DNA of 64,000 bases, from NCBI GenBank assembly GCA_963677925.2, contig CAXXYH010000003.1:2048001-2112000 (forward strand), in the 5' to 3' direction. This document shows positions 1 through 64,000 of the stretch, one piece after another (the first letter of the stretch is position 1; the number at the start of each line of letters is the position of its first letter). Source of the DNA: Spirochaetia bacterium (GTDB lineage: Bacteria > Spirochaetota > Spirochaetia > UBA9216). Both the position numbers and the translations under genes were made by a program. The notes beneath the pieces are model-generated. The model did no database searches and was not told the DNA's origin. It saw only the letters and a list, made by a program, of their open reading frames with translations.

Positions 1-767
1 AGATCACCGCGGTGTACTATCACGGACTGTTCGCCGGAACAGATAATACCGTTGTCGAAACTTCTTCCGTCCCGGATTTTAACCGCTGCTTCCTTAAAAT
101 CAACATTCCTGTCAATTATACACTGAACATTTCCGGCGCCTACACCGAATGCAGGCTTTCCGCTTGAATAGGCGGCCTTGACCATTCCGGCGCCTCCGGT
201 GGCAACAACAACATCTGCCGACGCCATCAGTACACGGGTATTTTCCCTTGAGTGTTCATCAAGAATCTGAATAAGGTGGTCAGGTGCACCGAGTTTTTTC
301 AGTTCATTATTTATCAGCTCAACAGTTCTTGTACTGGTATTAATCGCCCTGTGATGCGGAGTAAAGATTATCGCATTGCCGCCCTTTACTGCAAACATAG
401 CATTGCACATCGGTGTTACAACAGGATTTGTACATGGCGTAACAGCCGCAACAACACCGACCGGTTTTGCTATTTCAACTATACCGCTGTTCTCATCCCT
501 GCTTATGATACCGCGTGATTTCACGCCTCTGAGGCTGTTCCATATAATTCCGGCCTTACCCCGGTTTTTTGCAGTTTTATGATCAACTCTGCCCATCCCG
601 GTTTCTTCAACTGCCATAACTGCAAGTTCTTCGGCATTGTCATAAACAACCCTGCCTATAACCATAACTGCTTCATCAATTTTCTCCTGACTCCAGGATT
701 CTATTACCTTCCGGGCAGCCTTTGCCCTTTTTATATATGCTGATATATATGTCTCTGCTGTGTTCAT
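1..767 (-). CDS. Acylating aldehyde dehydrogenase (CoA-dependent succinate-semialdehyde dehydrogenase-like); runs off the window start
   Basis: Not in the ORF track. Manual translation from ATG at 767 gives MNTAETYISAYIKRAKAARK...KPVGVVAAVTPCTNP...VVATGGAGMVKAAYSSGKPAFGVGAGN...FDNGIICSGEQS, motifs of the acylating ALDH family. Confidence 0.85.
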   Translation of the reverse strand, partial: MNTAETYISAYIKRAKAARKVIESWSQEKIDEAVMVIGRVVYDNAEELAVMAVEETGMGRVDHKTAKNRGKAGIIWNSLRGVKSRGIISRDENSGIVEIAKPVGVVAAVTPCTNPVVTPMCNAMFAVKGGNAIIFTPHHRAINTSTRTVELINNELKKLGAPDHLIQILDEHSRENTRVLMASADVVVATGGAGMVKAAYSSGKPAFGVGAGNVQCIIDRNVDFKEAAVKIRDGRSFDNGIICSGEQSVIVHRGD

Positions 768-821
768 GCCAACCTCTGCTGTATAGATACTTTCACAAGA
801 TTATAGTAGTATCTTTCTCTG

Positions 822-2549
822 ATGAAAACCCGAAAACTACTGAAAAACGATATCTGTACATCAGTTACAGAAGAAGATATAAAAGCTGTAAAGACCGATA
901 AAAGCCTCAGAGTAATGATGGAGGAATCCTATCGAAGCGAACTTGAGGCAGGACTGCGTATAAGGGGAAGAGAATATAATATATTCGTCTGCGGCCCTCC
1001 CGGAAGTCAGAAATACGAGTCTGTTGAGGAAGTACTTAACTGTATCAAGACAGACGGGAACCTTAGCGGTAAAGCTCCGGTGTATCAAGTAAACAAGATA
1101 AACGAAACCGAGGCTGAAATAATCGCCGACAAGTCAGACGGTACGGCTTTTCCAGTTGTCACCGAGAATAACCCGACACCCGCAAGACTGTTCGGTACTT
1201 CAGCAAAAAACATTCAGGATATCAGACCCGGCTCACTGCATAAATCAAGCGGAGGTGTCCTAATCCTCAGAGCCGATGATCTAATTGCCGAAGAGGAAAG
1301 CTGGGACCTTCTTAAAAGAACTCTCAGAACCGGAATGATTGAACCGGCAAGAAGCGGAATATCAGAGGGATTACCCGAAACAGGAACTTTTGATGTTATT
1401 CCTTTTTCCGCAGATCTGAAAATTGTCATCATCGGCACCGAGAATCAATTCGATCTGTTTTATGCTACGGATGAGGATTTCCGCGACAGTTTTCAGTTTT
1501 TTGTGGAAACTGACGCAATTATTCCGCTGAACGAGACCAATCTTGAAATGTCGGTAAATATATTCAGAAATCACGCTGAAAGCCTGCACGGTAAAAGCCT
1601 TTCAGACGGCGCGGCTCTGGAACTAGTGAAACACAGCATCTCGCTGGCGGAAAACAGAGACAAGCTCAGCACATCTATAAACGAGATCCTGCCGGTTATA
1701 ACCGAAGCTGCCGAACGTTTTTCCAGCCCCGGAGAGATCGACGCGGAGAGCATCAGGAAGACACTTTCGGCAGTATCCGGCCGATACAATCTGCTTGAAC
1801 GCAGAATCCTTGAAGACATCAAATGCGGAGAGCTCAACCTTAAGGTTGACGGTAGTGAGGTCGGCAAGGTTAACGGCCTTGCAATCCTGGATAAGGGGCC
1901 CTATTCATTCGGAATCCCCGGACTGATTTCAGCAAGGATTGCACCCGGCGAAAGCGGGCTCGTCAACATAGAACATGAAGCAGGACTTTCGGGAGAGATT
2001 CACGACAAGTGGGTGCTTATTCTGGAAGGATTTCTACGCGGCAGCTTTGCCCGTGATTTTCCGATTTCAATATTTGCAAGCCTCTGTTTTGAACAGTCAT
2101 ACAGCGAGATTGACGGCGACTCGGCTTCATCATCCGAGCTCTACGCCCTGCTTTCCGCCATCTCGGGTGTTGCTCTGAGACAGGATATCGCAGTAACCGG
2201 AAGCCTCAGCCAGACCGGCGAAATTCAGGCAGTGGGCGGCCTCCGCGAAAAAATTGAAGGCTTCTACAAGGTCTGCCGTACAATCAATTTTACAGGAAAC
2301 CAGGGAGTTATTGTTCCCGAGAAAAATATAAAAAACATCATCCTGCCCGATGAAATACTGGATGATATTGAAAATGAACAGTTTCACATATACCCCGTGG
2401 AAACGGTGGATGACAGTATTGAAATACTTACCGGAATGACTGCCGGAAAGAGAAACGCCAGAGGAATTTTTCCAGCAGGAACATTTAATTCACTAGTTGA
2501 AAAGAAGCTTAAGCAGATTGCAATGCAGGCAAAAAACTTCGGCAACTAA
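822..2549 (+). CDS. Lon-like (LonC/YcbZ-type, peptidase S16) protease
   Basis: FEQSYSEIDGDSASS (catalytic Ser), AVTGS and VGGLREKIEG (catalytic Lys), NGLA motif; degenerate Walker A GPPGSQK. Confidence 0.85.
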   Translation: MKTRKLLKNDICTSVTEEDIKAVKTDKSLRVMMEESYRSELEAGLRIRGREYNIFVCGPPGSQKYESVEEVLNCIKTDGNLSGKAPVYQVNKINETEAEIIADKSDGTAFPVVTENNPTPARLFGTSAKNIQDIRPGSLHKSSGGVLILRADDLIAEEESWDLLKRTLRTGMIEPARSGISEGLPETGTFDVIPFSADLKIVIIGTENQFDLFYATDEDFRDSFQFFVETDAIIPLNETNLEMSVNIFRNHAESLHGKSLSDGAALELVKHSISLAENRDKLSTSINEILPVITEAAERFSSPGEIDAESIRKTLSAVSGRYNLLERRILEDIKCGELNLKVDGSEVGKVNGLAILDKGPYSFGIPGLISARIAPGESGLVNIEHEAGLSGEIHDKWVLILEGFLRGSFARDFPISIFASLCFEQSYSEIDGDSASSSELYALLSAISGVALRQDIAVTGSLSQTGEIQAVGGLREKIEGFYKVCRTINFTGNQGVIVPEKNIKNIILPDEILDDIENEQFHIYPVETVDDSIEILTGMTAGKRNARGIFPAGTFNSLVEKKLKQIAMQAKNFGN

Positions 2550-4060
2550 AACCTGGCTCTGAACTTATCAAAATCCTGAAACAGCGGTTCAACAGCCTTG
2601 TATGATTTTACCAGCATTTCCGACAGCTCAGCATAAAGCCCGCCAAGGCTGCTGTCGGTCTCAACAAGCTCCGCAACCGGGTTCATCTTTTCCGCCATGC
2701 TGAAATCACTGTAAACTCCGGTACCAACTCCGCCCAGAAGTGCAGCCCCCATACTTGTAGCCTCAAGCAGAAGCCCGGGAATCGTAAGATTCCGTCCGAA
2801 TACATCGGCAAAAATCCGCCGCCACACCTCGCCCCTGGCACCGCCGCCCATAAACATAACAGAATCAGCACCGCCGCCGGGAGCATCGAGCATCAGCGAA
2901 AGCGAAAGCCCGAGATTGACGGCTATACCTTCTATCACCGCCCGGCCGAGATCTCCGCGTGAAGTGGTCAAAGACATCCCAAGAAACTCCCCCCGTGCAG
3001 AAGAATTCCACCAGGGTGAACGTTCACCAATCAGATACGGAAGAAAGATAACCCCGTTTGCTCCGGGCGGAGAGGAGAGAACTTCGGTGTTAATCCGGTT
3101 CAGTGATTCGGCGTCGGAGTCACCGCTGATAATACTGCTGAACCAGCTGAATGCCGTACCTGCCGACTGCATTGTTGCACATGGCTGGTACAGGCCCTCA
3201 ACCGGATGGGCGAAAGTGAAGGCTCTCATCTGAGGATCATCAAGCGGCTTTTCGGTAGTAGTCGAAACCCATGCTGTGGATCCCATGTTGCAGTACGGCC
3301 TGCCAGGCGAGACAGATCCTGCCCCCAGAGTTGCACAGCCGCCGTCACCTGCCCCGATAACTACCGGAACCCCCTCAGGAATTCCCGTTGCTGCAGAGGC
3401 TGCGGCGCTGACTGTCCCTGTAATACGGGTTGAAGGCACAGCTTCGGGAAAAAGAGACAGCGGAATTCCTGTTTTTTCAAAAATTTCTTCAGACCAGCAG
3501 AATTTATTCAGATCAAAGGCATTGGTTCCAGAGGCGTCGTTATAATCTGTTAAAAAGGTGCCTGTAAGCCTGTAGTTGATATAATCCTTGGCCTGAAGAA
3601 CCTTGAATGTTTCAGAATAGATTTCAGGACGGTTCTTTCTTATCCACATTAACTTTGGAAGGGTATATGTTGAACTTGGACGGTGGCCTGTAATCCGGTA
3701 GATTCCCTCCATCCCGAATGTATCGATCAGCTCCTGTTCCTGCTTTGTGCTGCGCTGATCACTGTAGATTAACGCGTCATGGAGGGGCCTTCCCTGCCTG
3801 TCCACACATAGACAGGCCATCATCTGGCCGCTGAAAGACACCGCGGCGAGCTCGGAGGGTTCTATTTCTGAAAGGACTTCAGCAGATGAGCAGCAGACAG
3901 CCTTCCACCAGTCATCAGGTGACTGCTCAGCCCTGTTCCCGCTCAGGTAGGAGGTACTGTAAGCTGAAGTCCTGCTTGTTACGAGCCTTCCCATATCATC
4001 AAAAACTGCGGCCTTGTTTCCTGATGTCCCAAGGTCATGTGCAAGAATATATCTTCCCAT
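2546..4060 (-). CDS. FGGY-family carbohydrate kinase (xylulokinase-like)
   Basis: HDLGTSGNK, SFSGQM, TDYNDASGT, GAGDG and FLPYLIGERSP motifs. Confidence 0.85.
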   Translation of the reverse strand: MGRYILAHDLGTSGNKAAVFDDMGRLVTSRTSAYSTSYLSGNRAEQSPDDWWKAVCCSSAEVLSEIEPSELAAVSFSGQMMACLCVDRQGRPLHDALIYSDQRSTKQEQELIDTFGMEGIYRITGHRPSSTYTLPKLMWIRKNRPEIYSETFKVLQAKDYINYRLTGTFLTDYNDASGTNAFDLNKFCWSEEIFEKTGIPLSLFPEAVPSTRITGTVSAAASAATGIPEGVPVVIGAGDGGCATLGAGSVSPGRPYCNMGSTAWVSTTTEKPLDDPQMRAFTFAHPVEGLYQPCATMQSAGTAFSWFSSIISGDSDAESLNRINTEVLSSPPGANGVIFLPYLIGERSPWWNSSARGEFLGMSLTTSRGDLGRAVIEGIAVNLGLSLSLMLDAPGGGADSVMFMGGGARGEVWRRIFADVFGRNLTIPGLLLEATSMGAALLGGVGTGVYSDFSMAEKMNPVAELVETDSSLGGLYAELSEMLVKSYKAVEPLFQDFDKFRARF

Positions 4061-4148
4061 ACCAATCCCCTCAAAGCAGTGATTATATTATATCAACGGT
4101 AATAATTATAAACCCGGACTTTACTAAAGCATAGGCCGGATTTTTGTA

Positions 4149-4178
4149 TTGACATATGACAGCAACGAAAACTATACT
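4149..4178 (+). promoter_or_regulatory. Putative sigma70 promoter
   Basis: TTGACA (4149-4154), 18-nt spacer, TATACT (4173-4178), upstream of the HDOD gene. Confidence 0.6.
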
Positions 4179-4216
4179 TATTTGTGATAAATTTCTAATT
4201 ACCTGTTGGAGTTCAA

Positions 4217-5701
4217 ATGCCTAAAAAAGTAGATGCAGCCCAGATTAACCGAGCAATAGTTTCTTCAATTCCAGTCACAATCAAAAGCTATACCCTGCCC
4301 CATGAAACCGAGATGTACATGGAAGAAATACTTGGAGTATACCTTGAAAAATTCGGACAGGGAGCACTGAAAGACAGAATATCATACTGCCTCAGAGAAC
4401 TTGCCGTAAACGCTAAGAAAGCAAACACAAAGCGTGTATATTTCTCTGAAAAAAATCTGGACATCAATGACTCTGAAGATTATTCGGTAGGCATGAAAAC
4501 CTTCAAACAGGAAACACTCGACAACATAAACTACTGGCTTGAAAAGCAGAAAGATGCAGGCCTCTATATTAAAATAGTATTTCACTCAAAGGGTGATTCA
4601 TTTTCAATATCCATTAAAAACAATGCGCTGATATCCCAGAAGGAGCAGATGAGGGTCTACGATCGTATTGCACGTTCACGAGCCTTCGAGTCAATGGAAG
4701 AGGCCCTGTCCTCAGTACTCGATGATTCGGAAGGAGCAGGACTCGGTATCGTGATTCTGGTTCTGATGCTGAAAAAGATCGGTCTGGATGAGGATGCCTT
4801 TGATATCGATGTTGAAGGCGATGAAACTGTAGCAAGAATAACCATCCCCTTTGCCAACGTGCATCTTGAAAACCTCAACCAGCTTGCACAGGAAGTTGTT
4901 GATGAGATTGAAGATCTCCCGCAGTTCCCCGAGAATGTCGTTTTCATACAGAAGCTAATAAATGATCCGGAATCGGAACTTACAGATATTGCAAGACAGA
5001 TAAGCATGGACCCCTCGCTTACCGCAGACCTTCTCAAGGTCGTAAACTCAGCCCAGTTTATGCTGCCCAAAAAGGTTGATAATATAGTTGAAGCGGTCAA
5101 ACTGGTAGGTCTCCGCGGTATAAGAAACATGCTGTTTTCATACGGAACACAGAAAGTACTTAAAACAGACCAGAAGAGCCTCTGGGATCATTCATACCGG
5201 GTCGCCTTCTACTCATATAATCTTGCAAAGAACTTCAAACGAAAGAAAGACCTGCTTGATGATGCCTATGTCGGAGGAATACTTCACGACATCGGTAAAA
5301 TTATATTTTCAAGTGTTCATCCGAACCTGCTTGAGAAAATATCAAGGTTCTGCTCTGAGAAGGAATTCCAGAGCGATATCATGGAAGAGCTCTCGGCAGG
5401 ACTCAACCACGCTAAAATCGGCGGCATGATTGCTGAAAAATGGAATTTTCCCGAATCGCTCGTAGATGCAATAAAATACCATCACGAACCTAACCAGGCG
5501 CCGCGTGCCACCAACGATGTCGTCAACACGGTTTATCTTGCAAATTCGATGAGCAATCTTGAAACAGGTGAAATTACATTTGAACAGATAGACCCGCAGA
5601 TTATGTCTGAGTTCGGTATTCAGTCTGAAGATCAGCTTGTTGCAATACAGCAGCGGCTCTCAGCTGCCTTCAATGCCGACAGGGCGAACAGTCCGGACTG
5701 A
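4217..5701 (+). CDS. HDOD-domain signalling protein with N-terminal HATPase_c-like domain
   Basis: N-terminal ELAVNA (N box) and GAGLG (G box). C-terminal DPSLTADLLKVVNS, LWDHS, GILHDIGK, HAKIGGMIAEKWNFP and HH motifs of HDOD. Confidence 0.8.
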   Translation: MPKKVDAAQINRAIVSSIPVTIKSYTLPHETEMYMEEILGVYLEKFGQGALKDRISYCLRELAVNAKKANTKRVYFSEKNLDINDSEDYSVGMKTFKQETLDNINYWLEKQKDAGLYIKIVFHSKGDSFSISIKNNALISQKEQMRVYDRIARSRAFESMEEALSSVLDDSEGAGLGIVILVLMLKKIGLDEDAFDIDVEGDETVARITIPFANVHLENLNQLAQEVVDEIEDLPQFPENVVFIQKLINDPESELTDIARQISMDPSLTADLLKVVNSAQFMLPKKVDNIVEAVKLVGLRGIRNMLFSYGTQKVLKTDQKSLWDHSYRVAFYSYNLAKNFKRKKDLLDDAYVGGILHDIGKIIFSSVHPNLLEKISRFCSEKEFQSDIMEELSAGLNHAKIGGMIAEKWNFPESLVDAIKYHHEPNQAPRATNDVVNTVYLANSMSNLETGEITFEQIDPQIMSEFGIQSEDQLVAIQQRLSAAFNADRANSPD

Positions 5702-5741
5702 TAAAGCCTAGTAAACATTTAAATACTTAATAAAATTATTC

Positions 5742-6584
5742 TCAGCTGATATGAAGGCTTTCAGACCATCGCTGCATAAGTATTCCGAATGAGACAGCAG
5801 CATTGAGTGAGCCCTTTGTTCCGTACATCGGAATCGATACAAGCCCCAGACTTTCACCAGCAAGTTCCCGTGCTGCGGGACTTATTCCCAGTTCCTCTGA
5901 ACCGATAATTGCAAGCCCGGTGTCAGGAAAGCAGAAACTTTCAATGGAGGTTCCGCCGAGTTCGAGAGCAAAGACGTTTTTACCCTCCGCAGCCTCCTCT
6001 ATGGGCATGCGCTTCCAGGGTATTCGATCCACAGTACCCATTGATGTCCGGCCGGCCCTGGGATGAGCTGGGTCAGGACAGTCGGGAGACAGGATAATGC
6101 CTGAAGCACCGAGAGCCTCGGCAGTGCGGAAAATTGCCCCGAGATTAAATGGGGAGCGTATATCATCAAGAAATATTTCGATTCCCGGTCTGCGCGCCTC
6201 TCCAGCATCTCCAGCCGGCGGCAGATCTGCGGAGTCCGGTTTGTGCAGCGCTGAAAGATCCCAGTCTGCAGCGGAATTACCTGTTTCAAGCAGGAGCAGA
6301 TGCCTGAGACTGTTTATCCGCCTATGCAGAAGCGGCAGGTTCTTAGCGGTAATATCAGCAAGAAGACTTTCCGCTGCAGCGATTACACGCCGGGAATCTC
6401 CGGATTCAAGCCTGATTTCCGGTGAGTCTACAGTGCTCATCAGCTGCTGAAGCAGTCCCCGGACATATTGAACATCAGACAAGCCGCCTTCACCAAGCTC
6501 TTTTTCGAAGCCCTGCAGCAGAACAATAATCTTACGCAGCCGGGTTCCGGGCTTTAATGAGGCTAGTTTTCTAAGCGTAATCAT
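5742..6584 (-). CDS. TrmH/SpoU-family RNA methyltransferase
   Basis: LDDIRSPFNLGAIFRTA, IGSEELGIS and IPMYGTKGSLNAAVS SPOUT motifs. Confidence 0.85.
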   Translation of the reverse strand: MITLRKLASLKPGTRLRKIIVLLQGFEKELGEGGLSDVQYVRGLLQQLMSTVDSPEIRLESGDSRRVIAAAESLLADITAKNLPLLHRRINSLRHLLLLETGNSAADWDLSALHKPDSADLPPAGDAGEARRPGIEIFLDDIRSPFNLGAIFRTAEALGASGIILSPDCPDPAHPRAGRTSMGTVDRIPWKRMPIEEAAEGKNVFALELGGTSIESFCFPDTGLAIIGSEELGISPAARELAGESLGLVSIPMYGTKGSLNAAVSFGILMQRWSESLHIS

Positions 6585-6589
6585 AAATA

Positions 6590-7738
6590 TCAGAGTCCGT
6601 TTTTCAGAATTCCTATAATATCGTCAGATGAAAGAGGCGCGGGTAGCTGGGTGATAAAGTCAAAACTCTTAACAGTCTCTGCTATATTCCCAAGATCATC
6701 CATTGTTACACCGAATTCACTGAAGCGCATCGGTACACGCCTGAGCCCCACCCTGTGACGGATAGTATCAATAACACGCTGAGCTGCATCCACAACAGTC
6801 AGACCCTCTGTAGGTTCATTCAGAATCGGAGCAAGGCGTGCCACCTTTTCAGGATAAACCTGCAGCCCGTATTCAAGAATATGAGGGAGAAGCACTGCCG
6901 AAACAAGTGCCCTTGGTATTCTGAAACGGCTGGAAATAATCATTGACAGAGCCGCCCCGAGTCCCGGTCCGGCCATGGATAACCCCATGGAAGTAACCAG
7001 TCCGGCCTTGGCTGCCTTTTCAAAGGCTTCCTTGTCCGCAGAATTCTCATCAAGCCGCTTCTCGGAGGAAACAACGGCCGATACAGCCTTTAGAAAAAGG
7101 CTTTCTGAAAGAAAATTGCTTTTAACTGACATGTAGCCTTCTATTGCATACATCAGAGTGTCGAGAATAGTAAAAATAAATGTTGCAGGCGGCATTGTTT
7201 CCGCATTTGTCGGATCAATGAATACAGCGTGCGGGAGCACCCCGTTTGTATCTACTATCATGCACCGCCTGTTCCGGCTGTCGGTAAGCATGATGGAATC
7301 TTTGAACATGAAAGGATCCCTGCATGTTGAGGGGATGCCTATAAAAGGGAGTGCCGGGACGCCGGCCCTGGTGCCGTCAAGGTAATCATCTATTCTTATT
7401 TTTGCCGGGGTGAGTATGGCAGCAGCCCTTGCAATCGACATAGTGCGGACTCCGCCAATACCGAGAACGGTCCTTGCCTTGCTGCTTGAAGCAAGCTTTA
7501 CTATGGAATCAACAACACTGCATGTTGAATCGGGACCGATTCCGCTGAACACGATGCTGTCGACACCACGCTCAGCAAGCATTTTTTCAATACGCTTATG
7601 AAGACCGGTTTCAATAACATCAGCACCCGTGACAATGAGCGTGCGTCCGCCCGCCTTTTCAACAGTGATACCGATTTTTCCGGTTACGCCTTCACCCATA
7701 TTGATATTTACCGGAACATTGAAATTAAGATGCTGCAT
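6590..7738 (-). CDS. Iron-containing alcohol dehydrogenase family protein (metal ligands degenerate)
   Basis: Overall Fe-ADH fold motifs (VLGIGG, IPST, AVFIDP, DTLMYAIEGY, AVLLPH), but the canonical His ligands are substituted. Confidence 0.7.
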   Translation of the reverse strand: MQHLNFNVPVNINMGEGVTGKIGITVEKAGGRTLIVTGADVIETGLHKRIEKMLAERGVDSIVFSGIGPDSTCSVVDSIVKLASSSKARTVLGIGGVRTMSIARAAAILTPAKIRIDDYLDGTRAGVPALPFIGIPSTCRDPFMFKDSIMLTDSRNRRCMIVDTNGVLPHAVFIDPTNAETMPPATFIFTILDTLMYAIEGYMSVKSNFLSESLFLKAVSAVVSSEKRLDENSADKEAFEKAAKAGLVTSMGLSMAGPGLGAALSMIISSRFRIPRALVSAVLLPHILEYGLQVYPEKVARLAPILNEPTEGLTVVDAAQRVIDTIRHRVGLRRVPMRFSEFGVTMDDLGNIAETVKSFDFITQLPAPLSSDDIIGILKNGL

Positions 7739-7819
7739 GCACTCACTCCTTCAAAAAGTGAAAAAAAAAGCAGAAAGCGCAATGATACACTCTCTGCTGT
7801 AAGTCTCTCAATTGTTTAA

Positions 7820-8104
7820 TCAGGACAGGCCGAAAGCATCCATAAGACGTTCAGCAACTTCTTCAACCTTGCTGTCGAGATAATTGGGATCCTGGAGCTT
7901 CTGCTTTACTTCATTTACTCTGTCCATTCTGATGTCCGGAGCAGCTTTTGCAAGCTCTGTTGCCCTGTAGATCTCGCCCATATTCTTTGCTTCAGAAGAA
8001 ACACTGATGGTATCCTTGGAATCAACCTGCTGAGGTTTTCCTGTTTTTCCTGACTTATTGAGTTTTGATAACGGATCTAATGGTCCCAGTCTATCTATTG
8101 TCAT
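7820..8104 (-). CDS. flgM: Flagellar anti-sigma28 factor FlgM
   Basis: 94 aa; DTISVSSEAK and PDIRMDRVNEVKQKL motifs; perfect sigma28 promoter upstream. Confidence 0.85.
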   Translation of the reverse strand: MTIDRLGPLDPLSKLNKSGKTGKPQQVDSKDTISVSSEAKNMGEIYRATELAKAAPDIRMDRVNEVKQKLQDPNYLDSKVEEVAERLMDAFGLS

Positions 8105-8128
8105 TTCTGAACCTGCCTTCCGATATGA

Positions 8129-8155
8129 TTATCGGCAATTCTTAACTATATTTTA
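8129..8155 (-). promoter_or_regulatory. sigma28 (FliA) promoter of flgM
   Basis: Minus strand TAAA-N15-GCCGATAA, an exact consensus match. The -35 element overlaps the rsmI stop codon. Confidence 0.9.
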
Positions 8156-8845
8156 ACTCTTTTTCTTACCAGAAACAAGTACAGAAAATTCTCCTTTCTG
8201 GCTGCTCCGCTCTTCCAGTACTGAAAGAACCTCATTGACAGGACCTTCCAGGAATTCTTCATGAATTTTAGTCATTTCCCGGCCTACAAGAACCTTCCTG
8301 TCAGAAGATAAATCGGCAATATCTGTTAAAAGCTTGATAATTCTAAACGGAGATTCATAAATAATGAAGGCTTCCGATCTTTCAAGAAGTTCTGCAAGCC
8401 GTTTTCTCCGTCTCCCCGGTTTCGGTGATAAAAAACCCTCAAATGTAACCCCCTTGTCGGGAAAAGCTCCGACACTGGTAAGGGTGGCAAAGGCGGATGC
8501 CCCGGGGATGGGAACTACATCAAATCCGCAGTCCCGGACATGTCTTACAAGGATACTTCCCGGATCGCTTAAGCCCGGAGTGCCTGCATCAGAAGCATAT
8601 GCAACATCTCGGCCCTCTTCGAGGATTCCCGCTATTTTCTCTGCAGCCTTTGCCTCATTGGCGGCTCTGCAGCTAATCAGCTGCTTGCTTATGCCGTAGT
8701 TATTTAGCAGTTTAAGAGTGTGCCTGGTATCTTCACAGGCAATAACATCAACTTCCTTTAACGTATCAAGGGCTCTCAGTGTGATATCCTTGAGATTTCC
8801 TATAGGTGTGGCAATTATATATAAAGTTCCCGAACCGGTTTTCAA
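8153..8845 (-). CDS. rsmI: 16S rRNA (cytidine(1402)-2'-O)-methyltransferase
   Basis: TLYIIATPIGNLKDIT, CEDTRHT, SDAGTPGLSDPG, YESPFRI and REMTKIHEE motifs. Confidence 0.95.
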   Translation of the reverse strand: MKTGSGTLYIIATPIGNLKDITLRALDTLKEVDVIACEDTRHTLKLLNNYGISKQLISCRAANEAKAAEKIAGILEEGRDVAYASDAGTPGLSDPGSILVRHVRDCGFDVVPIPGASAFATLTSVGAFPDKGVTFEGFLSPKPGRRRKRLAELLERSEAFIIYESPFRIIKLLTDIADLSSDRKVLVGREMTKIHEEFLEGPVNEVLSVLEERSSQKGEFSVLVSGKKKS

Positions 8846-8928
8846 TTTATCCCCTCGTATTTTTTTCTATGTTCACATCGCTTTAAACAATTGTCAACAG
8901 CAGACGATTCAATACCGATAAGTTAAGG

Positions 8929-9357
8929 ATGAATAACGACAACCTGATTACAATTGCTGTACTTCTTGTACTTTTTATTATTTTTCTACTGCTAATCTGG
9001 TTTCTGTCCAACCGAAAAAACACCTCAACTGTTGTGAAAAAAGCTGCAGATAACAGAACTGACGGAGAAAAGCGGGTAAAACCCTGCCCTCTCTGCGGAG
9101 AACTGCTGACTAAGTCTGAAAAAGTACATTCTGTTTTATATCCCGGGAAACCTGACAGCCTGATGGAAATATTCGGCTGTCCCCACTGCCGCTTTCCGGA
9201 TTCAGAAAAAAGCCGCACATGCCCCGTATGCCGAAAAAAAATGCCCTCAGACAGTTTTCTAATTGCACGGGTTTTCAACAAGCCGGGAAAAACTCATGTA
9301 CATGTACTGGGATGTACCGAATGCTATAAGGGCAGAACAAGAATTAACAATAATTAA
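8929..9357 (+). CDS. Membrane-anchored double zinc-ribbon protein of unknown function
   Basis: N-terminal TM helix; four CxxC pairs (CPLC, CPHC, CPVC, CTEC). Confidence 0.7.
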   Translation: MNNDNLITIAVLLVLFIIFLLLIWFLSNRKNTSTVVKKAADNRTDGEKRVKPCPLCGELLTKSEKVHSVLYPGKPDSLMEIFGCPHCRFPDSEKSRTCPVCRKKMPSDSFLIARVFNKPGKTHVHVLGCTECYKGRTRINNN

Positions 9358-9403
9358 CATTCAGCAGATTGATTGATTAGTAAAAAAGTAATAATTTATC
9401 GGT

Positions 9404-11170
9404 ATGAAATTCCATAAAAATGAGAACCTCTTTACGAAACCGAAGTTCTCCTTGAAATATAAATTTACAATCAACTTTGTACTGTTCGGGCTGATTGTCG
9501 GGGTTGTTTCATTCTACTTCACTGTGGCACAGTCAACAAGACAACAGCTTGAGGAGGCCAGTACACAGCTGGCTTCAAAACTGGAGCTGTACTATTCTGA
9601 GTACGACCCCGAAGATGCCCGTGAGAAGCTTAGAGAGGATCTTGATGCGATCCTCGATTCTGAATTAGTTGAACTGCCCGCCCTTCACCACTTCAATCTT
9701 TACTTTAAAAGATATACGGAGACGCATTGGCAGATTCATACTATCTACGCAGCAGATAAGGCAGACCTCGCTGGAAATCCGGTTTCTGATCAATTCCTGA
9801 ACAGAGTCCTCACTTCCGGAATGAAAATAACAGGTTTTCAGTTTTTTAAGAAAATAGATTCGGTAACCGCCTATATCAGCGCATCGGAAACAGAGCTTGA
9901 TGCAGTATTTGCCATAACGATAAAGAAAAAAGGAATACTTCATTACCTTTCAGAAAAACGCTACGATATGGTGATCTTTGGACTGAGCTTACTGATTTTT
10001 TCATACATCCTCGGTATAATTTTTTCCAGAAGAATTACAAAACCTATCTATACCCTTGCCCAGAAGGCTCTTGATTTTCATGAGGGAAACAATCGTATAA
10101 GTGTGGAATTATCAAGAAAAGATGAGATAGGCGTATTGTCCCGGATTCTGGATGAAACCTACAGGGAATCATCATCCCGCCTTCATGCCTTGGAGCTTAT
10201 GAACAGTATCGACAAAGCAGTACTCGGGGCGGTAACCATAGATGAGCTGATTCAGAGAGTTACTGAAATAATTTCAGAATTTATCCCTGGAAGCCGGGTC
10301 GCAATAGCAGTTTATGATGATGAGGATACGACATATCGGATAAAATCTGCGGCGGGTCACAGTGAAGTCAGCAGATCAGGACTGAGGTCTCCTGATACAG
10401 AAAATATTTTCGGTACAGAAGATCCCTACCGGATTCCGCTGTACATGCAGGGGAAATATTATGGCTCGCTTCTTGTTACCGGAAAAGAAGAGACGGGTTT
10501 ATCTGATGAAGAAAAGCTGACTTTAAAAAAACTGGGTGATCAGGCTGCTGTTGCGCTTCAGAGAGTTATAGAAATTGAAGAAAGAAACCAGATGCAGATG
10601 GGATCGATAATGGCGCTTTCCCGGGCAATTGATGCAAAATCAAAATGGACTGCAGGACACAGCGAAAGAGTCGCAAAATTAAGCGAGCAGCTGGCGAAAA
10701 AGCTTAATTTCGATGAATCAATGCTTGAGCGGCTGATTATCTCAGCACTGCTGCATGACATAGGAAAGATCGGAGTTCCCGAGGAGATACTGGATAAACC
10801 TTCAAAACTTGATGCTGATGAGTTCCGACAGATAAAAAAACATTCAGAGATCGGATACAGCATTACCGGAAGCATTCCCCATTTTTCAGACATTTGCGAG
10901 GGAGTAAAATATCATCATGAAAGATGGAACGGCAGCGGTTATCCAGATGGTCTTAAAAACATAAATATTCCCGTTTTTGCACGAATTATAGCACTGGCAG
11001 ATGTATTTGATGCGCTTACCTCCGAACGTCCGTACCGCAGCAACATGACTATGGAAGAAGCGCTTGTTTTTATTCAGGAACGCAGGGGAAAAGATTTTGA
11101 TCCGATGCTAAGTGATAAATTCATCCAAATGATTAAAAACACATTTGCAATATCCGCCGCTCAGCAGTAA
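9404..11170 (+). CDS. Membrane HAMP/GAF/HD-GYP cyclic-di-nucleotide phosphodiesterase
   Basis: Two TM helices, HAMP (KDEIGVLS), GAF-like segment, GHSERV, LLHDIGKIG, HHERWNGSGYPDGL and ADVFDALTSERPYR. Confidence 0.9.
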   Translation: MKFHKNENLFTKPKFSLKYKFTINFVLFGLIVGVVSFYFTVAQSTRQQLEEASTQLASKLELYYSEYDPEDAREKLREDLDAILDSELVELPALHHFNLYFKRYTETHWQIHTIYAADKADLAGNPVSDQFLNRVLTSGMKITGFQFFKKIDSVTAYISASETELDAVFAITIKKKGILHYLSEKRYDMVIFGLSLLIFSYILGIIFSRRITKPIYTLAQKALDFHEGNNRISVELSRKDEIGVLSRILDETYRESSSRLHALELMNSIDKAVLGAVTIDELIQRVTEIISEFIPGSRVAIAVYDDEDTTYRIKSAAGHSEVSRSGLRSPDTENIFGTEDPYRIPLYMQGKYYGSLLVTGKEETGLSDEEKLTLKKLGDQAAVALQRVIEIEERNQMQMGSIMALSRAIDAKSKWTAGHSERVAKLSEQLAKKLNFDESMLERLIISALLHDIGKIGVPEEILDKPSKLDADEFRQIKKHSEIGYSITGSIPHFSDICEGVKYHHERWNGSGYPDGLKNINIPVFARIIALADVFDALTSERPYRSNMTMEEALVFIQERRGKDFDPMLSDKFIQMIKNTFAISAAQQ

Positions 11171-11179
11171 CATATAAAT

Positions 11180-12265
11180 ATGGTTACAAACGAAATGATA
11201 AAAAAGCTTCCGAAGGTGGAGCTTCATCACCACCTTGACGGCGGTGTCCGGCCGGCGACAATCATCGATCTGGCTGAAAAACAGAATATTGAAATCCCGT
11301 CTCATGATACAAACGAACTTGCAGACTGGTTTCACCGCGGAGCAGACCGTAAAAGCCTGGCTCTATACCTTGAAGGTTTTGCAGTCAGCTGCTCAGTAAT
11401 GCAGACTAAAGAAGCCCTGATAAGGATTGCCCGTGAAACAATAGAGGATTTAGCCTCAATAAACGTTAAGTATGCAGAGATCAGATTCGCTCCCATTCTT
11501 CATACTGAAACGGGACTAAACCTGGAAGAGATAGTAGAATCAGTTCTAATCGGGCTTGAGGAAGGAAAGCAGTCAACGGGTACGGCATACGGACTGATAA
11601 TCTGCGCAATGAGACATCAGCCCTCCCCGGTATCGCTTGAAATGGCGGAGCTTGCAGTTGCATACAGAAACAGGGGTGTTGTAGGATTTGATATTGCCGG
11701 GGATGAGTTCGGCCATCCGCCGAAAAGACACCTTGATGCCTTTCAGTATATCCGCAACAAGAACTTCAATATAACAATTCATGCCGGTGAGGCGTTCGGA
11801 ATAGAATCAATCTGGCAGGCTCTGCAGATATGCGGTGCCCACAGAATAGGCCATGCAACAAAACTTCTTGAAGATATGGTAGTCCATGGAACAAGAATAG
11901 AAAAACTCGGTTCAATTGCCGATTTTGTAAGAGATAAGCGAATCCCGCTTGAAATGTGCCTGTCTTCAAACATCCAGACCGGTGCAGCACCCTCTCTTGA
12001 CGAGCACCCATTTCATGTTTATTACCGGAATAACTTCAGAGTAACTCTCTGTACAGACAATCCGCTGATGAGCAACACCGATCTGGTAAAAGAGTTCTCA
12101 CTTGCCTCGGAGTACTACAATCTAACGATACGTGATTTTGAGCGAATTACTCTTAACGCAATGAAGTCGGCTTTTGCACATTATGATGATCGTCTTAAAG
12201 TTATCTATGATGTGCTTAAACCCGGGTATGCAAAAATAAGGCAGGAAACGGACCCGACAGAGTAG
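11180..12265 (+). CDS. add: Adenosine deaminase
   Basis: LPKVELHHHLDG, GFDIAGDE, TIHAGE, RIGH, CLSSN and TDN motifs. Confidence 0.9.
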   Translation: MVTNEMIKKLPKVELHHHLDGGVRPATIIDLAEKQNIEIPSHDTNELADWFHRGADRKSLALYLEGFAVSCSVMQTKEALIRIARETIEDLASINVKYAEIRFAPILHTETGLNLEEIVESVLIGLEEGKQSTGTAYGLIICAMRHQPSPVSLEMAELAVAYRNRGVVGFDIAGDEFGHPPKRHLDAFQYIRNKNFNITIHAGEAFGIESIWQALQICGAHRIGHATKLLEDMVVHGTRIEKLGSIADFVRDKRIPLEMCLSSNIQTGAAPSLDEHPFHVYYRNNFRVTLCTDNPLMSNTDLVKEFSLASEYYNLTIRDFERITLNAMKSAFAHYDDRLKVIYDVLKPGYAKIRQETDPTE

Positions 12266-12360
12266 ACAGGAGATGACGATTTAGAAATCACAGAATCGCT
12301 GTCATATGAAATACCGTTTTCACTTGATAATCTGAAAAGTACAGGGATGTGCTTTTTAGA

Positions 12361-12885
12361 TTATTCAATATCAATAATTCCTGTAATACTCTTAAGAGAG
12401 TCTTTTTTAAGCTCCTTTACCATACACCATTGCGCAATATGTTCCTTATCGTTGATATGATAAATGCTGTATTGAAAAGTAGGCCTGAATCCCAGTCTTG
12501 AGTATATAGCCGGATCTCCGCATAGAAAAACAGCCGTAAACCCTTTTTTCAGAGCTTTCCCGCAGGCTGTTTGTATTAATGCACCGGCAATTCCTCTCCT
12601 GAAATATTCTGGATCAACGCAGAGAGGAGACAGAACCAATTCTTTAACCGAGCCATTAATTCCGTAAACTGACATTTCATATAGAACAATCTGTCCGACT
12701 ATTTTCCCGTTACCGTTTTCAGCAACCAAGGAAAGATCAGGAAAAAAAGTATCTCTCTTCCGTATTTCATTCAAATAGTCAGCCTCAGTTCCGTCACTGA
12801 AAGAAGTTGTAGCAAATGATTTTTTTACTAATGTATAGACTTCAGCATAATCACACTGTTTTTCCTGTCTAATATTTATACTCAT
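12361..12885 (-). CDS. GNAT-family N-acetyltransferase (YhbS-like)
   Basis: LSLVAE, IVGQI, LSPLCVDPEYFRRGIA and GDPAIYSRLGF motifs. Confidence 0.85.
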   Translation of the reverse strand: MSINIRQEKQCDYAEVYTLVKKSFATTSFSDGTEADYLNEIRKRDTFFPDLSLVAENGNGKIVGQIVLYEMSVYGINGSVKELVLSPLCVDPEYFRRGIAGALIQTACGKALKKGFTAVFLCGDPAIYSRLGFRPTFQYSIYHINDKEHIAQWCMVKELKKDSLKSITGIIDIE

Positions 12886-12902
12886 GAAGATTCATCTATC
12901 TC

Positions 12903-12948
12903 AAAAATATAAAAAATAAGAACCGGAGAGCATCAACGATGCCTCCGG
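12903..12948 (-). terminator. Terminator-like hairpin in the 5' leader of the GNAT gene (possible attenuator)
   Basis: Minus strand CCGGAG-GCATC-gtt-GATGC-t-CTCCGG followed by TTCTTATTTTTTATATTTTT, just upstream of the start codon. Confidence 0.5.
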
Positions 12949-13076
12949 GAGCCTCACAACGGAATAATGGGTAGAAAAACTTTCCGGAGAAGCAATCAAT
13001 ATATTTTTTATCACAAAACCGCCAATTCAACAAGAATTACTTTGAAAACTGCCCATTCCTGCCGATAGAGATAGTA

Positions 13077-13523
13077 ATGTACCAGCAATTCAGGACGGAA
13101 GGGTCAGCAGCGGTAGCCTCACAAACAGATATCTGTGCTCAGACTATTGATGAACTTCGGGAGCTGTTTCTCGGGCATTTTGACAACTACTGGTTTACAT
13201 CCCTTCTTGAAAAAAATGCTTTCAACCCCTATCGTCTGCGCTATGTCCATGACATGATTGGTATTCAGTCTGTTTACAACACCGAAAAAGAAGTCTTTCA
13301 GGACGGAATTGAAGCGCTTGAAGAGATTATTACTACATCAAAAAGGTATCTTCTTCCTGTAATACGCGATGAACTTAAGATATCCGGATTCTACCGTTCA
13401 AACGGAGGCCCTGGAAGCAGTAACGACAGACTGATGAGGGAACTGTTTTCCTGTACATTCTCACACAACCTTGAACGCCTCGAAGAACTCACAAGGGAAC
13501 TCAAAGAAATAATCAATGAATAA
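13077..13523 (+). CDS. Hypothetical helical protein
   Basis: 148-aa ORF whose end overlaps the start of the SMUG1 gene; no recognisable motif. Confidence 0.6.
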   Translation: MYQQFRTEGSAAVASQTDICAQTIDELRELFLGHFDNYWFTSLLEKNAFNPYRLRYVHDMIGIQSVYNTEKEVFQDGIEALEEIITTSKRYLLPVIRDELKISGFYRSNGGPGSSNDRLMRELFSCTFSHNLERLEELTRELKEIINE

Positions 13524-14247
13524 AAGCAAACTTATGATAGAAGCCTCAAGAAAGCTCAGCCGTGATGCCGGAGATCTGGGCTTCGCAGGAGATGTATACT
13601 GCTCCTATAACCCGCTCGAGTATGCCGCTGTACCGCATGAAAAATACCTGAGTCTATACGCTGGCAACCGGAAGAGGGTTATATTTGTGGGTATGAATCC
13701 GGGCCCATGGGGAATGGCCCAGACGGGAATTCCATTCGGCGAGATTGAAGCTGCACGTGACTGGCTGAGGCTTGAATCAGAGGTGAAAAAACCTGCTGTT
13801 GAACACCCTAAACGTCCGGTCGAAGGCTTTGACTGCGCCAAAAGCGAGGTAAGCGGCCGCCGGCTCTGGGGGCTCATGAAGAACCGCTTCGGAACACCTG
13901 AGAATTTTTTTGAAGATCATTATGTTGAAAACTACTGCCCCCTGAGCTTTATGGCTGAGAGCAGCAGAAATATTACTCCGGATAAACTTCCAGCGAATGA
14001 ACGCAACAGCCTTTTTGAAGTCTGTGACGAACATCTTAGAACCATCTGCGGAATCCTTGAACCTGAATGGGTAATCGGTGTAGGCAAATTCGCTGAAAAA
14101 AGGATAATGGCGGCCCTGAAAGACGGAATAGCTGAGGGCCTCTACAGACACGCCTCAATCCTGCATCCAAGTCCTGCCAGCCCGGCAGCAAACAGGGGCT
14201 GGGATGACGTTGTAATCAGGCAGATGCAGGAACTCGGTCTATGGTAA
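13516..14247 (+). CDS. SMUG1-type (family 3) uracil-DNA glycosylase
   Basis: YNPLEYA, GMNPGPWGMAQTGIPFGE, SEVSGRRLW, NYCPL and HPSPASP motifs. Confidence 0.9.
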   Translation: MNKSKLMIEASRKLSRDAGDLGFAGDVYCSYNPLEYAAVPHEKYLSLYAGNRKRVIFVGMNPGPWGMAQTGIPFGEIEAARDWLRLESEVKKPAVEHPKRPVEGFDCAKSEVSGRRLWGLMKNRFGTPENFFEDHYVENYCPLSFMAESSRNITPDKLPANERNSLFEVCDEHLRTICGILEPEWVIGVGKFAEKRIMAALKDGIAEGLYRHASILHPSPASPAANRGWDDVVIRQMQELGLW

Positions 14248-15282
14248 AAACATACTAAGCATATCAGAAACTGCATCAAGCGCCGCGGAACTCTGAAAAG
14301 ATTTTTCAATTAATCCCTTCGTTCCCCTGATCATCTCAAAAGCCCGGTTTCTTGCCCTTTCAATACTGCCTGATGACTCTATAAGCGCAATAGCTTCTTC
14401 AATTGCCTCCCTGCCGTCTTCAGCGCCAAGCTGCGCGGCCTTATCAAACAGAGAAACAAGCTGGGGCAGTGAATCGGGATAGGCCATCGCATGAAGGATG
14501 ACAGGAAGGCTCTTCTTACCTTCTACAATGTCATCGCCCCGATCTTTTCCGGGGTTGCCGGTTGTAAGATTTGTAACATCATCGATAATCTGGAAGGCGA
14601 CACCGGCATCTTCAAATACATCGCCCAGAGTCACACAGGTATTGGGGTCGGTTCCGCCCACGGCAAAGCCGATCTGGGCAGCCATCCTGGAAAGTGCGCC
14701 GGTTTTAAATCGGCACATCTGAAGATATTCTTCGACACTCGGAAAGTATTCATGGTTGTTATGCCACTGAATATCCAGCCCCTGGCCGAAGTGAAGCCTT
14801 CTTAGGTTAAGAGTATAGTAGCGGTACAGCCTCAGCTTCATTTCATCATCCAGATCGCTCTCATCAATCAGGTAGGTCGGAAGAAAATAAAGAAGGTTGC
14901 CTGTGTTTATAGACATGTCCTCACCGTAAATCTTATGTACGGCAGGCTCGCCTCTGCGCATATCCGACTTGTCTTCGATATCATCGATGATAAGAGAGCC
15001 GTTGTGAGGAAACTCTACGAGGGGACAGAGCGGCATTATGCTCTCGGCATCACCGCCGGCAAGTTCGCAGCAGAGAACCATCAGAACAGGCCTCCAGCGT
15101 TTGCCCCCGCGGCCGAGCAGTTCAAGTGCAGGTTCATTAATTTTATCTACAGAAGTTTCAGTTATCTTATTTCTAACCGGTCCAGCAGTCCGTGATAACC
15201 AGCCCTTATCTGTCACAGCAGGAACAGATCGGGAGATCACCCCTTCTACCTTCTCCAGTAATTCCATATAATGTTTATCCAT
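14239..15282 (-). CDS. Polyprenyl (geranylgeranyl-type) diphosphate synthase
   Basis: GGKRWRP, DDIEDKSDMRRG (FARM), GQGLD, KT and FQIIDD (SARM) motifs. Start placed at MDKHY (uncertain). Confidence 0.9.
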   Translation of the reverse strand: MDKHYMELLEKVEGVISRSVPAVTDKGWLSRTAGPVRNKITETSVDKINEPALELLGRGGKRWRPVLMVLCCELAGGDAESIMPLCPLVEFPHNGSLIIDDIEDKSDMRRGEPAVHKIYGEDMSINTGNLLYFLPTYLIDESDLDDEMKLRLYRYYTLNLRRLHFGQGLDIQWHNNHEYFPSVEEYLQMCRFKTGALSRMAAQIGFAVGGTDPNTCVTLGDVFEDAGVAFQIIDDVTNLTTGNPGKDRGDDIVEGKKSLPVILHAMAYPDSLPQLVSLFDKAAQLGAEDGREAIEEAIALIESSGSIERARNRAFEMIRGTKGLIEKSFQSSAALDAVSDMLSMFLP

Positions 15283-15319
15283 ATATACTAGAAAGCACAA
15301 ACATGGGAGTTACGTCAAT

Positions 15320-15928
15320 ATGTCAAAGCAGAAAGGCGGAAAAAGAAGTGAAGCCGATCATTACACGATCAGGGCAAAGAAGGACGGATACCCCGCACGG
15401 TCAATTTTCAAGCTCGAAGAACTGAACCAGAAGTTCGGAATCTTCAGAAAAAACAGCCGTATTCTCGATGTTGGTGCTGCTCCGGGAAGCTGGAGCCTTT
15501 ACTGCCTGCGTAAAACCGGACCTGATTCAATAGTTGCTGCGGTGGACTTAAAAGAACTGACAATTAAACCGGATAAGAGGCTTTTTTTCTGGCAGGGAGA
15601 CTTTTTTGATGAAAAAATTCAGGCTGAAATCGGCGAAAAAGGCCCCTATGACGCGGTGATTAGCGATGCAGCCCCGTCAACAACCGGGAACCGGACAGTT
15701 GATGCAGGCCGTTCATACAGCCTTGCCGAGGGGATAATCGGGATGATCCCGGTATTTCTGAGCGAAGGCGGCAATTTTACAATAAAAATATTCCAGGGCG
15801 GCGATGAAAAAGCACTGGCAGAAATGCTGTCCCCGGACTTTGAAACGGTAAAAATATTCAAACCAAAGGCCTGCAGAAAGGAATCTTTTGAGACATATCT
15901 CACCGGCCTCAACTACCATAAAGCCTGA
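15320..15928 (+). CDS. rlmE: 23S rRNA (uridine(2552)-2'-O)-methyltransferase
   Basis: GYPARSIFKL, LDVGAAPGSWS, VISDAAP, KIFQG and KPKACRKESFE motifs. Confidence 0.9.
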   Translation: MSKQKGGKRSEADHYTIRAKKDGYPARSIFKLEELNQKFGIFRKNSRILDVGAAPGSWSLYCLRKTGPDSIVAAVDLKELTIKPDKRLFFWQGDFFDEKIQAEIGEKGPYDAVISDAAPSTTGNRTVDAGRSYSLAEGIIGMIPVFLSEGGNFTIKIFQGGDEKALAEMLSPDFETVKIFKPKACRKESFETYLTGLNYHKA

Positions 15929-16034
15929 AAGCAGAAATTCCGACATTTTCTCATCTCTTTAAAATTTTCAGTATCAATATTATAAATGTTGAAGCCGAAA
16001 TTAAACCGAGGGGTCAATCTTTGGAGAGGTTTCA

Positions 16035-16604
16035 ATGAATGCAAACGCGATTGATATTGCTGAGAACTTAATACTTACAGGCTACCTGAGAGAAGCCAGG
16101 AAAATACTGTCAACAATACTGCTGGAAGAGCCGGATAACGATCGTGCAATATGTTACATGGGAATAGTCCTCACGGAAAGCGGTGAAAATGATGAAGCAA
16201 TCAGAACTCTTGATTACTACATCAAAAAGAACACCGAGACTCCGGAAGCCTGGGAAGCCCTGGGCTGTGCCTGGTTTAAAAAGGGTGATCTGCTCAGAGC
16301 CGAAGAATACCTGCAGAGGGCTGAACGTCTCTCACCGGAGAGTCCGTCAATTATGAGAAACATAGGTGTTCTTTACGGTATCCAGAACAAGGTTGAAGAA
16401 TCGCATGACTATATAATGAAATCATATGATCTCAACCCCTACGATTACCGGACTCTGTATGCACTTACATATTCCTATCTCAACCAGAAGAAATATGAAG
16501 AAGCAAGGGATATAATAGAGGAAGCACTGTATCTGGATTTCCCTGCCGACATCAGAAAAGAACTTGAGCTTGTCTTCATAAAAATCCAGATCAACTGGAT
16601 GTAA
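16035..16604 (+). CDS. TPR-repeat protein
   Basis: Repeated helix-pair patterns (AICYMG, AWEALG, MRNIG, LYAL); stop overlaps the next start. Confidence 0.8.
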   Translation: MNANAIDIAENLILTGYLREARKILSTILLEEPDNDRAICYMGIVLTESGENDEAIRTLDYYIKKNTETPEAWEALGCAWFKKGDLLRAEEYLQRAERLSPESPSIMRNIGVLYGIQNKVEESHDYIMKSYDLNPYDYRTLYALTYSYLNQKKYEEARDIIEEALYLDFPADIRKELELVFIKIQINWM

Positions 16605-17266
16605 TGCAAAGACTGAAGATACTTATACTTATAATATTTACAGCTGCCGCCTTTTCATGTGCAACAACAGCACTAAATGAAGGCGGTTTCCCGGATGAAA
16701 CCGGGCCTGTCCGGACTGAAACGGAAATTCAGAAAAAACTTCAGGCCTCCGCGGAATACATGCTTGGAAAGGAAAGCCTCGACATCAACGGAAGACATTT
16801 CAACATGGACTGTTCCGGAACCGTGCTCGCCATTTACTACCATGCAGGAATTGATCTTGAAAAAAGCTACGCTCTCTATGAAGGCAACGGTGTAAGACGT
16901 ATATACCAGTTCCTGCGTGACAACAGCCTTATACATACCGGTAAAACCCCCTCACCCGGCGATCTTATTTTCTGGGATAACACCTATGATCGTGACGGTG
17001 ACGGGAAATTCAATGACTATTTTACCCATGTAGGAATGGTAGTCGATACGGACAGCCGGGGAAATATCACATATATTCATGAAAACTATGCCAAGGGTAT
17101 AGTCTACGAAAAGATGAACCTTTTAAAACCGGATAATACAAGTCTCAACTCTCCGATGCGTATGAAGGGTTCTCCCCCTGACCCGGAGGGCCGGTATCTC
17201 TCCAGCCATCTGCTGCGGGTTTTCGGCCGGGCCTGGGAAGTACCGAAAGAATATTTTATTAAATAA
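16604..17266 (+). CDS. NlpC/P60 (CHAP-like) lipoprotein, putative peptidoglycan hydrolase
   Basis: Lipobox AFSC, DCSG catalytic Cys, PGDLIFW and THVG His motifs. Confidence 0.8.
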   Translation: MQRLKILILIIFTAAAFSCATTALNEGGFPDETGPVRTETEIQKKLQASAEYMLGKESLDINGRHFNMDCSGTVLAIYYHAGIDLEKSYALYEGNGVRRIYQFLRDNSLIHTGKTPSPGDLIFWDNTYDRDGDGKFNDYFTHVGMVVDTDSRGNITYIHENYAKGIVYEKMNLLKPDNTSLNSPMRMKGSPPDPEGRYLSSHLLRVFGRAWEVPKEYFIK

Positions 17267-17274
17267 ATCCCGCC

Positions 17275-17739
17275 CTAAAGCGGGAATTCCTTCGATATTT
17301 TAATTCTAAGCTCATCTGCGTCATAAATCTTCTCACAGTAATGACACATGTAGTCTGAGTTATTTTTTGTTTTGTCAAAACGGCTCTTCAGCTTTTCAAC
17401 ATTGGTAATACAGTTGGAATTGGGACAATGGGCGATATTTTCAAGGACCTCGGGAAGCTCAACCTTCCACTTGTCCTGCGTCTCGTAATTCCTGATGATG
17501 GTGATGGTCGCTGTGGGTGCAACCAGGGCAATCCTGTTTACATCATCAGCGGTAAGCTCATGATTCTCAATCTTTACAATATCCTTCCGGCCGAGCTTGG
17601 TACTTGAAAGATTCATTCCCACACTGACAAGATCCTTACCGCCTCCGTTGAGAATCTTGAGAACCAGAAGAGCCTTTCCGCCGGGAATATGGTCAATTAC
17701 AGTTCCGTCCTTGATGGCATCAACTTTCATCTGTTTCAT
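17275..17739 (-). CDS. pyrI: Aspartate carbamoyltransferase regulatory chain
   Basis: IKDGTVIDHI, KDIVKIE, CPNSNCIT and CHYCE zinc motifs. Confidence 0.95.
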   Translation of the reverse strand: MKQMKVDAIKDGTVIDHIPGGKALLVLKILNGGGKDLVSVGMNLSSTKLGRKDIVKIENHELTADDVNRIALVAPTATITIIRNYETQDKWKVELPEVLENIAHCPNSNCITNVEKLKSRFDKTKNNSDYMCHYCEKIYDADELRIKISKEFPL

Positions 17740-18668
17740 GCTGCACCTCCTGTCATACCGGTAAGCGTTGAGAGAATTGCCTGCCTCATGTAAACGCCGT
17801 TCTCAGCCTGCTGAAAATAGTAGGCATGAGGTGAGCTGTCCACCTCTGTAGCTATTTCATCAACCCTCGGAAGCGGATGAAGAATCTTCATATTTTCCTT
17901 TGCTCCCCTTATTGTATTGTTATTAACAATATAGGAGCCTTTGAGCTTTTCATATTCCTCGGGGTCGGCGAACCTTTCTTTCTGTATTCTGGTGACATAC
18001 ATGACATCCAGTTCGGGAACAACTTCATCGACTGTTTCAAGTTCGGTGTATCCGATTCCGAGGTCGGTCAGCCCGGTTTTAATGTGCTCGGGCATATGAA
18101 GGTGGGTCGGGGATATAAAGTAAAACTCCGGCCTGAAAGGGACCAGTGCCTGGGCAAGCGAGTGAACCGTCCTGCCGAATCGCAGGTCGCCCATCAGGCC
18201 TATTTTAAGCCCCTCAAGCGTTCCCTGGGTCTTCTTGATTGAATACATATCAAGCAGAGCCTGGGTCGGATGCTGATTTGCCCCGTCACCGGCATTGACT
18301 ATGGGCAGGCCGATAATCTCTGACGCATATCTTGCCGCACCTTCAATGGCGGATCTTATAACCATAATATCGCAGTAACGCTCGATGGTTTTCAGTGTGT
18401 CGGCAAAGCTTTCACCCTTCTGTACCGACGTACCGCCGGTTCCTTTCATCAGCAGAGTTTCCCCTCCAAGTCTCTTCATCGCTGATTCAAATGAAAAGCA
18501 GGTCCTTGTTGAAGGCTCGAAGAAAAGCAGTGCTGCTATCTTTCCGCCCATGTCCGGTTTAAGCCGGCCTGACTCAATCAACCCCGCAGTTTCAACAAGG
18601 TAAAGCAGATCCTCTCTGCTGAGGTCCTTCATTGAAATAATGTGCCTCTGACTAAACTTATCAGTCAC
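17736..18668 (-). CDS. pyrB: Aspartate carbamoyltransferase catalytic chain
   Basis: FFEPSTRT, NAGDGANQHPTQ, GRTVHSL, TRIQKER and HPLPR motifs. Confidence 0.97.
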   Translation of the reverse strand: MTDKFSQRHIISMKDLSREDLLYLVETAGLIESGRLKPDMGGKIAALLFFEPSTRTCFSFESAMKRLGGETLLMKGTGGTSVQKGESFADTLKTIERYCDIMVIRSAIEGAARYASEIIGLPIVNAGDGANQHPTQALLDMYSIKKTQGTLEGLKIGLMGDLRFGRTVHSLAQALVPFRPEFYFISPTHLHMPEHIKTGLTDLGIGYTELETVDEVVPELDVMYVTRIQKERFADPEEYEKLKGSYIVNNNTIRGAKENMKILHPLPRVDEIATEVDSSPHAYYFQQAENGVYMRQAILSTLTGMTGGAA

Positions 18669-18687
18669 GTGCTCTCCTCCCTGTAAT

Positions 18688-20085
18688 TTATTTTGCTTTA
18701 AAAGCCTTCCAGGCTCTTTCTCTGTATATTTCCGCTGTTGCTGCAGGATCTTCCGCAGCGATGATTCCGCGGCCGACTATGATGCAGTCCGCACCACCTG
18801 CCATCGCATCCTCAACTGAAAGGTACTGCTGCCCCAGTTTGTCGCCGCCCTGCTGAAGCTGTACGCCCGGCATAAGCAGAAGCTGATTCTGCGGAATCTT
18901 TTTCCTGAATGCTTTGATATCCTCCACAGAACTTCCATGTCCGATATAGCCTGATACGTATTCCGGATTTGACTTTCCGGTTGAAATAACCTTATCGGTG
19001 TAATCAGGTGTTATCAGATTGCCCTTACTCGACATTCTGGCAAGAAGGAAAGCCGCCTGGCCGTTGCCGTCTGAGTTTTTATATCCCTCGCTGAACAGGC
19101 CTTTCAGGGTTCCCTCGCCTGCGATCAGGTGGCTTGTTACACAGTCTGTCCATTCTGCAATCCGGTATACACCGCCCCGGAACTGATGGCTGACAGTATT
19201 TCCGATATCAGCAAACTTGCGGTCTTCAAAAATCAGGAAGTCCTTATCTGAAGCAAGTTTTCTGAGCCTTGTGATGAAGTCCGGGGTAAAGCCCCTGATG
19301 ATATCAACATGGGTTTTAACCATGGCAATGTACATTGCAGTAGTTTCCAGTATGCTGAAAAACTTTTCCGGGTCCTCGGTATCAAGCGAGAGGATAAGAT
19401 TTGTCTTCTTCCTTTCAATTACACCAAGAAGCCTGTCAGTAAAGCTGTTGGCCTCTACACTGTTTTCAACTGCGGCAGGTTTTGACGGAGCAATACCCGA
19501 GGTAAAAGCTTTTATCTCATCAGCCTTTGACTTCTCAAGGCTTCCGTCTTCCAGAAGTACACTGACAACCTCATCCAACGATACGAGACTGTGAAGTTTC
19601 AGACCCTCAGCAGCAAGTTCTGCAGTTCCGTTCAGGCTGCGGTCAATCACGACCAGAATGTCCTCTACGCTGAAGCCTTCCATCCTCAGGCTGTCGGCTG
19701 TTTCAAACTTTGAGCTTCCGGTTGTAATCAGGTCGTCAACAACAAGGCACTTTCCCTTAAGGTCGGGGTCGCCGACAACCAGACCGCCTGCTCCGTATGT
19801 CTTCTCTTCCTTGCGCAGCATGAACAGGGGTTTCTTAAGCCTTTCCGCCATAATCACAGCCGAAGGAAGTGCAGTGTAAGGTATTCCGGTTATGCATTTA
19901 AAATCCAGTTCAGCAGCCTTTTCCGTGAGCATTGTGCACATCAAATCGTGAAGTTCCGGATGCGATATCACCTTCCTGAGATCCAGATAGAAGGGAGATT
20001 CCAGTCCGCTTTTAAGGGTAAACTTTCCAAACTTTACAGCCCCGATGCTGTAAAGCCCCTTGATAAATTTTGTCTTGTTATCCAA
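18688..20085 (-). CDS. Bifunctional UMP synthase (OPRTase-OMP decarboxylase fusion, PyrE-PyrF)
   Basis: N-terminal [16 protein letters not shown] and VVDDLITTG (OPRTase). C-terminal [26 protein letters not shown] and IIVGRGI (Ura3-type ODCase). Confidence 0.93.
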
Positions 20086-21442
20086 TTATTTTTCCTCCGG
20101 TTATGGTTTTATATATTCTGGTTTTAAGCCGCATTCCGTTGTACGGCGAATACTTTGCCTTTGTTCTGAATGATGCAGCATCAACACTGTATTCCGGACA
20201 AGTCTCAATTACTGCAAGAGATGCGGCAGCGCCATGTTCGATTTTACCCGCCTTACTTATTCCGAAAATCTCTGCTGCCCGTCCGGATGTAAAATGCTGA
20301 AGCCTTGAAACGGATTCCGGATTAACCCCGCCGCTGAAACCGAAAACAAATCCGGCCGCAAGCGGAAGGACCGTTTCAAGCCCCGGAAATCCTGAAGGTG
20401 ATGCCATAAAATCATCTGATTTATCCTGCGGGATATGCGGAGCATGGTCAGTACCGAAAAGGTCAATCGCGGCAGTACCTGAGAAACTTAAAGCATCACA
20501 GAACGCCTTTTCAATCATCTGTCGCTCAAGAGAGTCTCGGACAGGAGGATTGACCCTGGCCCAGGACTGAGGCCCTCCGTATACCTTCAGGGTTGTATCC
20601 AGAAGGAGGTGATGTGGAGTGAGTTCTCCATAAACAGAATCTTCTCCAAATCTTTTTTTATGGTTCAATATCATGTATATTTCCGCCGCTGTTGAAACAT
20701 GACAGAGATATACTTTCGCTGATGTATCCGAGGCAAGCTTCAAAACCAGATTGGTTCCAGCTGCCGCAGCCTCTGCAGGCCTTAGAATATTATGAAGTTC
20801 AAGACCCTTAAATCCAGCCGACCATTTGCCCGGCTTCCTGAGTTTTTCAGCCAGCTCGGAATGAACAGCAACAGGCTTGCCTGCTTCAGAAGCAGCGGCA
20901 AAAACCCGCCTTAGAAAATCCTCAGCAGAGCTGCTGCTGTTTCCGCTTGATTCGGATAGAAAAATCTTAACACCGGGAACATCAGGTTCATCTAACAGTG
21001 CCGGGAGCTCATCGATAGAATCCTCTGAACAGCCTGCCCAGAAAAATCTTTTCAGCGGAAGACCGGCCTGATCAGCCTCTGATGCTGCCTCCCGTTTCAT
21101 TTTAAGGACATCCATTGATTCAAAGGCCGGACTGTTATTGGGCATGTCAAAAACTGCCGTTACACCGCCGTGAAGGGCCGCTGAAGCGCCGGAAACCCAG
21201 TCTTCCTTATTGGATGCGCCGGGACAGCGAAAGTGTACGTGGGGGTCTATCATTCCGGGAATTACCGTCTTTCCGGCAAGATCAAGCTCATCGCAGCCGG
21301 TACTGTTCTTAAGCTTATGGCCATCTGCAGACACAGAAATTATCTTTGCAGAGTCAATTTCCACATCAACAGAACCGCCTGAAGTAAGACAGTTTCTTAA
21401 AATGAGCCTTTTAAAATCAGCTGAATCTGATACAGCATTCAT
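20078..21442 (-). CDS. pyrC: Dihydroorotase
   Basis: [30 protein letters not shown] and TDHAPH motifs; lies in the pyr operon. Confidence 0.9.
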
Positions 21443-22365
21443 CTTGCAGACTCCCCGGCAAATCGGTTTTTGAACTTTTCAACACTGCCGCTTGCCGTCC
21501 TTTTATAAACTCCGAAATCCTCAAGCTGCTCCACCAGCGCCCTGCTTAGTGCCGGTCCCTCCTTGCAGACTCTGATTCCGGAGGGGTCCATTACACAGGA
21601 ACCGCAAATACCGATTGCACATTTCATATAGCGCTCGAAGAGAAAATCGTAATCCATGTCCGGACCGAATACCTGAATGAGGCTTTTCATCATCAGGTCC
21701 GGGCCGGAAGAATATACAAAGTTGTACTCACCCTTCATTGATTCAAGCGCCGCAGCAGCGGTTCCTTCGAAGACGTCCGAAGCTCCGCATGCATCCTCGG
21801 CCACTCCTGTAAAAATAACCCCGAGAGCCTCGAATCTTTCCCGGAACAGGATGTCTGCAGCTGTTCTTCCGGCTGATATAACCCTGATATCCGACCGTGA
21901 TGCACCGCTTTCGATAAGCTTTACAGCAAGCAGGTAAAGAGGCGGAAGTCCGAATCCGCCTCCGGCGAGCACCGGCCGAAAATTTTTGGGTTCAATACCT
22001 GCACGGGCGGCTGATTGATGGCTCAGGTCCGCATTGTCACCGGCTGCTGCTGAACCTGCTTCCGAGCGGTCTTCGCCGGGTATAAAAAAAGAGGAACCGT
22101 AAGGTCCCCTGATACTGATAATATCTCCCTCATGAAGGTTGAACAGGCGGGCGGTAAAATTGCCTACTTTTTTAATGGTTACCGAAAGGCCGGCATCGTC
22201 ACAGGCGGATATAGAAAAGGGCTTTTCCCCGCCGTTGAAATCCGTAAGCATTACAAACTGGCCGGCTGCTGCGCCTGGATTGAAATCAAACCTGAATGTT
22301 CTTACATCAGGAGTTTCTTCGATTATTTCTGCAATCGGTATTGTAATTCTTCTGTCTTTAACCAT
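21439..22365 (-). CDS. pyrK: Dihydroorotate dehydrogenase B electron-transfer subunit
   Basis: GQFVML, EKPFS, RGPYG and ERYMKCAIGICGSC...VCKEGP [2Fe-2S] motifs. Confidence 0.9.
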   Translation of the reverse strand: MVKDRRITIPIAEIIEETPDVRTFRFDFNPGAAAGQFVMLTDFNGGEKPFSISACDDAGLSVTIKKVGNFTARLFNLHEGDIISIRGPYGSSFFIPGEDRSEAGSAAAGDNADLSHQSAARAGIEPKNFRPVLAGGGFGLPPLYLLAVKLIESGASRSDIRVISAGRTAADILFRERFEALGVIFTGVAEDACGASDVFEGTAAAALESMKGEYNFVYSSGPDLMMKSLIQVFGPDMDYDFLFERYMKCAIGICGSCVMDPSGIRVCKEGPALSRALVEQLEDFGVYKRTASGSVEKFKNRFAGESAR

Positions 22366-22375
22366 ATTTTACTCC

Positions 22376-22408
22376 AAAAAAAACCGGATCATAAAAAATG
22401 ATCCGGTT
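22376..22408 (-). terminator. Intrinsic terminator between pyrD and pyrK
   Basis: Minus strand AACCGGATCAT-TTTTT-ATGATCCGGTT running into a T8 tract; the stem starts in the pyrD stop codon. Confidence 0.75.
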
Positions 22409-23322
22409 CAATATATCCGACTGATATCAGTCACTGCGGTCAGCTGCTTTCTTTCAAGAAAACATCTGATGCCGTCATTAATTTCTCTGAAAACCTCAGG
22501 TCCGCTGTAATAGACAGCCGTCCCGACTCCGACTAGATCCGCTCCCGCCATGATCATCTCGACCGCATCCTGCCAGTTCGAAATTCCGCCCATTCCGATA
22601 ATCGGAAGACTGATACCAGCTTTTCGGCACTCATAAACCAGCCGGAGTGCAACAGGCTTGATACAGGGCCCCGATAGTCCTCCGGTCACATTGAACAGAA
22701 CCGGACGGGCAGCTTCGATATCCACCGCAATACCGGGACCTATTGTATTAATCATACACAGTGCATCAGCCCCTGCTTCGGCAGCTGCTGCAGCAATATT
22801 TGTAAACCCTGTAACATTCGGAGAAAGCTTTGCTATAACCGGAAGCCTGCTGACAGATTTAACCGCAGATACAATCTCGGCGACCGACACCGCAGATGCA
22901 GCAAGCGGAACTCCAAACTCATCCATCACATTGGGACAAGAGAGGTTCAGCTCAAGAAAATCAGCATTTGATGAATTAGCTTTTTCAGCAAGCAACCTGA
23001 AACCGTTAACATCGGTCGCAAAGATACTGAGGTTGAGAACTCCTGTATTCCTGCTGAATTTCTGAAGTTCGCTTATACCTTCATCGATACCCGGGTTGCA
23101 TAAGCCCATACAGTTGAGCATACCGCCCTCAACTTCGGCAACGACCGGACCTTCATGTCCTTTACGAGGTTCAATTGTAAGTGATTTTGAAGTTACTATC
23201 CCGGCGCCTGTACCGGAGAGTGAGTTAAGACTGGAGAATGAAATATCAAGGACACCGGCGGGCAGTACCAGCGGTGAACTCAGCTCTTTCCCAAGAAACT
23301 CTGTCCTTAATATCTTATCCAT
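22408..23322 (-). CDS. pyrD: Dihydroorotate dehydrogenase B catalytic subunit
   Basis: KS, MLNCMGLCNPG, ELNLSCPNV, KLSPN, INT and GGLSG motifs. Start MDKILRT with SD GGAAGGA. Confidence 0.93.
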   Translation of the reverse strand: MDKILRTEFLGKELSSPLVLPAGVLDISFSSLNSLSGTGAGIVTSKSLTIEPRKGHEGPVVAEVEGGMLNCMGLCNPGIDEGISELQKFSRNTGVLNLSIFATDVNGFRLLAEKANSSNADFLELNLSCPNVMDEFGVPLAASAVSVAEIVSAVKSVSRLPVIAKLSPNVTGFTNIAAAAAEAGADALCMINTIGPGIAVDIEAARPVLFNVTGGLSGPCIKPVALRLVYECRKAGISLPIIGMGGISNWQDAVEMIMAGADLVGVGTAVYYSGPEVFREINDGIRCFLERKQLTAVTDISRIY

Positions 23323-23452
23323 ATCCTTCCACTTGAGATTTTTGCGAGAATAACTGTTTTTTGTATGATCTGTCAATGCCGAATGAGGGCATATTGCACA
23401 ATTAATCAAATTTTCTGCTTTACAGCCTAATATCTCCTGCTTAGAATAGCTT

Positions 23453-24040
23453 ATGGGTCAAAAAAACGGCATAAAACTTCTTTTTCCGCTTTTGGCAGCA
23501 GTAATATCACTGCTTGCTGCAGGCTGTTCAGAAGAACAGCCCCCTTCTGTTGAAAAACTTGAAGCCTCGGTCCGCAGCATTTCCTCGGTACCGGCATGCG
23601 AGCAGCTCTATCGTGATATTGTATATATCGGAGAAGAGCAGAAACTGTTGTTTTTTAAAACCGTGGACAAGCAGCTGCTTTTCTCAATAGATATAATAGT
23701 ACAGGCAGGAATAGAGAATACCGATCTGATAGAAATCCAGTACACCGGAAACAGTGACAGCGGCATACCTTCAGTTGTCATCAGCCTTCCGGACCCGGTA
23801 ATTCTTGACGTGGATGCCGATGAATCATCTATAGAACAGTTTTTTATTAAAGAGTACGGAAAGGCCGTCACAAGACTGGAATACTATGATGAGATTAACC
23901 GTAAAAAAGAGGAAATAAAGGCTGACGCTGTTAAGAACGGCATCCTTGAAAGAGCTGATGCCAATATCAGAAACCTGATTAGCAATATGATGAACCTTGC
24001 AGGGGTTGAGGTTAAAGAATACAGGAGGAAGGAAGGATGA
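23453..24040 (+). CDS. DUF4230-like lipoprotein
   Basis: Lipobox LAAGC; VQAGI...ISLPDPVI...GILERADAN pattern typical of DUF4230. Confidence 0.65.
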   Translation: MGQKNGIKLLFPLLAAVISLLAAGCSEEQPPSVEKLEASVRSISSVPACEQLYRDIVYIGEEQKLLFFKTVDKQLLFSIDIIVQAGIENTDLIEIQYTGNSDSGIPSVVISLPDPVILDVDADESSIEQFFIKEYGKAVTRLEYYDEINRKKEEIKADAVKNGILERADANIRNLISNMMNLAGVEVKEYRRKEG

Positions 24041-24801
24041 GCAGAAAATCTTCCTCTAAAAGATTCCCCTTCCGCCTGCTTCTGATCCTCATGATTATTG
24101 CAGGTTTAATTTTACTTCTTTTTGCAGCAGAGAGAGTATTTGATTTTGATATTCCAAATCCCTTCTACCGGGTAAACAGAATCCGGAACAGTACCGTAAT
24201 TCTTGATGACATACGTGATACAGCACGCCTGAATACTGTTGAGCTTGTTTATAAAACAGTATTTCCCTACGATCTTATTCCTGAAGATACAGACTGGTCC
24301 GGTCTTTTCAGACGGCTCCGAAGCGGCGGCAGTATGAGTGCGCAAGAGCTGGAACTGCTTGCGGTTTTCGGAATAGCAGCTGATGCCGGAATAGATTTAA
24401 GCGCTAAAGAACATCAGTTTGCAGTAATAACAGCAAGACTGACAGCAGGTTATGATTTTGCAGGGACTCCGTTTGAGGATCCGGAAAAATACAGTGAAGA
24501 TGCAGCCGATTTTATCCGTTATGATGATGAATCAAAGAGTCTGTACATTCGGCTTCCCGAGGCAAAGATAACTGAAATTAAGGTTGATGATGAAGACAGC
24601 AGCAGCTACGGCTATCCGGATATGAAGGTCTCACCTGAACAGTGGCGGGTTCTAAGCGGAATTATTACAGAACACATAAAATCAGAAGCCCGCAAACGCA
24701 GACTGACAGAGATTGCAGAAGAAAGGGGAAAAGCCGTAATAAAAAAGATGTTCAGTGCGTCAGGTTACAAAAATATTATTTTTACTGATCAGATTCGATA
24801 A
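24037..24801 (+). CDS. DUF4230-like membrane-anchored protein
   Basis: N-terminal TM; ARLNTVE, LTAGYDF, IRLPEAKIT and GYKNIIF patterns; ATGA overlap with the previous gene. Confidence 0.65.
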   Translation: MSRKSSSKRFPFRLLLILMIIAGLILLLFAAERVFDFDIPNPFYRVNRIRNSTVILDDIRDTARLNTVELVYKTVFPYDLIPEDTDWSGLFRRLRSGGSMSAQELELLAVFGIAADAGIDLSAKEHQFAVITARLTAGYDFAGTPFEDPEKYSEDAADFIRYDDESKSLYIRLPEAKITEIKVDDEDSSSYGYPDMKVSPEQWRVLSGIITEHIKSEARKRRLTEIAEERGKAVIKKMFSASGYKNIIFTDQIR

Positions 24802-27211
24802 ATCCGCTGGATGAAAGATAATCTTTCAGGTTTGTAAAGGCTTCCAGCAGGCTCTTGTAATTGCTTTCCGAAAGCTCCTTCTGGCCGTCACGGCATGAGT
24901 ATTCCAGCTCCCTTGCGGCTTCGCCAAGCTGCTTCATCTCAAGATTAAGAGCACTGCCCTTGATTGAATGCGCAATTTCGCGTCCGGTCTCAAGCTTATC
25001 AGCTGCAAGGGCGGATGAAAGATCCGGTATCTGTCCATCCACCTTTTTCACATAATCGTTGATCAGCTTTCTTACTGTGTCTTCATTGCCAAGAAATGTA
25101 TCTACTGCTTCCTTGAAGTCAAAAATTTCACTCATATCCGGTTCCGGCTCCTTTTGTATGTTCTTTACAGGTTCTGCAGAAACCTCTTCGGCAGCTGCTT
25201 CATGTCTTTTCCCGCGCCACTTTGAAAGTACAATATCTATATCCTTTTTCTTAAACGGCTTTGTCAGGAAGTCCGACATACCGGATGCCAGACATTTTTC
25301 ACGCTCTCCCTTGATGGCACTTGCGGTTACGGCAACTATGGGCGCATCAAATCCCAGCCGGCGAATTTCCGTCGAAGCTTCATATCCGTTCATTTCAGGC
25401 ATCTGACAGTCCATAAAGATTATATCCGGCGCCGCTTCTTTTACACTCTCTACAGCTTCAAGACCGTTCGAGGCAACAACTACATCACATCCCAGATTCA
25501 CAAGTATAGCCTTGAAAAGCTGCTGATTGACTTCATGATCCTCGGCAACAATTGCAAGAGGCCGGCCGGTATCAATGTCATCATCCAGAGGAAGAAGTTC
25601 ACATGCTTCGTCATCTTCCGCGGCTGTCTGCATTCCGGCAAAAACTGAAAACAGCTGTTCTTTTTTTACCGGTTTATTCAGATATCCGCTGAACCACTGC
25701 AGCAGCTTCATTTTTGCCTCTTCAGCGCCCCTTCCGGAGGGACTTACAAGATACATTTTCAGCTGATTCAGAGAGGAAAAGGCCGGATCGCTGCGCAGCG
25801 AATTTATCTCACTGGCCATATACCAGCCGTCCATTCCGGGCATTATCTGGTCGATAAAGCATGCTGAATACGGGTGTTCCGAGGCCGCAGCCCCCTTTAG
25901 CATCTCTAACGCCTTTGCGCCTGAGGAGGCCTGCTCGACCGAACAGCCCAGCTCTGAAAGATATGCTGAAAGATTCAGGCGGGCTGTATCATTATCATCA
26001 ACAACAAGAACGAGCTCACCGGAATGCGTATTCCTGTAGGAAATAAAGGGACTTTCGTCCTTCTGTTTTTTAAACTTTGCAGTAAACCAGAAAACCGATC
26101 CCTGTCCCGATTCCGACTCGACACCTATCTCTCCGCCCATTATCCGGCAGAGGTTTTTTGATATGGTGAGCCCCAGACCGGTTCCGCCGTATTTTCTGGT
26201 AGTGGAAGAATCAACCTGTGAAAACTCCCGGAACAGAACATTCATCTTATCAGCCGGGATTCCAATTCCTGTGTCTCTTACCCTGAAAAGGATAAGCGCA
26301 TCATCCTCACCATCTTCGGCCAGGCTGATTCTTAGTTCGATCTCACCTGATTCAGTGAACTTCATGGCGTTATTGAAAAGGTTTACAACAATCTGCCTGA
26401 GCCTTGTCGGATCTCCGAACACCAGATGGGGAACATCGGGTTCAATATACAGTGATGCTTCAAGGTGCTTCTTATGAGCTTCGAGCGCAATCAGATCGAC
26501 TGCACTGTGGGCAACCTCCAGCAGATCCATCTCAATATTTTCAAGTTTAAGTTTACCTGATTCTATCTTCTCAACATCCAGAATATCGTTTATCAGGCTG
26601 AGAAGAACTTCAGCTGAAAACATTATCTGGCCGGTATATTCCTTCTGCTCGGCATCCAGGGCTGTCTCGTTAATAAGCTCGGACATACCGATGATAGTGT
26701 GAATTGGAGTGCGGATTTCATGACTCATATTAGCCAGAAATTCTGATTTTGTTTTTGTAGCTTTTTCTGCTTCAAGCTGGGCTGATAAAGCGGTGGTTTT
26801 CTGCTGCTCAGCAAGAGTCTTTGCCTTTTTAAGCTGCTTTTCAAGAACTATCTGACCGGTAATATCTTCGGAAACAAAAAGCAGTACATTTGAGTCAAGA
26901 TGCGCTGAAAAAACTGCCGAAACAAATAGCCGGCACCAGCCGTATTTATTTCCGTCTTTGTAGAACCTTGCATCAAATCTGATACTTTCTTTCTTTCCTT
27001 CTATGAGGGTTTTTATATTGCTTCCAAGGGTCTGTGCGTCTTCTTTGAATATATTGGTATAAAAACTTTTGCCTTCAGCCGCTCTGAAAAACAGTCTTTC
27101 CGATGACGGATTTATCCTCATGATTGTTCCGTCATAATCGGTAACTGTCATTCCAAGCGGAGAAACTTTAAAAACTTCGTTGGTAAACTGTCCTATTTTT
27201 TCCATAACCAC
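24782..27211 (-). CDS. Cytoplasmic hybrid histidine kinase (PAS-HisKA-HATPase-REC-REC-Hpt)
   Basis: FLANMSHEIRTP, NLFNNAMKFT, DTGIGI, YGGTGLGL, two receiver domains and AHSIKGSA (Hpt). Confidence 0.95.
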   Translation of the reverse strand: MVMEKIGQFTNEVFKVSPLGMTVTDYDGTIMRINPSSERLFFRAAEGKSFYTNIFKEDAQTLGSNIKTLIEGKKESIRFDARFYKDGNKYGWCRLFVSAVFSAHLDSNVLLFVSEDITGQIVLEKQLKKAKTLAEQQKTTALSAQLEAEKATKTKSEFLANMSHEIRTPIHTIIGMSELINETALDAEQKEYTGQIMFSAEVLLSLINDILDVEKIESGKLKLENIEMDLLEVAHSAVDLIALEAHKKHLEASLYIEPDVPHLVFGDPTRLRQIVVNLFNNAMKFTESGEIELRISLAEDGEDDALILFRVRDTGIGIPADKMNVLFREFSQVDSSTTRKYGGTGLGLTISKNLCRIMGGEIGVESESGQGSVFWFTAKFKKQKDESPFISYRNTHSGELVLVVDDNDTARLNLSAYLSELGCSVEQASSGAKALEMLKGAAASEHPYSACFIDQIMPGMDGWYMASEINSLRSDPAFSSLNQLKMYLVSPSGRGAEEAKMKLLQWFSGYLNKPVKKEQLFSVFAGMQTAAEDDEACELLPLDDDIDTGRPLAIVAEDHEVNQQLFKAILVNLGCDVVVASNGLEAVESVKEAAPDIIFMDCQMPEMNGYEASTEIRRLGFDAPIVAVTASAIKGEREKCLASGMSDFLTKPFKKKDIDIVLSKWRGKRHEAAAEEVSAEPVKNIQKEPEPDMSEIFDFKEAVDTFLGNEDTVRKLINDYVKKVDGQIPDLSSALAADKLETGREIAHSIKGSALNLEMKQLGEAARELEYSCRDGQKELSESNYKSLLEAFTNLKDYLSSSGFIESDQ

Positions 27212-27220
27212 TGCTGCAGA

Positions 27221-28477
27221 TTAGAAATCTGAAACAAGAACTTCGAAGGCCTTCTTCTGCAGATTTTCGGGTTTCAGAGGTTTTATCATGTAGCTCTTGA
27301 CGCCGAAACTCATAGCCTTGCTTACTGTTTCCTTTCTTGTCAGAGCAGAGAATACGATGATCGGAATATTTACACCAAGCTGCTTAAGATACTGAAGAAC
27401 CTGAAACCCGTTCATTTCAGGCATCATCAAATCAAGGAAGATCAGGTCAAACTTGGCATCCTTTAATCCATCGACAAACTCTTTACCGTTATTAAAAGTG
27501 ACCATGTTCCAGCCGGTATCCGAAAGTACGGTCTTAACCAGTTCCTGAATGACAATATCATCATCGACAATAGCAATATTAGCTTCAGGGACAACACGTT
27601 CTTCTTCGGCCTCAGGCTGCATCTGTTCACCTTCAAAACGCATCTCAATAGACTCTTCCGTATCCTTTACTGGAGCTGTTCTGGTAAGAATTCTGTCCTG
27701 AGCTACTTCATCGTGTGCTATCTGATCGGGTTTAAGACCAAGCAGATCATCCATAGCCTTTTCAAGGCTGTCAGTCACTTCAATACCGCGGTAATCGGCA
27801 TTCTTTTTAATGAAATTCTTAACAAATTCATTTCCGGCCAGTATTTTAATGAATCTCGGACGGCTTTCAGTCTGAAGTATTATTGTGTCCATAAGAAGCT
27901 TCAGTTTATCGCTGTCGCCTTCACCGAGTTCAATATTGGACATCATCATGAGGACCTTCGGCGTATTCACAGCATATAACTGCATCAGTTCGGTAATTTT
28001 GAACTTCAGAAGCTCGATCTTTTCAGCATTAAGCCCCATTGCTATTTCAATAAAAAGTATATCATCATTGAAATGTGCTTCGATGATACATGGTGTGCGG
28101 TCGATTTCCAGTTTCACCTGTAAAAAACCCGAAATAGTCTGAAGCAGAGCATCGAGTTTAAGCGGCTTTGAAAAGAACTTTTTTACGTTATATTTTGCTA
28201 CAGTAAGTATTTTCTGCCGATCGATTTTCGAAGAAACCATAATAACCGGAACGTCATTAACGTTCGGGTCTTTTGATTTATCCATGAGAAATTCGAGGCT
28301 GGATTTTCTGGAAAGGTAGTATTCCATGATAACAAGGTCCGGAAGTTCACTGCGAAGTTTCAAATTACCTTCGAATCCGTTTTTCGCTTCAACTATTTCA
28401 AACCCGTTTTCTCTAAGTTTGTTTGCAAGATATTCCCTGAATAGATTTGATTCATCAATTATCAGGATTTTTTTCAT
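27221..28477 (-). CDS. Double-receiver response regulator
   Basis: N-terminal REC (ILIIDES, DLVIME, KP) and C-terminal REC (IVDDD, DLIFLDLMMP, KP) flanking an unknown domain. Confidence 0.85.
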   Translation of the reverse strand: MKKILIIDESNLFREYLANKLRENGFEIVEAKNGFEGNLKLRSELPDLVIMEYYLSRKSSLEFLMDKSKDPNVNDVPVIMVSSKIDRQKILTVAKYNVKKFFSKPLKLDALLQTISGFLQVKLEIDRTPCIIEAHFNDDILFIEIAMGLNAEKIELLKFKITELMQLYAVNTPKVLMMMSNIELGEGDSDKLKLLMDTIILQTESRPRFIKILAGNEFVKNFIKKNADYRGIEVTDSLEKAMDDLLGLKPDQIAHDEVAQDRILTRTAPVKDTEESIEMRFEGEQMQPEAEEERVVPEANIAIVDDDIVIQELVKTVLSDTGWNMVTFNNGKEFVDGLKDAKFDLIFLDLMMPEMNGFQVLQYLKQLGVNIPIIVFSALTRKETVSKAMSFGVKSYMIKPLKPENLQKKAFEVLVSDF

Positions 28478-28539
28478 ATTAACCCCTATCGAAAAGAACC
28501 GGGAACAGTTATTTTTTTCTCTATTCCCGGTTTACTTTA

Positions 28540-28566
28540 TTATCGACAAAAATTTTTAAGAATTCA
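28540..28566 (-). promoter_or_regulatory. Candidate sigma28 promoter for the response regulator/kinase operon
   Basis: Minus strand TGAA-N15-GTCGATAA, with one mismatch per box against TAAA-N15-GCCGATAA. Confidence 0.55.
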
Positions 28567-28606
28567 ATTTAAGGGGTTAATTTCTCATAATTTTGCATTC
28601 AGCCGT

Positions 28607-31030
28607 TTATCCCTGTTTCAGCGGATAACCCGCTTTTTCCAGTGCAGAAACGATTTTATCCTCAGCTTCCCGCAGGAATTCCGGGGTAAGGGTCTTTTCA
28701 CGGTCAATAAGCCAGGTTCTAAGCGTGACAGTTTTCTCTTTTTCAGAGAGCTGATAAACATCGGCTATTCTGGAATCTTCCAGTTCCTTAATCTTAATCT
28801 TTTTGACAACTGAAAGGATATCGGAAACCGGTGTATCATTACCGGTAACAACAGTACAGTCAAAAGTTGCGCCGGGGAACTTCGGTAAAGGCTTATACTT
28901 TGTCTTATCCTTAACTTCAACACCCATAAAATCTGTTATATCAAGAAGTGCAATTACCAGATTGCCCTTGATCTTAAACTTCCGGCACATCAGCGGATGA
29001 ACTGTGCCGATAAATCCGCAGGTCTTCCCCATAACCCTGATATCAAGATGCTCATAGGGATGGATACCTGTCCATTCTTCAGGAAGAAGAGGGTTCCGGA
29101 ACTTTGGATTAGGCTGCTGTATCTGGGCATTCAGACTGAGGTTCTCAAGAAGATCCTCCATCAGATTCAGGACATCCATAAAGGGAGATCCCTGCTTGTC
29201 GAAAAACATAATGCCGAACTGATGCCTATCTTCGCTGAAGTCCTTTTCATTTTCAAGGTAGCTGCGGCCCAGTTCAAAAAGCCTGAAAACAGGGTAGTTT
29301 TTCTGGTTAAGGGCAGCCTTCTCAAGAAAGGAAGGAATAATTGATGGCCGCATACGGTCAGTTTCGGGGCTGATGGCATTTGCAAGTACAAGGTTATCAT
29401 TCTTATTATGCCACTCGGCCTGCTCAAGAAGTTTTTCTCCGATAAGCGGATATGTGAAAATCTCAAGAGCCCTTCCGCGGTAAACCATAAAGTCCTGAAT
29501 TTTTCGTTCAAGAGTCTTGGCATTACTGAGCCTAACTGCAGTAATCTCATTGTGCGGGGCCAGGGGTACGAGTCTGTCATATCCGTAGATACGGCCGATA
29601 TCCTCTATAAGGTCTGCATCAACCTCTACATCCTTGGTTGCACGGAACGAGGGAACAGTGACTTTCAGTGAATCACCGGCATCCTCAATTACGTATTCAA
29701 GTGCAGTAAGAATTTCTGTAACTTCCTTTTTACCAAGCGATGTGCCGAGAATTGAGTTAACACGCTCGATTCTAAGATCTATTACAAGCGGAGGAGCAAG
29801 AGTAAGACCGTCGGTTACAAGTGAACCGACAACCTTTGCTTCAGGACAGCTTTCCTGCACAAGCTCAAGCAGACGAAGAACTGTCTTCTCGATCTGATGG
29901 CTGTCCAGTGATTTTTCATAGCGCTGTGACGCATCGGTTCTGAGTCCGAGTCTTGTGGATGTATGCCTGATTCTTTCGGGTTTCCAGTTGGCCACTTCGA
30001 TGAAGATCCTTGAAGTCTCAGGCTTTACACTGCTGGTTAGACCGCCCATGATACCGCCGATTGATGAGGGACCGGCCTCATCACATACCATTGTATCTGA
30101 AGGAATCATCTTTCTTTCCATCTCATCAAGAGTAATGAAAACTGATTCTTCACGGTTCTCACGCACGATAATTTTTCCGCCGTTGATTGTATCGCGGTCA
30201 AACATATGGTTGGGCATACCAAGCTCAAGCATTACATAGTTTGAGATATCAACTATATTATTGATAGGACGCATTCCGCATGCAAGCAGTCTGCGCTGCA
30301 TCCAGGACGGACTTGATTTAACAGTTACATTATCAACACTCAGGCCGCTGAAGCCGAGGCACGCAGTATCCTTTTCAACAGTAATGCTTACCGGAGATTT
30401 TTGGTCATTATAAAAGCCGCGCATTTTCTTAAGCCATTCATCAGAGAAAGGTTTGGCAAAAGGCTTGCCGAATGCGGCTGAGAACTCTCTGGCCATGCCG
30501 TAATGACCCCAGAGATCAGGCCGGTGCGTAATTGATTTATTGTCTATATCAAGAAGAACATCGCGCTTGAGATCCATATACTCTTCAAGGCTCTTTCCAA
30601 CAGGCGCATCAGCGGGAAGCTCCAGCAGCCCCTCGTGTCCGTCACCCAGACCCAGCTCATCCTCGGCACAGAGCATTCCTTCGCTTAAAATACCGCGGAT
30701 TTTCTTGGGTTCAAGAGTAAAGTCGCCGGGCAGGGTTGTACCTACAGGAGCAAAGGGAACTTTCAGGCCTACTGCTACATTGGGTGCACCGCAGACAACC
30801 TTATGGGTACCGTTTCCGGTGTTGAAAGTTACAAGGTTAAGCTTGTCAGCCTCGGGATGAGCCTCGATTGCGGTAATCTCAACAACCTTTACATCCTTCA
30901 TATGTGAATTGGTTTCTTCAACGCCCTCAACTTCGCATGTAGACAGGGTGAACTTTACACCCAGCTCCTGTGCCGTAAGGTCGGATGGAATTTCAACAAA
31001 ATCTTTTATCCAGTCTAAACTTATCTTCAT
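28607..31030 (-). CDS. pheT: Phenylalanine-tRNA ligase beta subunit (bacterial type)
   Basis: 807 aa with OB-fold B2 (HPEADKL, VCGAPNV, SEGMLCA), INNIVDISNYVMLELG, DLIEDIGRIYGYD and C-terminal FDX-ACB domain. Confidence 0.97.
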   Translation of the reverse strand: MKISLDWIKDFVEIPSDLTAQELGVKFTLSTCEVEGVEETNSHMKDVKVVEITAIEAHPEADKLNLVTFNTGNGTHKVVCGAPNVAVGLKVPFAPVGTTLPGDFTLEPKKIRGILSEGMLCAEDELGLGDGHEGLLELPADAPVGKSLEEYMDLKRDVLLDIDNKSITHRPDLWGHYGMAREFSAAFGKPFAKPFSDEWLKKMRGFYNDQKSPVSITVEKDTACLGFSGLSVDNVTVKSSPSWMQRRLLACGMRPINNIVDISNYVMLELGMPNHMFDRDTINGGKIIVRENREESVFITLDEMERKMIPSDTMVCDEAGPSSIGGIMGGLTSSVKPETSRIFIEVANWKPERIRHTSTRLGLRTDASQRYEKSLDSHQIEKTVLRLLELVQESCPEAKVVGSLVTDGLTLAPPLVIDLRIERVNSILGTSLGKKEVTEILTALEYVIEDAGDSLKVTVPSFRATKDVEVDADLIEDIGRIYGYDRLVPLAPHNEITAVRLSNAKTLERKIQDFMVYRGRALEIFTYPLIGEKLLEQAEWHNKNDNLVLANAISPETDRMRPSIIPSFLEKAALNQKNYPVFRLFELGRSYLENEKDFSEDRHQFGIMFFDKQGSPFMDVLNLMEDLLENLSLNAQIQQPNPKFRNPLLPEEWTGIHPYEHLDIRVMGKTCGFIGTVHPLMCRKFKIKGNLVIALLDITDFMGVEVKDKTKYKPLPKFPGATFDCTVVTGNDTPVSDILSVVKKIKIKELEDSRIADVYQLSEKEKTVTLRTWLIDREKTLTPEFLREAEDKIVSALEKAGYPLKQG

Positions 31031-31040
31031 AGTCTTTCCC

Positions 31041-32084
31041 CTAGTACGCCTTGAACTGTTCTGAGAACTTCAGATTTCCGGAATGCAGATGTCTCACATC
31101 ATCGATGTGATATCGCATCATTGTCAGACGGTCGATACCCAGACCGAAGGCAAAACCGTTCCATTTATCCGGATCAATACCGCCGGTCCGGAGAACATTC
31201 GGGTGAACCATTCCGCAGCCCAGGGCCTCAACCCAGCCTACCTGCTTGCAGACTGAACATCCCTTTCCGCCGCAGAGCAGGCACTCATAATCAAGCTCAA
31301 ATCCGGGCTCAACAAAGGGAAAGAACCCCGGCCTTAATCTTACCTTGATTTCCTTCTTGAAAATCTCGGAAAGCAGTGTTCTAAGAAAGTGAATCATGTG
31401 CGGTACAGAAATGTCCTTGCCGACCATCATGCCTTCAAGCTGATGAAAAGCCGCCTCATGACTTGCATCCAGAGTTTCACAGCGGAAAACCTTGCCCGGG
31501 CCTACAAATTTAAAAGGAGGATCCTTAAGTTCCATACCCCTGATCTGAATGTTCGATGTATGGGTTCTAAGAAGATGCTTCATATCCTTGAACCAGAAGG
31601 TATCCTGCATATCGCGCGCAGGATGCGATTCCGGAATATTAAGCGCTTCAAAATTGTAGTATTCATTTTCAATATGAGGACCGTCAAGGATGTCAAACCC
31701 CATGGAAAGAAAGATATCCTCAAGCTCTCTTGTAACCTGGGTCAGAGGATGCAGTCCTGCAGCCTGCTGGCCGAGATCCTTTATGCGGTTTGTCCAGCTT
31801 ATATCCTGGCGCTGCTTTGCGAGTTTCTGGTTAATTTCTTCGATTTCAACTGCCTGGGTCCGCTTGTCTATGGCATCAAGCATTTCCTGCTTTACCTCGT
31901 TGGCTTTTGCACCGAAGGTTTTCTTATCTTCAACAGAAAGATCCCGCATTCCGCTCATCAGACCATTCAGTTTTCCCTTCTTTCCCAGATAATCAGCCTT
32001 GAACTGGGCGATATCGGGCAGCGAAGCAACGGAATTTATCAGTGAGTCGAACTCTTTCTTGACTTCTTCCAGTTTCTGAAGCAT
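31041..32084 (-). CDS. pheS: Phenylalanine-tRNA ligase alpha subunit (bacterial type)
   Basis: NFEALNIPESHPARDMQDTF, LRTHTS, FHQLEG, FPFVEP and GFAFGLGIDR motifs. Start MLQKL with SD AAGGAGA. Confidence 0.97.
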   Translation of the reverse strand: MLQKLEEVKKEFDSLINSVASLPDIAQFKADYLGKKGKLNGLMSGMRDLSVEDKKTFGAKANEVKQEMLDAIDKRTQAVEIEEINQKLAKQRQDISWTNRIKDLGQQAAGLHPLTQVTRELEDIFLSMGFDILDGPHIENEYYNFEALNIPESHPARDMQDTFWFKDMKHLLRTHTSNIQIRGMELKDPPFKFVGPGKVFRCETLDASHEAAFHQLEGMMVGKDISVPHMIHFLRTLLSEIFKKEIKVRLRPGFFPFVEPGFELDYECLLCGGKGCSVCKQVGWVEALGCGMVHPNVLRTGGIDPDKWNGFAFGLGIDRLTMMRYHIDDVRHLHSGNLKFSEQFKAY

Positions 32085-32159
32085 TTCATGTCTCCTTATT
32101 TTCATGGGCATGATCGACATTAAACATTTACCAATGCCTGAAATTACATCAGCATCAAT

Positions 32160-32196
32160 AAAAAAAAAAGCGGATTCCCCTGTTCGAGGAACCCGC
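32160..32196 (-). terminator. Attenuator terminator of the pheST leader
   Basis: Minus strand GCGGGTTCCTC-GAACA-GGGGAATCCGC followed by a T10 tract, upstream of pheS. Confidence 0.85.
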
Positions 32197-32214
32197 TGTC
32201 ATACCCTGTTGTTT

Positions 32215-32304
32215 CTATTGCAGAGATAACCGGTGCCCCTCATTGGCTGAGTTGCTAAAGCTAAAAAAGTAAAAAAAGCTGTAAGTGGTTTTCCGATTAT
32301 CCAT
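32215..32304 (-). CDS. Phe-rich pheST leader peptide (PheM-like), 29 aa MDNRKTTYSFFYFFSFSNSANEGHRLSLQ
   Basis: Manual translation; five TTT codons within seven codons; located between the promoter and the terminator upstream of pheS. Confidence 0.85.
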   Translation of the reverse strand: MDNRKTTYSFFYFFSFSNSANEGHRLSLQ

Positions 32305-32313
32305 GTTTACTCC

Positions 32314-32341
32314 ATTATATCTGCGGCGGGAGTTTAGTCAA
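32314..32341 (-). promoter_or_regulatory. sigma70 promoter of the pheST leader
   Basis: Minus strand TTGACT-N16-TATAAT. Confidence 0.7.
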
Positions 32342-32360
32342 GATAGAATTTTTCAGAGAG

Positions 32361-32420
32361 TTTCTTGCCACGAATGGGAAGCTGGTATGCGCAGGGCAGA
32401 GATTTGCACGGATTAGGGAT
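32361..32420 (+). repeat. Diverged ~55-bp repeat, left copy (inverted relative to 45957-46020)
   Basis: Its reverse complement ccctaatccgtgcaaatctctgccctgcgcataccagcttcccattcgtggcaaga aligns by eye with 45957-46019 (16/24 and 16/22 matches in two blocks). Confidence 0.55.
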
Positions 32421-32522
32421 TGGAGGTAGCAAGCTCTGAGTGTCTTTGAAGGTATATTGTAGACGTTTGTGTTAACTATGCCTTATTATGGTTTTATTAT
32501 TATAAAAATGGAGAGGGAAGAA

Positions 32523-32960
32523 ATGAATCTAAAAGAAACCGGGATAAACAAGTTTAAGGAAGGATACAACTGTGCCCAGTCTGTATTGTTCAGCCTTCGT
32601 GAGTATACAGGCCTGACCGAAGATCAGTCCCTGAAAATAGCGACCGGATTCGGATCAGGTATGGGCAGGACCCAGAATGTCTGCGGTGCGGTATCCGGAG
32701 GGATACTGGCTCTTAATCTTATTTTCGGCAGAGGCAGCAAAGATGAAAAGGAACAGCAGGAATTAAACTATCTGAAGATAAGAGAGCTGATTTCGAATTT
32801 TGAAGAAAAAAACAGCACCATAATCTGCAGGAAACTTCTTGACGGCTGCAACCTCTTATGCGATGAAGGCCAGCAGCGGTTTAAATCTGAGAATATGGTC
32901 GAACAATGTCACGGCTATATTGCTGATGTAATAGGGATAGTTGATGGGATTATTGAATAG
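32523..32960 (+). CDS. C_GCAxxG_C_C family putative redox-active protein
   Basis: GYNCAQSV, GFGSGMG, VCGAVSGG and IICRKL motifs. Start MNLKE. Confidence 0.85.
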   Translation: MNLKETGINKFKEGYNCAQSVLFSLREYTGLTEDQSLKIATGFGSGMGRTQNVCGAVSGGILALNLIFGRGSKDEKEQQELNYLKIRELISNFEEKNSTIICRKLLDGCNLLCDEGQQRFKSENMVEQCHGYIADVIGIVDGIIE

Positions 32961-33031
32961 ATGAACAGCTTAACAGCATTAGTGAAAAAAATTATAATAA
33001 TGCTCTGTAAACAATAAATTAAGGAATTACA

Positions 33032-33556
33032 ATGAAAATTCGAATAATAGCCATACTTCTTCTTATCCTTATAGCTTCATCAGCCTGCGCAGAAACCATC
33101 AGCGCCCGCCAGCAGCACCAGGACGGAAGCTGGGGAGATATAGTGATTGAACTTAATTATGATGAAAATGTCAGCAGCAATATTCTGGAGACCTCATTGG
33201 GAGAAGGAGCCCCGACAGCCTCCGAAGCCGGTTACAAACAGGCATTGGCCCTTCGTTTTGTTCAGTATAATGCGGAAGAAGAAGGATGGTACTACTTACC
33301 TGCTGAACAGGGAGGCCTTCAGGTTATTTTATCAGCTGATCCGTATGATAAAGAAAAGGGCATATTAAAAACTGCAACTGATTACCATATTGTTGTCGGA
33401 TGGGATTCTGTGAATCAAATCCCTCAGTATGGAGCACTAATTAACATAGCTCCTATGGATCCTGTTACCGAAGAAGACGGGACTTCTATTGAATGGTCTG
33501 CCCTAACCTTACAAACACAGGATGGTGCAGAATTCTTTGTCTGCTTTGCTGATTAG
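33032..33556 (+). CDS. Secreted acidic hypothetical protein
   Basis: Signal peptide MKIRIIAILLLILIASSACA; SD AAGGA; no recognised domain. Confidence 0.65.
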   Translation: MKIRIIAILLLILIASSACAETISARQQHQDGSWGDIVIELNYDENVSSNILETSLGEGAPTASEAGYKQALALRFVQYNAEEEGWYYLPAEQGGLQVILSADPYDKEKGILKTATDYHIVVGWDSVNQIPQYGALINIAPMDPVTEEDGTSIEWSALTLQTQDGAEFFVCFAD

Positions 33557-33581
33557 GATTTTGTATCAGATCGGAATTTGT

Positions 33582-35630
33582 TTAAACATTCGTATATTTC
33601 TTAAAAAACTCAAATCCCTGTGAGGTGAGCTTGGTTCCGCCCCGACCTTTTAGTATTTTCACAAGCCCCTGATCCTGCATCTTTTCAAGCAGAGATCGTA
33701 TCCTGACTTCAGACAGAAATTCATTTCTTTTCCTCGACATTTCCGCAATATAACGCCGACCTGCAGTCTTATTCTCCTCAGCAGACTTATAAAGGATTTC
33801 GAGTATGGACAAAACCTCGGTCTTATCTTTTTCATCTGTTATCATAACATTTTTTTTACTCGCAGCATTTTCATCATAGCTGAAGGAAGGCTCGGGATTA
33901 TTAATCTGTAGAAACGGAATATCATTTATCGTAATCCGGGGTTTCCTCAGGTTTTTAAAATATTCTATGTAGTTGTGAAGTTCCCTTATATTCCCATCCC
34001 ATTCATGATTGTATAACTGTTCAAAAGCATCGGGATCAATCTTAAAATCCACTTTAAATTGATTTTTGAACTCTTCAATTAGAAGGGAGATATCATTTCT
34101 CCTGGCTCTGAGAGCCGGCAGTTTCAAGGTAATGACATTGAGCCGGTAGTACAGATCTTTTCTAAATTTATTTTCTTTTATCAGTTCCAGAACATTGCAG
34201 TTTGTAGCCGCAATTACTCGTATATCAATACTGATTACCTGATTACCTCCTACATGAGTAACCTCTTTCTCCTGCAGGACCCTTAACAGTCTGGCTTGAA
34301 GATGTGCAGGCATTTCTCCAATCTCATCTAAAAAGATAGTTCCTGTATGTGCAAGCTCAAATAAGCCCTTTTTTCCTCCGCGTTTTGCACCGGTAAAGGC
34401 TCCTTCATCATACCCGAACAGTTCACTTTCAAGCAGACTTTCAGCAACAGCCGCACAGTTTATAGCAACAAAGGGTGCATTTCTTCTTGCAGATTCATTA
34501 TGAATTGCTTGTGCAAACAGCTCCTTGCCTGTTCCGCTTTCCCCTATCAGCAGTACAGAAGAATCAGAGGCTGCATTCTGAGCTCCGATTTTTTTCAGCT
34601 TCTGCATCTCTTCATTTCCCGTGACAATATCACTGAAAAAATACTTTGCCGTATATCCCTTCCCGGCTATCTGATTTTTTGCGGAAGGTATACCCACAGC
34701 ATTCTGATGTATGCGCTCCAGAGTCATATAACATATTTTGGTCGAACTGACATACCCGATATTTATATCAACAAGAAGATCCTGACCATTGAGGTTTATC
34801 TGCTTTTTTCTCTGCGGTTTAAGATCTCTTATAGTTTCTTTCAGCTGGGGATCTGAAAATAAAGTCATTATATTCTCTCCGATAACAGCTTCTTTTCGAT
34901 ATCCGAGAATCTTCTCTGCAGCATTGTTGAAGTTAAGAATGATACCGCCCGGACTGAAGCCGATAATACCGAATCTGTAATTAGATATAAAAAAATCATT
35001 CATACTGAAAGGGTTAAGCCTGTGATCAGTCTGGGGCATATAGTTCTGAGGCATTATCTGGCTGCAATATTCTTTCATCTTTTCAGTGATAAAAAGTTCT
35101 TCTTTATTTAAGTAAATCAATATATTTACAATAGTACTGATATCAAAAACTCTTTTTCCGATATCAATAACCTTATCAACCCATTTGGGAATGTACTGAT
35201 TCTCTCCCGGGGTGATCGCAAGATCAATATCCTTCACATTATCAAGGTATGGGGAATACGGCACCAGTTCTATATGCCGGGCTCCGAATCGGTATATCTG
35301 TTCAACACACTCAACCGCCATCCCGAAAGTTGCATTCACAATCAAAGCCTGTGTCCCTTGAGGAAGTTTCTGAATTTGAGTGAAACTTGCTTTCTTAATT
35401 GTAAGGTTCGGAATCATAATCTGAACATCTTTCGATATATATTTTTTAGTTAAGTCAAATAATTCAAAGGCAGATAATATTGCAAGATCAGCATTAATCG
35501 GAGTGTTTATATTATCTTCCTCAACACTGTATTTTCTAATTTTTACAACATTCTGCAGGACATCGATCAATATATTAAAATATAAATCAGCGGCATCAAT
35601 CGAATATGTTAGAATTGCAATCTCTTTCAT
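33582..35630 (-). CDS. sigma54-dependent enhancer-binding transcriptional activator (PAS-AAA+-wHTH)
   Basis: [36 protein letters not shown] and FRKDLYYRL motifs; C-terminal winged HTH (GRGGT). Confidence 0.93.
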
Positions 35631-35654
35631 AACCTTCTCCGGACTATTATCTTA

Positions 35655-35690
35655 ATGGATTTACAGGATCCATATAATCCCAATAATCCC
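35655..35690. promoter_or_regulatory. Candidate enhancer (UAS) for the sigma54 activator
   Basis: ATGGAT-N7-ATCCAT palindrome (35655-35673) plus a tandem ATAATCCC repeat (35674-35681, 35683-35690) upstream of the -24/-12 promoter. Confidence 0.4.
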
Positions 35691-35742
35691 GGAAATATTG
35701 AAAAACACACAATATTAGACAGGTTTTCCGAGTTTTTAAGTA

Positions 35743-35758
35743 TGGCATGAAAATTGCA
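35743..35758 (+). promoter_or_regulatory. sigma54 (-24/-12) promoter
   Basis: TGGCATGAAAATTGCA with GG-N10-GC spacing, divergent from a bEBP gene. Confidence 0.9.
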
Positions 35759-35837
35759 TTTATTAATCCGAGTACTCAATTAAATAGCTGCAGTTTCAGC
35801 GTTTCAGATTAAAATAAACTAAGGAGAAATATAAATT

Positions 35838-37250
35838 ATGTCCGCTGTGAAAACAAAACCTCAGCATAAGGTAGCCGAAACATACGGAGGCCTGCTTGGG
35901 GGAATAATGCCTCTTCTTGTAATGATCCTGACCATGATAATACTTGCTGTAAACGGCATGCGCTCTACAAGCAATTTCTGGAGTGCCGGTTTCCTTGCCA
36001 TGATTGTAGGCTTCTTTGTCTATAAAGATAAAAAGAAATTTCAGGAAGCCATCATCTCCGGTGTAAGGGACAAGATTTTCGGGATAATGCTTTTAATATT
36101 CCTGTTAGCAGGTGTGCTTTCAAAAATTCTCTCAGCTTCCCATGTAGTCCAGGGAATGCTATGGGCCGCATCCAAGATCAATCTCTCACCAGGTCTCGTA
36201 CCTTTGATTTGCTTTTTCATCAGTGCACTCCTGTCAACCTCAACGGGAAGCGCGGCGAGTTCAGTAGGCACTCTGACACCGATAATGGTTCCCATGGCTA
36301 CCGCAATGGGGGGACACCCCGGTGTAGTCTGCGGAGCAATCCTGTCCGGAGCCGCTTTTGGAGACAACCTTGCCCCTGTTTCGGATACAACAATAGCTTC
36401 CTCTCTGACACAGGAAGTAAGTGTTATAAAAGTTGTAAAATCAAGATTAAAATATTCACTCATCGGCGGAGCCGCTGCAGCCCTGATTTTCCTGTTTGTC
36501 GGAATGCAAACCGTCGATTCTTCAGTTGTACAGAGTATAACTGCTGATTCTACATATGCATCAAGTCTTGTCTTTTTGGTTATTCCTGTACTGATTATTG
36601 TGTTGATGCTGAATAAAGCAAACTTTTTTACAGCACTGATAATAGCTGAACTGCTCGGAGTAGCTATGCTCTTTGCGTTCGGATACACAAGCTTTTCAGA
36701 ACTTGTTTCAAGAGACGGTCTGATAGCCTTAGGGTTCAGCGGAATGACCGGTTCCATAATATTTATTCTGTTCATCTTTATTGTAGTCAGTCTGATAAGA
36801 GATGCGGGAGTATTAGATGCACTTCTAAATGGTATGCGCAAATATGCGAAGTCAGAGAAAACCGCAGAAATTGCATCAGGAGCTATGGTAAGTGTAATGA
36901 GTATTGCCATAAGCAGCGGAACATCTGCAATAACATTCTGCGGCCCGATCATCCGAAGCCTCATGCGTCCATTCAGAATAGACAGAGCAAGAGCAGCTAA
37001 TTTCCTGGACGGTCTCGGATGCGGTGTCGGATACCTGGTTCCTACAAATGTGGGATGTATGGTTCTTGCATCTCTAGCCGTCGCCAGCGGATCTGTAGCG
37101 GAAGGATTCAGCCCTTTTGACTTTGTATACTTTAATTTTTACAGTATGGCTCTTGTCGTAGTGTACTGGTTTGCAATCCTGTCAGGATGGGGAAGAAAAC
37201 ACGAAACAGATGAAGAACTAGCTGCCGACGGTATTATCGTCGCAGAATAA
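35838..37250 (+). CDS. NhaC-family transporter (probable amino-acid/thioether uptake)
   Basis: Many TM helices; STGS and GAILSGAAFGDNLAPVSDTTI signature. Confidence 0.85.
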   Translation: MSAVKTKPQHKVAETYGGLLGGIMPLLVMILTMIILAVNGMRSTSNFWSAGFLAMIVGFFVYKDKKKFQEAIISGVRDKIFGIMLLIFLLAGVLSKILSASHVVQGMLWAASKINLSPGLVPLICFFISALLSTSTGSAASSVGTLTPIMVPMATAMGGHPGVVCGAILSGAAFGDNLAPVSDTTIASSLTQEVSVIKVVKSRLKYSLIGGAAAALIFLFVGMQTVDSSVVQSITADSTYASSLVFLVIPVLIIVLMLNKANFFTALIIAELLGVAMLFAFGYTSFSELVSRDGLIALGFSGMTGSIIFILFIFIVVSLIRDAGVLDALLNGMRKYAKSEKTAEIASGAMVSVMSIAISSGTSAITFCGPIIRSLMRPFRIDRARAANFLDGLGCGVGYLVPTNVGCMVLASLAVASGSVAEGFSPFDFVYFNFYSMALVVVYWFAILSGWGRKHETDEELAADGIIVAE

Positions 37251-37315
37251 ACATCAACTACAAAGGGCGGATTAAATTAAATATCCGCCTGATCTTAATA
37301 TGGAGATGCCAGAAA

Positions 37316-37696
37316 ATGAAGTATAAAATTGAGACAGAAAAGGCACCAGCAGCAATTGGTCCTTATTCACAGGCTGTCGGAATAGGGAATTTGATATTCG
37401 TGTCCGGCTCATTGCCTGTAAATCCTGAAAACAGTGAAATACCGGAATGTATTACCGAGCAGACAAAGCTGTCATTAAATAATTTAAAAAACGTCGTTGA
37501 GAGCGCAGGCGCCGAAATTGGAGACATCTGTAAAACCACTGTCTTTTTAAGTGACATGAAGAACTTTGCAGAAATGAACAGCGTTTATATGGATTTTTTT
37601 AAAAACACAATATTTCCGGCGCGCTCAGCAGTGGAAGTATCCCGTCTGCCGAAGGATGTACTTGTAGAAATAGAAGCTATAGCATGGAAAAATTAA
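37316..37696 (+). CDS. ridA: RidA (YjgF/YER057c/UK114) enamine/imine deaminase
   Basis: APAAIGPYSQA, KTTVFL, FAEMN, PARSAVEV and LPKDVLVEIE motifs. Confidence 0.9.
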   Translation: MKYKIETEKAPAAIGPYSQAVGIGNLIFVSGSLPVNPENSEIPECITEQTKLSLNNLKNVVESAGAEIGDICKTTVFLSDMKNFAEMNSVYMDFFKNTIFPARSAVEVSRLPKDVLVEIEAIAWKN

Positions 37697-38892
37697 TGAA
37701 GCAATATGATTTTGAAACTGTAATTGAACGATATAATACCGGAAGCTCAAAATGGGATGAAATGGAAACCGTCAAAACCCTTCAGAAAGATATCATCCCC
37801 TTTTCACTTGCAGATATGGAAATTCTGAATCCTCCGGAAATTATATCTGGATTAAAAAAGTACCTCGATTCAACTGTACTGGGCTATGGACATGCTACCG
37901 GCGAGTATAAAAATGCAGTAAAAGACTGGATGCATAGAAGACATGGCTGGGAAATAGATACAGCCTGGCTGAAAGATTCACACGGCGTAATTAATGCCTT
38001 TTTCACTGCTGTTAAAGCTTTTTCCAAAGAAGGTGAAGGGGTAATGCTGATGACCCCGGTATACTACCCGATGTATTATGCAATTAAGCGGAACAATCGC
38101 AGACTTGTGGATACCAAACTCATACAAAAAGAGAATACCTATGAAATCGATTTCATCGATTTTGAAAAAAAGGCGTCTGAACCTGATACCAAAATACTGA
38201 TATTATGCAGTCCGCATAATCCTACAGGTAGAGTTTGGACTATAGATGAATTAACCAAAATTGGCCGTATCTGTCTGGAAAACGACGTTATTGTTGTTGC
38301 CGATGAAGTTCATAACGATATAATCATGCCCGGTTTCCGGCACACAGTATTTGCTTCCATTTGTGAGGAATTTGCAATGAATTCCATCACGTGCACGGCC
38401 CCCAGTAAGACCTTCAATCTTGCCGGACTGCAGACAGCCAATCTGATTATTCCGAATGAAAAGATTCGTGATACTTACTGGCAGGAAGTAATGACTACAG
38501 AAGGTAATCCAAAATGCACTACGCTGGGAATGGAAGCATGCCGTTTAGCCTATGAGAATTGTGAAGATTGGCTTGAACAGGTTTTAACACTGATTGATAC
38601 CAATCGCGAAATAATAAGCAGCTTTTTTTCTCAGGAATTTCCCGAAATTAAAGTATACAAACTCGAAGGGACCTATCTTCTGTGGATGGACTTCAGGGAA
38701 CTTGGTATCGAATCACGGAAACTGGCCCGGCTGTTGAAAGAGGAGGCTAATCTCTTTTTTGATGACGGCTTTATATTTGGTGAACAGGGTGAGGGATTCG
38801 AAAGATGGAACCTGGCATGCCCGACAAAATATATATATGCGGCAATTGAACGGCTTAGAAAAACATTACTTAAAATAAAATCGGCAGGGTAA
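37696..38892 (+). CDS. MalY/PatB-family PLP-dependent C-S lyase (cystathionine beta-lyase-like)
   Basis: SSKWD, ADM, LCSPHNPTGRVW, DEVH, APSKTFNLAGL and GTYLLW motifs; TAATG overlap with ridA. Confidence 0.9.
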   Translation: MKQYDFETVIERYNTGSSKWDEMETVKTLQKDIIPFSLADMEILNPPEIISGLKKYLDSTVLGYGHATGEYKNAVKDWMHRRHGWEIDTAWLKDSHGVINAFFTAVKAFSKEGEGVMLMTPVYYPMYYAIKRNNRRLVDTKLIQKENTYEIDFIDFEKKASEPDTKILILCSPHNPTGRVWTIDELTKIGRICLENDVIVVADEVHNDIIMPGFRHTVFASICEEFAMNSITCTAPSKTFNLAGLQTANLIIPNEKIRDTYWQEVMTTEGNPKCTTLGMEACRLAYENCEDWLEQVLTLIDTNREIISSFFSQEFPEIKVYKLEGTYLLWMDFRELGIESRKLARLLKEEANLFFDDGFIFGEQGEGFERWNLACPTKYIYAAIERLRKTLLKIKSAG

Positions 38893-38896
38893 TATA

Positions 38897-39667
38897 ATGT
38901 TAAACGAACGTACAAAAGAAGTCTTTGCCCGGCTTGAGCTGAACATACCTGCGGTGGCTGTTAAATACTTGCCTACAAAGCCAGAGGGAATAAAAAAGCA
39001 CAACGGAAATCTGGCTTTCTGCCAGTATGTAAAAGAAGCACAAACCTCTGAAGAGACTTTTTATATTGATAAAGATAATGATGCATGCTACGGAAAAATG
39101 TCTCTCGGCATGATACCTAAACCGCCGGTAACTGCTTCCGGTCAGGCAGGACTTGATTTTGAACTTTACAAAACCGCTTCTGCCATGATGAAGGTGTATC
39201 AGCATCTGCCGGTTCTTGTTCCCGGAGCAATAAACTATGTAGCTTTTTCTCAGGTAAAAAACTGCAGCTTCGATCCCGATTTGATAATCATTTTCGCAGA
39301 TATCAAAAAAGCTGATATTATTATGCGTGCTTCATGCTACATCTCAGGGGATCTCTGGGAATCAGTTTCAACTCCGGCAATCAGCTGCAGCTGGATGTAT
39401 GCCTATCCTCTGATATCAGGAAAAGTCAATCATATGACAACCGGTTTTTATCATGGATTAAGGCGAAGAAAAGCCTTTCCTGAAGGATTACGAATGATTT
39501 CAATTCCGTTTAATAAAATCGACGAAATTGCAACCGCATTGGACGAAATGAACTGGACAACCATTGCTTTCAGAGAAGACAGAGAGAGCCGTATGGAATT
39601 AAAAAATAGAATGCAGAACTGGCAGACCATGGCAGCAGAAATGGACTGCGAGTGTCATCTGCACTAA
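38897..39667 (+). CDS. DUF169 (COG2043) family protein
   Basis: PAVAVK, AFCQ, AC...LG, FDPDLIII and CS...AYP pattern. Confidence 0.7.
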   Translation: MLNERTKEVFARLELNIPAVAVKYLPTKPEGIKKHNGNLAFCQYVKEAQTSEETFYIDKDNDACYGKMSLGMIPKPPVTASGQAGLDFELYKTASAMMKVYQHLPVLVPGAINYVAFSQVKNCSFDPDLIIIFADIKKADIIMRASCYISGDLWESVSTPAISCSWMYAYPLISGKVNHMTTGFYHGLRRRKAFPEGLRMISIPFNKIDEIATALDEMNWTTIAFREDRESRMELKNRMQNWQTMAAEMDCECHLH

Positions 39668-39687
39668 TAATTTACTTAAATAGGGCT

Positions 39688-39719
39688 GGCGGTAATCAAA
39701 CTGCCGCCCTTTTTATTTT
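39688..39719 (+). terminator. Intrinsic terminator of the sigma54 operon
   Basis: GGCGGTA-N7-TGCCGCC followed by CTTTTTATTTT. Confidence 0.7.
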
Positions 39720-39919
39720 CCAGCACTATGCTGTGCCGCCTGATTTAAAACACTGAAATCACATACCGCATAAAAGCCAGCGCCTCAAAACTTAACGCAA
39801 TCTGTTTAATCTGCGATTTTAATTTAGCTGAGTTTTTAAGTACACTATTTATAAAAACCGAACTATACTATATCAGGAATTTACATTTTTCCAGATTCCA
39901 TCAGGAGAAACATTATAGA

Positions 39920-40375
39920 ATGGAAAAAGCATTTCAATATAAAATCCTCAGAGAACATAAATTGATTTGCCAGATATACCATGGAAAGATTGAACTCAAT
40001 GATGTCAAAGCACAGATGCAGAAAATCACATCAGATCCTGATTTTTCACCGGATCTTCATCTGTTAACCGACTTACGGGACTGCGAATTGAACCTTACCC
40101 CCGCAGAAGTAACAGAATATGTGAATTTCCTTAAGCTTAAATTAATACATTTTAAACCGAGTCCTCACAATGAGGCTTTCATTACAAGCGATTCATACAC
40201 AGAATCACTTTCAATTCTATATTCAATTCAGCTGAAATCTAACGACATTAAATCAGATAGATTTGACACATTGGATGAAGCAATAGAACATGTAGCGAAC
40301 AACAGAGAATTAATTTCAGACATAAGAAAAAAGTTTCTTGAATTTAAAAAAGAATTTTCAGACCTTCAGGATTAA
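39920..40375 (+). CDS. Hypothetical STAS/SpoIIAA-like protein (paralog of 44082..44531)
   Basis: GKIELND...LLTDLRD...FDTLDEAIEH pattern; SD AGGAG. Confidence 0.65.
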   Translation: MEKAFQYKILREHKLICQIYHGKIELNDVKAQMQKITSDPDFSPDLHLLTDLRDCELNLTPAEVTEYVNFLKLKLIHFKPSPHNEAFITSDSYTESLSILYSIQLKSNDIKSDRFDTLDEAIEHVANNRELISDIRKKFLEFKKEFSDLQD

Positions 40376-40439
40376 AGCAATCCGCGGCCGATTTTTTACC
40401 CAATCAGCCGCGGCAGGAATCTTCTGTATTTCGGCACAA

Positions 40440-42356
40440 TCAAATCTGCGAAGCAGCCGCGTATGCCGAGCGGATTGCGTAGGAAACATTTCCGATCTTT
40501 TCACAATCTCCGATCATGGCTGTCTTTATACCTGTTTGGTAGAAGTTCATACCCTCATCGGTTCTTGCACACATTCCTGCGGCAAGGATGATCTTATCTG
40601 CAGAAAAGCTTTTCTCTTTTCCATCAGCATCAACACAGATCACGGTATCACCGATTGAAGTACAGCGGTGGCCTGTATGCTTAGTGATTCCCGCTTCCTT
40701 TTCAAGCGCTCCCATAAGCGACAGCCGGTATGAGAATGAAGCATCGGGAGCAAGTTCCTCCTGCATTTCGATTATATGCACCTTCTTACCGCTCCGGGCA
40801 AGGTGAACCGCAGTCTCACAGCCGACCTGACCTCCGCCGAGGATCAGCACATGATCTCCCTGCGCATCCTCTTTGCCGTATACATCAAGAGCAGGGATCA
40901 CTGAAGGTGAATCGATCCCCTTAATCGGCGGATATACAGGTCCGGCGCCGAGGGCAACTACAACCTCGTCAAAACCCTGCTCCCGAATATTCTCTACTGA
41001 AGCTTCATAGCCGAGTTTCAGTTTGATATCTGATTTCCCAATCTGCTCAAGCAGGTAATTCTTGAACTTTTTAAGCCCGTGCTTGAACTCGGCGAAATCT
41101 GCAAAGTTCAGCTGACCTCCAAGAGAATCGGTTTTCTCAAAAAGCGTAACTGAGTGTCCGCGCTCTGAAAGCTCAAGTGCAGCCTTCATGCCTGCAGGAC
41201 CTCCGCCGATTACTGCGACCTTCTTCTTTCTTTTTGGCGGCTGTATCGACTTCACAAGGTTGTGCTCAATACCCATGCATGGATTCACCGAACAAACGAA
41301 TGAGCGGTCTTCCAGACATGCACTGTCATGGCAGCGCATGCAGCGGATGCATGGAACAACATCAGCCCCCCGATCTTCATAAGCCTTCATTCCGATAAAC
41401 GGATCGGCAATCCATCCACGCCCCATCGATACAATATCAGCCTTACCGCTATAAAGAATTTCTTCTATTTCATCAAGGTCCTGAATTCCGCCTATTGCTA
41501 CAATTGGAATGGGCGAACCTGCTTTCCTGACCTGCTCAGCAACAGGAACAAAGGGAGCGGCGCCGGCAAAACATGTCGGATGGGCAGACCACATCTCGCC
41601 GCCATGAAGGTGAAGCATATCAACATGACCCTCAAGGATTTTGGACATCGCAATAGTATCCTCTACCTTAATACCGTCATCAAACTGAGGCTCTGCACCG
41701 CTTACCCGGAACTCAATAAGGAAGTTCTTTCCGCATCTTTCCTTAATACGATCGAATACCATAATAGGAAACTTAAGCCGGTTCTCGATTGGCCCGCCGT
41801 ATTCATCGGTTCTTTTATTAAAATGGGGTGATATGAAACGAGCCGGACCGGGAGACGCGTAGGCCATGTGAATCATACACATATCAAAACCGCAGCGCTG
41901 GGCAATAGCTGCGGTATCGGCATAACTTTCCGCAATCTCATCCATAATCTCAGGAGTCATCTCTTTTGAGGGAGTTGAAGATGCAAAACCGGTCAGGCCC
42001 TCAACAACATCGTAGTAGCCTTCCCTGTTTTCACCGCGGATTTCCATGGAAGCTTTAGCCCCGTAGAAATGAATGGCATCAGCCATCTGTGAAAGGTAAT
42101 GCTGGTTATGAAGCACAGTCCCGTCCCAGGCAATATGCTGACCGTCAAACTTGTCGCGGTCAAACATCCCGTGTACAGTAACCAGGGCTGCCCCGCCCTT
42201 TGCCTTATTCGCAAAGTATTCAATTAATGCCTGTGTCGGATAAGGTTCCCCGCCCTGAAGAGCATGAACCCCGGTCGGTGCTGCAAAAAGCCTGTTTCGG
42301 AATACAGTATTGCCAATCCTGATTGGACTTAGAAGAGTCTTATATTTTCCTGTCAT
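40440..42356 (-). CDS. NADH:flavin oxidoreductase (Old Yellow Enzyme/FadH-BaiCD-like, FMN+4Fe4S+FAD)
   Basis: RNRL, AKGGAAL, NKRTDEYGG, CIRCMRC...CSVNP, GGGPAG and GGGQVGCE motifs. Confidence 0.9.
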   Translation of the reverse strand: MTGKYKTLLSPIRIGNTVFRNRLFAAPTGVHALQGGEPYPTQALIEYFANKAKGGAALVTVHGMFDRDKFDGQHIAWDGTVLHNQHYLSQMADAIHFYGAKASMEIRGENREGYYDVVEGLTGFASSTPSKEMTPEIMDEIAESYADTAAIAQRCGFDMCMIHMAYASPGPARFISPHFNKRTDEYGGPIENRLKFPIMVFDRIKERCGKNFLIEFRVSGAEPQFDDGIKVEDTIAMSKILEGHVDMLHLHGGEMWSAHPTCFAGAAPFVPVAEQVRKAGSPIPIVAIGGIQDLDEIEEILYSGKADIVSMGRGWIADPFIGMKAYEDRGADVVPCIRCMRCHDSACLEDRSFVCSVNPCMGIEHNLVKSIQPPKRKKKVAVIGGGPAGMKAALELSERGHSVTLFEKTDSLGGQLNFADFAEFKHGLKKFKNYLLEQIGKSDIKLKLGYEASVENIREQGFDEVVVALGAGPVYPPIKGIDSPSVIPALDVYGKEDAQGDHVLILGGGQVGCETAVHLARSGKKVHIIEMQEELAPDASFSYRLSLMGALEKEAGITKHTGHRCTSIGDTVICVDADGKEKSFSADKIILAAGMCARTDEGMNFYQTGIKTAMIGDCEKIGNVSYAIRSAYAAASQI

Positions 42357-42489
42357 TTAATCAATTCTCCCTGGAATATTTAAATGATACGATTTTCTCC
42401 TGATGTTCAATTTTATAGCGATCATATAACTCACATCAAGCAGAATATATTCGGTGAATGTAAAAATTGAGTATGTAATTGAAGCAGGC

Positions 42490-43527
42490 TTATCCCAATA
42501 TTTTTCTGTAAACGGCACGAATTAATATTACCAGCAGAATCAGCACGATAAGACTGACTACAAGCATTGCCGGCAGCATCCAGGCAAAGAAACCGTATAC
42601 AGGAAGCGCCCAACCAAGGAATTTTAGTATGAGAATAAAAATCTGCTGGATAGCAGCAGAAATGAAAATAGCGCCCAGCCATACAAAGAGCTTTGATGCT
42701 GTATTTTTTTTGCGCATCCTTTCAAAAAGAAAAAAGCCTGAAAACCCAAAAAGTGCAGGAACGGCAAGAAGCAGTAAAATCATGAGATTCATGGAGGGAA
42801 AAAAAAGATTTCTTTCAATTTTATCTGCTTCGTACAGGCGTTTAAGTTCTGTTACCGGGTTGCCTCCATCTTTAAGAGGCGGTACAAGTATCCCGGAAGA
42901 AGCGTGGTTTGGTTTATCTCCGGGTGAGGCTACGGCCAGATAGGCGGACATCGCGGCTATTTCCGGATCTCCCGCCCTTCGATCACCTCCGGCTGATGAG
43001 CCGGCTGCAAGGGCCTCAACAAGCGCTTCGGCCAGAGGCAAGCCGGCAGCACGGGCTTTTTCATAGGCTCCAAGACTGTCCCTAACCACATTCTCACTTA
43101 CAAGAATATTGCCCTGAACCATTACATAATCACCTCCAAGGCTTCCAGCCCAGGAAGTACAATTATCACCTGTGAAAGCTGCAGTACCTCCACTCAAAGA
43201 GGCTAAACCGAACTGCTGATTAGCCCTGCCGCTGTTATAATCAGGATCAGTTACTGCATCCATAATCTGCGCTGCAGAATAATCCTGTCCAAGCATTTTA
43301 ACGGCCATCATTCGTGCTGCATCATTTCCTGCAGCCTGAGCAACAACGACTCCGTGCCCTCCGTAAATTCCAAGAATCGGCCAAACCGAGGGTGTATATG
43401 AAGCACCTGCGGAGCCAACCTCCCCGGTTTGCGGATCTACTGCAACTATTGACCATGTGGCCAAAAGCGGAAATACATTCAGAAAAATTAAAATTACTAT
43501 AGCCGATAACTTTTTCATAATAGACAT
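42490..43527 (-). CDS. DUF1028 (Ntn-hydrolase-like) exported protein with C-terminal membrane anchor
   Basis: Signal peptide, then TWSIVAVDP..GEVG, VQGNIL and AGGDRR motifs; three C-terminal TM helices. Confidence 0.8.
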   Translation of the reverse strand: MSIMKKLSAIVILIFLNVFPLLATWSIVAVDPQTGEVGSAGASYTPSVWPILGIYGGHGVVVAQAAGNDAARMMAVKMLGQDYSAAQIMDAVTDPDYNSGRANQQFGLASLSGGTAAFTGDNCTSWAGSLGGDYVMVQGNILVSENVVRDSLGAYEKARAAGLPLAEALVEALAAGSSAGGDRRAGDPEIAAMSAYLAVASPGDKPNHASSGILVPPLKDGGNPVTELKRLYEADKIERNLFFPSMNLMILLLLAVPALFGFSGFFLFERMRKKNTASKLFVWLGAIFISAAIQQIFILILKFLGWALPVYGFFAWMLPAMLVVSLIVLILLVILIRAVYRKILG

Positions 43528-43609
43528 CCTTACTTTTTACTCATGATTATATCACTATATTAAAAGATAACAGAAGACATCACTAATTATATTGAATTAG
43601 TGTGGATGT

Positions 43610-43894
43610 TTACTTAATCAACAATTCAGAACGTCTATATTCATAGAAAATATAAGAACCCGCAAATCCTGTAGTATAAGAAGAGGAAAGAGTTTGCAAA
43701 GCATATCCAATAAGTTCATATTCTGAATCAGAATAAGACAAAATTGGTTCAACTACACCTTCATATCCTTGTACAGCTTGGAACCAGAAACTATCTCTAT
43801 GCTGCCCCTGTTCTAATTGGTCAGTATATGGATGAGCATTAATAAAAATCGTAGATATAAATATTAAAACAACAATGAGAAACAACTTTTTCAT
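43610..43894 (-). CDS. Small secreted hypothetical protein
   Basis: MKKLFLIVVLIFISTIFINA signal peptide, SD GGAG; very AT-rich. Confidence 0.55.
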   Translation of the reverse strand: MKKLFLIVVLIFISTIFINAHPYTDQLEQGQHRDSFWFQAVQGYEGVVEPILSYSDSEYELIGYALQTLSSSYTTGFAGSYIFYEYRRSELLIK

Positions 43895-43959
43895 TTTAAT
43901 CTCCACTTTTTAAATAACTTTTATACTGATACAATACTACAAATAAATTGACATCACAT

Positions 43960-43973
43960 CCAATCCGTGGCCA
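43960..43973 (-). repeat. Short third copy of the GCCACGG repeat core
   Basis: ccaatccgtggcca matches ccagtccgtggcca at 46003-46016 (13/14). Confidence 0.4.
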
Positions 43974-44081
43974 CCAGAAAAGTTTCTTCATTCTCTGTTT
44001 CCTGCAATTATTCATACTCAAAATTTGAATATTTTATTTCAAATAAGTAAACTTTAAAATATAGAGATATAAGGAGCTGAG

Positions 44082-44531
44082 TTGAACAGTTTTTATAGTT
44101 ACAAGATTTTTACAGAACATAATTTAATCTACGCATATTTTTACAGCAAGATAAATGTTGAGGATTTAAAACAATACATGAAAGAACTGACATCTGAATC
44201 TGCATATTCTGCCGGGTTCAATGTAATCAGCGATTTAAGGGATTCAATCCTATCAGTAAAATCTGATGAAATCGTTCATTTCTATAACTACTTGAAAAAT
44301 GACCTCGGGGTTCTGACACAACGGAAGGAAGTTTTCATCGCAGGGGCTGCCAACGAATCTGTTACATCTATGATATACTCAATCTACCTGAAAAACTTTA
44401 ACCTCCATACTGAAATATTCAACAACACCGAAGATGCCCTGGAATATTTGAATATTGATGATTCACTGACGGAATATTTTAAATCAGAGTTTGAACAGGT
44501 CAAACAGAAACATTCATCAACCCTACGCTGA
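44082..44531 (+). CDS. Hypothetical STAS/SpoIIAA-like protein (paralog of 39920..40375)
   Basis: YKIFTEHNLI...SKINVED...VISDLRD...FNNTEDALEY; TTG start with SD AAGGAG. Confidence 0.65.
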   Translation: MNSFYSYKIFTEHNLIYAYFYSKINVEDLKQYMKELTSESAYSAGFNVISDLRDSILSVKSDEIVHFYNYLKNDLGVLTQRKEVFIAGAANESVTSMIYSIYLKNFNLHTEIFNNTEDALEYLNIDDSLTEYFKSEFEQVKQKHSSTLR

Positions 44532-44552
44532 TTATTTGCAGGCGCATGTTAA

Positions 44553-44945
44553 TTACATAAAAACCGAGGGACGAACATTATACTTTTTAGCGAGACGTTT
44601 AATCTGACCGAGGTTTAAAATCCGCTTCCCACTAAGAATTTCACTTATCACAGATTTAGGAGCAATATCCTTTAGATCAATCTGTTTATGATTATGCTCC
44701 TTCATGAGATACTTTAACGCTTCAAGACCAGAGACATTCGTTTTTTCAATAGAAGATTCATACCGCTCCAGCTGGAAATAAATAAAATCATAAAGTCCCT
44801 GAAGTTCAGGATTTCCACTGTTTATCTCTTTTCGAAGAGAGTAAAGATATTCTTCCATTTTTATAGCTTCTTCTTCATCACTAACTGTGAATTGATCAAA
44901 CAAAGCAGCTATTTTAAGTAATTCGGTTGAAGAATTATGCATCAT
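44553..44945 (-). CDS. higA: HigA-type antitoxin (HTH)
   Basis: LKYLMKEHNHKQIDL...SVISEILSGKR.LN..QIKRLA Xre HTH, downstream of the toxin. Confidence 0.85.
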   Translation of the reverse strand: MMHNSSTELLKIAALFDQFTVSDEEEAIKMEEYLYSLRKEINSGNPELQGLYDFIYFQLERYESSIEKTNVSGLEALKYLMKEHNHKQIDLKDIAPKSVISEILSGKRILNLGQIKRLAKKYNVRPSVFM

Positions 44946-44971
44946 ATAAATTCCCTTCCTTAATATCTCTA

Positions 44972-45259
44972 TCAGTATTTCTTATCGTAATCAGCATGAG
45001 TTAGAAAATCTATGATATAAACTTCCTGAGAATCATAGAATATATGGGTAATGAGTCTATAAGAATTACCTTTTATATTAAAACAAGTATACATTCTCTC
45101 CACTCCAACAGCATCTGCAGTAGGAAAGGTTTTTCTCAAGTCAACAATATGACCCGCTTCACAGCCTTCCACTATTTTAATCCAGCGCTGAAGTGATTTT
45201 TCAACATCCGGATATTGTCTTGAAATCTGTCTTAACTTTGCAACTGTTATTACTTTCAA
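44972..45259 (-). CDS. higB: HigB-type mRNA interferase toxin
   Basis: MKVI...W...LRKTFPTAD...FNIKGNSYRLI...THADYDK signature. Confidence 0.9.
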   Translation of the reverse strand: MKVITVAKLRQISRQYPDVEKSLQRWIKIVEGCEAGHIVDLRKTFPTADAVGVERMYTCFNIKGNSYRLITHIFYDSQEVYIIDFLTHADYDKKY

Positions 45260-45293
45260 AAATTGAATTACTCCTTATAAGGGAGTAACACAC

Positions 45294-45324
45294 TAAAGTT
45301 AGCAATTTGCGAACTTTATGTCAA
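45294..45324 (-). promoter_or_regulatory. higBA promoter with overlapping operator palindrome
   Basis: Minus strand TTGACA-N17-TAACTT. The inverted repeat TAAAGTTaGCAA-T-TTGCgAACTTTA (45294-45318) spans the spacer and the -10 element. Confidence 0.75.
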
Positions 45325-45423
45325 GAAATATTATAAATATGAATACTCCACTACACAAGATTTAAACCACAATTATTCTAATAGAATTCAACCATCATAC
45401 AGAATTATTGGATTCACCGGCTT

Positions 45424-45786
45424 CTAAACAACCAGGCGCTGCCATTCAAGCTGCAAGCCCTGAAAATTAAGCAGGTAACCCACACGGCAGCCGCTAATAT
45501 GCAGATAGTTAATTAACTGTGCCTTGTGGCCGTCATTAATTGCCTTTACTGATTTTAATTCAAGAATAACAGAATTATTTACAACAAGGTCTGCAAAATA
45601 CTCACCAACAGTATTACCCTTATATTTTACATTGAACGGCTGATTATAAACGACATTCACCCCTGCTTCCTTGAGCTCATAAAACAATGCATTGTGATAA
45701 CACTGCTCAAGCAGCCCAGGCCCCATGCCCTTGTGAACTGCCATACAGCAGCCGATAATTTGATAACTTAATTCTTTGTACAGCAT
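45424..45786 (-). CDS. GxxExxY protein (PD-(D/E)XK nuclease-like family)
   Basis: MGPGLLEQCY, YFADLVV, ILELKSV, HKAQLINYL and GYLLNF motifs; SD GGAGG 7 nt before ATG 45786. Confidence 0.9.
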   Translation of the reverse strand: MLYKELSYQIIGCCMAVHKGMGPGLLEQCYHNALFYELKEAGVNVVYNQPFNVKYKGNTVGEYFADLVVNNSVILELKSVKAINDGHKAQLINYLHISGCRVGYLLNFQGLQLEWQRLVV

Positions 45787-45792
45787 TTGCAT

Positions 45793-45918
45793 ACCTCCTG
45801 AAATTTTCAGGCACACCACAGGCCCGCTTTACAGGAACTCAAGGGAACGGCAAAGCCGTTTTCACCCTGCCCTTGAATTCCTGTAAACGGGATGTACAAT
45901 GAAAAACCTGAAGGAGGT
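45793..45918. promoter_or_regulatory. Long branched inverted repeat, candidate single-stranded-DNA (Frpo/ssi-like) promoter
   Basis: Stems ACCTCCT/AGGAGGT, TTTTCA/TGAAAA, CCCG/CGGG, TTTACAGGAA/TTCCTGTAAA, TCAAGGG/CCCTTGA and apical AACGGC/GCCGTT. The right arm carries TTGAAT-N16-TACAAT. Confidence 0.65.
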
Positions 45919-45956
45919 CCTCCCTACTTCCACCTTCTTACTTCCACAAATCACCG

Positions 45957-46020
45957 CCCTAACCTGCCCCATACAAGTTCGCTGCTGTGCGTATACCCGA
46001 TACCAGTCCGTGGCCAAGAC
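45957..46020 (-). repeat. Diverged ~55-bp repeat, right copy
   Basis: ccctaa...ccatacaagttcgctgctgtgcgtatacccgataccagtccgtggccaaga, inverted relative to 32361-32420. Confidence 0.55.
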
Positions 46021-46050
46021 CTAACCTGGCGGCCGAACAAATTTCTTTAA

Positions 46051-46079
46051 TTGACAATCCTTTCGCAGGGGCCTATATT
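46051..46079 (+). promoter_or_regulatory. sigma70 promoter of the patatin gene
   Basis: TTGACA-N17-TATATT. Confidence 0.7.
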
Positions 46080-46096
46080 TTTGTAAAAGGCGGCCT

Positions 46097-47386
46097 ATGT
46101 TTGATAAAAAATCTGAATACAGTTTAGTCCTTGCCGGCGGCGGCGCGAGAGGGGCATATGAAATTGGAGCATGGAAGGCTCTTAAGGAACTCAAAATTGA
46201 AGTAAACGCGGTGGCGGGAACCTCAGTCGGTGCGCTAAACGCGGCTGTCATTGCCCAGGATGAATATGAGCTGGGAATAAAACTGTGGACAGAGATGACC
46301 CTGGACAGGATTATCAGAGTTCCTGAAGGAATGCTTAAAAACGGCAAAATCAAATTCTCGTTCAAAGCATTCAACAGAATCTCAGACCTCAATCTGGATA
46401 TCCGCAACCTCGGGCTTGATACGGCACCGCTTTACAGGATGCTTAAAGAATATATCAGGGAGGACGACATCAGAAAATCAGGCAGAGACCTCGGCATAGT
46501 CACAGTTGAAGTTAACAGCCTTTCTTCAAGAGAGATATTTCTCGATGCCATGGAGCCGGGAACCCTGCCCGACTACCTGCTTGCAAGCGCATCAATTCCA
46601 GCGGTTTTCAAAAATGCTGAGATTAATGGAAAGAAATATGCAGACGGCGGCATCTGGGACAACATACCGCACCGGATGATGAAGCACCGCGGGTATAAAA
46701 AAATTATTGTAGTGGACATCTCCGGCCTCGGAGTAAACCGTCGGCCCGATGTAGCGGGTACCGATACAATTTACATCAAAAACTCCATAGACCTGGGGGG
46801 AATACTGGACTTCGATCCCAACTCAGCTGAAAGAAATATAAACATCGGCTACCTGGATACCCTCAAAGTTTTTGACAAAGTTAAAGGCATAAACTATTTC
46901 TTCAAACCCGATCGTCACCTTGAGGAAAATCTTACCAGAAAACTGTTCGAGATGGATAACGTACAGAAATACTCGCACCTGCTGGAATATGAAACAAAAA
47001 AAATCAGTGAAAAAAACATCGAAACACTTATCCGTAATACACTTCCAACAGAGCAGAAATTTCATAAAGATCTAATCTACTGCCTTATTGATGCGGCTGC
47101 GGCATCGCTTGATATAGAACGGAACAGGCTGTATACATTCAGGGAACTTATTGAGACTATTAAAGATAAATATGCCGAAATAAAACAGAGCGTAAGCAAG
47201 CCAACCGACGGGGAATCGGAATCGTTTTTTACAAAGATCGGTGATGCAATAAGCCTTTTTATTACAGAGAGAGAGAAGGAAAAGTTCACACCCTACGAAT
47301 ACGCCCTGGTTCTGAATAATTTCAAAACTCCGGGAAACCTTTTTCCGGAATACATACCGGCGGAGATATTTCTTTCGTTGATATAG
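46097..47386 (+). CDS. Patatin-like phospholipase
   Basis: GGGARG, GTSVG nucleophile, ASASIP and DGG motifs. Confidence 0.9.
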   Translation: MFDKKSEYSLVLAGGGARGAYEIGAWKALKELKIEVNAVAGTSVGALNAAVIAQDEYELGIKLWTEMTLDRIIRVPEGMLKNGKIKFSFKAFNRISDLNLDIRNLGLDTAPLYRMLKEYIREDDIRKSGRDLGIVTVEVNSLSSREIFLDAMEPGTLPDYLLASASIPAVFKNAEINGKKYADGGIWDNIPHRMMKHRGYKKIIVVDISGLGVNRRPDVAGTDTIYIKNSIDLGGILDFDPNSAERNINIGYLDTLKVFDKVKGINYFFKPDRHLEENLTRKLFEMDNVQKYSHLLEYETKKISEKNIETLIRNTLPTEQKFHKDLIYCLIDAAAASLDIERNRLYTFRELIETIKDKYAEIKQSVSKPTDGESESFFTKIGDAISLFITEREKEKFTPYEYALVLNNFKTPGNLFPEYIPAEIFLSLI

Positions 47387-47393
47387 GAGGACT

Positions 47394-48794
47394 TCAGCGC
47401 CGGTTGGCAGTAATGAGGTCGCGGTACCAGTATCCGCTGTCCTTGATGGTCCGACGGCCGGTCTTATAGTCGACATGTACAATGCCGAAGCGTTTGCGGA
47501 ATCCTTCGGCCCACTCAAAGTTATCAAGCAGCGACCATACAAAGTATCCGCGCAGATCACAGCCCTCATCAGCAGCCCTTGCCGCCTGAGCGGTATAATC
47601 GCTTAGAAAATCAATACGTTTCCGATCCCTGACTCGATAATCTGCCAGGCTATCAGTAAAAGCAGCCCCGTTTTCAGTTATGTATACCGGGATATTCCCA
47701 TAGCGCTCTTTTAACATCATCAGACTTTCGTATAGAGACTCCGGATAAACTTCCCAGCCCATCGAGGTGTACTGCTTATCATTTTTTGTAAATTCACGAT
47801 AGGGCACGGGGCGCAGATCAATCCAGGTATTCAGAAGCGGTACCCATGGTGCAAAGCGAGCCTTGAATCTGGAATAATTATTGACTCCGATAAAGTTCAT
47901 AGGACGGGAAATTATATCCATATCAGAGGATCTAACTTCCGGGAAGGTAAATCCGATTTTTTTCAGTACCGATTGCGGATAATGCCCTTTTAGAAGCGGG
48001 TCGAGAAAAAGTCCATTGAAAAAATCATCAGCAAAATGGGCTGCGTTTCTGTCGCAGGCATGCCCGCCTGCAGGATGGACCGGCGCAAGATCCAGGGTAA
48101 TTCCGACACGGGCAGAAGAGGACACAGACTTGATTCTCTCCATGGCATAAGCATGAGCAAGCAGCTGATTATGAACAACACGTCCGAACTTAAGCGGCCG
48201 GTGCAGGCCCGGGGCGTGGTATCCGAACATATATCCGAAAATTGTGTTTATCCAGGGTTCATTAAGAGTAATCCAGTCTTTCACCCTGTCGCCCAGTTTT
48301 TTCACTACAATCTCAGCGTAATCGGCAAAATAGTGAGCTGATTTTCTGCTCAGAAATCCGCCTGTCTGTTTGAATAGAAAGGCAGGATAATCCCAGTGAA
48401 AAAGCGTTGCAAAAGGTCTGATTCCGGCCTTACATAGCTCATCAGTCAGTCTGTCATAAAAATCAAGCCCTTTCTGATTTACAGAACCGGTTCCCTCAGG
48501 AAGTATGCGTGGCCATGAGACTGAAAAACGGTATGCATCAAGTCCCAGCCGGCCCATGATTGAAACATCTTCAACATAGCGGCTGTAATGAAAGGATGCT
48601 TCATCAGCCCGGTCGCCGTCTTTGATACGGCCTTTTTTATCGGAAAAAACATCCCAGACTGATGGTCCGCGTCCGTCTTCAGCAGCAGCGCCCTCAATCT
48701 GAAAGGCTGATGTGGCTGCACCGAATATTACATCACGCGGAAAAAGCGGGGTTTTAGGCTTTGATGGGGAACGGTAATGATCGTCAGCTAACAC
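47394..48794 (-). CDS. GH1 beta-glucosidase
   Basis: FGAATSAFQIEG, YRFSVSWPRI, TLNEP, YITENG and WSLLDNFEWAEG motifs; start uncertain. Confidence 0.93.
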   Translation of the reverse strand: MLADDHYRSPSKPKTPLFPRDVIFGAATSAFQIEGAAAEDGRGPSVWDVFSDKKGRIKDGDRADEASFHYSRYVEDVSIMGRLGLDAYRFSVSWPRILPEGTGSVNQKGLDFYDRLTDELCKAGIRPFATLFHWDYPAFLFKQTGGFLSRKSAHYFADYAEIVVKKLGDRVKDWITLNEPWINTIFGYMFGYHAPGLHRPLKFGRVVHNQLLAHAYAMERIKSVSSSARVGITLDLAPVHPAGGHACDRNAAHFADDFFNGLFLDPLLKGHYPQSVLKKIGFTFPEVRSSDMDIISRPMNFIGVNNYSRFKARFAPWVPLLNTWIDLRPVPYREFTKNDKQYTSMGWEVYPESLYESLMMLKERYGNIPVYITENGAAFTDSLADYRVRDRKRIDFLSDYTAQAARAADEGCDLRGYFVWSLLDNFEWAEGFRKRFGIVHVDYKTGRRTIKDSGYWYRDLITANRR

Positions 48795-49468
48795 AAAAGC
48801 TCCTCTATTCGATCACATACGGCATCAAGTGAACCTACTTCACTATAGCACAGCTCTTTTATATGAGCAGGGACCTCCTGCAGATCGGGAACCCAGACCA
48901 CCCTGGCACCGGCAGCGGCCCCGGAGCTGATACCCATTGAAGAATCTTCAAATATCAGAAGCTCTGAAGGCTTTACATTCAGCATATCGGCTGATTTTTC
49001 ATAAATTGCGGGATCGGGCTTTCCAACGGATATTTCATCACCGCAGACAATGCTCTGAAACCGGCCGTAAAGATCAGCAATCCGAAGCATTTCCTCAACC
49101 AGGCTGCGTTCGGTAGAGGTTGCCAGGCCGAAGGGTATGCCGCGGCTGTCCAGGCAGTCAAAGAGCCTGAGAACACCGGTTTTCAGGGGCAGCCCCCCTG
49201 TAGCCATAAGCTTTCTGAATTTTGCCTCGGTCTTATCAGCAATCTGCTGGTAGGGGAAATCCATTCCGACTTCTTCTCTTATTATCCGGCCGGTTTCCTG
49301 CCTGGTAGTACCAACACAGTCATGAACAGTATTCCAGGTAACAGTCCAGCCTTCTTCCGCGGCAATTGAAATAAGGCATTCAGCAATTATCCGTTCAGAA
49401 TCAAACAGGATTCCATCCATATCAAAGACAACGGCTTTTACAGTACATTCTTTTTCAGTAGTCATCAA
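48788..49468 (-). CDS. HAD-family phosphatase (beta-PGM-like)
   Basis: FDMDGILFDSE, ATS, GKPDPAIY and FEDS motifs. Confidence 0.88.
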   Translation of the reverse strand: MMTTEKECTVKAVVFDMDGILFDSERIIAECLISIAAEEGWTVTWNTVHDCVGTTRQETGRIIREEVGMDFPYQQIADKTEAKFRKLMATGGLPLKTGVLRLFDCLDSRGIPFGLATSTERSLVEEMLRIADLYGRFQSIVCGDEISVGKPDPAIYEKSADMLNVKPSELLIFEDSSMGISSGAAAGARVVWVPDLQEVPAHIKELCYSEVGSLDAVCDRIEELLC

Positions 49469-49487
49469 ATTCCTTTATTATACAATA

Positions 49488-50375
49488 TCAATTATTTCTT
49501 TTTTCAGGAACTCTTTTGAATGAAAACATAAAAATTACAACACCGATCCATACAATGATGAACCCGGCAAGATCAAAGGGTTTCATCACCTCTCCATATA
49601 AAACCAGACCGATAATCATCATAAGTGTAGGTGCAATAAACTGCAGAAATCCTATACCGAAGAGCGGAATACGTTTTGAACCCGCTGAAAAGAGAACCAG
49701 CGGAACAACTGTTACTACCCCGGCCAGTGAATAGAGAATTTTCATTCCCACACATGCAGGCATAAATCCTCCAAACCCTGCAATTTCCGAGTAAATCATG
49801 TAGGCAAGTGCAATTGGGAAAATAACCATACATTCCAGAGCAACACCTGTAACAGCCGATTCGCTTGAACGCTTTTTAAGCAGACCGTAGAGACCGAAAG
49901 ACAGGGCGAGTGATACCGCGATTACCGGAAACTGCCCCACAAGAACAGTTTTTACACCGACTCCGGCGATTGCAAAACCGACGGCAACTTTCTGGAAGGT
50001 ATTCAGCCGCTCTTTTAGAAAAATGAGCCCTAGAGAGACACTAACAAGAGGATTAATATAGTATCCAAGACTGGACTCAAGTACATGCCCGTGGCCGATT
50101 CCCCAGATAAAGATTGTCCAGTTGATCGCCAGCAGAATACCTCTGAGAACAATCACCATAATCCTCCTGCCGGAACTGAAGGCAGCCTTAAACTCGGATA
50201 ATCGTCCGCTTACTGCCAGAGCCAGAAATGAGAAAACGAAAGCCCAGACTATCCTGTGACTCATAATAACAAAAGACGGAACATCATAGAACAGCTTCCA
50301 GTACAGCGGAAGAAAGCCCCACATAAGATACGCGGAAAAGGCGGATAGAGCACCGCCTATAATTTTTTTATCCAT
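49488..50375 (-). CDS. rarD: EamA-family transporter RarD
   Basis: AYLMWGFLPLYWK, HRIVW, SLGYYINPL, YGLLKK and GFLQFIAP motifs. Confidence 0.9.
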   Translation of the reverse strand: MDKKIIGGALSAFSAYLMWGFLPLYWKLFYDVPSFVIMSHRIVWAFVFSFLALAVSGRLSEFKAAFSSGRRIMVIVLRGILLAINWTIFIWGIGHGHVLESSLGYYINPLVSVSLGLIFLKERLNTFQKVAVGFAIAGVGVKTVLVGQFPVIAVSLALSFGLYGLLKKRSSESAVTGVALECMVIFPIALAYMIYSEIAGFGGFMPACVGMKILYSLAGVVTVVPLVLFSAGSKRIPLFGIGFLQFIAPTLMMIIGLVLYGEVMKPFDLAGFIIVWIGVVIFMFSFKRVPEKRNN

Positions 50376-50387
50376 TATTCACCTGCT

Positions 50388-50424
50388 AAAAAAAACCGGT
50401 TCCGGGAAGCCCCGGAACCGGTTT
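50388..50424 (-). terminator. Intrinsic terminator after the Ig/OmpA gene
   Basis: AAACCGGTTCCGGG/CCCGGAACCGGTTT 14-bp stem with a T8 tract on the minus strand. Confidence 0.85.
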
Positions 50425-50446
50425 AAGTATCAATTAAATTAAGTTC

Positions 50447-52930
50447 CTACTCAAGCCCGGAAACCGCAAATTCCACTCTTCTGTTTTTCCATCTGACGTT
50501 ACGGTCTGTGACCGAAACCATCGGATATTTTCCGCCGAAGGCTTCTGTGGCGATTCTTTCAGGATCAAGACCAAGTTCAATAAGCGCCTTTTTAACCTCT
50601 TCAGCTCTCTTTTCGGTCAGCGGATAGAGAATATCTTCTTCCTTGGCTTCTCTTGAACCGCCGAGATAGATATTTAGAGCATGGGCATCAAGGATGAGTC
50701 CGTACTGCGGATACCTTTCAGACAACTCAATAATTCTCTTAAGTGAATCCATATTATCCTTGTACCTTGCAGGACCTGCGGAATCAAGTGAGTATTTATA
50801 GGCACCGAAGATTATATTCGGAACCATTACAAAGTATTTTCCGTCTTTCTTTACAAGAAGTACATCAAGAGGCAGTGATTCTTTAAGCATAGTAGTATTT
50901 CCGCCGTTATCGGTAACTACCAGCTTCAGGGTATAATTTCCTGAATCATAAATAGGAACACTTCCATCGGCTGCATTCCAGGTAATATCACCTGAAGGGT
51001 TACCCTTGCCGGCATAGGTCCTTAGAAGCCGGCCGTTTTCATCGTAAACATCCATCTCCCAGCCTTTGACATCACGGTCGTCTTCAACCTTTACAGAGAT
51101 GAAAACAGATCCCTCAACACCGGTATCTGTTTTGGCGAAAGGATTAACCTTCACAACCATATCAATTTTAGGAGGATTGATATCGAGTACAAACATGTCG
51201 GAATCAACTTTTACAAAATCACCCTTCTCATAATCGATGTAAATAACTGCCTGGTATACACCATCGAGGGCCGGGGCGGTGTTGCCTTCCTGCATTACCA
51301 TTCCGTCCCATTCTACGGTTCTGGGCAGCGTATCTTCACCCCGGTAGGTCACAAGTGATTCGCCGGTATCATCAATTATTGTCATCTTCCATTCACGTAC
51401 ATCAACCATCAGGTCTGATTTGATTCCGACCTTCAGTTTATCTTCAAGGCCGTCACCGTTTGGTGAAAAACCGCTTGGAACTTCAAGAACTGTATTAACC
51501 GGTCTGCGGTCAATTTTTAAAGTAAAAGGTTCGGCATAGGTTGTATTGCCGGCGAGATCGGTAAAAACGCCGAGAACCAGATATTCTCCGTCAGGAACCT
51601 CTGTTCCGTCTGCACCGGAACCGTCCCATTTAACCAGTGAAGTGGTCTGTGTGTAGTCGGTTTCCAGGACAACCTGCCCGGTCATGTCTATGATACTTCC
51701 TTCCCAGGTAACTGCTTCATTTGATCTGTACTTAACAGTCACAATATCGCCAAGACCGTCTCCGTTTGGAGAAAAAGCATAGCGGTCGGGCTGTATTTCA
51801 ACCCTTGGAGCGGCAATATCAACAACAATTGCCTGTTCAATAACCGGTCGCCAGTTATTCCTGTATTCAACAGACATTGAAAACAGATAATTTCCGGGGA
51901 ACAGCGGAAGTCCGTCAGAATCAAGCCCGTCAAGGGTAATTAAATCAGGCAGACCTGCTTCAGCAGTTCCGGCGTCCTGAATAAGCACTCCGTCCCTGCT
52001 GGCCAGTGACCAGCTCCAGTCGGTTATCGTATCATCAGCTTCATATACCGGAGTAATATTAAGTTTATCAAGAACACCGTCTCCGTTTGGAGAGAATGCG
52101 GTTGATTCAAAATCAAGCTTGAAAACAGGCGCACCGGCATCAAGGCTTATTCCTGTTACTGTATAATCCTTTGATTTATTTCCAGCAAGGTCTGTTGAAT
52201 TGATCAGATAACTGTAGGTTCCGTTCGGCACAAATCCCTCAGCATCGTCAGAGCCGTCCCAGAGAACATCTTCCGGTGAGGCATCAGTCCATGTGTAGGT
52301 TTTCACAACCTTTCCGGCTGAATCCTTGAAAACACCCGTCCATTCGGTTTCTGTTGTTCCATCAGCCTGCAGAATAATAAAAACATCGCCTATTCCGTCA
52401 TTATTAGGCGAGAACATCAGTTTATCCGGCTTTCGCAGTGCGAGCGTCGGGGCTTTTGTATCGATAACAAAGTCATCAACATCAATTTCGGTTGTATGAT
52501 TTGATGAATCCTTAACCCAGACCTTTACCTTGTAGATTCCGTCAGGCAGAACATTTCCGTCCTGGTCCTTACCGTCCCAGGTAATTTCCTTCTCAAGGTT
52601 GAACTCATCATATCCGCGGAAGATCTGAAGAAACCAGTTAACATCGCTTTTTTCTGTCTTAGTTTCCTCTGCTACAACATTTCCGTCAGGATCGATAATA
52701 TTCAATCCGTATTCAGGAACATAGCCTTCCTCACTTTTTACATACAGCTTTACGCTGAATTTCAGAGTTGCATCATCTTTTATACCGTCATCATTAGGAG
52801 AGAGATACTGGGTACCGGATGTTACCGGCGGAATCTCCGGAACTTCCTTGGCTCCGAAAGCAAACAGTGCGCCTCCGGTTACCATAATTAACAGCAGAAC
52901 CAGCAGTGCTGTTTTCTTAAATACAGACAT
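50447..52930 (-). CDS. Exported protein with FlgD-Ig/CHU_C-like repeats and C-terminal OmpA-like domain
   Basis: Signal peptide (FAFGAKE), five (F/L)SPNxDG repeats with WDG motifs, and C-terminal LTEKRAEEV...KNRRVEF. Confidence 0.8.
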   Translation of the reverse strand: MSVFKKTALLVLLLIMVTGGALFAFGAKEVPEIPPVTSGTQYLSPNDDGIKDDATLKFSVKLYVKSEEGYVPEYGLNIIDPDGNVVAEETKTEKSDVNWFLQIFRGYDEFNLEKEITWDGKDQDGNVLPDGIYKVKVWVKDSSNHTTEIDVDDFVIDTKAPTLALRKPDKLMFSPNNDGIGDVFIILQADGTTETEWTGVFKDSAGKVVKTYTWTDASPEDVLWDGSDDAEGFVPNGTYSYLINSTDLAGNKSKDYTVTGISLDAGAPVFKLDFESTAFSPNGDGVLDKLNITPVYEADDTITDWSWSLASRDGVLIQDAGTAEAGLPDLITLDGLDSDGLPLFPGNYLFSMSVEYRNNWRPVIEQAIVVDIAAPRVEIQPDRYAFSPNGDGLGDIVTVKYRSNEAVTWEGSIIDMTGQVVLETDYTQTTSLVKWDGSGADGTEVPDGEYLVLGVFTDLAGNTTYAEPFTLKIDRRPVNTVLEVPSGFSPNGDGLEDKLKVGIKSDLMVDVREWKMTIIDDTGESLVTYRGEDTLPRTVEWDGMVMQEGNTAPALDGVYQAVIYIDYEKGDFVKVDSDMFVLDINPPKIDMVVKVNPFAKTDTGVEGSVFISVKVEDDRDVKGWEMDVYDENGRLLRTYAGKGNPSGDITWNAADGSVPIYDSGNYTLKLVVTDNGGNTTMLKESLPLDVLLVKKDGKYFVMVPNIIFGAYKYSLDSAGPARYKDNMDSLKRIIELSERYPQYGLILDAHALNIYLGGSREAKEEDILYPLTEKRAEEVKKALIELGLDPERIATEAFGGKYPMVSVTDRNVRWKNRRVEFAVSGLE

Positions 52931-53002
52931 TGACTTCCTCCGAATATTGTCACTTAATTGAAATTCTTTCTATTAATCGGCTTATTCTAACATATAAAGC
53001 AT

Positions 53003-54184
53003 TTATTTATCAAAGAAGTTACCGCTATTAAATTTTTCCACATGAAAAAAGTCGGTCAAATTCTGGGCAAGATCTGCAAAAGTGCTTCTGATGCCCAGAG
53101 AGGCCCCGTTTTTACCCTTAATATAGTAAAGAAGCGGAACATATTCCCTGGTATGGTCTGTTCCTTTATAGGAGGGATCACAGCCATGGTCCGCGGTAAC
53201 CGCAAGAAGATCGCCCTCTTCCATTAAATCGATAATCTCAGGAAGCCTGTCGTCCACAGACTTTACCGCATCATGATAGCCTTGTATATCACGGCGGTGT
53301 CCGTAGATCATATCAGTATCAACAAGGTTTACAAATATAAATTCTTTTTCACTCTGTTTTTTCTGCATCAGGCTGATGGTCCTCTCAAGACAGGCGGGAT
53401 TACCCTTGTCCGGATGCGTTTCATCAATTCCCTGAAGATTGAAGATATCTCCGATCTTGCCTACAGCGGTGGTTTTAACACCCTGCTTCTGCAGATGATC
53501 AAGGATTGAATCTCCGGGAAGAGCTATGCTGTAATCGTGCCGACGGCTGGTTCTGCTGAAAGATCCCGGCTCGCCTTCGAAGGGTCTGGCTATTACACGC
53601 CCGACCATATACGGGTCGCAGAGCTTCCGTGCGGTTTCACAGATTGAGTAAAGTTCATCGATAGGAATTACCGATTCGTGGGCGGCTATCTGAAAAACGG
53701 AATCTGCCGATGTGTAGCATATGGGGCTTCCGGTTTTCATGTGTTCTTCACCGAGTTCATCTATTATTGCAGTGCCTGAAGCAGCCTTGTTACCAAGGAT
53801 CTTTCGCCCTGTAGCTTTCTCGAAGGCTTCAACAAGTTCCGAAGGGAATGAAGGAAAGTCAGGATTGAAAACAGGAAAGGCTTTCTCAAGTATGATTCCG
53901 GCAAGCTCCCAGTGTCCGGTAGTTGTATCTTTACCGGGAGAAGTCTCGGCCATGACAGAATATGAGGCAAGCGGATTCTCCACGGCTTCACAACCGGGAA
54001 GACTGTTTCCAAGCAGCATTGAGGCATTGCCGAGTCCCAGTTTTTTAAGGTTGGGCCATTCCGCCCCGCCGGGCATACCTTCTGCAATATGGACGGCTGT
54101 ATTGGCACCGGTATCCCCGTATTTTTCTGCATCCGGCAGTGAGCCGATACCGAAACTGTCTATTACAAGTACTAAAGCTCTCAT
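53003..54184 (-). CDS. deoB: Phosphopentomutase
   Basis: DSFGIG, GKDTTTGHWE, YTSADSVFQIAAHE, RVIARPF, YGHRRD and TADHGCDP motifs. Confidence 0.95.
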   Translation of the reverse strand: MRALVLVIDSFGIGSLPDAEKYGDTGANTAVHIAEGMPGGAEWPNLKKLGLGNASMLLGNSLPGCEAVENPLASYSVMAETSPGKDTTTGHWELAGIILEKAFPVFNPDFPSFPSELVEAFEKATGRKILGNKAASGTAIIDELGEEHMKTGSPICYTSADSVFQIAAHESVIPIDELYSICETARKLCDPYMVGRVIARPFEGEPGSFSRTSRRHDYSIALPGDSILDHLQKQGVKTTAVGKIGDIFNLQGIDETHPDKGNPACLERTISLMQKKQSEKEFIFVNLVDTDMIYGHRRDIQGYHDAVKSVDDRLPEIIDLMEEGDLLAVTADHGCDPSYKGTDHTREYVPLLYYIKGKNGASLGIRSTFADLAQNLTDFFHVEKFNSGNFFDK

Positions 54185-54357
54185 ACAACCTCCGAAACTG
54201 TGCTTTATTACAATATAACACTGCTATGGTAGTATTCAAACAACAATAACAGTTGATAAAAAAGAATTGAATACTTGCCTGTCTATCAAAATCATTCTAT
54301 TATTTAATATCAAACATGTGCAATTATAAATTGCAGACGTTTAAAGGAGCGTACACT

Positions 54358-55446
54358 ATGAAAAAATTGGGAATTATTGCTTTACTGCTGATCATGATTC
54401 TCCCCGCAGCCTTTGCAGGCGGACAGACAGAAAGTAAATCAAGCGGTTATGAAGTTGCCATGATTACCGACATCGGTGACATTGACGACAAGTCATTCAA
54501 CCAGGGAACATGGGAAGGTATTGTTAAGTTTGCAGAAGACAACAAACTGACTCACAAGTACTACAAGCCAACAGAAAAAACTACCGACGCTTATGTTGCC
54601 GCAATCGATCTCGCTATTACCGGCGGTGCAAAGATTGTCGTTTGTCCCGGATACCTTTTTGAACCTGCCATCTACAGAGCACAGGATCTTTATCCGGATA
54701 CAAGTTTTATTCTCATTGACGGAACTCCCCATACTGAAGACTATTCAACTTTCAGAATTGAGAGCAATGTTTACTCAATCTTTTACGCAGAGCAGGAATC
54801 AGGATTCCTCGCCGGCTATGCAGCTGTAAAAGACGGATACACAAAACTCGGATTCATGGGCGGAATGGCAGTACCTGCAGTTGTTAGATACGGATACGGT
54901 TTTGTTCAGGGTGCTGAAAAAGCAGCTTCTGAGATGGGACTCAGTTCTGTAGAACTTATGTACACATATACAGGAAACTTTGATGCAACACCTGAAAACC
55001 AGGCAATGGCTGCTTCATGGTACGGAAGCGGAACAGAAGTTATTTTTGCATGCGGCGGAAAAGTCGGAAACTCAGTTATGGCTGCTGCTGAAGCAAATAA
55101 CGGAAAGGTTATCGGTGTAGACGTTGATCAGTCAGCAGAATCTGCTACTGTTGTAACTTCAGCAATGAAGCAGCTCGGCGTATCTGTTTACCTCGGTCTT
55201 GAAGAATTCTATGCAGGAAAATTCAAAGGCGGAGTTTCAGAAACACTCGATGCAACTGTTGATGCAGTTGGTCTTCCTATCGACAACTCAAAGTTTAAAA
55301 AATTCAGCAAGGCTGATTACGAAAAACTTTTTACAGCACTCGTAAATGATACAAACGGACTGAGAACCTCTATTCTCGGCGACGGTGCAGGAGATTCTCC
55401 AAACGCACTCCCGCTTTCAATAGTATCAGTTACAGTTGTTCAGTAA
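54358..55446 (+). CDS. BMP-family (TmpC/PnrA-like) nucleoside ABC substrate-binding protein
   Basis: GDIDDKSFNQ, EQESGFLAG, IGVDVDQ and TSAMK motifs; SD AAGGAG. Confidence 0.92.
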   Translation: MKKLGIIALLLIMILPAAFAGGQTESKSSGYEVAMITDIGDIDDKSFNQGTWEGIVKFAEDNKLTHKYYKPTEKTTDAYVAAIDLAITGGAKIVVCPGYLFEPAIYRAQDLYPDTSFILIDGTPHTEDYSTFRIESNVYSIFYAEQESGFLAGYAAVKDGYTKLGFMGGMAVPAVVRYGYGFVQGAEKAASEMGLSSVELMYTYTGNFDATPENQAMAASWYGSGTEVIFACGGKVGNSVMAAAEANNGKVIGVDVDQSAESATVVTSAMKQLGVSVYLGLEEFYAGKFKGGVSETLDATVDAVGLPIDNSKFKKFSKADYEKLFTALVNDTNGLRTSILGDGAGDSPNALPLSIVSVTVVQ

Positions 55447-55468
55447 TTCATCTATTTCTGAAGAATCC

Positions 55469-55500
55469 AAGAGGTTGCCTACCCGGCAACCTCTTTTTTT
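55469..55500 (+). terminator. Intrinsic terminator/step-down after the BMP gene
   Basis: AAGAGGTTGCC-N5-GGCAACCTCTT followed by a T tract. Confidence 0.85.
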
Positions 55501-55576
55501 GCTCCATAGGGTAAAAACTGAGGAGTAATTCATCTATATAGTATATAATTAAATAAATGTATGATGGAGGAGCCAT

Positions 55577-57109
55577 TTGGAATATCAAATTGAAATGTTG
55601 AACATTACCAAGGAATTTCCCGGTATATTGGCAAATGACAATATTTCCCTGCAGTTAAAACATGGAGAAATTCATGCCCTGCTGGGTGAAAACGGCGCCG
55701 GGAAATCTACACTTATGAGTATTCTTTTCGGGCTTTATAAACCTGACAACGGAATAATAAAGAAAAACGGCAAGCAGATTCAGATAAGCAACCCCAATGA
55801 CGCCAACGCTCAGGGCATTGGAATGGTGCACCAGCATTTTAAACTGGTTCACAATTTTACTGTTCTGGAAAATATAATACTGGGAGTTGAGAGTACAAAA
55901 AACGGTGTGCTTGAGATGGACAGCGCCAGAAAGAAGGTTGTCGATCTCAGTAAAAAATACAACCTGTTGGTAGATCCGGATGCGATTATCTCGGAGATAA
56001 CTGTAGGAATGCAGCAGCGTGTTGAAATCCTTAAAATGCTTTACCGAGACAACGATATCCTGATTTTTGACGAGCCTACTGCAATGCTTACACCTCAGGA
56101 GATTGTCGAACTCATCGAAATAATGAAGGGCCTGGTGAAGGAAGGTAAATCTGTACTGTTCATCACACATAAACTTGAAGAAATCAAACAGGTAGCAGAT
56201 AGATGTACGGTCCTCCGAAAGGGTAAATACATAGAGACCGTCGATGTGGCCTCTACTTCAAAGGAAACGATGTCGGAACTGATGGTTGGACGCAAGGTTG
56301 AATTTGTAGTAACGAAGGATGAAGCCGTTCCGTCAGATGTAGTTCTGGATGTAAAAAATCTGACCGTCCATTCAAAGAACAGTGAAAAGAATATGGTACA
56401 TGACGTCACCTTCCAGGCCAGGAGGGGAGAAATTCTCTGTATTGCAGGAATTGACGGAAACGGTCAGACAGAACTTGTATATGCTTTAACAGGACTTATC
56501 AAGGCTTCAAGCGGCGAAGTGTTTCTCAACGGGGAAGATATTACACATGCCAGCATCCGGAAAAGAAGCGAACTTGGAATGTCGCATATACCTGAAGACA
56601 GGCACAAACACGGACTGGTACTTGATTACAGTCTGGACAAGAACCTTGTACTTCAGAAATACTTTAAGAAAGAGTTTCAGAACCGGGGCTTTCTAAAATT
56701 TCAAAAAATAACCGAGTATGCCAACAAGCTGATTAAATCATTTGATATACGCAGCGGGCAGGGGGCAAGGACGATAACGCGATCTATGTCCGGCGGAAAC
56801 CAGCAGAAGGCAATTGTAGCCAGGGAAATTGATAAGGACCCTGAAATACTGATTGCTGTTCAGCCCACAAGGGGACTCGATGTAGGCGCTATAGAGTACA
56901 TACATAAGCAGCTGGTAAAACAGAGGGATAACAACAAGGCAGTTCTGCTGCTGTCCCTTGAACTTGATGAGGTAATGAATGTGAGTGACAGGATTCTGGT
57001 AATTCATAACGGAGAGCTGGTAGGGAATCTAAATCCGAAAGAGATAACAGTTCAGGAGCTTGGTCTTTATATGTCAGGCGCAAAAAAGGAGAGCTCCAGT
57101 GAAAAATAA
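55577..57109 (+). CDS. Nucleoside ABC transporter ATP-binding protein (CUT2, tandem ABC)
   Basis: GENGAGKST, DEPTA, SGGNQQK and QPTRGLDVG motifs; TTG start with SD GGAGG. Confidence 0.93.
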   Translation: MEYQIEMLNITKEFPGILANDNISLQLKHGEIHALLGENGAGKSTLMSILFGLYKPDNGIIKKNGKQIQISNPNDANAQGIGMVHQHFKLVHNFTVLENIILGVESTKNGVLEMDSARKKVVDLSKKYNLLVDPDAIISEITVGMQQRVEILKMLYRDNDILIFDEPTAMLTPQEIVELIEIMKGLVKEGKSVLFITHKLEEIKQVADRCTVLRKGKYIETVDVASTSKETMSELMVGRKVEFVVTKDEAVPSDVVLDVKNLTVHSKNSEKNMVHDVTFQARRGEILCIAGIDGNGQTELVYALTGLIKASSGEVFLNGEDITHASIRKRSELGMSHIPEDRHKHGLVLDYSLDKNLVLQKYFKKEFQNRGFLKFQKITEYANKLIKSFDIRSGQGARTITRSMSGGNQQKAIVAREIDKDPEILIAVQPTRGLDVGAIEYIHKQLVKQRDNNKAVLLLSLELDEVMNVSDRILVIHNGELVGNLNPKEITVQELGLYMSGAKKESSSEK

Positions 57110-58211
57110 ATCACGTAATTTATTAAACTCCTACGGACTGTCAAATTTCATAGCATCGTTTTCCGCTATAATAATCGGCCTTATTTTCGGCCTGATTATT
57201 CTGCTTATTACAAACCCGAATCAGGCATTTGCCGGTTTCAGGACAATCCTGCTGGGAGGACTCAGCGGAAAAGCAAAGGGTTTCGGAAATATATTTTATA
57301 TTGCCACTCCACTCATAATGACAGGTTTGTCTGTTGGTTTCGCTTTCAAGACTGGACTATTTAATATAGGGGCATCAGGACAGCTGATTGTGGGAGCCTA
57401 TGTATCAGTCATAATTGGTGTTTACTGTCCGCAGCTTGGCCCATTTCAGTGGGTAGTTGCCATTCTTGGAGGAATGGTAGCCGGTGCAATTTGGGCATCG
57501 GTTGCGGGTCTTCTTAAAGCCTTCCTGAATGTTAACGAAGTTATAACCTGTATCATGATGAACTATATAGGGATGCATATGGTAAACACACTGGTTGTTC
57601 ATACTGTATACGATAAACTCAGAAACCAGTCCTTGAATGTTGCAGAGTCGGCATCAATTCCGACCATGGGTTTTGATACACTGTTTAAGGGCTCAAGCCT
57701 TCATGCAGGCTTTCTGATTGCCCTTCTGGCAGCCGTTATCATTCACATCATCCTGAAGAAGACAGTCTTCGGCTATGAACTTGTTGCCTGCGGCTATAAT
57801 CCCGAAGCATCCAAGTACGCAGGAATTAACGCCAAGAGAAATATCGTGCTTTCAATGACTATTGCAGGAGCCCTTTCGGGGATAGCAGGCGGACTGATGT
57901 ATCTGGCAAGCACTGGAAAGCATATAGAGGTTCTGGATATTCTGGCCAACGAAGGCTTTATGGGAATCCCTGTAGCCCTGCTCGGTCTGTCGAACCCGGT
58001 CGGTATAGTGCTGTCGGCAATATTCATAGGCTACATAACACTCGGCGGATTCTATATGCAGCTCTACGATTTCGTTCCGGAAATCATCGATATAATTATT
58101 GCCTCAATAATATACTTCAGCGCCTTCGCCCTGATAGTCAAGAATTTCCTAAGCAGGTTTCAGGACAAACGGGAGAAGGATGAGCCGGGCGATAAAGGAG
58201 GGAAGGCATAA
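57099..58211 (+). CDS. Nucleoside ABC transporter permease
   Basis: FKTGLFNIGASGQ, NEVITCIMMNY, KTVFGYEL and GFMGIPVALLG motifs; GTG start. Confidence 0.9.
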   Translation: MKNKSRNLLNSYGLSNFIASFSAIIIGLIFGLIILLITNPNQAFAGFRTILLGGLSGKAKGFGNIFYIATPLIMTGLSVGFAFKTGLFNIGASGQLIVGAYVSVIIGVYCPQLGPFQWVVAILGGMVAGAIWASVAGLLKAFLNVNEVITCIMMNYIGMHMVNTLVVHTVYDKLRNQSLNVAESASIPTMGFDTLFKGSSLHAGFLIALLAAVIIHIILKKTVFGYELVACGYNPEASKYAGINAKRNIVLSMTIAGALSGIAGGLMYLASTGKHIEVLDILANEGFMGIPVALLGLSNPVGIVLSAIFIGYITLGGFYMQLYDFVPEIIDIIIASIIYFSAFALIVKNFLSRFQDKREKDEPGDKGGKA

Positions 58212-58213
58212 AT

Positions 58214-59167
58214 ATGAACAGTTTATTTTTTCTTATACAGCAGACAATGTTCTTTTCAATCCCACTGCTCGTTGTTGCCCTCGGCGGTATGTTTTCCGAA
58301 CGAAGCGGAGTCGTAAATATTGCACTGGAAGGAATCATGATAATGGGTGCCTTTACCAGTATTTTCACTATTCATTTTCTGCAGGACAGCATGAGCGGTC
58401 AGGGACTTCTTCTGATAGCAATACTGGTCGCAGTAGTTACTGGTATGATTTTTTCACTGCTGCATGCCTACGCTTCAATAAACATGAAAGCTGACCAGGT
58501 TATCAGCGGAACCGCTCTGAATATGTTTGCACCCGCATTCGCAACCTTCGTTGCAAGAACAGTTCAGGGAGTAAAAGAAATATCGTTCGTCAATACATTC
58601 AGAATTGAGGAAGTCCCCGGACTTTCTAAAATTCCCCTTCTGGGACCCATGTTTTTTCAGAATACATACATCACAACATACCTTGGATTTCTGATTCTGA
58701 TTCTATCATGGTTTGTTCTGTTCAAGACTAGGTTCGGCCTTAGGCTGCGCTCCTGCGGTGAACACCCCCATGCTGCAGATTCAGTCGGTATCAATGTTTA
58801 TAAAATACGCTATGCCGGGGTTATTCTCTCCGGAGCACTTGCAGCGCTTGGAGGGCTGATATTCGTAGTTCCGACATCGACAAGCTTTAATGCAACTGTT
58901 TCAGGATACGGATTTCTCGCCCTTGCTGTGCTTATCTTCGGACAATGGAACCCGAAACGCATTCTAATGGCAGCCTTCTTCTTCGGACTTATGAAGACGA
59001 TCTCTGCAGCATACTCGGGAATCCCCTTTCTTCAGGATCTGAGTATCCCGAAAGATATCTATAAAATGATTCCGTATATTGCAACTCTGCTGGTACTTGC
59101 ACTTTCATCAAAGAACTCTCAGGCCCCGAAGGCTTCCGGCCAGCCTTATGACAAGGGTTCAAGGTAA
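58214..59167 (+). CDS. Nucleoside ABC transporter permease
   Basis: SERSGVVNIALEG, KTRFGLRLRSCGEHP and GFLALA.LIFGQW motifs. Confidence 0.92.
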   Translation: MNSLFFLIQQTMFFSIPLLVVALGGMFSERSGVVNIALEGIMIMGAFTSIFTIHFLQDSMSGQGLLLIAILVAVVTGMIFSLLHAYASINMKADQVISGTALNMFAPAFATFVARTVQGVKEISFVNTFRIEEVPGLSKIPLLGPMFFQNTYITTYLGFLILILSWFVLFKTRFGLRLRSCGEHPHAADSVGINVYKIRYAGVILSGALAALGGLIFVVPTSTSFNATVSGYGFLALAVLIFGQWNPKRILMAAFFFGLMKTISAAYSGIPFLQDLSIPKDIYKMIPYIATLLVLALSSKNSQAPKASGQPYDKGSR

Positions 59168-59179
59168 AAGGAGAGTTTA

Positions 59180-59992
59180 ATGAGTAAATATTCAGAAACA
59201 CTGGATTTTCTAAAAAAGAATAATTTTGATAATACGGAAACAGCTCTGATTCTAGGATCAGGGCTGGGCATACTTGCTGATGAACTGGAAGACAGGGTAT
59301 CGCTTGCATACAGTGATATTCCCGGCTTTCCGGTATCAACGGTAGAAGGCCATAAGGGCGCTCTTGTAAAAGGTAATCTCAACGGCAAGCCCGTTATTGC
59401 AATGCAGGGCCGCTTCCATTTTTACGAGGGTTATGATATGAAGACCCTCGTGTATCCGGTGCGGATAATGCATCTGCTTGGTGTAGAAAAACTGGTTGTT
59501 ACCAATGCCGCCGGCGGTGTGAATACATCCTACAAGCCCGGGAACCTGATGCTTATAAGCGATCACATAAAAATGGTTGCCGACTCACCCCTTCGCGGCC
59601 TCAACGAAGCCGAGCTGGGGCCGCGTTTCAACGATATGAGCGAAGCCTACTCGAAAGAACTTAGAAAAACAGCAAAGGCTGCTGCTGAAAAAATTGGTAT
59701 AAGCGTTCAGGAAGGAGTCTATGCCTACATGACCGGTCCAAGCTATGAGACTCCGGCCGAAATAAGGGCACTCAGGGTTATGGGGGCTGATGCTGTCGGA
59801 ATGAGCACAGTACCAGAGGTTATAGCCGCAAGTCACATGGGAATGAAGGTCCTTGGCATCTCATGTATTACAAACATGGCAGCAGGAATTCTGGACCAGC
59901 CCCTGAATCATCAGGAAGTTGTTGAAACAGCCAATATGGTTCAGAATGATTTTATCAAATATATAAAAGAAATCATCAGTCAGATAGGCTGA
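59180..59992 (+). CDS. punA: Purine-nucleoside phosphorylase (trimeric type)
   Basis: ILGSGLG, GRFHFYEG, TNAAGG, GPSYETPAE, VGMSTVPE and ITN motifs. Confidence 0.92.
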   Translation: MSKYSETLDFLKKNNFDNTETALILGSGLGILADELEDRVSLAYSDIPGFPVSTVEGHKGALVKGNLNGKPVIAMQGRFHFYEGYDMKTLVYPVRIMHLLGVEKLVVTNAAGGVNTSYKPGNLMLISDHIKMVADSPLRGLNEAELGPRFNDMSEAYSKELRKTAKAAAEKIGISVQEGVYAYMTGPSYETPAEIRALRVMGADAVGMSTVPEVIAASHMGMKVLGISCITNMAAGILDQPLNHQEVVETANMVQNDFIKYIKEIISQIG

Positions 59993-60012
59993 TTTTTCTT
60001 ACACCATTGATA

Positions 60013-60049
60013 TTGACTTAATCAGTCTATTTAGTTAGCATGCTAACTA
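60013..60049 (+). promoter_or_regulatory. marR promoter with perfect 18-bp operator palindrome
   Basis: TTGACT-N17-TAGCAT; the palindrome TAGTTAGCATGCTAACTA (60032-60049) covers the -10 element. Confidence 0.7.
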
Positions 60050-60051
60050 TC

Positions 60052-60498
60052 ATGGACATTTCAAAGACCGGAGACCTTACATTCGATGCCCTTTTATCAA
60101 TTCTTGAAGGCGGAATGATGCTGCAGAATGATATTGAGGCATTTCTAAATCCATATGGAATTTCCCACAGCCGTTTTTCAATTTTGATTACGATAAGCCG
60201 AAGCGGAGATGAGGGGATGATTCACAGTGAGATTTCCAGACTGCTGGGCAGAAGTAAACCTACCATAACCGGAATGCTGGTAAAACTTGAAAATGATGCC
60301 CTGATTGAATGCCTGCAGGATCAAAGAGATTTGAGAAAAAAAACCTACAGACTTACAAATAAGGGACAGGAGCTTATAGCATCAGTTGCAGAACCTTATA
60401 ACAGAAGGCTTGCAATGATGGCAGAGTCCTTGAACGTTGAGGATAAACAAAGTCTGATTACTATCATCTCCAAAATAAGGTTTCCGGTGCAGGAATAG
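60052..60498 (+). CDS. MarR-family transcriptional regulator
   Basis: YGISHSRFSIL, SEIS...KPTITGML.KLE and DLRKKTYRLT.KG motifs. Start moved from 60040, which lies within the -10 element, to 60052. Confidence 0.85.
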   Translation: MDISKTGDLTFDALLSILEGGMMLQNDIEAFLNPYGISHSRFSILITISRSGDEGMIHSEISRLLGRSKPTITGMLVKLENDALIECLQDQRDLRKKTYRLTNKGQELIASVAEPYNRRLAMMAESLNVEDKQSLITIISKIRFPVQE

Positions 60499-60509
60499 GA
60501 AAGCAGCCT

Positions 60510-60821
60510 ATGAAAAACTATACCGGCTACTTTAACGTATTGAAACATCACTGCCTTGCAGGCGCGTCTGCAGACATCGATGCCGTAATGGCCGAGCTTG
60601 ATAATAACACAGACCTGCCTACAACAAGAGCTATAGACTTTTTCCTGAGCCTGGTGGATTCAGAGGAAGGTATTAAAAGGATTGAATACTACCTGTTCAA
60701 CGGCAGTCAGATTCAGAGAAACTACTGCACCCTGCTTTTTGCCAGAAGAAATGAATGGAAGCTTGTAAACAGGGCATATGAAATGGGCCTGGTAGATAAA
60801 ACCCAGGCCTATTCCCGATAG
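60510..60821 (+). CDS. Hypothetical protein co-transcribed with marR
   Basis: 103-aa ORF 11 bp after marR; no recognised motif. Confidence 0.65.
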   Translation: MKNYTGYFNVLKHHCLAGASADIDAVMAELDNNTDLPTTRAIDFFLSLVDSEEGIKRIEYYLFNGSQIQRNYCTLLFARRNEWKLVNRAYEMGLVDKTQAYSR

Positions 60822-60823
60822 CC

Positions 60824-61648
60824 TCAGATGGTAAGCCGGGTGCCGGAATGTATTTCCCGGTAGCCGGGGCACCTTTCCGCCAGGACTTTTCTGGCATGAT
60901 CGCCTGTACAGTGGCAGAGACCAAGGTTCCCTATACCATTATCAGCAAAGTATTCAACAGTCTTATCAAGGCGGCTGCTGTCTCCGGCAACCAGATGCGT
61001 ACCGCCAATTATGGTTTTAACAGGTTCATCGAACAGGGTCTTTATATAGTCGACAATATTCATAATGCCGGCATGAGAACATCCGACAATTACTGTAAGC
61101 CCGTCATCCTGCCTTAGAACAAGCAGAGCTTCATCCGCAAATCTATCAATACGGTCAAAGTCCTTTTCAAGAATAAATTCTGAGCTGATCTTTTCAATAT
61201 CATTGGTTCTTTTAAATCCGGACACAACAAAAATATCCGGCGCAATCTCGACCGCTCCTGAGGCAATTTTCCGATGAGTAATACCCTGCTCCGCCAGGAA
61301 GGCGGAATCAAAGTCGTTGCCTATGTATTTAAGTTTATTATCACGGAATACGTACTTGCCGTCGAGAAAGCCCTTTCCAGTGTAAAGGGTAAAATCTGTT
61401 GTTATTTCACAGAGCTTCCGGAATCCTCCGGAATGATCTGAATGTCCGTGACTGATAATGACATCGCTAACTTTGGAAAGGTCCTTCCCCAGAGCTTCCG
61501 CGTTGGCAGTAAATTTTCCGGTTTCACCGGTATCAAACAGAATTGATTTATCACCGGCTTCAATATAAAAGGAAAGCCCGTGTTCCGCTTTAAGCCCGGA
61601 ACCGGTCTCTGGATAATTTTCAATAAGAACGGTAATTTCAGCCTTCAT
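60824..61648 (-). CDS. MBL-fold metallo-hydrolase (COG1237-like)
   Basis: AEHGLS, LFDTG, SHGHSDHSGG, GCSHAG, GGTHL and HCTG motifs. Confidence 0.88.
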   Translation of the reverse strand: MKAEITVLIENYPETGSGLKAEHGLSFYIEAGDKSILFDTGETGKFTANAEALGKDLSKVSDVIISHGHSDHSGGFRKLCEITTDFTLYTGKGFLDGKYVFRDNKLKYIGNDFDSAFLAEQGITHRKIASGAVEIAPDIFVVSGFKRTNDIEKISSEFILEKDFDRIDRFADEALLVLRQDDGLTVIVGCSHAGIMNIVDYIKTLFDEPVKTIIGGTHLVAGDSSRLDKTVEYFADNGIGNLGLCHCTGDHARKVLAERCPGYREIHSGTRLTI

Positions 61649-62638
61649 CTAGAGTTCCAGATTTTTAACGGCTAGGCTGTACGCATTCCAGGTAGTTCTG
61701 ACTATTGTATCCAGATCGCTGCATTCGGGTTTCCACCCAAGCAGAGATGTTGCCTTTTTGGAAGTAGCATATAATCCGGCTGGATCACCGGGGCGTCTTC
61801 CAACAATTTCTGCAGGAATCTCCCTGCCTGTAACCTCCCGAGCCTTGCCCAGGATATCGAGGACACTGAGGCCTGTTTCCGAACCGAGGTTGACTGTAAG
61901 GCTCTCATCTTTTTCAGTGATATAATCAAGCGCCATAACGTGGGCACGGGCCAGGTCTGTAACATGAACATAGTCACGAACACCTGTTCCGTCATGAGTA
62001 TCATAGTCATTGCCGAAAATCAGCAGCTTTTCACGCATACCGGCGGCCGCTTCCATTATTACGGGAATAAGATTCGCCGGGGCCTTCTCAAGCCCTGTAA
62101 TTTCACCATCGGGATCGTAGCCGGCGGCATTGAAGTATCTGAGAGCAGCAAACCGCAAACCCTTGATTTTATCGTACCAGGAGAGGAATCTTTCAATTTC
62201 AAGCTTGGTAAATCCGTAATAATTTTCAGGGTTTGTGGGATGATTTTCATCCATCGGCAGATATTCAGGTTCACCGAATACAGCGGCGGATGATGAAAAT
62301 ATGAACTTTTTAACATCATAGTCGCACATTGTATTAAGAATATTCATGGTTCCGCAGATGTTGTTGATTGAATATTTTTCAGGTTTAATCATTGATTCAC
62401 CGGCGGCTTTGAAAGCAGCAAGATGGACAACGGCCTCGGCCTCTGACGCCCTGAAAGCGGCTTCAAGCTGCTGTGGCTCAAGAATGTCGCCCTCAATAAA
62501 TGCCGCCTTTTCAAAAAGGTTATCCTTACAGCCTGAGCTCATGTTGTCAAAAACAGTGACTTCGTGATTTTTTGCAAGCAGAGCCTTAACAACATGACTG
62601 CCGATATAACCTGCTCCGCCTATAACTAAAACTTTCAT
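61649..62638 (-). CDS. galE: UDP-glucose 4-epimerase
   Basis: GGAGYIGSH, FSSSAAV, YGFTK, LRYFNAAG and DGTGVRDYVHV motifs. Confidence 0.95.
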   Translation of the reverse strand: MKVLVIGGAGYIGSHVVKALLAKNHEVTVFDNMSSGCKDNLFEKAAFIEGDILEPQQLEAAFRASEAEAVVHLAAFKAAGESMIKPEKYSINNICGTMNILNTMCDYDVKKFIFSSSAAVFGEPEYLPMDENHPTNPENYYGFTKLEIERFLSWYDKIKGLRFAALRYFNAAGYDPDGEITGLEKAPANLIPVIMEAAAGMREKLLIFGNDYDTHDGTGVRDYVHVTDLARAHVMALDYITEKDESLTVNLGSETGLSVLDILGKAREVTGREIPAEIVGRRPGDPAGLYATSKKATSLLGWKPECSDLDTIVRTTWNAYSLAVKNLEL

Positions 62639-62659
62639 AACTTCTCCTAAAAATTGACA

Positions 62660-63940
62660 CTAAAGGATTTTACCGGCCTTCAGCTGCCTGACGCTCAGTT
62701 CAGTTACTGCCCCGGTCCCAAAAACACTTTCCATCAAAGAACGGTAACTGTCAAGCCTGTCTGCAGGAATAAAAGCCTGAATGGAGCCGGCAAAGCCCCC
62801 GCCCTGAATCCTGCAGGCTCCCTGCCCTTCAAGAAAGTCTTCAGTGAGCTTCAGAGCAAGACTGACAGCCTGATTCTGCGGATGTGATCCCTGGTATATG
62901 TTCTGCAGATATTTAAACGATGAGTTGCCGGAGGCTTCTGCAAGACTGAAATATTCTTCTATATTATCATCCTGTAAAGCGGTAAACATGGCAGCGGCTC
63001 TATCCGTCTCACTTAGAAAATGTAGCGTCCGCAGCACTGCCCTGTCGCCATGCAGTTTTCTTATTTCGGGAATGAGTTGGACAAGCTGTTCGCGGTCTAC
63101 CTCTCTGCAGTTCTGCTTTCCGAAATATCCGGCAACCTGCCTCATCTCATTAGGGATCGCGCTGTATTCATCCGCAAGCTCAGCATGGCTCGATCTGCTG
63201 TCAACGGCGGTGAGCACATATCCATGACTCCGGAAATCGTAGCTGCACTGGCGGATAAGAGGTGCATCATCTCCGTAAAAATCGATCCCGACAATTCCGG
63301 CACAGGCACAGGCTACCTGATCCATCAAGCCTGATGCCTTTCCGAAATAATTGTTTTCGGCATACTGCCCGGCTTTCGCTATCTCAACAGGAGAAATCTC
63401 CCCTTCGTTATACAGCTCATTCAGAATCGAGCCTATCAGAACTTCAACAGAGGCTGAGGAACTCAGGCCTGAACCCTGAGCAACTTCAGAGTTCACACAG
63501 CAGCTGAAACCGCCGGTACGGTAATTGAGTTGTTCAAATCCGGAAAGGATGCCCCTGAGCAGCGATATCGTAGTTTCCTTCTCTTCCTCACGGAAGCTGC
63601 TGTCAGATGAATCCATTATTACAGGGTTATAACCATCTGAATGAAAATGTATCATACTGCTTTCCGATACAGACACTACAGCCAATGTATCAAGGGTTAC
63701 CCCTGCGGCCAGGACAATTCCCAGATTGTGGTCGGTATGGTTCCCGCCCAGTTCGGTTCTTCCGGGAGCGCTGACCATAAGTACGTCCTGCTCTCCGAAG
63801 GTACGGCGATGCTCATCAAGCAGTTTGATGTAACGGTTTTTTACTGAGCTCAAGTCGGTGTCATGATATACATCGCTTAATAAGCAATCATATTTACCAT
63901 CTGATATTTCACCTGATAATACGCTGCTTAGTTTAGTCAT
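62660..63940 (-). CDS. galK: Galactokinase (GHMP family)
   Basis: APGRTELGGNHTDH, GSGLSSSA, GLMDQ and GGGFAG motifs; upstream of galE. Confidence 0.88.
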   Translation of the reverse strand: MTKLSSVLSGEISDGKYDCLLSDVYHDTDLSSVKNRYIKLLDEHRRTFGEQDVLMVSAPGRTELGGNHTDHNLGIVLAAGVTLDTLAVVSVSESSMIHFHSDGYNPVIMDSSDSSFREEEKETTISLLRGILSGFEQLNYRTGGFSCCVNSEVAQGSGLSSSASVEVLIGSILNELYNEGEISPVEIAKAGQYAENNYFGKASGLMDQVACACAGIVGIDFYGDDAPLIRQCSYDFRSHGYVLTAVDSRSSHAELADEYSAIPNEMRQVAGYFGKQNCREVDREQLVQLIPEIRKLHGDRAVLRTLHFLSETDRAAAMFTALQDDNIEEYFSLAEASGNSSFKYLQNIYQGSHPQNQAVSLALKLTEDFLEGQGACRIQGGGFAGSIQAFIPADRLDSYRSLMESVFGTGAVTELSVRQLKAGKIL

Positions 63941-64000
63941 TTTCGACCCCGGTATAATGGATTTCAGAAAGCCCCCGGAGAATTTCTGCCGCGCCTTCGG

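Follow-up and report, generated by a model that had tools for sequence, protein, structure and literature searches.

In the Frpo and ssi promoters, the transferred strand folds into stem-loops in which −35 and −10 boxes are rebuilt, and which are active before the DNA becomes duplex. Their start sites have been mapped, and three classes are known from IncI1 and IncF plasmids (PMC9849209, PMC11541004, PMC12672017). In these papers, promoters of single-stranded DNA rest on experiment only for F and IncI1 plasmids and are predicted elsewhere in conjugative elements (PMC9849209, PMC12672017, PMC11541004). Here we analyse a palindrome in front of a GxxExxY gene of a Spirochaetia bacterium, together with related elements from Spirochaetia and Saccharibacteria. 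As in Frpo and ssi, a stem-loop of the template strand rebuilds a −35 and a −10 box. Also as in Frpo and ssi, the promoter would read into the downstream gene only when folded and would be inactive once the DNA is duplex, which for the present element is a prediction. The Frpo/ssi single-stranded DNA promoters reportedly go back to Masai and Arai (1997). There are marked differences from these promoters as well. We found no sequence similarity (blastn, word size 11, 72,556 plasmid records including F, none at E 0.01), and the element is ~126 nt long, compared to ~330 nt for the Frpo region of the F plasmid. It is chromosomal and lies outside any leading region, its hosts belong to different phyla (Spirochaetia and Saccharibacteria), and in the Spirochaetia element the Shine-Dalgarno (SD) sequence of the gene is built into the stem. 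A simple hexamer search of F Frpo1 and Frpo2, in which the whole intergenic regions of 486 and 541 nt were folded, found no canonical pair. Since the element shares the structure of the Frpo family but neither its homology nor its leading-region location, we set it apart from that family.

Host RNA polymerase also recognises promoter-like hairpins of single-stranded DNA in the single-strand origins of rolling-circle plasmids and in the minus-strand origin of filamentous phage. These resemble the present element in having a promoter-like hairpin in single-stranded DNA, but what they yield is a short primer from which DNA is synthesised, and no SD-bearing gene lies behind them, whereas here a gene with an SD follows and no replication initiator gene was seen. 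Fork-junction and pre-melted templates, in which the duplex ends at −12 and the non-template strand is single-stranded from −11 onward, are bound best by the σ70 holoenzyme. They share the duplex end at −12 with our element but are laboratory constructs. In phage N4, hairpins extruded from supercoiled DNA serve as promoters; these are read by the phage polymerase and lack −35 and −10 boxes, whereas the element here has both. Among the titles and abstracts listed in our searches we found no description of such promoters for Spirochaetes, Saccharibacteria or GxxExxY genes, although supplements, such as the Frpo candidate lists of PMC11541004, might hold relatives. In a publication that mentions GxxExxY, the name serves just to label a domain.

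The GxxExxY locus and its upstream palindrome

The window, by which we mean the whole 64,000-nucleotide stretch of DNA that was analysed, contains a GxxExxY/PDDEXK_3 gene on the minus strand (45424-45786). The gene sits among metabolic genes. Its contig is chromosomal and 2.2 Mb long, and the genome (5.04 Mb) has a completeness of 99.6%. Two start codons are available on the minus strand, at 45790-45792 and 45784-45786. The second, which gives a protein of 120 aa (122 aa from 45792), is the probable start because it lies 7 nt after the SD and agrees with the homologues. The open reading frame of a preliminary description of this DNA is thereby retained, with its start moved from the first ATG to what is likely the second. 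The protein matches PF13366 (E 8e-40, 136.3 bits against a cut-off of 22) and TIGR04256 (142.2 bits against 35). At least 24 of 26 homologues retain the PD-(D/E)XK core residues E29, D68, K80 and Q92, and position 78 is a glutamate (ILELK) whose conservation across homologues is below 90%. With both profile scores above the curated cut-offs and the core residues present, the earlier placement in a PD-(D/E)XK-like family is borne out and the protein is a predicted nuclease. Five PF13366 loci are found in the genome itself. GxxExxY genes occur in several copies per genome, some of them broken, and homologues were found in 15 of 41 related genomes, in most cases with the element upstream.

Genes for HigB (44972-45259) and an HTH antitoxin (44553-44945) lie 3′ of the GxxExxY gene in the same orientation, and a divergent patatin gene (46097-47386) lies 5′ of it. 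The preliminary description had taken higBA as a partner of the GxxExxY gene in a module resembling a conjugative leading region. We observed that higBA has a separate promoter-like site and a 12-nt palindrome, and that a sister species carries the cassette without higBA at the same locus, and we rejected higBA as part of the hairpin/GxxExxY unit. The leading-region comparison was not supported either. The contig is chromosomal and without similarity to plasmid records, and neither the relaxase family PF03432 nor the coupling-protein family PF02534, the two conjugation families searched, has a match in the genome; on these grounds we rejected a conjugative leading region.

The imperfect palindrome upstream of the gene spans 126 nt (45793-45918). 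Its plus strand is the template strand of the gene and the strand that we propose to fold. As DNA, the plus strand from 45785 to 45925 folds at −33.4 kcal/mol, in comparison to −14.9 ± 2.8 for 200 shuffled sequences, none of which was as good (z −6.5), and this confirmed the hairpin. A 23-nt inverted repeat (45828-45850 and 45865-45887, 87% complementary) forms the core, and the tip is a mini-hairpin, AACGGC-AAA-GCCGTT (45846-45860). A promoter scan found TTGAAT-16-TACAAT on the plus strand of the distal arm, with the −35 at 45873-45878 and the −10 at 45895-45900. The −35 pairs with the proximal arm, where its partner is a TTGAGT in gene direction (45837-45842, minus strand) that no −10 follows. 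In the DNA fold, the T at −12 of TACAAT is paired and −11 to −8 are unpaired. The plus-strand AGGAGGT at 45912-45918, which is an anti-SD in the sense strand, pairs with 45793-45799, the SD of the GxxExxY gene (AGGAGGT on the minus strand, ACCTCCT on the plus strand), and forms a duplex downstream of the predicted start site. From this model, a hairpin-driven transcript is predicted to start at ~45800-45810, just upstream of the SD. The motifs of the preliminary description were all found in place, and the direction of the distal-arm promoter, away from the gene, is confirmed by the scan and by the conservation of its hexamers. Taken alone, the scan barely exceeds what chance would give in this region (8 sites against 5.4 ± 2.1 expected). 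The observation rises above chance because the layout is conserved with different stem letters, in a paralogue and in 39 distinct copies from relatives.

The hairpin sequence has no second copy in the genome, and a repeat element was rejected on this basis. The minus strand also folds strongly as RNA (−63.2 kcal/mol, z −6.0). In this fold the SD and the anti-SD are paired, which would suit a structured 5′ leader RNA. In such a leader, a transcript started further upstream would fold and hide the SD, and would be opened or cut, for example by RNase III in the manner of rRNA intervening sequences, for translation; the promoter-like letters would then be RNA binding or cleavage signals. Several hairpin tips read CTTCGG, which also fits a leader RNA. 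However, the promoter scan found no minus-strand site within 45919-46100, the ~180 bp above the hairpin, from which such a transcript could start. In addition, no family of Rfam 15 reached its gathering score, the best being a microRNA model at 29.9 bits against 78, and a described cis-regulatory RNA was ruled out on this basis.

Conservation, covariation and pairing in Spirochaetia

We built a covariance model for the hairpin family (R1) and used it on the host's own genome, the class, a sample of the phylum and the collected loci. The hairpin in the window scores 122 bits. Further copies were indeed present in the genome, in which R1 matches three sites, each before a PF13366 locus. The element was found in 20/151 Spirochaetia genomes and 14/88 genera, and in 0/150 genomes of a phylum-wide sample from elsewhere in the phylum. 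Over the collected loci, R1 gave 55 matches, of which 41 are distinct and 39 of these in gene orientation. A GxxExxY ORF directly follows the element in 33 of the 39. At two further loci (L042 and L060) the element precedes PF13366 matches, at L086 a gene fragment and at L074 a different small ORF; the ORFs that follow it at L072 and L077 were unassigned in this count. All 39 distinct copies have in common that a folded promoter would be oriented into the downstream gene.

The layout recurs with other letters. A paralogue (C4:384901) has a palindrome upstream with the same layout and the same anti-SD/SD outer stem, in which the stem letters differ, and carries TTTACA-N16-TAAAAT on the opposite strand. 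A looser copy in the host genome (C3:65075-65193) stands before a small ORF that matches no Pfam family and has an AEP-TOTE helicase and an integrase as neighbours. A homologue of this small ORF follows the R1 match at L074 in another genome, which places the element before a third gene family in two genomes. We also scanned the host genome for hairpins that mimic an open complex and obtained 4 sites, against 1-3 in a reversed-sequence control. Only the two intact GxxExxY elements stand out, which leaves no large hidden class of such hairpins in this genome.

Covariation in the stem was assessed in two alignments. The first (A1) is an 18-sequence MAFFT alignment, not fitted to the model, to which a 33-pair structure was applied. 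It has 77.4% of its cells paired, compared to 64.7% when shuffled (0/500 reach the observed value) and 37-51% with slid partners, and both members of the pair vary in 18 of 26 inner pairs. The second (A2) was fitted to the covariance model and hence leans to the structure; here 79.4% of cells are paired, compared to 63.0% when shuffled (0/500) and 39-49% with slid partners, and both members vary in 20/26 inner pairs. Because A2 is model-fitted and the sequences are related, significance is overestimated by the shuffle tests, and the figures are thus given as support, not as probabilities. A compensated change separates the two species of the genus: in the stem just past the −10, the far arm has C replaced by A and the near arm has G replaced by T.

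Covariation suits a leader RNA as well as it suits a DNA hairpin. The outer stem contains many sense-strand T.G pairs, U.G in a transcript, which are A.C mismatches in the template strand. These fit a leader RNA and count against a promoter on the folded template strand; they favour an additional role at the RNA level, namely the masking of the SD in read-through transcripts. The inner helix is different. In structured RNAs, G.U cells usually far outnumber A.C cells when the functional strand is read, whereas the inner helix has G.T in 28 cells and A.C in 33 and thus shows no RNA-like strand bias. With RNA parameters, the sense strand is the stabler one in 18/39 copies, and with DNA parameters the template strand is stabler in 29/39.

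We found that the invariant letters in A1 are the TGA of the proximal TTGA(C) and the distal A..TA, which corresponds to T−12, A−11 and T−7 on the other strand. The opposite-strand hexamer TAnnnT is present in 35/39 copies; of the other four, one has CATAAT and three have large insertions or deletions beyond the parser. From TTGAxx or TTTACx it is separated by 16 nt in 26 copies and by 15 nt in ten others. In gene direction, TAnnnT occurs 15-19 nt past the near-arm TTGAC in just 1/39 copies, in agreement with the poor −10 that the preliminary description had ascribed to the proximal arm. A leader RNA leaves the invariant T−12, A−11 and T−7, with their fixed spacer of 15-16 nt to a TTGAC on the other strand, unexplained. 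We regard it as the main rival to a hairpin promoter, and as an unlikely one. A plain hairpin promoter has a difficulty of its own. The far-arm −35 reads TTTAC in 11 of the 36 parsed copies, and the near-arm TTGAC is the better conserved of the two, which such a model does not predict.

The same hexamers, good and conserved on their strand, might form an ordinary duplex promoter that fires outward. Its upstream or antisense transcript would cross the region of a word motif (GGCCACGGA, 46007-46015, minus strand) that lies 5′ of the hairpin and would run toward the patatin gene, and the palindrome would serve as an operator or have arisen as a by-product. The patatin gene, 200 bp away, does have the matching direction at this locus. 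However, the sequence downstream of the hexamers is not conserved and no common ORF follows them, and at other loci the transcript of such a promoter would be antisense to an unrelated gene, which it would enter at the 3′ end. A spacer of 15 nt, which is poor for duplex promoters, is found in 10/36 parsed Spirochaetia copies and in 10/10 copies from Saccharibacteria. An outward promoter also leaves unexplained why the spacer covaries with the second arm and why the distance to the SD and the ATG is fixed. We therefore consider it quite improbable.

To obtain a pairing profile, the template strand of the gene was folded with DNA parameters and the pairing probabilities were averaged by promoter position (n = 35). 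Mean pairing is 0.70-0.96 from −36 to −12 and 0.28 at −11. It continues at 0.33-0.35 to −8 and at about 0.5-0.6 to +2, and reaches 0.72-0.78 at +4 to +8. As modelled, the profile mimics the shape of an open complex, with duplex to −12, opening from −11 and duplex again downstream.

The multiple gene copies, including broken ones, bring up a further explanation, in which the DNA hairpin moves or maintains the cassette. Once folded, it would be the target of a recombinase or of the nuclease itself, comparable to attC or the ends of IS200/IS605, and its promoter would be secondary, so that this is compatible with a hairpin promoter. A mobile cassette would account for its position next to the patatin gene, which two species of genus g1 share but which is not seen in genus g4, in which the cassette is not adjacent to the patatin orthologue at 5/5 loci (of six orthologues, the five with sufficient upstream sequence were used). 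It would also suit the identical copies 1.3 kb apart in one genome (G104) and a natural allele without the far arm and loop (L043). Against it, the element also stands before unrelated genes, and its conserved letters are those of a promoter. At this locus it flanks the gene on a single side, and inverted repeats that would bracket the gene are absent (45200-46150; just 10-nt pairs of chance size). We judge a mobility site to be very improbable as the main explanation. In one g4 genome (G009), a GxxExxY gene lies ~2 kb from the patatin orthologue, on its other side. The word motif recurs among relatives, upstream and at times downstream of the homologous genes; at the present locus it is found on the upstream side only.

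Recurrence of the element in Saccharibacteria

A motif pattern drawn from the family was searched in 185,579 species genomes and gave 28 matches; viral contigs gave 0. Eight of the matches are in Spirochaetes, all before GxxExxY ORFs (a Marispirochaeta record also carries a copy), and 11 are of a Saccharibacteria type (10 distinct, one of the 11 binned as Gammaproteobacteria). Among the nine others, three (L092, L095 and L110) are canonical gene-direction promoters with a palindromic −35, in which, in contrast to the family, 17 nt separate the near TTGAC from a −10 that follows it.

In the Saccharibacteria elements, the gene that follows encodes a DUF3768 protein (PF12599, E 4e-22). Their arm letters vary between copies and complementarity is kept. 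The opposite strand carries TTGATG-15-TATAAT in 7/10 distinct copies and TTGACT or TACAAT in the rest, and the spacer is 15 nt in all ten. Pairing is 0.8-1.0 at most positions to −12 (with dips at −37 and −28), drops to 0.02 at −11, stays at or below 0.39 to −2, and is 0.6-0.87 at most positions from −1 to +18 (with a dip of 0.34 at +7). This profile is cleaner than the Spirochaetia one. Here the stem does not include the SD, which argues against a leader RNA that hides the SD. For the same reason, the feature common to the two clades is the promoter geometry and not the masking of the SD.

At one of these loci (L103), the element that carries the gene also encodes a large serine recombinase and has a weak match to Replic_Relax. 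DUF3768 homologues were found on 442 plasmid records, 227 of them typed as conjugative, and on one conjugative-typed plasmid the homologue is near ssb, parAB and MobC/relaxase genes. The region upstream of an alphaproteobacterial plasmid DUF3768 gene folds strongly, and promoter boxes are not readable in it. Our literature search found no publication on DUF3768.

A proposed promoter on the folded strand

Our preferred reading is that the palindrome is a Frpo-like promoter of single-stranded DNA or of an extruded hairpin, and we put its probability at roughly 55%. The preliminary description had proposed as its core idea a promoter that exists only when the template strand of the gene folds. 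All comparative tests that were run support this: the distal −35 and −10 are conserved in the upstream regions of homologous genes, the stem covaries, the duplex ends at −12/−11, and the arrangement recurs in another phylum. In the proposed mechanism, the plus strand would fold on itself, either as single-stranded DNA or when extruded from supercoiled DNA. It would form a duplex with the near arm from −36 to −12 and be open from −11 to about −8, and a short downstream duplex would re-form from the anti-SD and the SD. The far arm would act as the non-template strand, with σ70-type hexamers 16 nt apart that would recruit RNA polymerase. The polymerase would copy the near arm from ~45810 to 45793 and then continue into the gene, and the product would be the gene's own mRNA, with a leader of ~15-25 nt and a free SD. 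Only weak expression is expected from ordinary duplex DNA, since the hexamers face in the other direction from the gene and the near-arm TTGAGT has no −10 behind it. In read-through RNA from duplex DNA, the SD would be locked in the hairpin.

We infer that RNA polymerase would use the element, that this use would depend on single-stranded DNA, and that it would have a natural trigger. DNA uptake or transfer, repair gaps and cruciform extrusion are candidate triggers, which we offer as guesses. The copies are co-directional with replication in 17/26 cases, as judged from local GC skew, which is about the usual gene bias, and replication-coupled exposure of the template strand was rejected as a specific trigger. 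Some observations count against a promoter of single-stranded DNA. In addition to the outer-stem mismatches, the locus is chromosomal and stable between two species of the genus, and its genome has no match to PF03432 (relaxase) or PF02534 (coupling protein). Unpaired cells make up about 20% of the stem, and together with bulges at the tip they would make cruciform extrusion from duplex DNA harder.

A wider reading, which we put forward tentatively, is that hairpin promoters that mimic an open complex are a widespread bacterial device, coupling the expression of a nuclease cassette to single-stranded DNA in Spirochaetia and driving DUF3768 in Saccharibacteria. Production of a selfish PD-(D/E)XK nuclease would then be confined to its entry into a new cell and to times of DNA stress. 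The single-stranded moments could be uptake during transformation, for which ComEC is encoded in the genome, or repair gaps. In Saccharibacteria, DUF3768 would be an establishment gene of integrative elements and would be expressed from the module. In a bolder variant, the duplex promoter would fire outward and build up negative supercoils behind it, the palindrome would extrude, and the promoter would flip inward.

If the proposed promoter is true, it would widen the known range of the single-stranded DNA promoter mechanism to two distant phyla and, in part, to chromosomes. It would also provide a sequence signature by which such promoters could be detected without homology. For the GxxExxY genes, which are common and uncharacterised, it would be a first functional handle, suggesting that they may act on single-stranded DNA or at the time when it is present.

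Sequences flanking the hairpin

Immediately downstream of the GxxExxY gene, the higBA toxin-antitoxin genes have a promoter-like sequence of their own, TTGACA-N17-TAACTT, as well as a 12-nt palindrome, TAAAGTTAGCAA / TTGCGAACTTTA (window positions 45260-45423 and 45294-45318). Such features are typical of operators in autoregulated toxin-antitoxin systems. The higBA pair is missing from the same locus of the sister genome.

On the other side, the interval that separates the hairpin from the patatin promoter (45919-46030) contains a pyrimidine-rich direct repeat, CCTCCCTACTTCCA / CCTTCTTACTTCCA (45919-45946), and two copies of the motif CCTAACCTG (45957-45967 and 46018-46029). The word motif TCCGTGGCC also lies in this interval, at 46007-46015. 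In relatives, GGCCACGGAT-type words were found upstream of the GxxExxY gene and sometimes also downstream of it in direct orientation (L045, L046, L055). We also observed an 11-nt inverted repeat (45772-45782 and 45893-45903) between the -10 region, TGTACAATGAA, and codons 2-4 of the GxxExxY gene, TTCTTTGTACA. Once the folding window was widened, these two segments paired and the predicted fold was altered; the repeat itself may have arisen by chance.

Hairpins elsewhere in the genome and in Saccharibacteria-type loci

Other GxxExxY paralogues of the same genome (G000) carry three small perfect hairpins (C3:1535630-1535760 and C3:1215904-1216000; L054, L060 and also L057), which lie between the gene and either the promoter hairpin or the site where that hairpin would be expected; examples are AATCTTTTGTC..GACAAAAGATT and TGACAGTTTTC..GAAAACTGTCA. 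An intact paralogue with its hairpin (C4:384901-385410) is located where the cumulative GC skew of C4 switches, at about 390 kb (region about 380-400 kb, at a resolution of 20 kb), which is likely the origin of replication. A looser hairpin-promoter copy, with TTTACC-16-TACAAT on the opposite strand (C3:65075-65193; about 10075-10193 of L117), directly follows an AEP-TOTE primase-helicase gene and precedes a 133-aa ORF with no Pfam match. The surrounding island also holds an integrase, a NACHT/AAA ATPase and a type I R-like helicase.

The same promoter-hairpin design precedes DUF3768 genes at Saccharibacteria-type loci (L089-L091, L096, L099, L101-L103, L106, L114 and L115). At L103, the hairpin resides within an integrative element, beside ArsR / heavy-metal ATPase cargo and a large serine recombinase.

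Paired copies and a natural allele lacking the far arm in relatives

The type I restriction-modification genes hsdR, hsdS and hsdM at G007:C1:9.7-29 kb (L119, L120) are interspersed with three GxxExxY copies that carry the hairpin and with one fragment; one of the copies immediately precedes hsdM. Two other genomes each carry paired elements on a single contig, of equal score and 1.3 kb apart in G104 (C333:940-1080 and 2227-2367), and near-identical and 3 kb apart in G133 (C62:1054-1194 and 4137-4277). These pairs suggest recent cassette duplication.

Finally, we identified a natural allele that lacks the far arm and loop and retains an intact gene (L043; G009:C427, 1861-1957). At its junction, the anti-SD and T-run are fused straight to the near-arm TTGACA, which looks like a palindrome-mediated deletion. 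This allele provides a ready-made natural control for expression tests.
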